Shown here: positions 1-64,000 of the stretch, piece by piece | Layout of the letters: the number at the start of each line of letters is the position of its first letter | Numbering within the stretch: position 1 is the stretch's first letter | NCBI GenBank assembly: GCA_951406725.2 | Contig: OX597819.1 | Span: forward strand, 26,722,001 to 26,786,000 | Source: Octopus vulgaris | Lineage: Eukaryota | Reading direction: 5' to 3' | DNA: 64,000 bases | Translations under genes and position numbers: made by a program | Notes under the pieces: generated by a model | The model's database searches: none | What the model saw: only the letters and a program-made list of their open reading frames with translations | What the model was told of the DNA's origin: nothing

Positions 1-57
1 CACACTTACATGCATATATACATACATACAAACATACATACGTACATACATACATGC

Positions 58-98
<41 letters not shown>

Positions 99-854
99 CA
101 TACATTCATATGGTGTCAGGCGATGAAACAAATTATTTTCCACTTTGCGTGTATTATTAAATACACACAGCAAAAACACACACATGCATTTATGAACCAA
201 CCTAACCCAAGGTATTTAACATGATTCTAATACAAACGTCAGATCATTATACTAAAACGCACTAAAAATGTTACTGACTAATAGTAATAATGATAAAAGA
301 ATAAGCATAATTGTGTGGTATACTCCAATGATGATAAAGTTGTCCTTACAGTGAAGACAAAAAAAATAAAACGTTTAAGATGCATAATATGCATTAGGGT
401 GCATATACGTAATTATATACATGTGTACATATAATATTATATATACTTGTATACACGTGTTAGTAGACATATGCACGCATACACAAATATATATGTGTAT
501 TGTATATATATAGACACACATTTATAGCCAGATATGTAAGTATATGTGCAAACATTTCCACGCACGCACATGCAGACACACATGCTTGTATGAGGCATCA
601 TAAAGAGGGTGAGCGAAGTACAAAACCCAAATTGGAAAGATCAAAGTTATTGAAAATAAGTACATCGATTTATCGATTTGACTTGCACATATTTGTGTAT
701 GTATGTGTGCATGCGTGTGTATGTGTGTGTGCATGCGTGTGTATATGTACTGCCTACGTATTTTTTGTAACTTATTTCATATCATGCATATTATATACTT
801 CATACAGCGTATATATATATATTGGACCTGATTTATAAATATATATATATATAT

Positions 855-856
<2 letters not shown>

Positions 857-886
<30 letters not shown>

Positions 887-951
887 GTAGGTAGGTAGGT
901 AGGTAGGTAGGTAGGTAGGTAGGTAGGTAGGTAGGTTGGTAGGTAGATAGA
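857..951. repeat. (GATA)n/(GGTA)n compound microsatellite
   Basis: Directly visible tetranucleotide tracts. Confidence 0.95.
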
Positions 952-1440
952 TGTATATGCGTCTATATATGTGTAAAGGTATATTACCTGTGTGTGTGTG
1001 TGCATAAATATATATGTACGTATACATGTATAAATCTTTATGTACACACACATATATATGTATGCATATATATGTGTGTATATGTATGTAGATATATATT
1101 TGCATATGTATATGTTAATATATATATATATATAAATATATATATGTATGCGTATATATATATATATATATATCGCACGACTATGCTGCACCTTCCGTAT
1201 GTGTGTGTATGTTGAATTTTTATATGTGAAATATAATGTTCTCTATTGTATTTGATGTTCTCTAATATTCCATTAATAATCCTAAAATATACACTGAAAT
1301 GCGTTAGCCTTAACAAGATAAAATGAAATCTAACTTTGAACCCATCCCACGTCGCTCTTATACATAATTCATAATTCTTGAGACAGAAGCTTCCTTTATA
1401 CTTCCTTTCTCTACATGTTTTTAAAATTTTTACATGTTAC

Positions 1441-1442
<2 letters not shown>

Positions 1443-1498
<56 letters not shown>
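1443..1498. repeat. (ATT)n microsatellite
   Basis: Directly visible. Confidence 0.95.
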
Positions 1499-2321
1499 GA
1501 TAATTAAACTATTTGTTATATATTTTGCATTGCTTTTGAAAGCATGTTTCTAATTTTTTACTAGTATTATAAATGTTTTAAATTTTGTACTGTTATTTTA
1601 TTGTTGCTGTATTATTTATCATCCGAGTTTTGTCATGGACAATGCTAAGGTTGTCAGCTACTTTCACTAGTAATCATAGTAATAACATAAATTATTATTA
1701 TTGTTATTATTATTATTATTATTATCATCATCGCAGTTTTTATTATTTTTTTCTAGTGCAAAATAATTCGTTTTGTTTATTGATTTAATCTTTCTTTCAC
1801 TCAATGCTTTGATTAAAAATATTTCTCCCAGTCAGAGATTGTCAATGATGTCTTGACAAATGGAGACTATGTAATTAATGAAATATCAAAGTGAAGATTT
1901 TCCAAGATAAAAAAAAACTTCTATTCTTAGATTGGTACACTTTTTATTGAATTAATTACATATTTAGTCTAATAAGTTCACATGGTATCTCCATATTCAT
2001 CAGCGAATATATTGATGCATATACAGCGGTATACACATAAAGATGCTTATAAAATTCTGATTATTGACCAGAAAAGGGAAACGGAATTAGCAAAAGAAAC
2101 TGTGAGAAAAGCAATACAAATATCCATGTTGCCGCAAGCATTAGTTTTTGAAAGTTGAATTTTCACGAAGTTTAAAAAATTTTAACCTAGTCATTTGGAT
2201 TTTGGTTAAACGCAAAGGGTTTTCATATATATTCATGGATTTAAATATATGTGTTTATTCATGATGCTTCTATGTGTGTTTGCAGTACACATGTGTCCGT
2301 GTGTAGCAGATAGATATAAAA

Positions 2322-2406
2322 AGGCGACGAGCTGGCAGAAACGCTAAAGCGCAGGGCGAAATGCTTAGCGGTATTTCGTCTGCCGTTACGTTCCGAGTTC
2401 AAATTC
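2322..2406 (+). mobile_element. SINE family B, 5' fragment
   Basis: GGCGACGAGCTGGCAGAAACG...GAGTTCAAATTC matches the head of the longer copies; B-box-like GAGTTCAAATTC. Confidence 0.85.
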
Positions 2407-2412
2407 ATACTA

Positions 2413-2466
<54 letters not shown>

Positions 2467-2491
2467 ATATATAAATATATATATGTGTGCG

Positions 2492-2546
<55 letters not shown>

Positions 2547-2716
2547 GTATATATATATCTGAATATATATATATGTATATATATATGAATATATATATAT
2601 ATGTATATATATATATGAATATATATATATATATGTATATATATATTATATATATATATATATGTATATATATTTGTGTGTATATATATATATGTATATA
2701 TGTGTATATATATATG

Positions 2717-2753
<37 letters not shown>

Positions 2754-2776
2754 GTATATATATATATATGTATATA

Positions 2777-2844
2777 GGCGCAGGAGTGGCTTTCTGTTAA
2801 GTAGCTTGCTTACCAACCACATGTTTCCGGGTTCAGTCCCACTG
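2777..2844 (+). mobile_element. SINE family A, 5' tRNA-like head fragment
   Basis: GGCGCAGGAGTGGC...GGGTTCAGTCCCACTG, matches the head of the full copies (e.g. 8049) with a few substitutions. Confidence 0.85.
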
Positions 2845-3314
2845 ACTGCTTATTGTGATCATTCGTCTTTTGGCTTCCTGTAGCTTTGCTCTCTTTTACA
2901 AACCCAGTGAACATATATTTCCTATTTCAAAGAAATTCAAACAATAGATATAAGACCCAAGTTAAAAAAGATTCTCAACAATTCAACTTCTCTGGTTGAC
3001 ATTAAGACACCCCCCCCCCCCCCCCAACAGGGGCCTTAACTCTCACATTTTAGAGCTCCATGACCTTCATTTTTCTGGTGCAAAATCCTTTTAACAGGTT
3101 CAATAAGACTGGAATTTTGGAATATGCGCATAAAAATCAGTAGTACGTGGCACGATTACGAGTTTGTTTGGGTGTGTTAAGAGGGAAATAACCCTCATCT
3201 GCACTTTTGATGAAATTCGAAACATAGATATTCCAGTTCATTACAGAAAATATAACAGAAAAGTCTAATACCTCAATTGCATGTAAATCGGGCAACGCCA
3301 GATTTCTCTGCTAG
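2845..3314 (+). mobile_element. Probable non-autonomous Helitron (3' end seen; 5' boundary uncertain)
   Basis: Ends with CGGGCAACGCCAG hairpin-like motif then CTAG|T, the same signature as the Helitron end at 61826-61855. Confidence 0.5.
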
Positions 3315-3882
3315 TATATATATATATATATATATATATACTCATACATACGTATATAGAGATATGCGTGTGTGTGTGTGTGTGAGCAGGTATATTCATT
3401 CTATACTTGATTATTTAATTTTCGTAAGTATGTAAGAATGACGATTGCAATACAGATCTCATAACATAAATATTTCACTCTGCGAATTACTTGGCAAATC
3501 ACTTGAAATAAAACTGCGAATTGAAATAGTCATTTTCATCATTTAAAAACGCACAAAACTTCTTGTTCGTTTATTCTTTAATATATTTATAAATTATAAA
3601 CTGTTATTATATAATTCTACTACATGCAGAGAGTGAAAGGACATGGATTAATGAATTGCTATTATTACACGTATGTTGTACAAAGGGTACAAATCCATTA
3701 CTGGAAATGGGGAGTCATAAATCTTCCTGTAGCAGCAAAACAGGAGGATGGACCTTGGAATTGTTGAAGTTGTAACTGCATACATAGCTGCATTATAATT
3801 GATTACGCAGGCAGGAAACTAAATTCGGATTGCTCAGAACAATATTTCAACCTGTACGTAAATCTCAAACAGTCCCCTCTGT

Positions 3883-3983
<101 letters not shown>

Positions 3984-6029
3984 AGTAGTCAACTGTGGAG
4001 AATAATGACTTCCTTCTAATGAAACGCCTTTACTATACATTTCTCTATCTCATCTTTTACACAGTAAATAATGTAATATAGTGTAATTAAGAACCCTATC
4101 CCCGATCCTTCGTTATTTCGGTACTGAAAAGATCCAAGAAGATCGAAAAAGTAGCTGCATATGAATATTTTGCACTCCATAATTGATACAGAAAATTATA
4201 AAATAAAATTTAATGTAATAACTATAAAAACATAATATAATTTATTCCTTTCACTTCAATGCCAAAACAAACAAACAAAAAACAATAAACCCCTGCCAAG
4301 AACATTTTCCCCTTGCAACAGAAATGAACAACCAAATTGCGGAAAGCTTAAAGTGTTTATTTTCATCGCATTTATGCAGATGCGTCTACAGTGTGCACTA
4401 GTCTATATATTTAGAGGTTAGAATTAGGAGGTAAAAATTAACAAAACACAATATGAATTTATTTAATTTCCATACTGTTCTCATTAATGTTAGTTTTGTA
4501 AATGAATTAAACCGAAAGTTAAATTATCAGCTGTTTTTGTTTCATAGAAAAGTAGTTAGTTACCATTGTTGCTTATCCTCATATTGGGCAGTTGTTTAAT
4601 TAAGGGCATTCCAGTAATGGCACTCCTCTAACAAATTGTTACAGGAATTACACTTCCTTATAGGAAGTGTAATTTGAGGAACACTTCGAGCAGATCAAAT
4701 GTGCACTTAGATGCTTCGGTCAAGCGTTACATATAATAATATAAGTGATTTAATGCGAATCAAGGAAAAATTATTAGAAACGTCTACAATTCTCGCCTCT
4801 TGTCTGTATTTATGCATTTCATTAGCAATTGTCCTTAATTCCCTCTGGTTTTCCATCGACTATTTCAATAATTCAAGAACTTTCTATTTATTTTACTATT
4901 TATCCAATTCCACTGTCAAGTGATATACTAGTTGACAGCTGAAACAGAATCATATTTGCTTAGATTCATTTCGTAGCAACATATCTAATGCAGTTACCGT
5001 ATAAATCATTCAAAGGAATTGTTGTACAGTAAAATTACAGTGATAAGTGTTGTGAACTTATTTTCCCATCATGAATTCGATGTCAAAGTAATACTGATTC
5101 TGCTTCAATGGGCGTCTAATTTAGAACATTATGAACATTATTTGTATTTTATATTCTCTAAAAATATTTAATAACGATTCCTGTCTTGAGTGTGAAATCA
5201 CTTTTATAAATTGAGAGAGAAAGGCAATTTATCAAAAATTGATGAAAATTGAAGTCTATTCCAGGTTTATTTGAACTCAACATTGAGGCAAGAAGACTTA
5301 ATTAGCTCATACATGAATCACATAGAACATTTCGTAACGTTAATAAATGAGATAAATGTGCTTTTTGATACAATAAGAATCTACTATGTAATTTTGGTAT
5401 ATATTTCCTTCAGCTAAGAAACCTGGAACATGTAAAAGTATGTTTCTTACACTTTATTAGGAAAAAGATCAAAATTATATGCGTTGGCAAATGAAATTCC
5501 CTAACGTTCGTTTTTCCTTAAAATCTCTTCTGGTATAAATCAATTGTAGATATTAATTTCTGCTGGAAATCAGACCAGCACTTACTCTTTCTTTCTATTT
5601 CTGAAACACTTGTTCTTTCTGGACTTTTCTACAACTAAAAAATGAAATAATACTTCGTAAAATTGAGCGTAAATGGCAGCTTACATAAGTGCTCAGAGAC
5701 CTTGTTACTTAAAAGATGAAAAATATAATTACGTTTCAAATTTGGAATTTCATATCTATGTAAATATATGCTTAAGCTCTACATACAGCGATTTCGTATG
5801 GTATGTCCTGTCTTTTTTTTTATACCATAAATGTCATAATATTAAATACTACTATTAGTGGGATTTTCTTTTTCATCAATTTGTTTTTGTTTTTAGTAAA
5901 TCGTTACATAAGATTCCTATTCAATTATGTAAATAGTGTGTGATACAATGTTTCGCAATATATTTAGTAAAGTATTTATGAATAGAATATAAGCATTTCG
6001 GTAATAATAAATATAAAATATGAGCTGCT

Positions 6030-6230
6030 ACATGAGCACACGATCTGCTCAAATCAACGTCCAAATATCTTTCAAATCACATCTTAATGCTTTGAAAATA
6101 CAAGAAAATTATACACCAGATAATGTAGTACTACATACCCACAAAACGAAGCGTCGGTAGCAACTAAGAGATGCATGAAGAAGTGACTCCAAGGTCAGGC
6201 CAGCCCAGTAAGTTATGAGTAACCAAAAAT
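6030..6230 (+). repeat. Old dispersed repeat (CAAATCACATC core)
   Basis: Shares AAATCT..CAAATCACATCT.A motif with 32420-32560 (+) and 31770-31850 (-); heavily diverged, class unknown. Confidence 0.4.
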
Positions 6231-6858
6231 AGAGCAGCTATAATCATAAAATCACCTGAAGACTCCGACACAACCATTGATATACTACTGTTAAAAATGC
6301 TGTTATTAAACGTAAGAAATACACTTATTGAGTCGCAGACAACTTAAAACTTTTGTGAATGTAGTATCCAAGGGCAAAGGAGAGGAATTTGTATTATATT
6401 TAAACTCTTTCCAACCAAGCCACCTGGCTCAAAATGTCGATAATTCCCCTTTAACGGGAAGCAAGTACATTATCTTTCATTGATACTTCCTTTGGATTAC
6501 ATTTTGCCTACGCAGATCAAGAACTGATTCCTTGATTTTCGAGTTTCCTTTGCACTGAATTCATTTTTTCTTCTATACATTAGAATATTAGGAATGGATT
6601 TATCACCAGCAAAATATTTAATAATTATGAAGTAATCCTACAGCTTGCTACAGTAAGCTTTGTGTTGTTAACTGTAAATAACTGTGGCAATATTAGGTAC
6701 TCCAGCCAGAGATGCTCATTTCCTCGGTATAGGTGTAATGGCGTTCACACTATGTACAAAAATTTGTATTTACTCTGAATATTTCTTGAGGCTGCTTTTA
6801 GTGATTTTGGATAGTCACATTGAGTTTGTATTCCTTTACTTATTTTGCACCATTTCAA

Positions 6859-6890
<32 letters not shown>

Positions 6891-6891
6891 A

Positions 6892-6932
<41 letters not shown>

Positions 6933-6935
<3 letters not shown>

Positions 6936-7084
6936 GCAGGAGTGGCTGACTTGTAAGTAACTTGCTTACCAGCCACATGGTTCCGGTTTCAGTCCCACAG
7001 TGTGGCACCTTATGCAACTTTCTTCTACCATAGCCTTGGGCCGACCAAAGTCTTGTTAGACGGAAACTGACAGAAACCCGTCGA

Positions 7085-7118
<34 letters not shown>

Positions 7119-7333
7119 TATATGTGTGTGTGTGTGTGTCTGTGTTTGTCCCCCCCCCCCCAACATTGCTTGACAACCGACGCTGGTGTGTTTACGTCCT
7201 CGTAACTTAGCAGTACGCCAAAAGAGACTGATAGAGTAAGTACTACGCTCACAAAGGATAAGTCCTAAAGTCGATCTGTTCGACTAAAGGTGGTGCTCCA
7301 GCATGGCCGCAGTCAAATGACTGAAACAAATAA
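6933..7333 (+). mobile_element. SINE family A, full length (tRNA head, CORE-like middle, internal TA/TG microsatellite, LINE-type tail)
   Basis: A/B-box-like head, GGCACCTT.GCAA. segment reminiscent of CORE SINEs, tail GGTGCTCCAGCATGGCCGCAGTCAAATGACTGAAAC. Confidence 0.9.
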
Positions 7334-7765
7334 CATAATAAATACAAAACTGAGCTAAGTGAAATAACTGGGGCTGGCTTGTAGTAGAAATTTGGATAGA
7401 AGGTGTGAGGAGATACTTGGCAACTTATTGAAAATATTTGGAGGGGGGATAAAAATAGTCGAGTAGCCAGCGGCAATTGCAACTGGTTCTCTATAACAAT
7501 TAGACAGAGACATGGTTTTGTTTGTGTGTGTATTTGCTTTCTTTCAGTTAAGGCATGTGAACATGTCCTTCTTCAATAGACATCAACCCATCATCTCAGC
7601 ATTACACTCAACTATATTGCATGAGAGTGATTTTAGCCATTAAAAACATACAGGTGTTAAAATCCCTTTTCATGTTTCTTGGGGTGACACAATCTTCACC
7701 GCAGTACTCTGATCTGGTTACTAATACTACTCCAATAAAAATATGGAAAGTGAATTTAGCAGATA

Positions 7766-7837
<72 letters not shown>

Positions 7838-8048
7838 CCTCTCTCTTTCTCTCTCTTTCTTTCTGTTTCCTATGGCTAAACTGGCATTTTCACTTTGTAA
7901 TTAATCCTATGGTACTTTTTGGTTATCTCACTCCCATCAGAAAATTGGGTTCTCTCCCCCGTTTTACTAGAAATATCGGTACTTTTGGACATCTCCCTCA
8001 ACTAAAAATAATTGTTTAACCCTCAATATTAAAAAATCAATAAACATA

Positions 8049-8211
8049 GGCGCAGGAGTGGCTGTGTGGTAAGTAGCTTGCTAACCAACCACATGGTTCC
8101 GGGTTCAGTCCCACTGCGTGGCATCTTGGGCAAGTGTCTTCTGCTATAGCCCCGGGCCGACCAATGCCTTGTGAGGGGATTTGGTAGACGGAAACTGAAA
8201 GAAGCCTGTCG

Positions 8212-8250
<39 letters not shown>

Positions 8251-8463
8251 TTGTGTGTCTGTGTTTGTCTCCCTAGCATTGCTTGACAACCGATGCTGGT
8301 GTGTTTACGTCCCCGTCACTTAGCGGTTCGGCAAAAAAGACCGATAGAATAAGTACTGGGCTTACAAAGAATAAGTCCCGGGATCGATTTGTTCGACTAA
8401 AGGCGGTGCTCCAGCATGGCCGCAGTCAGATGACTGAAACAAGTAAATGAGTAAAAGAGTAAA
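8049..8463 (+). mobile_element. SINE family A, full length
   Basis: Close match to 28733-29149; ends in GTAAAAGA-type repeats. Confidence 0.93.
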
Positions 8464-9139
8464 CATGACAACTGAAAAAATATTAATGAACATGAAAATT
8501 TTTTTAAATTAATAAACATGAATACTGAAAAAAATTCTAATAACATTTTTATAACAAATCCTACCAATTCTATTGAGGAGGCCAAACGTGAACAACGTGT
8601 TGAAATATTGAATCAAAAGGATCTAACTCTTTTAATCCAATCTCTTGTCACTACATTAACTTGATTTTTTAATGGGGAGATAATTTTTTAATGGCAATTT
8701 TTTTAATTGAGTGAGATAAACAAAATGTACCAATCCTAGTTTCCAAATACGACTTACAATCAAGTGAATTTTCAGGCATATACAACTCATATATAAATGT
8801 GTGTGTGTATGTGTGAGAGAGAGAGAGTGTGTGTGAGTCGGACGTCGCATAATCTAGTGTTAGACTATGATAATTTGGTCCTCATTTCATTTCCCGGATA
8901 AAAAGGCGCATTCGGTCTTTGAACAAGGAAGTTTATTTCACATTCATGCACCAGCCGAATTTAGTGCAGGTTTTTGACTCTCAGTTGTATTAAGATGTGT
9001 GGAGGGGGGGCTCCGTCTACGCTTACTTGCAACTACAGAAACACGTAAAAGAAATAGTGAAATCACAGTGGAAGTTAAAAGATCATAATCGCTAGCACGT
9101 GATGGCTATGACTTCGTTTAGATTATATACATATGTGTG

Positions 9140-9203
<64 letters not shown>

Positions 9204-9204
<1 letters not shown>

Positions 9205-9434
9205 GTTTCTTTATTGGCCACACAGGGCTGCACACATATGGGACAAATTACAAGGTAGAGCTTTTCCTTTGGGGGATGAAAAAAACAAATAAAAAAATAA
9301 AAAAACAAGGGAAACAAAAAAAAAGTGGCGTAGGTTTTCGATCAAAAGGGATCGTGAAAGGGAAAAAAAACAAGAAAAAGGAGAAAAAAAGAAACAAAAG
9401 AAAAGAAAAAGGAAAAAAGGGGAATAGGAAAAAA

Positions 9435-9437
<3 letters not shown>
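9204..9437 (-). mobile_element. 3' end of an unidentified retroposon inside a (GATA)n tract
   Basis: Minus strand is T-rich and ends CCTTGTAATTTGTCCCATATGTGTGCAGCCCTGTGTGGCCAATAAAGAAA, resembling the SINE B tail; GATA repeats on both sides. Confidence 0.55.
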
Positions 9438-9466
<29 letters not shown>

Positions 9467-10584
9467 GTAGATAGATAAAAGGCAAGTAAAACACAATTAT
9501 GTTCCAATATCATCAAGGTCAATTTTTCTTTTCATTTTTTCGGGGTAGCAAAAGTACCAATTAACCATGAGCATACATAGCGATAATATATACATATATA
9601 TATATGGAGGGAGAGAGGGTGAGTATGTGTCGTGTGTGAGAGACAGAGGAAGAGAGAAAGAGAGGGAGGGAGATACGAAAAATCCTATCCCACACTAATC
9701 TCTATTTAAGGATATATCTGTTGGCAACTGTTTTTTTTTTTTATTTCTCCTTTAATCTTTTTTTTTCTTTTTTCGTGGTTGTGATATGGGGTGATATTAT
9801 CCGACTTAACGTACATTATTTATAAGTGTTGTAGGAAAAAAAAAAACCTTTAAACATTCTGGAAAACGTTTTCTTAACCCAATTTTATTCATCTTCATTG
9901 GGATCTCTTGCCTTAATGTACTCCATTAATGAGTGTAATGTATTCCTTCTCATTTCTCGTCACATGTAAATTTAGAACCTTGTGTTGCTATACAAAATCA
10001 ATTGCGCCCACAAGAAATCAATAGTCTATAAATAGATGGGAAATATTTGTGTAAATAGTAGTGGCCCAGATTATAACGATGTATAATGATGTATATATAC
10101 TATGAGATTCTACAGAACCCGTGTTCAAATTCCGCTGTAGTGGAATTTATCATTTATGTATCTATGACTCATTTTTTAATACATTCCACTTCTTCTGTGA
10201 TCTTGCTCCAATGTTAATGATACACAAATTGACTTTTCTGTAATATTATACAGCATAATTTGTAAATAATGTAAACGTTGTGGTGTGTAACTATCAAAAT
10301 ATTCTAAGCATTGCGGGTTATAGCTTTCAGCAAGCAAACAGCATTAAAAAGAATTTCATGAGGAAATCATAGCTGTTATATTACTTCAAGAAACCTCATT
10401 TCAACAAGGAAAAAAAAACCATCATATTAACCGTGTAAAGAGTTTTCATTATTTGACTGAAATTTAATTTTATCGAACTTGGAGAAGGAAACATTATTAA
10501 AGTCTGTGCGATATATTACATGGATATGCGTTACAGGTGTGTATGTGTCTGTGCGTGTGTGCATATGCTCCTATATACATATCT

Positions 10585-10650
<66 letters not shown>

Positions 10651-10655
<5 letters not shown>

Positions 10656-10845
10656 ATCCAAACAAGAAAATACAAAAAAACACAGCAACGCGAGGACGTG
10701 GAACAAATGAAGTATTATTGAACGCTCAGGAAAGAAGGGAAGAAGGAGGATTTAACGTTTCGAGCGGAGCTCTTCATCGGAAACAAAGGAGAACGAAAGA
10801 TCCCGAGAAGGGAAGACAGAGGAAAAAAATTGCTGGCGGTGCCAT
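10651..10845 (-). mobile_element. Short PLE-terminus-like element carrying a degenerate HHR motif
   Basis: Inverse homologue of 47545-47737; minus strand CCGATGA-A-GAGC-TCC-GCTC-GAAACGTT; flanked by (TA)n. Confidence 0.7.
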
Positions 10846-10879
<34 letters not shown>

Positions 10880-11067
10880 ATGGTATTATTATTAAAATGC
10901 CATCACGGGTGGTAAGCGAATTATCAGCCGTACAAGCAACTTAATAAAATATATACATACAATATTAGATACGTACATATATACACAATGGTACTACATG
11001 AGTACCTATGTCGCTAATGATAGAAGTCAAAAAATGCTTCTGTATATATATATAAAATACTTCTATG

Positions 11068-11124
<57 letters not shown>

Positions 11125-11127
11125 ATA

Positions 11128-11620
11128 TACGAGCAAAATACCCCCCACGTCTAATGGACGGTGCTGAATCATATCTGCTGAATTAAAAGCAATCAGTGTT
11201 AACTTCAATAAATTTTTGGGTTTTCTTAAACGCAGTTAAAGCAAAAGAATAATCTTTCCTTCCTTCATGCCAAGTTTAAAGAAAATATCTCTTTTGCATC
11301 TTCCTTCATGCCAAGTTTAAAGAAAATATCTCCTTTGCATATACTGCATTTTGTGGCATTATTCCAAGCCAGCCGCTTTTTTTACGCAAACTGCACGTGC
11401 ATTTTTCTCACGTACACGTAGTATCGATCGCAGCAGCTGATGTACTTGCGCATACAAATGCACGCTCCCACGGCTTTATTGATCGCATTGTAATTTTTTA
11501 AAGACTTATACTCGCTCTGAAACCGTCGGTATCTACATATCAAATTTGAGCGCAATCGCATGGAGGATGCCCGAGATCCTAGTAGACAGACACACAGACA
11601 GACAGAATGGATTTTATATA
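11128..11620 (-). mobile_element. Non-autonomous Helitron/Helentron-like element
   Basis: Minus strand starts TATATAAAATCC..(TCTG)n..CGATTGCGCTCAAATTT and ends with a CCGTC..GACG hairpin then CTCGT; contains a 41-bp tandem duplication (11259-11340). Confidence 0.55.
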
Positions 11621-11721
11621 ATATATATATATATATATAAATTAAAATCTTAGGGTAGCAAGAATATTTATCGAAAAAATATTCTTAGTTACCAGTAGTC
11701 TAGCGAGAAGGAAAAAGCGTT

Positions 11722-11857
11722 CTTCCCAACCACATGGTTCCAGGTTCAGTCCCACTGCGTGGCACGTTAGGCAGGTGTCTTCTACTATAAGCCTCGTGCC
11801 GACCAAAGCCCTATGAGTTGATTTAGTAGACGGAAACTAAAAGAAGCCCATTGTATG

Positions 11858-11952
<95 letters not shown>

Positions 11953-12116
11953 TCCCCACCACCATCGCATGGCAACCGATGTTTCTGTTTTTATGTCACA
12001 AAAGATTGAATAAGTGCTATGCTTACAAAGAATAAGTCATGGAGTCGATTTGCTCGACAAAAGGCGGTGCTCCAGCATGGCCGCAATGAAATTGCTGAAA
12101 GGTGTAAAAGAGTAAA
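11722..12116 (+). mobile_element. SINE family A, diverged with internal deletion
   Basis: Head, middle and GGCGGTGCTCCAGCATGGCCGCA tail recognisable. Confidence 0.85.
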
Positions 12117-12190
12117 TACAAAAAGAGCATATCAATAATAATAACAATAATAATAAGGATTATTACGAAATGACATAACCTTTGATTGCT

Positions 12191-12609
12191 TTTTATATAT
12201 ACAGCTTTACATAGACCTACACGTGTTTCAACTACATCGATTAGCAACTGCTGCAATTTTCAACCTTACTATAAGGTTATGGCAGTATATTTAGCATTAT
12301 CTAACGGAATATATCTCTAAATTCTTATCTCATGAGAATTATTATTGGATTTATGTATTAACCATTGAATAACCTAGTTTGACTACCTACCTGTGAGTAA
12401 ATTGGTAAACGTTTGGAGAAATCCCTTACTAATTACGTGTTGTGTGTGTACGCGCATATATTCCGTACGCGCATATATTCCGGAGATATATTCTGTTAGA
12501 TAATGCTAAATATACTGCCATAACCTTATAGTAAGGTTGAAAATTGCAGCAGTTGCTAATCGATGTAGTTGAAACACGTGTAGGTCTATGTAAAGCTGTA
12601 TATATAAAA
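12191..12609. repeat. Long inverted repeat (127-bp arms)
   Basis: 12191-12317 is the reverse complement of 12483-12609 with one mismatch seen; the spacer contains a 17-bp tandem duplication (12448-12481). Confidence 0.92.
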
Positions 12610-12984
12610 GGAAAACAATAATTGTTACTAAATATATCTAGAGTGTTGGAACACTTACATTACTTGAAATAAGTGCTAATTCAGTAGCTTCATCAGTAGG
12701 GACCACTCGACCCGGATTTATTCCAGACTTGCTTCTGTGTCAGTAGATGTGTATTCACCTTTAAAAAAACCATGGGTGATTTAGCGAATCGTTAATGTGT
12801 ATACAATAACTTAATATAGACAACTATATGCAATGTTTAACGATAAATGGAAACTACATATGATTAGTGTGTTAGAACACCTACATTGCTAGAAATAAGA
12901 GCTAAAAATCTCCAAAGCTGTAGTTAATGCATATAATTGTATAAATATGTACTAATAGTGACCGTAATAGCCCGAAAACACCGG

Positions 12985-13052
12985 TCGAGAATTCTCATAC
13001 TGGTCGGTCAGTTTCGGCTATTTCCATAGCCTCATCAGTAAGGACCGCTCGA
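12985..13052 (-). ncRNA. Type I hammerhead ribozyme, canonical core
   Basis: Minus strand: stem I UCGAG-C-GGUCCUUA, CUGAUGA, stem II GGCUAU-GGAA-AUAGCC, GAAA, stem III CUG-ACCGAC-CAG, UA cleavage site (GUA), stem I' UGAGAAUU-CUCGA. Confidence 0.8.
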
Positions 13053-13098
13053 TTCAGACTTTTCCGGACTTATTTCTCTGTATGTACATGTTCTCCAC

Positions 13099-13135
<37 letters not shown>

Positions 13136-13137
13136 TG

Positions 13138-13168
<31 letters not shown>

Positions 13169-14580
13169 TTGTGTGTTGTGTGTGGGTGTGTGGGTGTGCG
13201 TGCGTGCATTAAAAAGTGCAGCGGTATATACTTCCTATTATATTCTGTGTCCAAATCTGTGTGAGGTCAATTTTTTCATATTTTCCGTTACAAAATAAAT
13301 AGAATATCAATTCCTGGGGACAATTAATCGGATAATGCATGTCTTTGAATTTTCTATATCCAAATGGTTGTGGTTGAAAATCTTTCTTAGACCTACTTAT
13401 ATTTTAAAGGCATCTTAATGATCCAACGGCTACAATAAATATGTGATCCTATCCGAAGCATATTAACAGAAGAATGGGATTATATTAAAAAATTTTAATT
13501 TCATTGCACACCATTTTGAGCTTGGTGTTTAAAAGCATATTGTAACCTTTGTAATTAAAAAACTTACATGTGACACTCTTTATCTTTACTGATGTCTAAG
13601 AGAATAATTTGATTTTGTACAACGAACCAAGGTCCCAAATGAAGAATATGCATTATGTTTATTAATAGGGAACATTAATGGAAACGATTTCCTAGGAGAT
13701 TAAGAAAAATTGGGTCAGGAAACCGTTTCACACGGAGTTTAGCGTCTTTGCTCCACACGACTAAGAAACGATATACATTAAGTAGGATATAATTAGTCAT
13801 ATAACAAATCAACAACAAAGCCGGTTGCCAATGAAGCAGTCGTTGCTATAATATATTTTGTACAGATACAGCCGTAAATGTTTAAATCATTCTCAAGGCT
13901 TTTATCTTTAATCCAGATAGTATAACATAATTCGTAATATCTGCCTGTAGTTCATTTAGTAAGTATTGAATCAGGTAAGATATAATTAGACTTAAGAGGT
14001 TTCTATAGTTACAGACAAAGATGAGTGTCTGAGGGAAAAAAAAATATCAATCGATCATTTCAACATCGAAATCTCTGTCTAAATATACTTCGTGCGTGGT
14101 GTACATTTGTGTCTTCGTATGTATGATCATGAGTGTTTTGTAGGTGAGGGTATAGTTTTATGAACTTATGTATATATGTGCATAACACACACACACACAC
14201 GCGCGCTTTTATAACCTTATATATGTGTGCATAACACGCACATACACACACTCTCTCTCTCTTTCACGCATACACACACACAAACACACACATAAATACG
14301 TATGAAATGCATGGAGGGGTTGCATTTTGAATTAAAGTCATGTATGCACAAGAATTTAATGTTTCCAGTGAGTTGAGGTTTTGTCGTATCAAGAAATGAG
14401 ATTTAAGCTGTTGGGATTTAGAATAATTCATTCTCTACGTTCAATCCACCATCAATAATTCTAAATATATTATTTTTTAAACTCATCTAGTAAAGGTATA
14501 AATATATACACAAATATATTAACATACTTAAGATATTGCCCGTATATATGTGCATACTTACGTCTTTCTCTCTCTGTGTC

Positions 14581-14644
<64 letters not shown>

Positions 14645-14711
14645 TTTAGATAGATAGATAGATAAGATCTTACATATATAAATATTTTTTCTGTAACACA
14701 CCGTGCATATA

Positions 14712-15108
14712 TTCTTTTCTACTCTAGACACAGGGCTCGAAATTTTGGTGGGAGGGAGCCAGTCGATTAGATCGACTCAACTACGCAACTGGTACTTAAT
14801 TTATCGACCACGAAAGGATGGAAGGCAAAGTCGACCTCGGTGGTATTTAAACTCAGAACGTAAAGACAGACGAAATACCCATTTCTTTACTACCCACAAC
14901 GGGCTAAACACAGAAGGGACAAACAAGGACAGACAAACGGATTAAATCGATTATATCGACCCCAGTGCGTAACTAGTACTTATTTACTCGACCCCAAAAG
15001 GATGAAAAGCAAAGTCGACCTCGGCAGAATTTGAACTCAGAACGTAGCGGCAGACGAAATACCGCTAAGCATTTCGCCCGGCGTGCTAACGCTTCTGCCA
15101 GCTCGCTG
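14712..15108 (-). mobile_element. SINE family B, head-to-tail dimer
   Basis: Two GAGGTCGACTTTGCCTTTCATCCTTTCGGGGTCGATAAA-type bodies (central segment resembling the Meta/MESC SINE domain, from memory) joined at GACGAAATACC|CATTTCTTTA. Confidence 0.88.
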
Positions 15109-15171
15109 CATTATATCGTGCATATATTATCAAATATACAAATAAATGCAACAACCTTATATTTGTCCAAG

Positions 15172-15211
<40 letters not shown>

Positions 15212-16770
15212 TTTGATTGTTATGGGGTTTTATCTACTTTGATTTCTTTGGGAACATTGTTAAAATAAGAAGGGACTTGTTGTTTTGTATATAGGTATTA
15301 CATCTAACTTTTCTTGAAATTTATTTAGGTTCACAGTTTTACAGTTCAGTGTTAAATTTTTTAAGGAATAGCATTATTCATCTGTTTAATATTCGATATC
15401 CCTTGAAACGGTAAAGGTTAATGTGACATTACAAATTCCTTATCTAGCAGTGAAGGTAACACGGATTCATTAGAATTCACAGCTATGAAATTTAACGTGT
15501 TACTTTGCATGCCAACGGCAATGGATCGCATTATATTATTAAACGTTAAAGAAGTTCTGAAAAATAAAATAATGTATAACAGTAGATTAGTGAGGGTACT
15601 TTAAATTTTAGCAATCAACAAAAGTATCCGTTTTAATGCACAGGATTCTTTCTTCTAAAAATATACAAAACGTTTTTTTACACATTTTCAGAGCTTACAA
15701 ACTACCTCTGGCGTTTTTTCTCATGACAGGAATTTCCGTAGATTTTCATTAAATGAGAAATTTAAAAGCGGGAAGCTGAAGCAAAAATTAATCTGTATTG
15801 CTTTCAGGAAATGTTAATGTCACTGATTTAGCCGCAATAAACTAAGTATTTCTGGTGTAACCACATAACAACTTACATTGTAGTAAGACAAGTTAAATAT
15901 TCCTTCATTCACTCATAAGGGTTATGGGAGACATGCAATGAGAGAAACAAAGTTATTTTCGCTATCGCTATCCCTTAGGTTTAGTAAAATGTACACTTAG
16001 AAAATTATCAAATCATCAGCAAGGAAACGATAATATTTCAAGCTTGGTAAGTTACAATGTACGGCCAAATGAATATAAAAAAATATTCTTTCTATTTACT
16101 AACTGCTACTTCGGCTTGGAAATTCTATATCAAGAATCGTCAAAATCGATACTTTGGTATTTCAAAATGAAGGTTTGAATTCAGATCTTCATTAAGCTGA
16201 CTTTCATAAATGCATTTGAAAGAGCCTTACATTAAAATATTTTTTGTAACCCCTTCATAAGTTATATAGAAGTGTGAAGCTGCACTGTACGTTTAACACA
16301 CAAATGTCTTGCAGAGATTTCTGACCGAGAGAAAATATTATAGCTAGTGCCGGTCCACATTGGTGCACACAATAAACGTGTTATACAGAATGGTAGTTTA
16401 ATCTAAAGCTATTTCAAGAGCGTATATCGGTATAATTTTAACTTGTCTAGCTTTCACATAAGTCAGTGATCAAGACTTTTCTGTATAGCTCAGAGCATCC
16501 GGAATATTCGGCACTCAAGATATCAAATTTGGTCGATACACATCTGAGGAACCAACGGCGTTCTGAGCGAATCCATGTGTTTTAAAGAGGCAAGATTGTT
16601 GAGGTGTTTCTGTGAAACAAGATATTACAGTGACTTTTGTCCTAATACATAACATTTTCAATACTATACAGTCCAGGATTTCATTACGTGTTTTCTTTTC
16701 TTTTTAATTTCATGCATTCAATAATCCTTTTCCCTAATTATATTTTTCCTTCATTTTTATTTCTACTTAG

Positions 16771-16936
16771 GGACCACGACGAAGAATATTCTGTATTTGA
16801 AGCAGCTAAAAAATTAAATGAGGTATCTGGATTCAAGGGTCTAGGACGATTCTTCAAACAAGTCGCACAATCAGCTCGAAAAGGAAGCAGTGGTAGTGTT
16901 GATGACTTCCTGGGTTGCGTTAATATCCCAGCCAAA
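16771..16936 (+). CDS. BAIAP3: BAIAP3/Munc13-4-family exon (C2A domain loop-3 region)
   Basis: Polypyrimidine tract + AG (16769-70), GTAAGT donor at 16937. Encodes (W)[55 protein letters not shown], matching the BAIAP3 motif WDHD..V.EA..KLNEV.G.KG.GR.FKQ...SAR...DDFLG. Phase 2 start, phase 0 end. Confidence 0.93.
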
Positions 16937-17082
16937 GTAAGTGAAACTTAATACAAAATGAATATAAATAGCATTTCAGACGATATGCCATTCCGTCTGT
17001 CTATCAATCGATTTATATATTAATCAAATAAATCCAGAAGTGAGGGATTAAAAATATTTATTGCTTAGTTGCTTTCTTCTAT

Positions 17083-17287
17083 CTTTTGCTTGCTTCAGCC
17101 ATTAGACTGCGGCCATGCTAGGGCTCCGTCTTCAAGAGGTTTTAGTCGAATATATCAAACGCAGTACTTATTTTATCGGTGTCGTTTACGGAAACGCTAA
17201 GTTACGAGGCCGAAAACATACCAGCACCGGTTGTCATGCGGTGGTGATGGGATAAAGACAGACACATAGACACACGTACACACACAC

Positions 17288-17368
<81 letters not shown>

Positions 17369-17447
17369 CACCTTACTCTAATTAAATAACCTGAGATACT
17401 CGTCCTGTTTTGGTTTTTTTGTCATTTTCCCTTTAATACATACATAC

Positions 17448-17510
<63 letters not shown>

Positions 17511-17685
17511 TTTCTCTAATACATATATATATGATGAACCTATCTCAGTTTCCGTATGCCAAATCCACTCGAAATATTTTGGTCGGCCTTGAGCTATAGT
17601 AGAAGATACTTGCCCAAGGTGCCACGCAGTGGTACTGAGCCCGGATTCATGCGATTGCAAAGCATGTTTCTTACTACATAGCCAC
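17083..17685 (-). mobile_element. SINE family A, diverged, expanded internal microsatellite
   Basis: Tail at 17083-17135, head at 17580-17685; about 150 bp downstream of the BAIAP3 exon donor. Confidence 0.8.
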
Positions 17686-18215
17686 AAGTTATTTCGTAAT
17701 CTCCATTGTTACATCATTTCACAAACGTCTTTCCTACTTATATGTATACGTATATATGCTGCCATATAAGAATATAAGAACCTTTCTTTATATACGTTCC
17801 CTATATATATACATACATAAATACATTCATACATATATACAAACGTATATACGTAGGTGCGTACGTACGTACATGCATACATACATACATACATTATGCA
17901 TATTTTAAGCATCCATCTACGTCTGTGTTCCATCACAAATTAATGTTTAATGAATATTTCTATGGAGTAAAGTCTATTGACTTTTTCATTGTGTAAATGC
18001 ATTTCTGAAATAGTTTGTTACTGAATTAAAAGTTCCATACAGCTAGGTTATATAAATAGATGCATAAACATTTGCCATTTCTTCAATAAGTAAATGATAT
18101 ATGAAGAAATTAATCATTGTCCTATACTTAAATGAAATATATACCTGTATGTATATCTGCGCAAGCGTGAGTATGTATGAACGTATATTTCAATATTTAC
18201 GTGTGTGTGTGTGTG

Positions 18216-18259
<44 letters not shown>

Positions 18260-18454
18260 TGTGAGTGTGTTGTGTAAAACTAAAATATTCGAAAATAAAT
18301 ATCCTCTTCATTTGTATCGTTATTTTGAGGTATAATGCAATATAATGAAGTTGAAAGGAAATGAGAGTTCATAGATCCATAATGCAACAGCAATGTTAAT
18401 AGTTGTGGTTCATTAGTATTATTATTAGTATTCTCATCAGCATTCTCATTTATT

Positions 18455-18497
<43 letters not shown>

Positions 18498-18544
18498 TCC
18501 TCATCATCATCATCATCATCATCATTATTATTATTATTATTATT

Positions 18545-19068
18545 GAGCGAGCAGAGCATGCCATCAAAGTGACACTGGGGTAAAATATACGAAGCCCAGT
18601 ATACCCATCATGACTACCCGTCTGATAAGGGTACACCAGGCACATGCATCACAACCATACGTGCGCGACATGGTGATCTCATATAAAGATAAATAGCACA
18701 TGACCTTGCAGGTGGAGCCCAGTTAGAATTTTCTTCAGATCGAGTAACCCATCCCGCTCAAAAGGTCCCTGAATAAGGGCTGTTTAAGGACGTTGAACGA
18801 AACACCCATGTTTCCAGAGGTGAATTATTCAAACCCTAAAGAATCCTTCTCAACACATGGCTATGATGCTCCCCCACTACTTCTGCTCGTGATCAGAGAT
18901 GCACATATCGTCAGCCACTAAGGGACATGCTCAACTGGTTAAGGTCAAACAACTGACAAGCAAATCTGTCCCATCTTTTATACCAAGACAAAACAATGTA
19001 CATGATAACACTTCCAATCAGTTAATATCAGAAGCCATGAGAGCCACTGCCTGGTACTGCATCAGGGC
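18545..19068. mobile_element. ~520-bp interspersed element embedded in (ATT)n/(ATC)n
   Basis: Complex, higher-GC block with sharp edges and (ATT)n on both flanks; no ORF or TIR recognised. Confidence 0.55.
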
Positions 19069-19110
<42 letters not shown>

Positions 19111-21522
19111 CATCATCATTCTCATTATCATTATTTTGATTATTGTTAATGCTTTTATTATTGTTGTTGTTGTTGTCCAATAGTTTTCAATTTATTGCAT
19201 GCTTCCACGAAAATCTGAGCCCAACTTACTGTGATTTATGTTCAAATATTCTTTCTCTTTATTTTTTCTGTTTTCCCATAGTTTTTAAATTACTCTTATG
19301 CATATATGTAGTGCTTTTTATTGTTTTCTTTCATGGTGTTTTTATAAATCTTTAAGTTCTATTAGTTTAGCGATACGTTTATCTGTGTTTCTATTGACCA
19401 TTTCAATGGAACATATTAAGACGGAGTTTTTATTTCACATATTTGGATTATCCTTACTTTCATTTCTTTCTTAGATAAATACTCATATTCCTTAGAATTA
19501 ATAGTATCGATTTGTATTTTTCCTAAGGATATTTTAGAATTACACATGAGGTGTTTATTTTAATCATCTTTTCTATATGTATCGTGTACAGTGATGACTT
19601 TGTTAACGTATACATGTTTTCTGGTGTACGTTTGGGATCACCGTTGAAATGCATTAGCAAATGGTCACAGTTCTCTTCCATCCATGGTTGCATTCATAAG
19701 GAATTTTGGTCTGTGATCAACGGTTAGCTCCGACTACCGTGTGATTTACATCCCCAAGTCGTATTTGAAATCAGAACGCATAGATCCATAGCAAATGCCC
19801 ACGATGCATCCCAATTAATCCTGTAATAATTCCACTAACTTACCCTGCTATTACCATAGTTTTCAACCCCCAATAGAAGAAATGAAAAATGACCCTCGGT
19901 GGGATTTGAACTTAGAGAACAAAAAGCTAGGCATTCTATTGACCCTCTTAAGATTCTCTCAGTTTACCCCCACAAGTACCATCACATTTCTCTTATTACT
20001 ACGTACTTCTAGTATAGATTCCAGGAGATGAAATTTCCAATATATGTACGTAATTACTTTCTTTTTGCCGTAACCAGAAACTATGTGATTATTTGTCTGT
20101 CAATCTCTATATACATATATTCAGGTGGTTCAGTTTTATGTCACATATATATTCATGTTGTTCAATTATATGTCACCAACAAAACTTCCTCGGCCGATTC
20201 TCACCCAATCTCTTTCTAACTACTTTTTCTTTACCCGATTTTATTCTGGTAATAACCTTTTAGATATCTTTATAATCAACATTTTAGCATAACACCTTCC
20301 AGTCACATTAAAACACTGTTTTAGCAATTAATTCTTTCTTATACACTTTTGAGTTTGACATGTTATCCACATCAATTCGATAACTTCTGTCAACCGCTAC
20401 TGCTGACGCATTAAATAGGCTAGTATAGACTCGCTTAGGCAATTAATTTAGTAGGACTGAACTCGGCTCCACCACCAATACTTTCTTTATTCAGCTGCGA
20501 ATTCAATGAGGCCAGAGCATGTCAGTCACGGATTATGCACTGAATGACATTTCGTGTGAAGAAGTTCATGAATATAAAAATTAGTTTGTTGAAATATTCA
20601 TTGTTGAAACAATAAAAACTCAAACGTCGAAAGTAAAGAATTAAATACACTCAATAACCTCACTATTTGATCTCGTCTCTCTGATTTTTTTTTTTTTTTT
20701 TGTTTTACTAAACTCAAGGATATTTATCAACGTACATCATTATAGATTTTAATATTGACAGAAATTGATTATTTATTAAACTTAAAATTTACTATGTTTA
20801 CATCATTATGCATTTCCGCGGGATTTTTTTTAGTTTTCTGAAGACTCGCTGAAATGAAAAGCCAAGATAGCGAAGAGACAAATAAGTACTTCAAGGTCCT
20901 AAGTATTTCTACCTTGCAAGTTTGAGTTCAAAACCTACATATGTCAGATCTGGTTTTCCTTACCATAACAGGGATATCGTAAATACCGGTGCGAGTTGTT
21001 ATCAGGGCAAGCGGTTCTATATTTTAGCACAACGTACACATTTAATCCTCTTCTCACAAGAAGAGCATTTTAAAATATTATTAGGGAAGAAAGGCTGTGC
21101 CCATGGCCCTCGCGGAGTCACTGGGAATACTGTAACTAAGAATAGGAGGTGTCTTAACATCCGAGACCTGGTAGGATTATAGCGACAGAGAGGTGTATGC
21201 TAAAAGTACCCATGTGTCCGCTGTTGATCTTAAAGCGAACGACGTATTAACTCTATCGACTATACTGGACAAGATGGGTTTGAAGATAGAGCACAAAAAG
21301 GCCAAAATAAATACTACATGACACCGATCTAGGCTTCTTACAATCCTTATAATTCACCCGCTTTGATTCGTACCTTTCTTTTTTACCGTTCCCTGAAAGA
21401 AAAAAAATGCAAGTTGTTGTCAGTGGAATATGATCTAAGATCGTAAAGTGTCAATTCAAATTCCGCCGCTTCAATTGCTTTTGTTTTTAAAACTTGGTAA
21501 TGGTCATCATATTGCTATTGAT

Positions 21523-21735
21523 TTTAAATTTTGGCACTAAGCCAACAACTTTGAGAAAGGAAATAAATCGACTACATCCCCCTCCCCACTGTCCAACTGG
21601 TATTTATTTCATTAAACCCGAAAGGATGAAAAGCGAAGTGAACCTCGGTGGAATTTAAAGTAACAGTGTAAAGACAGACGAAATGCCATTAAGCAATTTG
21701 CCTGGCATACTAATGATTCTCTGTGCTCCCGCCTT
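21523..21735 (-). mobile_element. SINE family B, diverged
   Basis: AAAGGATGAAAAGCGAAGTGAACCTCGG body; alternative tail (AAATTTTGGCAC on +). Confidence 0.75.
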
Positions 21736-21764
21736 TACTGTATCGCTAATATTCCATGTCAAGT

Positions 21765-22132
21765 CGGTTAGCTGGTAGAAGCGTTAGCATGCCGGTCAAA
21801 ATGCTTAATGATATTTCATCCGTCTTTACGTTCTAAGATCAAATTCTGCCGAGGTCGACTTTGCTTTTCATTTCTTTCGGGACCGAAACTGCGACCTTGT
21901 GCTTTCATAAACAACAATCCCTGGTGCATAAACCTCTTGTTATCTGGGTAATTCGGAGTTTTAAAAATAGGCACAAAGTAATTAAAATAATTCGTAATTA
22001 AACTTAAAGAATAACTTCCTTTGACAAGACAACCACTTAGTTTTGCTAAGAAGTGTACTTTGCCGTTTAAATCGACATATTTTAGTAAGAAGATTTTGAT
22101 TGAAACTGCGGCCTTGTGCTAAAATTTTAAGT
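21765..22132 (+). mobile_element. SINE family B interrupted by a 198-bp insertion
   Basis: Head/body 21765-21903, tail resumes after 22101; 19-bp direct repeat GAAACTGCG(A/G)CCTTGTGCT at 21885-21903 and 22102-22120. Confidence 0.75.
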
Positions 22133-22978
22133 CAATGTCAATTCTATTTTATTTTTGGAAGAATACCTTACCTCTCATGGTCCGTTTATATAGGCTATAC
22201 CTAGCTTTCATGGTTAATTTTGCCGTAGATAATTAGCAATCAGTACAATGTTACAGAATTTTAGAAAATGTAAGAGAATTAATTATGTAGCCAGTCATAT
22301 AATATTTTTTAGAAGCAATCTACATTATTTTTGTTTCCTTATTTACAAAGGCAGTGACATAGATAAGCACCAGGCAAACGGTGATATTGACGCATTTTCT
22401 TTTACCAATTAGTCAGGTAATGAAGGGTTGTACCAATCACCTTTTATATTTTTCATGGCGTCCTAGACTCCTAATGTCAGAAATGAATTTAACCTCAAGG
22501 AGCAAACATGGCTTTGTTGTTCCAAAAGCAGCATGAGCTTTCTTACAGACACCTATATGCTAGATGGAAGTATTAAACAACGCGGATTAAGTGCACCACT
22601 GGAAAAACCAAAAACCGAAGAGGTATAATAAATAATAGAAGGTATCTCGTTCGAGAAGAATCCCACCGATCCGCTAATCTGCACTACTGCTTTATCTTAT
22701 CGAATGCAAAAGGTGTACAAGTAGGCTTCGTCAAGACTTGAACTCAGTACGCAATGAGCTGAAAGAAATATTGCAAAGTATTTTGTCCTACACGCTAATG
22801 GCTCTTCTATCATTGAACTCTACCGTTTTCTTTTCCGCATAAGATGCATTTTAGAGAGCTTTGAACATTATATTGCATCGTTTTCTTATCTCCCAATTGT
22901 GACTATTGAAAAAGCTAAACCACGATAAATATATTCTCCTTCCATGATATTTAAATTTACCTGTCAACTCTCCGAGTG

Positions 22979-23176
22979 ATCAAACTCTTCTTACTAAAAT
23001 ATGTCGATTTAAACGGCAGCATACACTTCTTGGCAAAACTAAATGATTGTCTTGTCAAAGGAAATTATTCTCTAAGTTTAATTACGAGTTATTTTAATTA
23101 CTTTGTGCATATATTAAAACTCCAAATTATTTAGATAACAAGGGATTTGTGTACAAGGGATTGTTGCTTTTGAGAG
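22979..23176. repeat. Inverted second copy of the 21904-22101 insert
   Basis: Reverse complement matches along its length (e.g. TTACTAAAATATGTCGATTTAAACGGCA) with scattered substitutions. Confidence 0.85.
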
Positions 23177-23209
23177 TAGAAAACACTGAAATAATAAGAA
23201 AAATATCTA

Positions 23210-23632
23210 TTTCAAATTTTCTCACAAGTCCAGCAATTCCTGGGAGGGGACAAGTAGTACATCGATCCCAGTACTTAACTGGTACTCATTTTATCGGCCA
23301 CATAAGGATGAAAATCAAAGTAGACCTCACACGAATTTAAACTCAAAACGTAAAGACGGACGAAATGCTGCTAAACATTTCGCCCTCGTGTTAACGATTC
23401 TTATTTCTTTATTACCCACAAGGGGCTAAACATAGAGGGGACAAACAAGGACAGACAGAGGGATTAAGTCGATTACATCGACCCCAGTGCGTAACTGGTG
23501 CTTAATTTATCGACCCCGAAAGGATGAAAGGCAAAGTCGACCTCGGCGGAATTTGAACTCAGAACGTAACGGCAGATGAAATACGGCTACGCATTTCGCC
23601 CGGCGTGCTAACGATTCTGCCAGCTCGCCACC
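23210..23632 (-). mobile_element. SINE family B, two adjacent copies
   Basis: Older copy 23210-23400 directly followed by a well-conserved copy 23401-23632. Confidence 0.88.
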
Positions 23633-23912
23633 TTTAATAAGGAAAATATTATTAACCAAATTGACAGACAGGAAATGACATCGTAACATGAGCCTTAACG
23701 AAAACACTTCTGTCGTAACTCACATTGTTCATCAGAATGATAAACTCAGTTCAAGAGTAACACAGGTCATGAATGACATTATCGAGTCACTCCTTCCTAT
23801 TATAAAATGTATCCCTAAAAAAATTTATCCAGATACTTGCGTGGTGATATTAGAAATAGTAATGCTTCAAATTTTCCTCTTAGCCTGTAGATATATATAT
23901 ATATACTAATAA

Positions 23913-24563
23913 TGATTTCAAATTTTGACACAAGACCAATCATTTTGAGGAACAGATATAGTCGATTACATGAACCCCATGTTCAACTGGTACTTGTTTT
24001 ATCAACCCCCGAAAGAATGAAAGGCAAAGTCGACCTCGGCAAAATTTGAACTGAGAACGACGCTAAGCATTTCATTCCGGCGTGCTAACGATTCTGCCAA
24101 CTCACCGACTTATACTGGTTTCAAATTTTGGCACAAGGCCATCAACTTTAAAGGCGGAGTAATTAGATTACATAGACTCCAGTACTCAACTGGTAGGTAT
24201 TTCATCGACCCCAAAAGGCTGAAAGACAAAGTTCACCACGGTAAGATTTGAGCTCAGAACGTAAAAAAAACGGACGAAATGCAGCTAGGCATTTACTCCG
24301 GCGTACAAACGACTTTGCCAGTTCACCGCCCTAATAAGAAAGGCCAGCATTTTCGAGGGATGGGTTTAGTTGATTATATATTAAAAAATGTAATCAACTA
24401 ACCGTTGTTTTAACCCTTGTTAAAAATAAACCGCATATTTATTGAACCCGAAATAATGAAATACTAATTCAGTCACGGCGGAATTTGAACGCAGAGCATA
24501 AAGATAGACGGATTGTAGCTAAGCGTTTTGTCTGGGGTGCGAAAGATTATGCCCGCTTACTGC
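23913..24563 (-). mobile_element. Three tandem diverged SINE B copies
   Basis: Bodies at about 23913-24110, 24117-24331 and 24340-24563. Confidence 0.75.
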
Positions 24564-25865
24564 CTTCTCATGGTTAAAAATAACATCGTTTTATGTCGTT
24601 ATGTCGTTAGAATATGCAGAAAACTCTACAAAATGAAAGGAGACAATCGTCTTAAGCAATCTATATTCTATGAACGCAATACAAAAAATGTTTATCTCAG
24701 AAAGTCATTAACGTTCTGCTATAAATTAATATAATGAGTGCCGTAGTGTAAAAGCTGTCTGCAATCCGGTTGGTTACAGTTCTGCTTGATTACAGCACAC
24801 TCAACTGATTTGTCTAATACCTTTCAGAAAGACATAAATATAAAGATGCATTCCAATTTCTCTGCTGTATAATTGATGACTGTTGCGTATATCATTTTGA
24901 ACATCCACAAGATCTTAAACATCGATCAGTTCGATTTCGCTAAACTGGGAGGTCCCGACTGCAAACAACATTCGTGACAACGCGTCATCGCCGACTAAAA
25001 CTCGTTTAAAAGGAAACCTGTCTATATAAATATTTGATTGTAAAATAGTCTTACAAAAAAATTATATATAAGTTAGGATTGCTAAGAACAAGTGTTTTCC
25101 AAATTATTTCTGGCATGACAAATATTTATAACACCAATGTTTATATCTTGTTGACCTAACATTTATTCGACGAGATGAATCACTTCCACAAAACAGAACA
25201 CTGATCGTTTACTAGTTTCTTATTTTTCCCATTCGAATTAATGAAACACCAGTGTGTAACCCAGGAACGTATGTTAGCGTCCAGTCGCTGCTTAGTATTC
25301 ACTATACTATGTGTTCTATGTACTGAGAAATAGCTGGATTTGATCTTAACGGTTTGAAAAGAATGGGTAATTAATTTTACCGTGGGTACGGTGCGAGTGC
25401 AATGAGAGTGTACACAAATCTACCGTTGAACTGGCTCGCAAGCATCGCGTCGACCCAAGCGTGAATGAAATGGTACGAGTGGAAATTGTGCGGAAGCACT
25501 TCGAATAGACGATTAGGATATATAATGCTGAAGTACCTCTAAACACCTGAAGCATTCTATGTCCTAATTTGTTACGAAATGAACAACGTTGCATATCATG
25601 TATCATTCTGTCTTAAAACATTACATTTTACTGAAAAACCGCGGCATTTACAAGAAATGAAATATATCTTTTGATATATAATTCTAGAAAGCACTGACAC
25701 AGACATGCGCGCGCACACACACACAAGCACGTATGCACTCACACACACAGAGTAGTTCATGTTTATACTTATCCTTTTCTCCTCCTTCATATACGCACAT
25801 ATAATCACGTATAAACAAAACAAATGCAAGCTCGTAAGAATATGAATTTACAAATAAATAAATAA

Positions 25866-26563
<698 letters not shown>

Positions 26564-26567
26564 CTAA

Positions 26568-26952
26568 TTTTACTCTTTTACTTGTTTCAGCCATCCGGCT
26601 GAGGCCATGCTGGGGCACTGCCCTTGTTGCTACCCTCTCTAAGTCCAGTTTGCCGTGGCTGGCCACTGATCTAAGAGAGAGTTTGTAGATGCTGCCCTTA
26701 GGTTACCTTCGTACCTTGCAGTGGGTTCATCTGGGATCCCGGAAAGCAGCTTGTCTAGATGTTTTTTGAAAATGTCCACATCCGCATCATGTAGATCTCT
26801 TAGTTTTCTTGGCAGTTTGTTGAAAAGCTGAGGGCCCCTGAACCCCAGGCTATTACAGTATCTGCTCCTTACCCTGGATGTGGAAGACGGGACCTTTGGC
26901 ACCACACAGTGACGTCCTGTACGGAGGTTGGAACAGCTCTCAATTCCAAAAT

Positions 26953-26956
<4 letters not shown>
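26568..26956 (-). mobile_element. 5'-truncated CR1/L2-group LINE: ORF2 C-terminus plus 3' tail
   Basis: Minus frame ...[44 protein letters not shown]...* (F..R....FN.LP...FK..LD pattern of CR1/L2 ORF2 ends), stop at 26641-39, then a stem-loop tail and GTAAAAGAGTAAAA. Confidence 0.85.
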
Positions 26957-27935
<979 letters not shown>

Positions 27936-28510
27936 ATATTCATATACGTCTCTCTTTCTCATTTTATTTCTCGCTCTTTCTCTATATATCATATCTCTCC
28001 CTCTCAATATATATGCATTCATTCGTTATGACCTTCAACCTGATAAAACAACGCACATACCCTGGTCAATATATTTTCTATTATACTGGTTTCAGTAATA
28101 TTCTCATATCAATTGACTATGTACGTGAAATTTTGGCCTACATATTTCATTGCTATTGTCTACTTTTCTTTGATTTTCTTAACTTGACTTTCTTCCCAAC
28201 TAATCCAGTCAACCTTGTATTTCCTTTACATGTATTTGTATTTCATATAACAACTATTGTAGAGAGTTTCTGAAACTATTCGATAAGGTAAATTTGAAGC
28301 ACTCATTAACGATATTTATATTAAATATATCCTTCTGCATCTTGAACAATCAAGTATTTATGACAAAATGTTTCCTGTGGCCTTTGAACTGTATAAACAA
28401 TACGAATATCTGACCCTGTGTACTATATTAGCTTGTAACACGCTGACCTTTATTCAATAAATGATTGTCCTTTGTGTTTAATGACACTCAAATACATATC
28501 AATGTAAGCA

Positions 28511-28571
<61 letters not shown>

Positions 28572-28732
28572 ATGTATGTATGTATGTATGTATGTATATA
28601 TGTATATATGTATGTATGTACATATGTATGTATGTATATATATATGTATATATATATATGTGTGTATATATATGTACATATATATATATATATATAAATA
28701 TATATGTATGCTTATGTGTATATATATGTATA

Positions 28733-29149
28733 GGCGCAGGTGTGGCTGTGTGTTAAGTAGCTTGTTTACTAACCACATGGTTCCGGGTTCAGTCCCACAG
28801 CGTGGCACCTTGGGCAAGTGTCTTCTACTATAGCCTCGGGCCGACCAAAGCCTTGTGAGTGGATTTGGTAGACGGAAGCTGAAAGAAGCCCGTCGTATAT
28901 ATATATATATATATGTGCGTGTGTGTGTTTGCGTGTCTGTGTTTGTCCCTCTAGCATTGCTTGACAACCGATGCTGGTGTGTTTAAGTCCTCGTTACTTA
29001 GCGGTTCGGCAAAAGAGAGCGATAGAATAAGTACTGGGCTTACAAAAGAATAAGTCCCGGGGTCGAGTTGCTCGATTAAAGGCGGTGCTCCAGCATGGCC
29101 GCAGTCAAATGACTGAAACACGTAAAAGAGTAAAAGAGTAAAAGAGTAA
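28733..29149 (+). mobile_element. SINE family A, full length
   Basis: Complete head, body and tail; ends (GTAAAAGA)3. Confidence 0.93.
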
Positions 29150-29341
29150 TATGTATATATGTATATATATGTGTGTGTATATATATGTACATATATATAT
29201 ATATACATATATATGTACATATATATGTATATATATATGTACATACATATATATACATATATATTTATATATATGTGTATATATGTATATATATGTGTGT
29301 GTATTTATATATTTATATATAAATATGTATGTATATATTTA

Positions 29342-29388
<47 letters not shown>

Positions 29389-29459
29389 GTATATGTATAA
29401 ATATATATATATGTGTGTGTGTGTATACATGTAGCTGTATACGTATGTGTGTGTGTATA

Positions 29460-29870
29460 CGAGGGGTACCCAAAAGTAACGGCGTCGTGTGTTGCCACCA
29501 TACTGACACGAAATGCTTCTTTGTTTTGCAGTGTATCTCCCCTGTTCGTCAATGTTTGCCGTAGCTGAAACGAAGGACAGCGTGCTTCCGTTAAATTCTG
29601 GTTTCTATAGAGGGGTGGGAGACGGCGGTTGAAATAGTTGTCATGCTTCAAACAGCTTACTAGGACTCTATCATGAGGAAAACATAAATTTACGAGTGGT
29701 TTCCTTGCCTTAGGATTGGTCACATTTCGCTTGAACATCAACCTCGTCCTGGACGACCGCCGATCTCGCGAACGAATGAAAACATCACGAATATATATGA
29801 ACCGATTTTGCAAGACCGTCACCGAACAATTGACGAAATTGTTGATAGGTCTTTTATGTCCAGGCGAAAT
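29460..29870 (+). mobile_element. mariner relic, 5' TIR + transposase N-terminus
   Basis: TA|CGAGGGGTACCCAAAAGTAAC TIR-like start; disrupted QRASVKF..ETAVEIVVMLQTAY..IYEWF...LEHQPRPGRP...DRHRTIDEI. Confidence 0.8.
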
Positions 29871-30158
29871 ATTTGTATAGATAGATAAGTAATTACAAAA
29901 ATACACATACGTATATATGGCTGGCTGGTTGCTGAAAATATTTATGTACAATGACATATATATATATATATATATATATGCGATTTTGCTTATGTACATT
30001 TAAATAAATATCCTAATACACACACACACATGTTTATATAATACATATGCATCTTCATTTACATGAATCTATACGTGTACATATATTTATGTGTGTTATT
30101 CGTTTATCTATCTAGCCCTCAATCTGTTTATCTATCTATGTATCTCTATCTATGTATC

Positions 30159-30231
<73 letters not shown>

Positions 30232-30307
30232 GTGTGTCCTCGTGTGTCTGTGTTTCTATGCATTGTATAAATTTATATAACTTCAGTATTTGTTTACCTG
30301 CTTGTGG

Positions 30308-30371
<64 letters not shown>

Positions 30372-30585
30372 CTGTCTGTATATAAATATATATATATATT
30401 CACACACATATGCATATATACACACGCACGTACATAGATAGATGGACAGATAGATAGATAGAGAGAGATAGAGATAAATCGGTGGATAGATGGATACATA
30501 GACGTGTGTATGCATATATGTGTACGCACAGGTATTAGCTCAAGTATATATGTTTGTATATGCATATACATATGTATATATATAT

Positions 30586-30636
<51 letters not shown>

Positions 30637-31261
30637 AGTGTATATATATGCGTATGTATATGCATATATGTATATGTATATGTGTGTGTATATATATACA
30701 TATGTATAGACAATTCAAATATACATATATACACATAAGTATATATATGATGTGCTCGCTGTATGTGACTGAATATTTATAACAGTCTAAGCTCCAATAA
30801 TTTTCTGTTTAAAACTGAACTGACAGTTGTGTATTGAGTTTGATAACAAAATAGAATCCTTTAATAGATTTTGTAGATTGAGCAAGCGAGTGAAATGCAA
30901 AACTGGAGGAAAACAGAAAATATGAGTTGAAATTAGAATGAGATATGGAGAGTGAAAGAGTGAAGCAATAAAATCATTGAAGTAAATAAATATAATATTG
31001 AAAATGTGAACAGATACTTTTTGAAATTACGTTTAAAAAATGGTGGCTAGCTTTTGTCGCATGTGCGCGCGCGATTGTGTGTGTAATGTCTGATTTTATT
31101 AGTTCATGTGACTACAATATTTCGCTTGCGTCTTGGTATTCTAGAAATACTGCATATATTATTGCCATTAGCATATAAGAAATGGATGATGCTTTAACCT
31201 GAAAACCTATATATAATTATCTTTTTTACGCAGCAAATTTTGCTTTGTCTTTATATATCTT

Positions 31262-31425
31262 TTCCTTCTGTCAGCTATTGGACAGTAGTCCCACTGGGTT
31301 TCTGTTTGGAAGGGTTTAGTCGAGCAAATCGACCCCAGTACTTATTTTTGAAACCTGGTATTTATTCTATCAGTCTCTTTTAAGGCACCCTCAAGTTATA
31401 TGCACGTAAATAAATCAATGTCTGC
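31262..31425 (-). mobile_element. SINE family A 3' half, diverged
   Basis: TTTAGTCGAGCAAATCGACCCCAGTACTTATT matches the family A body. Confidence 0.65.
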
Positions 31426-32959
31426 TCTCTAATGTTATTGATGAGGCAAAAGGTCTTTTGTTTTCCAGGGAGTTCATTATATTTTCCTTAAAATATATAA
31501 TAATGAGATATCTAATTATAAATGTATGTGGATTTTCGAAGTTATTGTACAGCTAATAATGATAGTCAGATGAATATACTAGTCAAAAACGATTGCTGAC
31601 TGTCGTTTTGTTAGTTTAACTAAAGACTAGGTGTCTAACAGCATAAGCTGTTACACGCCTAGTCTCTAGTTCCTGTTTCCTATCTTGAATGCGCTGACCA
31701 ATCAACATATGCATGTCACGATTGTCCAAATTTTTTTGTACCCAGACATTATGACAACAGGGCATTATCAAGTGTGCCTTTAATTTGTAAATGGGTAGGA
31801 TGTGATTTCAATCTTATTTAGTTTCCATTTCTAGTAAGCCAAACCAACTCGCAAAAACATCCACGTTGATTCGTCTGTCTAGATGCTATCGTTTAGTACA
31901 CGATTATCCATGATCATACAGATCTACACTCAAAGTCCTTCCATCTGTGACCATCCAATTATATTGTATATGTAGGGCAACAATATAAAATGCATCCTTC
32001 CTATCCAAAGACTATCTGGCTTTATATTTGCAAAATACAGCAAAAGCTATGTACTACAGCGATTCCCCACCTGTCTCTAGCCTGCTATTCGTGTGTATAC
32101 ATTTACTGCTTACGCCGCACAGGTTGCACTTTTACCATTTCCATTATGACTAGAGATTATGGCTACCATGATAAAACGTAGAGGAAAGAATCATAAGAAT
32201 TTAAGCCTGGTTCCATAAAATACTAAGCCGAAAATGCTGATGATGATTTGAGTATTAAAGTGATTGATGGTAGGATGAGAAGCATAAGGATTATTTATTA
32301 CTTACGATACTGTCTAAATTTATATTCAACATGAAATAGATCATATTTTACATATGTTAGAAATATACAACAGCTATCATATCAAATTATCTAGAAAGTA
32401 TCCTCGTGCTTGATTCATCTCAAAGAAAACGCAGCTAAATCTCAGTCAAATCACATCTAAGTTTTAAAAATAGGAAGACCATATCGTTTATTGTGGCACT
32501 AAGAAAAAACAAGGAAGGTATGATTGCAGTGATTAGAAGCCTTTTCAGGGAAAATCTTTGTCTTATCATATTTAACAGCAAGTTCAACAGCATTACTCTC
32601 CAAAGAAGATTTCTCGCGGTCTTATATACACATACATAACAGAAGTCAATATAACACTTATAATCGTTAATATATATTAATATATATCATTATAATATTT
32701 TGCAAAATATGAGTAGTCTATCTCGTTTACGCTATATTATTAGCATTATCCTGCGTTTGAGAATAAGATTATTTCCTTATATTTATTAATTGTAATAAGG
32801 TAAATATTTAATATTTAGTAGATATGCCCTTTGCATTTTTCAAACGCAAGGACCCTATTAGATGAATATTCTGTTACGGAAATTTCTTGCCAAGTTACAT
32901 GCAGTTATCTCAAAAGATCTGGCTTTGATTATGCTTTCTTGTTCATTTTATGGAGTGCC

Positions 32960-33250
32960 CTATTCATTATGTCGTTCTTCAATAGGGTTCCTATCTGGTT
33001 ACTGGCTTGATTTTGGAAACTTTTTAATGCCATTTCCATCCAACAAATCTTGAGCCATTTTAACCGTGTTACAAAGAGCTCCATCTTCCAAAAATAAAGA
33101 GTTTTCTATAATCGTTTCACCACTGGACATGATTGGAATGAGTTCTCAGTGCCATAAAGGACACATATTTATCTGAGTTTATATTTCCCCACACTCCACC
33201 AGCTCTGATCAACCATTGCTCCAAATTGCTCCCCAGACCATATAATTGGT
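32960..33250 (-). mobile_element. Tc1 (DD34E) transposase relic
   Basis: Minus strand MVWGAIWSNG*...FLEDGALCNT...Q*PDRNPIE; 34 residues between the last D and E; stops and a frameshift. Confidence 0.75.
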
Positions 33251-33676
33251 AAAGAGGACAACAAATTTTAAGGCAAGACAAATATCTCAAGGCATATGCG
33301 TTATTATTATTGGAAAAAATTCAGAGTCTTACAGCTGTTTCTGGGATATCCCAGAGTATGGGATATTCCGTCATCGGTGACAAATAGGGAAAATGAGAGG
33401 GGTATAGACTAATGAAATGACGACATAGAGAACAATGAGGAGGGTATAGATGAAATGACAACATATATATATGTTTGTGTGTGTATGTGTGAATGAAAAT
33501 GCTGAATATGCAGTCCCGAAAATTCTCTGACCATCTAACCATGAATCATTCGGCTTGGTTTTTTAGTTTGAATATTCTCTCAAACATTACGAAGTACATT
33601 CTATTTTACAACTACATATGATTTAATTCTGTGACAAAATATCTACTGCACTATCACACACCCATACATACACACC

Positions 33677-33714
<38 letters not shown>

Positions 33715-33741
33715 GAGAGGGGGTAACCCACAGATCTTTGA

Positions 33742-34130
33742 ATGGAACTGTTTGAAAAAAATCGACACAGAGGGGTGAATCGAGATGAACACTGGTTCCG
33801 GCAAGACAGGGCCACTCGCCACCCATCAAATAACTCCCTAGACTGGCTGGGAGAGCGATTTCAGGAGAGACTCATCAACAGGAAGTGTGACGTTCAGTGG
33901 GCACCGCTTTCACCGGAATTGAAATCCCCAGATTCTTTTTACCTGTTTGGGTATCTCAAGGATAACCTTTACCAGAACAATCCTCGAACGATTCGTGAAC
34001 TGAAGGCAGCAATTACAGTAGAAATCAGGGAAATTCCCAAAGAGGAATGTGTTCTAGTAACTGACAATTTAGCGTGACGTATGCTACTGTTTGCGCGAGG
34101 TATATCATTTGCAGCATATTTTGAAAAGAA
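33742..34130 (+). mobile_element. rosa/DD41D-type Tc1-mariner transposase relic
   Basis: WFRQDRATRH...WAPLSPELKSPDSFYLFGYLKDNLYQNNPRTIRELKAAI; 41 residues between the two D. Confidence 0.82.
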
Positions 34131-34253
34131 CACAACTTTTATGCAAAGGGAATGATCGTACACAGATCGAAGTTTAAATCCAGCAAATTTCTTGAAATTT
34201 TATTCTGGGATTATTCAATCTCAGAACGAGATGTAAACAGTAATCGCTCGACA

Positions 34254-34719
34254 ATGTAAAGTATAAAAGCCATCTCAATATGGCTAACCACAAAGGGGAG
34301 GGGGTGTTACTGTAGCTTTTTAGCCCCAGGAGATCATCGTATCCAGCTGGCTTTAGACACACTTTCTGTGCTCTTTAGGTATTTGCAAAGGGAGGCCATC
34401 CCTTTCTCGTAAGTCAGTTTTTCGAAATCAGTGGCAGACGTCACTAGAAAAACTCTTATATATTTGCAAACAGGCCTTGTCTTTCATCGTGATCTAGTGA
34501 TTACCGCCCGTTGATAAGAGACAATAATCTCGAAACCGGTCCGGTGCGTATCACTCAGGCTTGCGAGAAAGGGATGGCCTCCCTTTGCAAATACCTAAAG
34601 GGCATAGAAAGTGTGTCTAAAGTCAGCTGGAGACGATGATCTCCTGGGGCTAAAAAGCTACAGTAAGACCCCCTCCCCTTTGTGGTTATCCATATTGAGA
34701 TGGCTTTTATACTTTACAT
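34254..34719. repeat. Long inverted repeat (160-bp arms) with an HHR in the spacer
   Basis: 34254-34413 vs 34560-34719, 7 mismatches by my count; arm fragments also at 35005-35062 and 46777-46835. Confidence 0.92.
34505..34548 (+). ncRNA. Minimal type I hammerhead, U3-A8 core variant
   Basis: CCG-UUGAUAA-GAGA(CAAUAA)UCUC-GAAA-CCGG-UC|CGG; palindromic stem III ACCGGU. Confidence 0.65.
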
Positions 34720-34733
34720 ATTCTTTACATATT

Positions 34734-34961
34734 CTAGATAAATTCAAGTGTTCTGATGGTTTCAGAGCGTTTAGAATGCTTTTTATGCCTTGATACTAGT
34801 GATATCTTTCCATCTTCAGTCTCTAACTCCTTGCAAACTTTGTAGATGAACGATCTGGCAACTTTTAAAAATTGAGATATTTCGAAATTGCTATACTCAG
34901 CCTTTATAAGCACAATAACAGCATGCCTCTTCATTTCTTGGGTAAGCTGAGGGTCTGCCAT
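34734..34961 (-). mobile_element. Tc1/mariner-superfamily transposase N-terminal (HTH) fragment
   Basis: MKRHAVIVLIKAEYSNFEISQFLKVARSFIYKVCKEL...RHKKHSKRSETIRT resembles a transposase DNA-binding N-terminus. Confidence 0.6.
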
Positions 34962-35179
34962 TATTCTTTTCTTAAATAAAGATTATATATATATGTGAGG
35001 TATACTAGCCATCTCAATATGGCTAACCACTAAGGATGGGCGTTACTGTAGCTTGTAGCCCACATTATCGTGCAGTTACTGTTTACATCTCGTTCAGAGA
35101 TTTATTATTACAGATTATATATAGTTAGCAAGAAATGTAGCAATGACCCCAAAAATGCATATCCTCAAACACCTTACGC

Positions 35180-35262
<83 letters not shown>

Positions 35263-35270
35263 ATATATGT

Positions 35271-35464
35271 TCTTTTACTTGTTTCAGTCATTTGACTGCG
35301 TCCATGCTGGAGCACATCTTTCAATCGACCCCAGGATTTATTGTTTGTAAGCCTAGTACTTATTTGAACGATCTCTTTTGCTTTGCGAACCGCTAAGGTA
35401 CGGGGACGTAAGCGCACCTACATCGGTTGACAAGAGATGTTGGGAGGACAAACACAGACACACA

Positions 35465-35499
<35 letters not shown>

Positions 35500-35646
35500 G
35501 ACGGGCTTCTTTCAGTTCCTGTTTACCAAATCCACTCACAATGCTTAAGTCGGTCCGAGACTATAGTAGAAGACACTTGTCCAAGGTGCCAAGCAGTCAG
35601 ACTAAACCTGGCTGGTAAACAAGCTACATGCCAAACAGCCACTCCT

Positions 35647-35650
<4 letters not shown>
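35271..35650 (-). mobile_element. SINE family A, near full length
   Basis: Tail, internal TA tract and head all present. Confidence 0.88.
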
Positions 35651-35718
<68 letters not shown>

Positions 35719-36246
35719 ATATATACACACACATACTCTGACACACTAACTTCAAATTTGTAGCTAAACATAAAAATAAACATCTAAAACGTTAAAAGCT
35801 AAAGTGTTCCTCTTCTATCCTCTTGTGTGTACCCGACCTATTCCACAATGTGCTCATTAACATCTAACATAGATGAATTGCCCTCTTAAGCAGTCGTAAA
35901 TTTCTGATCGAACAATATGCCAATTAAAAGCAGAACCATGTTGAAAATACTTCAGAGTTTGATATTACAATAGGAATTTCGTTAGAAAATTAAATTATCC
36001 TTAATTGCTTTAAAATAGAATTCATTCCGTTATATCAGAAAAAATATTGAAACTCACATAAATGGCCTTTTTAAGACATGTGTAGAGAAATGTAGGTGTT
36101 GTTGTGAAATATTTTCATCGAAATATACCATTAAGATATTGATCACTCATAATTTCGGAGTATTATTCACTCTTTCACATAACAGAAAAATTTCGTCGCG
36201 GACACTGCTAGTATCCTATATATCAGAAATATTCAATTTGCATATG

Positions 36247-36402
36247 GGTTTGAAATTTTGTCACAAGATCAACCATTTTGCGGGAGTGGGGGGGTCGATT
36301 ACATCGACGTCAGTATATAACTGGTACTTAGTTTATTGACATTGAAAGTAAAAACAGCAATGTCACACTCGGTAGAATTTGAAGACAAGGACGAACGAAA
36401 TG
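36247..36402 (-). mobile_element. SINE family B, diverged
   Basis: GTCGATTACATCGAC and AACTGGTACTTA motifs. Confidence 0.65.
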
Positions 36403-36522
36403 CACGCACTCACGCACACACAGTTACATGTATACATATTTGTGTGCAACTAATTGTCATATATATAAATATATATATATACATCATCATCATTTAGCGT
36501 CCGTTTTCCATGCTAGCATGGG

Positions 36523-36555
<33 letters not shown>

Positions 36556-36830
36556 GAATATAAACATTGTGTGTATGAGTATATATACATATATAATTAT
36601 ATATATGAGTGTGTGTGTGTGTGTGTGTGTATTTGTGTAATATGCATTTAATTCTATAAGCGTAGATGTTTGCCTAGAAACAATGTTGCCATAGAGATAC
36701 CAGAATTTGTAAAGGAGTAACATTTGGATGAAAATCCTTGTGTTTGGATACAAACGATAATTTTCATCTCAAATCCGCTTTACTTTCTCTCAGAAGTCCT
36801 TAATGTTTCTTTAATCTTTCTCTCTCCCTG

Positions 36831-36875
<45 letters not shown>

Positions 36876-37121
36876 GCACACACAAACCCACACGTATATT
36901 TTCTCTCTCGTCTTCGATTAGGTACTAGTACACAACTAAGTCACGTTTATGTACTCATGCACAAACACATACGTTCACATATAGATGCAGTGTGTGTGCG
37001 TGTTGTTTGTCAGCGCGCGCGTGTCCACAATTAGACGCCATTTCATTGTAAAATTAGAAGATGGTTTGAAATACCATGTATGATAGAAAATATACTTCTT
37101 TTATTGTTTCACATTTGCTTG

Positions 37122-38595
<1,474 letters not shown>

Positions 38596-38665
38596 CTATA
38601 ATTTCATGACAGTTAAGTCTAATTCAATATGCATAAATTTTAAACAGTTTAAATGTACGTAATAT

Positions 38666-38872
38666 TAATTTCAAATTTTGGCACAAGACCAACAATTTCA
38701 GGCGAAGAAATTAAGGGGCTTACATCAACACCAATTTTTAGCTGTTGCATATTTTACCGTTCGTGAAGAATGAAATGCAAAGTTGACCACGGCGGAATTT
38801 GAACTCAGAACGTAAATAGGGACGAAATGCCACCAAGCAATTTGCCCGGCTTGCTAACGAATCTACCAGCTT
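38666..38872 (-). mobile_element. SINE family B, diverged
   Basis: GGCGGAATTTGAACTCAGAACGTAA and alternative tail. Confidence 0.75.
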
Positions 38873-39039
38873 GATGTCTCAAAAGCACAAAATATTATAG
38901 AGCCACGACTATTGATAAGGTAGCAAGACACAACGAAAATTTTAGGAAAATAAAAATAAGAAATAAGGGGAAATTTTTCCGGTGTGTTACATTATAAGGT
39001 ACAAAAAGAAAATGACTCTCCCCAGACACAACAGAATAT

Positions 39040-39444
39040 CATTTCTTTATTGCCCACAAGGGGCTAAACATAGAGGAGACAAACAAAGGGATTAAGTCGA
39101 TTACATCGACCCCAGTGCGTAACCAGTACTTAATTGATCGTCCCCGAAAGGATGAAAGGCAAAGTCGACCTCGGTGGAATTTGAACTCCGAACATAACGG
39201 CAGACGAAATACCTATTTCTTTATTACCCACAAGGGGCCAAACACAGAGGGGACAAACAAGGACAGACATAGGTATTAAGTCGATTGCATCGACCCCAGT
39301 GCGTAACTGGTACTTAATTTATCGTCCCCGAAAGGATGAAAGGCAAAGTCGACCTCGGCGGAACTTGAACTCAGAACGAAGCGGCAGACGAAATACCGCT
39401 TAACATTTCGCTCGGCGTGCTAACGTTTCTGCCAGCTCACCGCC
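39040..39444 (-). mobile_element. SINE family B, head-to-tail dimer
   Basis: Two bodies joined at GACGAAATACC|TATTTCTTTATTACCCAC. Confidence 0.9.
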
Positions 39445-39817
39445 AGAATATGCTTCAACACATGAACTCACATGAAGAATTAAAGAATCTTGCAAACCAA
39501 ATCCAAAAACGAAATATTGTAGACGTGAAATAGTTTAAGTATTTCCTATCTTCTTTTGGTATTTGAAAGCGCGTAATACTTTGTTGAAGATATAACATTT
39601 GAAACAACGGATTTTTATATATTTCAAATTTCCGTCTGTTTCTCGATATGCTTCTTGTTCATCCTTCTTTTGAGCTGCAGGGGACTTTTTTTTTTCTTTT
39701 GTTTCGTTTTGAGGAGCTGACATTATTCTGTATCTGAACATTTCTGCGAAATTTCGTAAAAGATTTCATATGAAACGGTAACGTTGAAGATAAGCACGAA
39801 AACGTCTACACTTATAT

Positions 39818-40222
39818 TCTTTTACTCTTTTATTTGTTTCAGTCATTTGACTGCGGCCATGCTGGAGCACCACCTTTTGTCAAACAAATCGACTCCCAGG
39901 ACTTATTCGTTGTAAGCCTAGTACTTATTCTATTGGCCTCCTTCTGCCGAACCGCTTGTTGACTTGGACGTAAACACACAAACATCGGTTTTCAAGCGAT
40001 GGTGGGTGGGGGGGGAACATAGACCTCAAAGAAAACACACACACACACATATATATATACGGCGGGCTTCTTTCAGTTTCCATCTACTAAATCCATTCAC
40101 AAGGCTTAGATCGGCCCGGGGCTGTAGTGGAAAATATTTGCCCAAGGTGCCACGCAGTAGGACTGAACCCGGAACCATGTGGTTGGTAAGCAAGCTACTT
40201 ACCACACAGCCAGTCCTGCGCC
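39818..40222 (-). mobile_element. SINE family A, full length
   Basis: Complete reverse copy. Confidence 0.9.
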
Positions 40223-40256
40223 TAAAGCCACCCCTGCCCCTATATATTGCTCATAG

Positions 40257-40582
40257 TTTACTTGTTTCAGTCTCCAGACTCCGGCCGTGCTAGTCACCGC
40301 CTTCAAGAATTCTAGTGGAACGAAAGGAGCCCCATAATTAATATTTTCATAATCCTGATACTTAATTATATCGGTCTGTTTTGCTTAATCGTTAAGCCAC
40401 TAGGGCGTAAACACACTGACACCAGTTGTTAGGGACAAACACAATCACAATAACATACACATATACACGAAATGCTTCTTTAGCTTCCCTCTACCAAATC
40501 TACTCACAAGGTGCCACGCCGTGGGACGGAGCCAGGAACCATATGGTTGTGAAGTAGACGTCTTACCAGTGAGGCCTGTGCC
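40257..40582 (-). mobile_element. SINE family A, older copy
   Basis: Diverged tail and head with internal deletion. Confidence 0.72.
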
Positions 40583-40929
40583 TCTCTGTGTGTGCGCGCG
40601 CGTGTGTGTGTGTATGGCTGTGTGTGAAATTTAGGCTAGTTAAAATATGTTTCTGATATTTTTCAAGTTCTAAAAGTAAAGTCACTGCAGTCTCCGTGGT
40701 GAAAATATTCTTTCTTATTGTAAAATATGTAAAAATACCAAATCTGCCTAGTACTTCCCTCTATCTGATTCCCAGATGCGGCGTTTCTAACTCTTTAAAC
40801 GTTATCAATGGGAAATACCGAAGACAGGTAACTCTGAGCAGATTTAAATTCGCAGCTTTGACTAAAATATAATCAACAACATCGATTAATTAGCGTTTTT
40901 GGATCGCCCGGTCGAGATAAATTCTGCAG

Positions 40930-41157
40930 TACCTATTTCTTTACTACCCACAAGGGGCTAAACACAGAGGGGACAAACAAGGACAGACAAACGGATCAAG
41001 TCAATTACACTGACCCCAGTGCATAACTGGTACTTAATTTATCGGCCCCGAAAGAATGAAAGGCAAAGTCGACCTCGGCGGAATTTGAAATCAGAACGTA
41101 ACGGCAGACGAAATACGGCTACGCATTTCGCCCGGCGTGCTAACAATTCTGCCAGCC
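40930..41157 (-). mobile_element. SINE family B, well-conserved monomer
   Basis: Full head-body-tail; tail abuts TACC as in the dimer junctions. Confidence 0.9.
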
Positions 41158-41705
41158 ACCAAACAGTATTTAGGCATTGGTGAACTTAAGGATAGTTAAT
41201 ATATGTTTGTGACATATTTCATCTTCTAAAGGTAAATTCACTACAGGGGAGAAATGCAAGTTTTATTTATATTTTCAGTTATATTAAAAACAACTTTACA
41301 TTGATCTGAAAGGTTACTTCATACTTTTGTTGGGTAACAAGTATAGTATTGAATAGCAAAGCCAAGAGTAACTTGACTGCATCACAGTCAGTCGATGGCT
41401 TGGCTGACCGAAACCTCAAAGTGACTGTCAATGCTATTCTTGTCAAAGAATAATTAATATATACGTACACACGTACACTCACACACGTACACATACATAC
41501 ACGCTTACACAAACACACGCACACACAAACATATCAGGTGTAATGCTGACAGTGACATGAACTTTCGGCTTACAAACTGTCATCAGGCGATCTGATGAGG
41601 CTGAGCATTTAGTAAATAAGTTTTCTCCTAAGACGTATTTCTAAAATTTAATAGTGTTCTGCTTTTCTATATAACTTCGCATAAAACACAACTTAAACAT
41701 CTATA

Positions 41706-41945
41706 GACGCAGGCGTTGCTGTGTAGTAAGAAGTCTGATTTGGAAGTACATATTCCACGAATTAGTTTCACGATGTAGAATATTAGGCAAGTTTCTTTTT
41801 CTATAGCCTCGGGCTGAGCAAATCCTTGTGAGCGAATCTGGTCGACGGAAACTGAAAGAAACCCATCGTATCTTTTACTATGGCCCCGGGCTGACCAAGT
41901 CCTTATGAGTGAGGCTGCTCGACGGAAACTGAGAGAAGTCCATCG
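41706..41945 (+). mobile_element. SINE family A 5' half with a duplicated segment
   Basis: Head plus two GACGGAAACTGA(A/G)AGAA segments. Confidence 0.7.
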
Positions 41946-41964
41946 TTTATGTGTGTGTGTATGC

Positions 41965-41997
<33 letters not shown>

Positions 41998-42876
41998 CGT
42001 GTGTGTACGTATGTGTTCATATATATCCGTATACTTGTGTGTCGTAGACCTCCGTCTTTTAGGAAATTGAATTCAGATCAGAGATCCAAAATAACAATAT
42101 AAATAACAATATAAATATAAAATTCAAGAGAAAAAGAACATTGGTGTATGCAAAAGGGATTTTCAATAAAGTGAGATGCTAACCACCAGTCTTCCTTCTG
42201 ACACATAAATAAGAAGAAAGTCATGAAGTCAACTAGCCATGCCTGTTCACACACCATTGAATGGTTATCGTAGAACGGTCATTCTACGCCAAACATTAAT
42301 GGCTGAAAGAGATGCAAGCTTTGATTAGCCGACGATTTGCTATCCTTTTCTAAATCTAAGAACTCTACTCACCTCCAAATATCTAGCCCTGATATTTTTC
42401 ATACATGTAAGCAAAAGAGCAAGTTTCTCTTATTGATAAAAAAAACGCCATCCTCAGTGGATCAAGCTTGAAATCTCATCAAATTTTACCTTCCCTCCAT
42501 TGAATGAATTTTTCACCAACCATTTTTATTCTCATTAAGTGTGTCCCAAAGGGAAGCAACTCTTAATGTTAATCTTTCTCGTTGCACGTTTTCATTTGCC
42601 TTAATTCAGTGTCCTTTTTCAGAGTCTTCTTTTCTGTTTCCTCAAAACCAGCCATGTTGTATATCTGAACATGGAAGATAGCTTGGAAAAACACAGCACA
42701 CAATGCAAGCTTGTCCGACCATTGTGCTTTCACACCATAAATCTAATAGTAGCTCAAAATTAAATCCTGTATACGGCAACTGATATGTATTATTCAATGG
42801 ATAGAGTATTTCTTTTTTGCTTTTGCTGATTCCACCAGTAACGGAAGAGTGCATCATACATACATGCATATATATA

Positions 42877-42919
<43 letters not shown>

Positions 42920-42965
42920 TTATATATGTATACATATATATACATATATATATATATACATATGT

Positions 42966-43003
<38 letters not shown>

Positions 43004-43053
43004 TTATATATGTATACATATATATACATATATATATATATACATATGTATAC

Positions 43054-43097
<44 letters not shown>

Positions 43098-43189
43098 GTA
43101 TACATATATATATACATATATATATATACATATATATATATACATATATATATCTATACATACATATATATATATATACATATATATAT

Positions 43190-43240
<51 letters not shown>

Positions 43241-43259
43241 CATATATATATATATACAC

Positions 43260-43323
<64 letters not shown>

Positions 43324-43446
43324 ATAAGAGTAAATAATTTCTATAAAGGTTTTTAAAAAAAAACACAATTATTTACTGGTAGAATTCGGTATGTAAATAT
43401 AGCCGATTACCGGCAGGAACTTCTGTAAAGTTCAGTATATATATTG

Positions 43447-43624
43447 TATATAAGAAAAAGGGACAGGCAACAGGTTGCTTGACCGCATACCGAAAAAATA
43501 GAAATACCAGTCAAGAATGCTTATTTCTATATATATATATATATTTCTGATAGAAATAAGCATTCTTGACTGCTATTTCTATTTTTTCGGTATGCGGTCA
43601 AGCAACCTGTTGCCTGTCCCTTTT

Positions 43625-43633
<9 letters not shown>
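43447..43633. repeat. Near-perfect hairpin (~84-bp arms)
   Basis: 43447-43530 vs 43550-43633, one mismatch seen; arm shares ACCGCATACCGAA..TAGAAATA with 46931-46958. Confidence 0.9.
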
Positions 43634-43682
<49 letters not shown>

Positions 43683-44909
43683 CATATATATACATATATA
43701 TATATATATGATCGTGTTCCGAAGGAGAAAATGAGAGTAAGAGTGAGACACTGACAGACATGTAGAAAAGGCCTTCTCTCTTCCCTCTGTATATTTTAAT
43801 TCTTCGTTCTATGTCTCCCTCCATTAATATATCTTATGCCAGCATAGGTGACTTACTTACGTAGCCTGTGTCGATAATCGGAAAGGAAGAGATAATTTTA
43901 TATATTTTGCACACATATATTCGGTAAACTATTTTTAAATTGAAATTTCAGGAATAATTTCCCTTCCGTTTGCTCGCTTTGCCAAGAATTTCATGTCACT
44001 ATTTTTTTTTCCTTTTTCTTCATTTTTGTTTCTTCCGGATATCTGAGTTTGAAATTCGCAGTAGATTGCTTTCTTCCGCGACGATAAAATGAGATATATG
44101 CATACATACATGGTATATATGTATGCAAGTATGCATGCATGTAGATATGTATACATGTATACATAAGCCATAATATATATTGATTTATGTTTGTGATGTC
44201 AAAGGAAAGAAAATATACTCAATTCATAACATAGTGTTTATACTACTATAACCTGAATCCTTGCCAGTCATATTGCTGTATTTCACGTCACCGGTGTTTT
44301 AAATGACTGAAATAGATAAGTCCCATGAAAATACAGACGCAATATATTTCTCTATATTTGGAAACATAGTCAAGAGTCAAGATTTTATTGGTTGAGTGAA
44401 AACCATTAACAAATGCATCACATATTCGTGTAATATTAGAAAGAAAATGATACACTCAATTATTTTCATATAAGTAAGCAAGATATTGTTTTTATATATC
44501 ATATATGTAAAAGGCACAGGAGCCAGAAAAGGGATTATTGTTAATGAAATATTAGTCTTTATGAAAACTGAATGATCATTTTCAGTATTGCCATCTTCCT
44601 GAATACGTCAAATGCATTATGCTGCAAATATTCACACAATGGGTGCTGCTAAGTAGGATGTGATTAGTATAAAATGTTTGAAGGTCACAGTATATGAGCA
44701 TCTATCTTCAATATATATATTTTTTTTTCATTATTCTGGATTTAAGTACAAATAAACAGTGCCCTTGTACTAAATCTAACGATGAATGACAATATGTCTA
44801 TATTTTAATCAACAAATACATTTTAAATTTTAAGCAACTATATTAGTATTAGCATATGTAGTGTTTCTTGAAAATTCCTTTGAAAAATGCTTCTAGTAAT
44901 ATATATATG

Positions 44910-45100
44910 TAGGGAGAGTTTACGAAAAAAACAAGACGAAGACAGGTGGTGTACAAAACAAACAGATGTATTAGTATAACGCTCAGGAATAGAAAGCGTC
45001 TTTTATGTTTCGAGCCTACGCTCTTCTACAGAAAGGGACACAGAAAAAACAAGGAGAGAAAAAAATGTCTGTAGTGGCTAAAGATCTATCATGGCGACTA
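44910..45100 (-). mobile_element. Solo PLE-terminus-like element with HHR motif (U6 variant)
   Basis: Reverse homologue of 63359-63558; CUUU-CUGUAGA-A-GAGC-GUAG-GCUC-GAAACAUA-AAAG. Confidence 0.75.
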
Positions 45101-45699
45101 CCAATCAGATACATAGAAAGAGACAACGTCTTTCCACATTTTTCATATATGTCTGGATTTTAAGGAATAAATGTTTTAAAAACGATTAAACCATATAGAA
45201 TATATATTTGTATTATATATATATAGATGTGATCTTTATCTTTCGGAGAATTATAGCATCAAAATGTAATTTTTGAACCAAATTTGGAAATGACACATCT
45301 GTTGAGATTTACAGCTGCCTAAAATATCTTACTTCCTATGTATAGCCATATAACAAAACGATAACACATTTTGTTATCCACCAAGACAAAAGCCTCATTA
45401 ATATCCGTTTTTTTTTTTCCTTTTCATGTCATTTACTCATTTGATGCTGAAGACAGGAAAACATCACACTTTCGTGCATCTAAATAGAGCAAAATATTAC
45501 ATCTGCTGACTAAAACAATTGAATAGGTGATTGTAATACGACTATTCAAGTTGTTTTTCAGCTATCAATCAAACCATTCAAATCACAATTATTAATAATA
45601 TTTCCATATGTTTATGAGTTTTTTCATTTCTATATTGCCGGACTACTTACCTACTGAAATTATTTGAGTAATCACACATAACTACAACCATTGAGCACT

Positions 45700-46650
45700 T
45701 AACACCGGATTGATGGACACTGGATAAATAAGTATTTATTTCTAAAAGAATTGTGTTACATTTCGCTACCTCAGGCTGCTTGTGGAACAATCGGTATTTT
45801 TCAGCCAGCATTCCAAGTACAAATGACAGAACATCCTTCATTTTGCAGTAGTGTAACACAGTCGAGGATGGCCTGATATTGTTTTGGATGAGTAATGCAT
45901 GAATACATTACGGATATTTATTGATATATAAAGGTAGCCGGTAATCATACAGTCACTCTAACATTAGTTCTTATTTCTCCCGCACAATGAAGTTCGAAGC
46001 AATGGAATGCCTATGTTTCTGTAGTCCATAGTTGAATACAGACGTAGACACAAGTATTAGAATGAGTAAATTCAGATACAGTAATGATTTAGCAATGAAT
46101 ATAGTGTTTATAGTGAAGAATCTGGAATATTATCGTTCTTCTTTATAAACGTACTTATGTATAGTTATACCAATTACACCGACATATGCAAATGTGTCTA
46201 CGTGTGTTCTTAGGCATGCTTATTTACATATATTTATATAGGTTAGTAGAATGTTTAGCTAGGGAGCATCACCTTTTGTCTATCACCCGTAATGGTTTTG
46301 TGAAAGCCACACTTCTTGTGACGCCGATATTGTGAACGCTCGACTCTTTTGTTTGTATAGTTCGTATCACGTGAATGAGTTTTACCTATTCTAAATAAAC
46401 AATGGATGTGTTCCATCCGTGCCATCCAAACTGAACAAAAGTCAATTGTAGTTTTCACTGAACTGTTTCCTTAAACCTACATGAATCTCTTTCATTACCA
46501 GCACGCATTTTGCGCAAAAAATATGACCCGGCGTTTCGTCTGTTAATGTACACAACAGGTTGGAGGGCAATGTTTTGGTGCATGTAACTCAATTTCGTAC
46601 ATTTTTCGGCCAGGTTATGATTAGAATTTACTTGATTATAGTTAAATTTG
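45700..46650 (-). mobile_element. Possible highly decayed DNA-transposon (MULE-like) coding relic
   Basis: Fragmentary minus frames with a W...FR.G.T...TN...ERS-like motif; weak. Confidence 0.25.
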
Positions 46651-46851
46651 AACGCTCCTCGATATCGTCCGAAACTAGCTACATACTTGAATACACTAGG
46701 TGAATACATACACACACACACATATATATATATACATAAATCTCTGAGCGAGAGAGGGCACAGAGAGTGTGTCAATAGCCAACTGGAGGAGAGGTCCTCC
46801 TGGGGCTACAAGCTACAGTAGCATCTACCCTTAAGTGCCAAATATACTTCA

Positions 46852-46891
<40 letters not shown>

Positions 46892-47085
46892 ACTTTATAT
46901 AATTAGGGTTCAGCAAAAAAAATTTGCTTTACCGCATACCGAACTTTTAGAAATAGCAGCCAAAAAATTTAGCTATTTCTTCTACTATAAGAAGAGTCTC
47001 CCAGACAACGTATACTCAAAAACAATTCACGTAGGCATAGAGGGAAAAATAACGTGAAATAAGTTCACTCGAAATTAGATTATTC

Positions 47086-47162
47086 GTGAACGCGTTTCTG
47101 GGTTAGTCAGATATAGAGATGCTAGAAATACATCCCTATTCTAACATTCCCGTCATCAGCAC
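47086..47162 (-). ncRNA. Hammerhead motif with long stem II
   Basis: GUG-CUGAUGA-[GGG/CCC, GUUAG/CUGAC, AUAGGGAUG/CAUCUCUAU]-GAAA-CGCG-UU|CAC; the 10.1-11.1 pair is mismatched (C/A). Confidence 0.6.
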
Positions 47163-47390
47163 TGATATTTCATTAAATTTAAATTTGAGAGCACTATAAA
47201 TCGAACATACCCATCTGATTTGAGTAACCTCGGACAAACCATCCTCGACATCCAGTACTAACGAATTCAAAACACGAATGAGGCTCCTTAAATTTACCGT
47301 AAATGGTCCTTTTACTTACTGAATACTGCTTGATAAAATTATTAATTACTAATTAATTAATATTAATTTTGCCCTTTATTATTATTGACA

Positions 47391-47481
<91 letters not shown>

Positions 47482-47544
47482 CATATATATATGTGTGTGA
47501 GTGTATGTGTGTGTGTGTGTGTGTGTGTATGTGACCGCATGTGT

Positions 47545-47732
47545 ATCGTTGGCGATTTTCTTTCTCTTGCCCCCTTTGGACTTTTTCTATGTTTCTGACG
47601 AAGAGCTCCGCTCGAAACGGCAGATTCCTCCATCATTTCTTTCCTTTCCTGAGCGTCCAATAACACTGTACATATTCCATGTCCTCGCGTTGTTGTTTTT
47701 TGTTGTTCTTTCTTGCTTGTTCATGTTTGGAT

Positions 47733-47737
<5 letters not shown>
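47545..47737 (+). mobile_element. Short PLE-terminus-like element with HHR core
   Basis: CTGACGA-A-GAGC-TCC-GCTC-GAAAC at 47595-47618; homologous to 10651-10845; ends in (TA)n. Confidence 0.72.
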
Positions 47738-47775
<38 letters not shown>

Positions 47776-48302
47776 CTGCAAAAACAGAAAATGAATAGAT
47801 TTAGAGCAAAAGGACAAGGTGAGACAGGTTGATAAATAAAGAAAGAGAGACGGACTCAGTCGCTAACGAAGTGGGATGAAGAGTGCGAGAGTCAAAATAT
47901 AAAGGAATAAACGAATATAAAATATTGAGATAGAGTGAAAAAAGTACATTAAAATAGAATTGAAACAGAAAACTAATGCTTGCTATTTGTATTTTGGCCA
48001 TAGATAAAGGAAGTAAATTGGATATTTGTAAAAAAAATAAGAAGACAAACTTCTGGAATACAATCTGTTCGAACAAATATAACAGTACAAATTAGTTTAC
48101 ATGTTATTTTCCTTCAAATATCCTCTTTCATAATTGAATTATAATATGCACACCTCAGAAATTTAATTATCGGGAACGGTTTCAACTGAAATGTCAATTT
48201 TATTCAGTGTTAAATTATAATGTATGGACGACAAGATGTGAGCACGCACGCAGAGCTGCATTGACAGACATATACTCACAGACACTCTCAGACAACCAAA
48301 GG

Positions 48303-48350
<48 letters not shown>

Positions 48351-48389
48351 GTATCTATCTATCTATCTGTCTGTCTATCTATCTACATT

Positions 48390-48465
<76 letters not shown>

Positions 48466-48970
48466 ACTTACTAACTAACTATCTATCTATTCTATCTATC
48501 TATTTGTCTATTATTTATCTATCTACCTATGTATGTATATGTGTGTGTAGATGTATCTATCTATGAATATACATATATATATATACATATATATATATAC
48601 ATTTACATATATGTATGCATGCATATACATATACATATATATATATATATATACAGATATTTATGCATGTATATATACATACATATATATACATATATAT
48701 ATACATTTGCATACATATAAATATATACGTACACATATACATATATATATATGCATATAATATATATACATAGATGTATCTATCTATATATATATAAATA
48801 TATATATAGAGAGAGAGGTGGGAGAGAGAGGGACGAGATTGTATTTGTGCATGGTCGCGTTTATAAATGAGAAAGTTTACACTCGAACACACAAATACAT
48901 GCGTCCACAAATATATGGGTGTCTGTACACACACATGCATACGCATATACTCACGCATATACTTATACAT

Positions 48971-49021
<51 letters not shown>

Positions 49022-49054
49022 GATATATATATATATATATAGATAGATATAGAT

Positions 49055-49104
<50 letters not shown>

Positions 49105-49491
49105 GCATGCATGTATATCATTATATTTATTGTGTGTGTGTGAGTGCGTGTATGTGTGTGTTGTGTGTATTAAATGCGTGCTTGTACATATTTGTGGAGA
49201 AGGCACTTGTTGCAATAACATAAATGAATATCACGCGAAATGTAAATCAAGGAACATAGAGTAAAAAAATGTATATGTTTTATATGTGCTTGCTTCAGGC
49301 GAACATGTGTATTTAAAATCATATATACACATTGTGCCTTGAGAAATAGAGTTTACTTGGCTTTATAGAAGTCTGCAGTGTGACAATACAAAAGATAGCC
49401 AGTAAGCACTGAATTCAGACAAAACCTAAATTCATACGCTATTTGATGCTTTTTGTCTTTCAGTTGGTTATGTACGTGATGTGTGTTTATA

Positions 49492-50052
49492 TTGGGTTGT
49501 CCAGAAAGTTCGTGCCTTTTTATAGAGGCTTAACTTTCGACTTATTTTAGAACATGATTGAGTCCATAAAATTGGATTTGATTACACCTCCATTTAGAGC
49601 ACAGTTTAAGCTATCTTTTCGTAGAAGGTTTATGTTCCTATAACCTGTGTTAATTCTGTAACCCTTTAAAATGCAAGATAAGAAAGTTCATTTTCGTCAC
49701 TTGATGCTTTGGGAACCAGACAAAAATTGCTGCAACTCGGCTGTGATGTGTTACCCCACCCTCCATATTCACCAGATATTGCTCCTTCAGATTTCCACTT
49801 ATTTCCACTATTCTCTGCAGAATAGTGTTAAAGGTAAAAATTTCAATTCCTTGGATGATGTAGAAAGATACCTTGATAAATCCTTTGCCATGAAACCACC
49901 TCAATTCTGCGAAGAGTGTATTTTCAAGTTAAAGATGGAGACGCATTGTGCAACAAAGTGGTTCATATTTGGTTGATTAAAAACGGAATGGCAAGTATTT
50001 ATTGTCCTTTTCTTTCCTTTAAATATCGGCACGAACATTCCGGACAACCCAA
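49492..50052 (+). mobile_element. Internally deleted mariner (DD34D) element with both TIRs
   Basis: TIR TTGGGTTGTCCAGAAAGTTCGTGCC / GGCACGAACATTCCGGACAACCCAA, TA at left flank; KKVHFRHLML start fused to LPHPPYSPDIAPSDFHLF. Confidence 0.88.
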
Positions 50053-50651
50053 TGTATTTTAAATGCACATTCCTGCAAGAAACATCGATTTATGTCCAGG
50101 AAAATGATATATAGGATATGTATTTTATTGCTAAACATTGAAGAGGCAGTTTTGCTAGGTACGTAATATTTCAACAAACAATTACTTATTTTATCCTGGA
50201 AGTTACATAACGAAGCAAGTATATTTCTTATTAAGCATGAAATATCATATAGGTTTTCTGTATTTTATTAATACTCTTGCGTGTCTATATTCTGCAAACT
50301 AACCGGTCCCGTTGTTTGATTACACTCCTCGGAGTGAAATTAGAGTAAAAGAAGAGTGTGAGACCTACTACTAAGACCGAATTTTTTTACGTGTCACGTT
50401 CCACAGAACAGATACATCATGAAACGCTTATCAGTTTTTTTTTCCTTGTATATATGCGGATACATAGAGCAATATGTCTTCCAATTTTAAAGACAGTAGG
50501 GCGTCTTTTTTTTCAAGCAGGCTTGGCCTTATTTCCATTTGAAATGGCTATCTACAGATTAGTTTCTCGTATGTACGCATTTATGGATGTATATTTATAT
50601 GTATGGTTGTTTGTACATATATAATTATGAAATAAAATTTTGCAATTTCAG

Positions 50652-50855
50652 GAAATCCCTTCATCGGGTCTAGAAAAATGGTACAATCTCGAAGGCAGAT
50701 CCTCCAAATCAAATATTCAAGGTGAAATACAACTGAAATTATGTTTAACAACACGTGAGGATCGCGGAATACCTGAAGATGACAATTGGACTGACATGAA
50801 ACAACATGAGGATCTGATTTGTATTTTTATCGAATACCGCGTCCGAACATTACAG
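50652..50855 (+). CDS. BAIAP3: BAIAP3/Munc13-4-family exon (end of C2A and linker)
   Basis: TTTCAG acceptor, CAG|GTAAG donor, 204 nt, phase 0/0. [68 protein letters not shown] continues the C2 fold (W..LE.RS..S.VQG...L.L) in frame with the previous exon. Confidence 0.92.
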
Positions 50856-50930
50856 GTAAGATAAAAAGAAATGCACCGTTCCTGATAAAATTACACACAT
50901 ATGCACTCACATGCATATACGTATTTCACT

Positions 50931-51065
50931 TTCTTCTTCTTCCACTTTTTCTTCTACTACTACTATTTCTTCTTCTTCTTCTTCTTCTTCTTCTTCTTCT
51001 TCTTCTTCTTCTTCTTCTTCTTCTCCTTCTTCTTCTTCTTCTTCTTCTGCTTCGCCATCTTCTTC
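50931..51065. repeat. (CTT)n microsatellite
   Basis: Directly visible, about 75 bp downstream of the exon donor. Confidence 0.9.
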
Positions 51066-51201
51066 GTCTGCTACATTTTTGCGTTCATGTATGCGTGTAT
51101 ATGTTTATATTATATACACATATAAATATAAGTACATATACATATGGATGTACATATATATATATGTTTGTGAAAATGCTTTCGGCTTCAATCAAATTAT
51201 G

Positions 51202-51256
<55 letters not shown>

Positions 51257-51315
51257 GTATATATATGTATATATATATATATGTATGTGTGTGTGTATGT
51301 GTGTGTGTATACATG

Positions 51316-51413
<98 letters not shown>

Positions 51414-53952
51414 GATTGAAAATGAAGCTGAAAACAATTTCACAAACTAATCCAGACTAATCGCATACCTTGTCTAACGATTATTTGAAAATTTTTTCAA
51501 CTTTTGAAATCTAGAATTTTACCATACCTTTGTTATTCTGGTAACATTTCTCACCTTTGTTTTGCATCAATTCAATCAGGAGATTCTTAATACAGAAAAA
51601 CGCTACACCTAGTGCTGTGTACTTTCGCTTTCTAACGTAAATAAACAAACACCGACATATCTATGTTATACAGATGCATTGCTAAACTTTCAAAGAATTA
51701 TCCAAGTCTTTTCTTAAGTTATGAAACCATTTTTATTTAGATAAAAAAATTTCCGAAATAGATCGCATTATTTCATGAAAGGTATTTAGTGATCTGGAAG
51801 CGCAAAAGCTATTCAAGTATTTCACTCCTTTATCCACAAATGTTGATATCATTGTACATTATTTGTATCTATCGTAACATTAATAACATTCTTCGAATTA
51901 CATGCTAGTTCATTGTGCTTTGTAAGATTATTTATATCTATGGAATAGCCGGGTTGTCATAACCTAAATTAGATTCTTGAACATATAACCCTGAAACTAC
52001 TCATCATATATGACAAATTTTAGCTTAATGTTCTAAAATATATAAATGCTTATAATATTGGTTATAAGTGAGGTTGCAATGTTATTGTTAGTGAGGTTAA
52101 GCTAGAAAAGCTTTAGGTCGTGGACAGCTTATCTTTTATGTTGCTTAGATACGAGTACGTTAAAGGAATTCATGACATGCATTTGTTTCATTTTTATTAG
52201 CGTATATTCTCAATGTGTTCTTACGTGGTAAGTTTAGTGATCAATGTAAATTACAGAGTTTGGTACTTGTTAGGATATTTACCAATATTTACCGATATAT
52301 GGTATTTGATATCTTACAGCCTAAAAAAAATATTCCTTTAAATTATTGAGTTGTCAGATTCGTTTATTTCTCTTTTACTTCGTAATCGATCGTCGTATGT
52401 GTGAAAAGAGGTAAAATTTATCTAAATTTCAAAAACAATAAACAAACGTTATAGAGAAAGAATGGAGTTGCAAACGACAAAAAAAGAAACGCTACGTTGA
52501 CTATATTATTAGCGCTAACTCTATTAACATTGGAAACGATAAAATTAATGGGAAAAATACGAGCGAAATTTTGAACCCAATATTATGAAAAATGAGAGTT
52601 TTTAGGTTGAACTACATTATATTGTGTTCTTTATTAAGTCACTTGTCATTCACTGGTCTAGTGCGCCTAAATTTGGAGCAAAAACAGGTTATAGAACATG
52701 TCTACCCATTCAAATTGCAGAGATATCATGTCATTTAAAAGTACTAAAATACAATCATTTTGTTTTTTATTATTTCATAAATATGCGCATTACAATGGTC
52801 TTGGTAATATTTATAAAAAGTCACTAAGTTGAAGTATGGCATACGAACTACTAAATACGCCATTAGCATTGCTATTGTGACTGTGAGTAATAGTTTAACA
52901 GAATTGTAAGAGCTTCGAGAAAATGCGCTGCAGTGTTCAGTGACGGAAGCTAAGATAAGAGTTCAAAACCTGTGAAGGTTAACTAAGCTTTCCGTCGCTC
53001 TGGGGTCGATTCAGCAAAATCTAAAACCGATTTAATCGATTGTGACTTCTTCCAAGATGGGCCGCCTTCTGTCAGTGTAAGAAACCAAAATTATTGCAGT
53101 GACTTCTTACTAACACAAATATCTCATTTTAAATATATGTTTAGATTAACTGAGCCTTATCACTTCATTCAACTTCTAATCATGACGATTCACTTGCTTT
53201 ACGATATATAGCATAAAGGATTACGATTTTCGACTTAAGATATGAAGCATACAATATGATGGAAAATTCCGATATTTTAGCTGCCGTATCTAAAGGTTAA
53301 GTGTCTTTATATAAAAGATCTGTTATCAGATATTTCTTCTTCGAAATACACTATGGAATATAGAAAGATCCTAATACAGTAATGATCAAAGCCTATTCAT
53401 TCGGCACGTTTAGTGTTCTCCCATCCTCAACTGAACAAGCTACGATGGGGTTAATAAGAAATATCGAACAGATGCACAAACGTTTGATAACTCTAGAAAA
53501 TCAGTGTCACAATTTTGATATTATCCAAAACCGCGTATGCACAGAAGATATGGCCATAGTCATGGCTGTATAGTTAGAAGATGTTTTCATAGGCACATGT
53601 TCCGGGTTTGATACCACTTCACTGTCAATTCGAGGACTATATTTTACAATACCGTAAGTTTCATCAATACAAATAATTTATAGCCAAAAGTTCGAATACA
53701 CACACACTCACACACATACTCATATAAGTGTGTGGATGTATGTGGCTTTCACTGATACATAGTACAGAAAATGGTAACTGTGAGTGAAATCGCTATAAAA
53801 GACTAAATGATGGTGCCCCACGAGGATAATCTCTTGTAATATTTACTCTCCATCGAGGTGGAAACATTACATCGGCAATCGCTTCTTCATAAATGCAGGA
53901 AACATAAGTGTTACTGGCTGAAATACTGTAACTAACTACGCAATTGTTTATA

Positions 53953-54062
53953 TGGTGAATGTCTGTAACCTAATGGTTAGGGTCTCGCACTCATTATCGC
54001 AAGATCGTGATTTCGATAACGGACCGGGCGGCATGTTGTGTTCTTGAGCAAGACACTTTAAT
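53953..54062 (+). mobile_element. SINE family D head, diverged
   Basis: AATGGTTAGGG...TTGTGTTCTTGAGCAAGACACTTTA matches the reverse of 54960-55060. Confidence 0.6.
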
Positions 54063-54420
54063 TGACAATACTCAACGATCATTTCGACATCAGACATTTG
54101 CGAAACTGCGCAACTAGCGACTATACAGACAATGTCCATTTGAAGAAGGGTTTGAGCTAATAAACAGCATAAACATTTGAGCGTCATAAATAAATCCTCT
54201 GTGCCAGTTGTTTGGCAAGAGTGGAGGGCACTTCACTTATGATTTATGACAGCAGTGTACGCCATATGTATACATATATAGATAATAATAATGATAATAA
54301 TAATGATAATAATTATAATAATAATAATAATAATAATAATAGGGAGTATAAATCCAAGCTTACAGGGAAGAATTCAATTTAGTATTAAATCAAATTTCAC
54401 AATATAAATATATAATATAT

Positions 54421-54712
54421 ATAAATTAGAGAAAAACCACTATTATGTAATTCAAACAATGATAGACATAAACCAAATCATATAGAATAAAAAATATATG
54501 ATAAAACATTTATCTAGATTACAATAAATGACATAATAATAAACAGTAAATAATAAGTAAATAATTAGTTTAAATAATTACTTACTGTTTATTATTATGT
54601 ACTTTATTGTGATCTAGATAAATGCTTTATCATATATTTTATGTTTTCTATATGGTATGATTTACGTTTATCATTGTTTTAATTACATAATAGTGCTTTT
54701 TCTCTTATTTAT
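54421..54712. repeat. AT-rich imperfect hairpin (~135-bp arms)
   Basis: 54421-54558 pairs with 54578-54712 (e.g. CATAATAATAAACAGTAA / TTACTGTTTATTATTATG). Confidence 0.8.
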
Positions 54713-54738
54713 GTATATACACATATAGGATATATATA

Positions 54739-55063
54739 GGAGCACTCCGTCGGTTACAACGACGAGGGTCCCAGCTGATACGATCAACGGAACAGCTTGC
54801 TCGTGGAATTAACGTGCAAGTGACTGAGCAATTCTCAGACACCAGTACCCTTAACGTAGTTCTCAGGGAGATTCAGCGTGACACAGAGTGTGACAAGGCC
54901 GGCCCTTTGAAATACAGGTACAACTCATTTTTGCCAGCTGAGTGGACTGGAGCAACGTGAAATAAAGTGTCTTGCTCAAGGACACAACGCATCGCCGGGA
55001 ATCGAACTCACGACCTTACAATCGTCAGTCGAAAGCCCTAACCACTAAGCCATGCGCCTTCAC
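54739..55063 (-). mobile_element. tRNA-derived SINE family D, full length
   Basis: Minus: A box TGGCTTAGTGG, B box GAGTTCGATTCCC, central GTGTCCTTGAGCAAGACACTT..CACTCAGCTG, distinct 3' tail. Confidence 0.85.
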
Positions 55064-55079
55064 ATATATACATATATAC

Positions 55080-55155
<76 letters not shown>

Positions 55156-55189
55156 GGAGAGAGAGAGAGAGAGATACATACATAGATAG

Positions 55190-56590
55190 ATAGGAAAAAT
55201 AGAAGTTGGAAATGCAATTAGAATAGTTAATATATTTATTATTATTATATTTAAGGATTTGACCGGTTTCACAGTTCACACTGATTTTCAAATAGTTGAG
55301 TAAGCTTTGTTTGATCAATGTGATCTTCATTACATCCTTGACATTTGATAGTGTATATTAAATTCATTAAACAACATGTAAAGTAAATTTTTACGGTAAA
55401 AATTTGTCCTGATTTGAATTTGTATGTTGTGTCTTCCAATAAGATTGATGCAAGTCCCAAAGCTGGGGCGGCCACACATTTTGATTGTTGGTGTATGAAT
55501 TGCGGAAGTTAATTTAGCACCTGTGAGGAATTTTTTCAGGATATTTTGATTGTTTTTTTACTATTATTTTTTTTTTTGTGTATTCCGAATGCTTGTTTCA
55601 TTCTTGGGTCTTGTCTTAGTATTGGGATGTTCTGATGGATAACATTGTAAACCTCTGTATTTCTTGGGTAGAGTATTGTAATAAAGGTTAAATTATTGAA
55701 TGTATCTGGAGCGTTTTTCGTAGTTCTTAGATATTTATTGGTTTGGCACGTTCTATTCCGTTGTCTATTAGCATTAATGCATATTGTCTTTTAAGTAGTA
55801 TTTGATTTAGTTCCTGGAGTCTTTTATTGCGAGTTTCAGAGTTTGAGACAATTGTGCAGATTCTTCTTGCTAGATTAAAGGTAATATTATTCTTCGTGCG
55901 TTGGGATGGCATGAAACGAACAGTAAGTATTGTTTAGAATCTGCTTGTTTGTAGTGAATGACTGTTTCAATGCTTTTATCTCATTTGATGATTAGTATAT
56001 CCAGGAATGGTAGTTGAGTTTTACTGTAATCCATAGTGAAGTTTATATTATTGCTTATGCTGTTGATTAGGACCTTGAAATCTATAAGTTGTTCAAATGT
56101 GTGCGTCCATAAGATTACACAGTCATCTAGGTAACGTTTTCAGTTTTCTAGTAGATATTAGTGGATGTTCAAGCTATGTTTTGATTTTGATTTTTCATAT
56201 ATCTGGCCCCCCTTGTAATATCGTCCCTTACAAGACTTGGTATGTATTTTAAAATAGGTTTCAGTAATATATCTAAAAATATATATTGAGTCTGTGTGTC
56301 TCAGAGCTCACGCCTGCTACGATTGGTCTAAATTTGATGTCGGTGGGATATTGTATGTTTAGGCAACTTGATGTCGGTTCTTTACATGCCCACTTAATAA
56401 TAGTTTGATTCTTATGGACTTTTGGGAGACCGTAGAAGTAGCTAGTTTTGCAATCAAAATGTGTTATGTAGTCACATTCTTTGTTTGTTAAACCTTTTTG
56501 AAGTCTGTGTATGAGTGTGTTCAGTTGAGACATTGTCTTTGATCTTTGGTAATTATTCACCTTTTCGTAGCAGATTGTTCAGTAGTACCA
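55190..56590 (-). mobile_element. Penelope-like element (RT + GIY-YIG), decayed
   Basis: FYGLPKVHK...FRPIV, RYLDDC, LPFLDI, NNITFNLARRICTIVS and FTC...NLIYTIKCQGC motifs with stops, frameshifts and deletions. Confidence 0.88.
55255..55293 (-). ncRNA. Degenerate minimal hammerhead, U3-A8 core, at the PLE 3' end
   Basis: UUGAAAA-UCAG(UGUGAA)CUGU-GAAA-CCGG-UC; stem I poorly paired. Confidence 0.45.
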
Positions 56591-57070
56591 TTGGACTTAT
56601 TCAGTCAACCGAGTCAGCCTTAACTTACGACGTCACTTTGATACTTGTTAAGTGATTTTGATACATTGTCACTTGATACTAACACACGGGCGTAGCGGCA
56701 AGCATACAAATATTTCTAAGACCAGTCATGTGACTATTCTCTACCAATCAAACCCTATTCAAAACATATACTAATTTGGACCATGAACTCCCTATAAAAG
56801 TAGGGTAAGCTTCAAACACTATTCAGAAGCAAAATAGCTACGACTTGTGGCACGTCTTTCTATCCTTAAAAGACATGTTAAGATCCACAAAAATCAGAAC
56901 TTATCCCCCGCTCTTGGTGGTCCAAATCAGATGTGCAATCTTTGTGGGTGTCTTTCAGAACATTGTCTGGTTTAATAAGCCACATCAGATGCCATGATGT
57001 TGTTAAGGTATAGGTACAGGAGGTGGTCAAACTCTGCATAAGGAGAAGACAACTACCATATATATAAGTG

Positions 57071-57108
57071 AGAAATTTGAAAAGCTAAACGCGAAACCGG
57101 TCATTTCT
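57071..57108 (+). ncRNA. Minimal type I hammerhead, U3-A8 core variant
   Basis: AGAAAU-UUGAAAA-GC(UAAAC)GC-GAAA-CCGG-UC|AUUUCU; perfect 6-bp stem I. Confidence 0.62.
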
Positions 57109-57215
57109 TCTAAATTATGTCATTGTAAGAAAATAATATTCTTCAGACATATTGACTCAAATATATATTTTTTAACCTTTTAAAACAAGCCTACTGTAGT
57201 CTTTTCACTTTTTAC

Positions 57216-57280
<65 letters not shown>

Positions 57281-57299
57281 AATATATATTTTCTTTACC

Positions 57300-59190
57300 A
57301 TCCCCAAAGTTTTACGCTTCCATTTCTACCCCACTTTCCACTCTACTTCAGCCATCTTACTCATACACTGAACTCCTCTCTTTCACCTTCCTATGCATAC
57401 TCTACGCTACATAATCCATTTAAATCATCTCTTCCATTAATTTCTCGCTCGCACTAAACAACGTAAACTCCACTCACTCCTCCATTCCGTCACACCTGGT
57501 GCAACTCCCTCCAGCCCTACATCCTCGATACTCTACCACTCATCCTCAAGCCAACCCCTCCGTCACTCCAGCCCCGACACACCCCTCATTTTTCCCCCAG
57601 CCTTCCACTACCCCACCACCCCTCCAACATCTTACCCATCCACCCCTCCTCACTTCAGTCTGTTGTTATCATTCCTCCTGATCCCTTCTCTGAGGCGGAG
57701 CGCTCTCTTCTTAGTAGGCGTCTGCGCTTCATCCCCTCACTCCATCCAGTAACGAATTTCAGATCCGTGCTGACATTCTCAGCTTTGCGTTCAATCCAAC
57801 CCCCAACGTCACACGTACACACCTCTTCGTCTGGCCGAACTTGCGCAACGAGAATGGACCCCAACCTGTTCGCTGGCTACGTTGAGGCCCTAATATTTTC
57901 AAGATTCACAGGTCCCACTCCCGAATTATACGGTTGTTATATTGATGACTGCATCGGTGGACCACGCTTACCTGCGAACAACTAGATTCCTTCTTCACTT
58001 TTGTCCAATCTTTCCATCCTGTCCTCTGAGTCTCCTGCGCCATTTCCAACACTTCCATCGCTTTTCTCGACATTCCTGCCAACATACACAACTCAGCTCT
58101 CACTACTCCCATCCACTAAAAACACACTGACTCACACTCACGAGAAGTTTCTCCTCTTCCCACCCTACCCTAACCAAGCTCTCCGTCCCCTACTCCTAAT
58201 TCTTCTATCTGCGCAGGCTCTGCAGTGGCAACAATGGCTTTGAGACTCAGTCTTAGCTCAAGGCTCATCATCGTCCCTATCATACCACTGACTCATTTAC
58301 CTGCAATTCTAGCAACGTCATTTGCTGCATCTTCTGCTCTTTCTGCTCTTCTCTGTACATCGGTGAAACGGGACGCCGCTTGGCTGACCGGTTCGCGGAG
58401 CAACTCCGAGACATTAGAATCGGCAATGACACCCCGGTCTCGCGTTATTTCCGCTCTACCGGTCATTCATTACAACACATGTCTGTGTTCGGATTGTTCT
58501 TGCGCAGGGGCCATTCGGACTCCCACTTTCGCCGCGAAAAAGAATTAATCTCTCCCAACTCGCCTCCCCTCTTCATCTGATTCCCCTCTTCCCCTCTCTT
58601 GCCCTGGCACCTACTTCCTCTCTTCACTCCTACCCACCTTCTCTCTTCAGTGATGACCCAATCCACACCCATCTCCAAACATCGCAATACCTCATACCCC
58701 ACCGCAACCCCAACATCCTCAAACCCGCCCCACACCATCACATCCCTACACCGCAACACCACCACACCACATCACACAACCCCGCACACACTAGCACTGA
58801 CCACATCCCAGTACCCACACCATCATCCTCACACCCACACATTAAAGACACACACTTGCACACGCACACATCCACACATCAAAGTCACCATCTCCTATCC
58901 ACACGCATACACATACTCTCGCATATACATTCGCACTCGCACCTTCGTTTTGGGATCATCAATACTTTATTATCTCTCCTTCGTCCTTGCTCATCTGTCT
59001 ACCTCTGTTCAGCCAGTCGCCATGATTGAGCGCTAACTCCAAAAGTTTTTTTTCTATTCTCGCGCTTATTTCTGTTGAAGAGCGTATGCTTGAGACGTAA
59101 AGACTTTCTCTCATTCCCGAGCGTCAAATTAATATACCTCCTTGTTGTTTATAAACCTGTCTTCGTCTTTGTTGTTCTGTAAATTTCAGC
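57300..59190 (+). mobile_element. Second Penelope-like element, decayed, with HHR-bearing 3' terminal repeat
   Basis: ATRMDPNLFAGYVE...YGCYIDDCIG (RT); FTCNSSNVICCIFCSFCSSLYIGETGRRLADRFAEQLRDIR...PVSRYF (GIY-YIG); terminal 59013-59190 homologous to the solo copies. Confidence 0.88.
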
Positions 59191-60444
59191 TGCATATATA
59201 TATGTGTGTGTGGGGGGTGTATGCGTGCGTGTGTGTGTGTATTATAGACATGTATGAAGGTAGATAGCTAGATAGATGGACAGACAGATAGATAGATAGA
59301 TACATACATACATACATACATACATGCATACATACATACATACATACATACATACATACATACATACATACATACATACATACATACATACAAACATATT
59401 CCCATAAAAGTAAAGTAATTCATTATTTGACTTCGTTTCGTCATTTACAATATATTGCTTATAAGGCTTTGATATTCATGTATGATTTATGATATCAGCA
59501 TTCAAAACAACTAAATTAATAAAGATGGCTGACAAGATATTACAATTTAAATTACTTTCCTCAAAAAACAATAACATCCTCCAGCATCTTTAAAATGACT
59601 GTGTTTTCCATAAAATATACATAAATATAACGTAAATAATCGAAAATATTCTATGACTTAGTAACGTTTTGTAAATTTTCAGGTGTTCCTTTTTCCATAT
59701 ACATGTGTGTGTGTGTGCGTGTGTGTGCGTTTGTGTGTGCGCGCGTGAGTAGTTTAATTAGTAATATCCGAAAAATATACATTTATGAGCGCGAAATATT
59801 TTATTGAGGAAGTGTTTTCGTATGATATTTAGTTTTAGTGACAAGATTCTTTTAGAAATTGTCATAACATTTCGTTTCTTTTTGACAAACAAATCTTTAT
59901 ATATTTTAAACTGTAAGTTGTGCTGTGCTACCATTACAAATGTAGTTTGTTATTTGTAAAACTTGATATATGAAATAGAATTCAGTTTCATGACAAAAAG
60001 TGTATAACCCATCTTTTAATTTTTCTTTCTTTTCTGTTTTTCGACTCAAACAAAAATTATACTTCGGAAGAAATGTAGGGTTACTTTTTTCGAAAAAATA
60101 ATAATTTTCAATGACAAAATAAGTTTATCTCAACAAAAACTATATTTACGAATGCAACAAATAATATTTTATCTTGAATCTTAATAAATAAAATATATAC
60201 ATTCGCATGTAGTGATATTTTTCTTCGATATATGCCAGCTTATATCTGACAACCTGCAGTATTTCAAAATTTTCTACAAACATTTAACCAAATAACGATG
60301 TCCATTTTTATACTACTGAAAAAAAGTATTGCCATAGTAAAAGATATTCCACTTTACATAATTAGAAAGAATTATTTAGAATTTCTGGAAAGACAGACAG
60401 GAAAACAGTGTATGTGAGTCTAATCCCTTTTCTTTTCTTCTAAG

Positions 60445-60548
60445 GATGCACCAAATAAATGGGCCGGGAAATTACCTCAGGCAGCTTTAACAATTCTCCA
60501 CCAGCATGCTATACAAGGTGATGTCACTGATATACAGCAAGCAATCTG
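60445..60548 (+). CDS. BAIAP3: BAIAP3/Munc13-4-family exon (post-C2A region preceding the MUN domain)
   Basis: Pyrimidine tract + AAG acceptor, TG|GTAAGT donor. [34 protein letters not shown] resembles the family motif W.G.L...A.TIL..HA.Q; phase 0 start fits the upstream exon. Not called in this frame by the ORF track. Confidence 0.88.
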
Positions 60549-60641
60549 GTAAGTTAATATCAATTTTCCAATGTGTGTACCTAAACATAATATATCTTTC
60601 ATATTTGTATATTTTATTACACCGTCATATAATTTACCTAA

Positions 60642-61855
60642 TCTCTCTCCATAGAAAATTCTTTCTTTGTCTGTCTGTATGTCTATCTGTCTGTCTGTTC
60701 CCTATGCATTCTCAAACAGCTCCACCAAATCAAATCAAATTTTACAAGGTAATGATATTAGACCCCACGTGTGTTAACATGTAATCTTTATTTTCATTTG
60801 GATTAAAACAATATAACATTTTATCTAAAATAATTCTTCTATAGTCAACTATAGTAAAGGACAGTTTATACCACGACGACTCCGACGACGACACACTTCG
60901 TATATGAGCGCGTATGTGTCTGTGTGTTTGCGCGTTCGTTACATTTAATACCACGATGACGACAACACACTTTGTATATGAGTGTCTGTGAGTGTGTGTG
61001 TGTGTGTGCGCTTTCGTTACGCAAATTTGTCTCTGTGTGTCTGTTTTAGTATATGTATGTGAGTGTATGTGAGAGTGTATGTGTGTGTCAGTGTATATGT
61101 GATTGTCAGTTACACTGATGTAAACAGGCTATGTGAAAAAGCTATACTGGCTCCAGCTAATGAAATGGTCGATAAATTCAATCAGGAACTTCTTCAAAAG
61201 TTAACAGATACATGAGAAATTACTTTTCCATCAATTCACACAACAGTCGATCAATATCAGGTTGTTCAATACTCTGTTGAATTTCTGAAAACACTTTAAC
61301 CCACGAGGATGCCACCACATAACATGACACTAAAGCCGGATGCTCCCATTATGTAGCTTAGAAATCTCGACCCACTTCGCTTGTGTAATAGAACTCGCTT
61401 AGTTGCTACTTCCTTGAAGCCATATGTCCTACAGGCAGCAATCATAATTTCCTCTCATACCTACAGATGTTCCATTTGAATTGGAGCGGCTTCACTTTCC
61501 AGTGAAACTAAGCTTTGGTATTTCAACTAACAGACCTCAGGGACAATCCCTCGACGTAGTTGGACTTCATCTTTCTATTACATGCTTCTTCCACGGCCAA
61601 CTCTATGTCGGCTGCTCACGAGTTGGAAGCAGCAGCAATTTATTAGACAATGGATATTGTTTACCTTGAGGTGCTTCAAGGTTGACGGATTTTCAACTCT
61701 AAATTCTATTATCATTACAATTTGTATATTCTAAAATAAAATACTGATATGTTGAAATAATTATGAGAAAAAATATATATTCATATTCATATTTCTTGTT
61801 TATTAATCTGAATAAGAACAGCAGTAACCCGGGCAACGTCGGGTAATTCAGCTAG
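60642..61855 (+). mobile_element. Internally deleted Helitron with PIF1-helicase relic
   Basis: A|TC start, (TCTG)n, ILAP.NEMVD...LRNLDP.RLCN.TRL...FPVKLSFGISTNRPQGQSLDVVGL...HGQLYVGCSRV; 3' hairpin ACCCGGGCAACGTCGGGT then CTAG|T. Confidence 0.88.
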
Positions 61856-62251
61856 TACATTCTAAGCAAAAACTTAGAGATGTTTAGTATGCACATGAGG
61901 AACATGAATATCATCATACATTTGAATAGGCTCGAAGAACGATACGACATTATTTTAATCCTCTCATGCAAGAATGCATTCAGAATATTTTTATCTTCTT
62001 GAAAATATCATCAATAATGATACAAGTGTTTCCTCGTGTCGTTTTACTAATCTGCCGACAAAGTATAATATCTTAAAGTAGGGATAGGAAGTTTCTTCAA
62101 GTATCCATTTGTCGCTACTATTCTAACTCAATAACATGAATTCCATTGAATGATTTGAAGGGGTCTACAGCACAATCTTTCGATTTGTCATTTATCCAAC
62201 AGCTTTATATTTTATCTAGAATTAAAGAGCATAAAGCTTTAAGAGTCAATA

Positions 62252-62560
62252 GGTGCAGGCGTGCCTGTGTGCTAAGGAGCTTCTACGATAGCCCTGGGTC
62301 AACCAAAGCTTTGTGATTGAACTTGGCATACTTGGAGACTGAAAGAACACGTTGTATACATATACTGTATATGTGTGTGCGTGTGTGGGTGTTTGTGTGT
62401 GTTTACCTTCCCGTAGCCGAGTGGTTCGGCAAACGAGAGCTATACTATAAGTACCAGGCTTTCAAAACATAAGTACTGGGATGGGTTTATCCCTCTGAAA
62501 ACTCTTGTAGGCGGTGCCTCAACATGGCCGCACTGAAATGACTGAAACTATTAGTAAAAA
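62252..62560 (+). mobile_element. SINE family A, diverged and deleted
   Basis: Head remnant and GGCGGTGCCTCAACATGGCCGCACTGAAATGACTGAAAC tail. Confidence 0.72.
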
Positions 62561-62596
62561 TGAATACGTTGAAATCGCACGCACACATGCACACAT

Positions 62597-62627
<31 letters not shown>

Positions 62628-62644
62628 TACATATATATATACAC

Positions 62645-62689
<45 letters not shown>

Positions 62690-62694
62690 TATAT

Positions 62695-62747
<53 letters not shown>

Positions 62748-62762
62748 CATATACATACATAG

Positions 62763-62806
<44 letters not shown>

Positions 62807-63065
62807 TTAAAATTTATTTACAAGTACGGCCTAGTGATGTTTCTAACAGTAACTGAACTACACAACCGATTATACCAAAAATATTCAAAAGGAATCTATA
62901 GGTCAGACTAGCTTATATGGGTACATTAAAGGACAAACTAAATATAGCATTATTCTTCATATCACATGAGTGTTATTGATAATCACGTTTGTATTGAGCT
63001 CTCAGAGATATACTGCCTTATCATTGTGTGACACACACAGCGGTGTTACGTTTGGATTTTGAATA

Positions 63066-63114
<49 letters not shown>

Positions 63115-63129
63115 TGTGTGTATGTATGC

Positions 63130-63171
<42 letters not shown>

Positions 63172-63182
63172 ATGTATGCATG

Positions 63183-63224
<42 letters not shown>

Positions 63225-63238
63225 TGTGTGTACGTATG

Positions 63239-63269
<31 letters not shown>

Positions 63270-63317
63270 GTGTGTATGTGTATGCTTGTCTGTGAATATG
63301 TGTGTGGGTTGTTTGTT

Positions 63318-63351
<34 letters not shown>

Positions 63352-63358
63352 TTGTCCG

Positions 63359-63555
63359 AGTCAGACGCCATGATAGATCGTTAGCTACTACACACATCTT
63401 GTTTCTCTCCTTGTTTTTTCTGTGTACCTTTCTGTAGAAGAGCGTAGGCTCGAAACTTAAACGACTTTTTCTATTCCTGAGCGCTATACTAATACATCTA
63501 TTTGTTTTGTACACCACCTATCTTCGTCTTTTGTTGTTTTTTTTTCGTAAACTTT

Positions 63556-63558
<3 letters not shown>
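63359..63558 (+). mobile_element. Solo PLE-terminus-like element with HHR motif (U6 variant)
   Basis: CTGTAGA-A-GAGC-GTAG-GCTC-GAAAC at 63432-63456; flanked by (TA)n; homologous to 44910-45100 and 59013-59190. Confidence 0.75.
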
Positions 63559-63599
<41 letters not shown>

Positions 63600-64000
63600 A
63601 AGCATCCCGATCAGAATTCTCGACCCGTAATATACAGATGCTCAATTAACTCGTCTACGAGGCCCTTTCACCTAGTGTATACGTTGCCGAGTATTCCACA
63701 GACAAATATATCCTTAATGCAGTTTTCAAACAGAATCATCGGAAGTGTCACGATCTTGACATTTTGATCACAGGTATGATCTATCCGATGTGCGTCTACA
63801 CAATCTACATTTGCCTAAGTTTACTGAAAATGCATAGGTTGACTAGAGATTGTAGCAAATGGCAATTTTACTAGCTTCTACGCAGTAAAATTGAAATGCG
63901 AAGATTATATCTGTGAAGTGAATCTCTTAAACGTATGTCAGTTTTATATCTTCAAACTTATGTTTTTCAAAAGAAATGTACGATAGACCAACCTGTGATT

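Follow-up and report, generated by a model that had tools for sequence, protein, structure and literature searches.

A LINE and a SINE family of Octopus vulgaris end in a shared 55-nt tail with two predicted hairpins

A SINE and a LINE with matching tails of the stringent type are a well-known kind of partnership, and what is new in the case described here is the pair named. The tail of UnaL2, ~60 nt long, is the sole cis element needed, and the UnaSINEs are mobilised in trans through it (PMC1636434, excerpts); in ZfL2-1 it is the loop that confers specificity, with a generic reading of the stem (PMC4176376, excerpts). UnaL2 with UnaSINE1 and UnaSINE2, as well as ZfL2-1 and ZfL2-2, resemble the octopus pair in a tail of ~60 nt, a mismatched stem-loop, a tandem repeat and no poly(A), as far as the excerpts of these two papers describe them. 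They differ in belonging to the L2 clade, in having one long stem-loop and a 5-nt repeat, and in that their mobilisation has been seen in cells, whereas the octopus pair has two short predicted hairpins, an 8-nt repeat and a CR1-like protein, and is known from sequence alone.

Closer in host are the bivalve elements BivaV-SINE2 and BivaCORE-SINE1, which were paired with CR1-14_CGi (PMC4824008, excerpts) and later reassigned to CR1-Zenon, together with a single CORE SINE bearing a CR1 tail (PMC11481361, excerpts). Like the octopus pair, these unite mollusc tRNA SINEs with a CR1-group LINE through a structured tail, and are argued from compensatory changes; their tail homologies, 35–61 bp at 72–95% in the available text, bracket the 55 nt at 85–87% found in octopus. 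They differ in being confined to bivalves, with octopus and cephalopod unmentioned in the available part of PMC11481361. In the supplements searched around the bivalve pairs, the available files contain none of the tail motifs, and a search for the protein motifs was likewise empty. The CR1 elements of amniotes, compared here by description and not by sequence, have a 3′ end made of a hairpin plus an octamer repeat and undergo severe 5′ truncation (PMC4316615, excerpts).

Octopus SINEs named OR1 and OR2 have been classed as CORE-SINEs, and the excerpts of the same three papers name no LINE partner for them (PMC4824008, PMC4758252, PMC5804259). The SINE treated here, SINE A, is like them, in a comparison by description alone, in its tRNA-like head followed by a CORE-like CCTTGGG and in its octopus-type genome. 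No LINE partner of an octopus SINE is named in the available text of the literature searched, which includes PMC9115989, PMC8967140, PMC3531059 and PMC10294476, and PMC3747384, a paper with a table of SINE/LINE pairs, contains none of the terms octopus, squid, cuttlefish, OR1, OR2, Mollus and Ceph. The pair formed by a CR1-type LINE and SINE A is thus probably unreported, although Repbase, Dfam and SINEBase entries and figures, which lay outside the search, may hold it. Of the Octopus vulgaris assembly, 11.6% consists of SINEs, and the SINE families recently active in it have for the most part not been classified (PMC13282606, excerpts). A LINE lineage whose tail matches has likely driven the spread of one large SINE family, and it offers a ready assay; with the mechanism being textbook, the surprise is modest.

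The LINE copy, its tail and the predicted fold

The window, a stretch of 64,000 nt of Octopus vulgaris contig OX597819.1 (positions 26,722,001 to 26,786,000, forward strand), carries on its minus strand, at 26953-26568, the final 386 nt of a LINE of the endonuclease/reverse-transcriptase type (Table 1). The frame at 26953-26666 aligns with residues 928-1023 of a full-length ORF2 protein of 1033 aa, P0003, at 67% identity (E 7e-37). P0003 bears the Pfam domains RVT_1 (E 9e-33) and Exo_endo_phos_2 (E 5e-10), and because the window peptide is this close to a domain-bearing relative we classify the copy as an APE and RT LINE. The 106-aa window peptide alone has no Pfam match; window-wide, 22 of the 88 stop-to-stop frames of at least 100 aa were scanned, and none scored at the Pfam cut-off. 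The named proteins close to the window peptide come from Argonauta hians only. In a tree of clade-unlabelled relatives it groups with one Argonauta hians protein (support 99/98), and the sister LINE families include the Argonauta elements P0005 and P0008.

Both flanks of the LINE piece consist of (TA)n, and a target-site duplication is not resolvable. At the 5′ break, the four non-family letters yield a direct 8-nt duplication, as from slippage at the end of reverse transcription.

Table 1 Features of the LINE copy and of the two SINE-like families in the window
Feature	Positions	Strand	Details
5′ junction of LINE copy	26942..26957	-	4 non-family letters (26957-26954); family match starts 26953
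3′ end of LINE ORF2, 5′-truncated copy	26639..26953	-	C-terminal ~104 aa; TAG stop 26641-26639
LINE-specific 3′ UTR spacer	26623..26638	-	16 nt, absent from SINE; 6/30 identity upstream of tail; SINE-type contigs diverge at 26617-26622
Predicted hairpin 1	26603..26622	-	Lower stem of 3 bp and upper stem of 4 bp, separated by a one-by-one internal mismatch; 4-nt loop
Predicted hairpin 2	26588..26601	-	5-bp stem, 4-nt loop; pair 4 C-G (LINE) vs U-A (SINE)
AAACAA linker and terminal 8-nt repeat	26568..26587	-	Full unit 26581-26574, partial 26573-26568
SINE A copy with tail	6934..7345	+	
SINE A copy	8049..8463	+	Shared tail from 8402
SINE A copy	11692..12120	+	Hairpin 2 decayed
Older-form SINE A copy	17075..17692	-	10 extra nt before tail; hairpin 2 pair 4 U-G
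SINE A reference copy	28733..29148	+	tRNA-like head; microsatellite inside; shared tail begins at 29081
SINE A copy with tail	35268..35651	-	
SINE A copy with tail	39807..40222	-	
Older-form SINE A copy	40255..40585	-	
Older-form SINE A copy	62251..62560	+	
Family B (SINE-like)	14740-15110, 23205-23632, 39040-39444, 40930-41160 (minus) and others		12 stretches, 2448 bp

The tail begins 16 nt past the ORF2 stop, as the preliminary description of this DNA had reported, and its letters are those quoted there. Its 55 nt (26622-26568, minus strand) are identical to the SINE copies with tails at 29081 and 8402 at 47/55 and 48/55 positions, respectively, and the upstream boundary is sharp, with 6 of 30 letters identical between LINE and SINE over the next 30 nt. 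A blastn comparison of the 401-nt LINE piece with the window returns seven matches, all to SINE ends (E 2e-14 to 9e-7), and no LINE–SINE homology outside the 3′ ends. The 8-nt terminal repeat described for both elements is indeed present in both: GTAAAAGA occurs once in full in the LINE, followed by 6/8 letters of a further unit, and three times in the SINE at 29.1k.

A single 5-bp hairpin had been described in the tail. That hairpin is found, but it is one of two: upstream of it, at 26622-26603, LINE and SINE are both predicted to form another. The predicted folds of LINE and SINE have the same layout, in which hairpin 1 is followed by one letter and then by the 5-bp hairpin 2. The SINE tail folds better than 200/200 shuffles (z -3.2) and the tail of the LINE copy better than 189/200 (z -1.7; z -1.3 in another fold run), a slight margin for the LINE, and across the ten tails of the window 91.6% of stem cells are paired. 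The stems are kept and both loops differ: hairpin 1 closes on CCCA in the LINE and UCCA in the SINE, hairpin 2 on GGAU in the LINE and AAAU or AGAU in the SINE.

The covariation read from this hairpin, C-G in the LINE against U-A in the SINE, is real, but it concerns a single pair and does not exceed the control: among the ten window tails, changes on both sides occur at 2 of 12 pairs, which 38 of 500 shuffles equal, and the second of these pairs stems from a single degenerate SINE copy. The older SINE copy at 17075-17692 has U-G at pair 4 of hairpin 2, a state between those of the LINE (C-G) and the SINE (U-A).

The tail in other LINE copies and in distant relatives

Among public sequencing runs, 19 of 24 contain at least half of the stretch's words, and seven runs were compared. 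The preliminary description had allowed that other LINE copies might lack the tail. In five of the seven runs, which represent five studies (P2, P4, P5, P7 and P8), the end of ORF2 and the tail lie on one contig. Single contigs of 5704, 1478 and 3126 nt in X2, X4 and X8, respectively, cover 26568-26953 with 4 differences in 386 nt; a 3544-nt contig in X16 covers 26568-26720, and a 201-nt contig in X20 covers 26572-26720 (~150 nt), each with 2 differences. In the remaining two runs no listed piece covers the whole stretch: X1 has pieces of 60–62 nt across 26596-26658, and a 2155-nt contig of X3 reaches 26597.

The window copy breaks at 26953, and the contigs of X2, X4, X8 and X16 continue for 1.1–4.3 kb upstream of this break; they therefore derive from other loci, and their upstream parts are taken to be LINE body. 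The contigs of X4, X8 and X16 stop 2–3 nt beyond the tail, as expected of copies that part into different flanks. The LINE copies are accordingly interspersed and 5′-truncated, with a common 3′ end, and among the matches listed none of the well-supported loose ends parts from the LINE body in the interval from stop to tail. The spanning contigs keep LINE-type letters at the diagnostic positions of the tail. Those of X16 and X20 differ from the window only at 26619 and 26689, where the window copy alone has the variant letter; at 26619 the window has A and the full-length family contigs have G, the SINE letter. Departing from its family at 4 of 386 letters (1%), the window copy belongs to a young, multi-copy LINE.

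That a chance SINE fragment adjoins the stop of one LINE copy might be suspected from the abundance of SINE A, with nine tails in 64 kb, and from the frequent location of both elements in microsatellites. This is hardly credible, as it is contradicted by the longer copies from five studies, which have the same junction and LINE-type letters.

Some contigs of these runs part from the stretch within the tail. In X1, four with loose ends at 26618 agree with the LINE tail at 92% or above and have different upstream sequence, which raises the question of a further passenger. Two contigs of the same run depart at 26603 and show a stem of SINE type with a lengthened loop of 8 nt, and a 184-nt contig of X4 matches at about 80% identity; both are hints of a sister LINE subfamily.

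Related LINE loci were found at least seven times in metagenomes (7 of 466 stretches among the matches listed) and in 3 of 200 stretches from genome contigs. The tail tests cover three of these ten loci, L001, L002 and L010, at 49%, 43% and 44% protein identity to the query, and leave out the seven that lack the ORF2 end. L001 resembles the SINE tail in sequence (18 of 20 aligned letters; 0 of 2000 shuffles as good) and does not show the two-hairpin layout. L002 and L010 have no sequence similarity to the tail (293–1732 of 2000 shuffles as good), and each folds so that a hairpin with a mismatch lies directly against a 5-bp one, after which come a linker rich in purines and repeats of 8 or 10 nt with AAGT at their end; this layout, as a pattern written after the folds had been seen, occurs in 24 and 25 of 2000 shuffles for L002 and L010, respectively. 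Across the LINE, the SINE, L002 and L010, both partners change in three of the five base pairs of hairpin 2, as taken by eye from the folds; a MAFFT alignment mis-paired hairpin 2 of L002 and L010. A covariance model built from the ten window tails detects none of the tails of L001, L002 and L010. When 60 C-terminal extensions of homologues were back-translated, 3 matched hairpin 1 at 17/20 or better (0.28% of shuffles) and 7 at 16/20 or better (2.8% of shuffles). Viral contigs contributed 0 of 23 and 0 of 65 stretches for two LINE alignments, and 0 occurrences of the tail pattern.

The tail is likely to be native to the LINE group, as the distant relatives, through sequence and through a predicted, unproven fold, favour an origin in the LINE. 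The reverse direction, in which a LINE ancestor captured a SINE 3′ end by template switching and the LINE tail is SINE-derived, would agree with the greater age of the SINE copies in the window relative to the LINE copy, and leans on the closest sisters, P0002-P0007, being known here from protein alone. It seems very unlikely in view of the distant group members with the same kind of end (L001 by sequence, L002 and L010 by fold) and of homologues whose reading frames continue into the tail and encode hairpin 1.

Three of the distant loci, L008, L009 and L010, place a eukaryotic-type LINE ORF2 within bacterial metagenome-assembled genomes, probably through host or bystander contamination.

LINE clade and candidate driver of SINE A

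The C-terminal ORF2 motif of CR1 elements is of the L.L.SLE.RR.R kind and that of L2 elements of the LHWLP kind. Close relatives of the window ORF2 read LYSLERRRERY at this motif, which makes the window LINE protein probably CR1-type rather than L2. On the strength of these motifs the LINE is likely of CR1 type, and an L2 assignment was set aside; no clade-labelled CR1 or L2 protein occurs among the homologue, atlas, cluster and PDB matches. The 3′ end of the window LINE has a CR1-like trait in its predicted hairpins followed by an 8-nt repeat. CR1-Zenon was set aside, since a poly(A) terminus is reported for Zenon elements (bioRxiv 10.64898/2026.01.13.699120, excerpts) and the window LINE ends in an 8-nt repeat with no poly(A). 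Thirteen recently active CR1 families are reported for Octopus vulgaris, with 787 insertions and 3.21 Mb (PMC13282606, excerpts). These figures give a mean of ~4.1 kb per insertion, and the 4.6 kb from the start of the X2 contig to the end of its tail is in keeping with such recent insertions.

By analogy with the described pairs, and from the shared 3′ sequence, we infer with good confidence that this LINE lineage mobilised SINE A. In the mechanism proposed, the LINE ORF2 protein would bind the tail hairpins, as UnaL2 and ZfL2 suggest, its endonuclease would nick the target, and reverse transcription would start in the terminal repeat. SINE A RNA made by Pol III would be copied in trans, since it has the same 3′ end. 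The preliminary description had made the same proposal in the present tense. The family-wide tail supports the lineage as partner, but ages and loops make the present young subfamily an improbable driver. The SINE copies differ by 5–25%, against 1% for the LINE copy, and the loops differ, so most SINE A copies probably owe their spread to an ancestor or a sister subfamily.

The same two observations, the mismatch of LINE and SINE in both loops and the greater age of the SINE copies relative to the LINE copy, would also suit a history in which SINE A took the tail long ago and was amplified mostly by another LINE, of another clade or with relaxed recognition, the tail recording its origin. Many LINE clades have recently been active in Octopus vulgaris (PMC13282606, Table 1 of the available text). 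However, all nine of the tail-bearing SINE copies keep the tail as far as the terminal repeat region, and the stems are as highly paired as given above, so that amplification by another LINE appears unlikely. We keep an ancestor or sister of the present LINE as the probable driver. The pair, with its stems kept and both loops different, could serve to test whether CR1-type proteins, unlike ZfL2-1, recognise the stems and not the loops.

A broader picture can be put forward tentatively and with more doubt than belief. A widespread group of CR1-type LINEs in marine invertebrates may mark its RNA with a two-hairpin end, consisting of a mismatched and a 5-bp hairpin with an AAGT-type repeat, that is read by shape and not by loop. 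In octopus this end would be common to several passengers (SINE A in its two forms, plus one or more further elements). It would also have powered one of two great SINE expansions, alongside a Tx1-driven one.

SINE A, family B and other repeats of the window

Nine SINE A ends in the 64 kb carry the tail. The six short-form copies lie 4.7–17.6% from the six-copy majority and the three older-form copies 21.5–24.9%. In the reference copy, a B-box-like GGTTCAGTCC is found at 28786-28795 and a CORE-like CCTTGGG at 28808-28814. The same B-box-like element stands at head position 52–54 in 5 of 11 SINE A copies. ARAGORN finds 0 tRNA genes in the window, and Rfam finds no tRNA at 26500-29300, where its matches are microsatellite-driven and below gathering scores. 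CCTTGGG is a conserved CORE motif (PMC5786205, excerpts), and the CORE likeness of SINE A refers to this 7-nt motif alone.

In 4/4 runs, the loose ends of contigs that match the tail mostly carry the letters found upstream of it in the older form, which has ~10 extra letters, and this form may be very common genome-wide. At 39807-40585 (minus strand), an older-form SINE A is succeeded within ~30 nt by a younger copy in the same direction, with a short head-like piece between them.

SINE A had been called the dominant SINE, a description that the window does not bear out: family A occupies 3005 bp, of which 58 bp are the LINE tail, next to 2448 bp of the unrelated family B. The tail of family B has no kinship with that of SINE A, the best local match being 5 nt. 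Family B forms head-to-tail dimers, and two of its five tail ends (14879 and 39213) join the same place in another B head. Alternating runs of at least 12 lie upstream of the LINE, of 5/10 A copies and of 0/9 B copies, with a background of 16%. A shared (TA)n target preference was considered and set aside, the copies being few and microsatellites possibly arising after insertion.

Self-comparison of the window reveals further repeats. Inverted-repeat pairs that are MITE-like lie at 34254-34413 with 34560-34721, at 43436-43675 and at 54415-54718. Short repeat families start directly at (TA)n, one at 10615-10788 and 47587-47773, another at 44899-45099, 63363-63571 and 59069-59203. Two local repeats are present in two copies each, of ~199 nt at 21902-22100 and 22979-23176 and of ~136 nt at 12182-12317 and 12483-12618.
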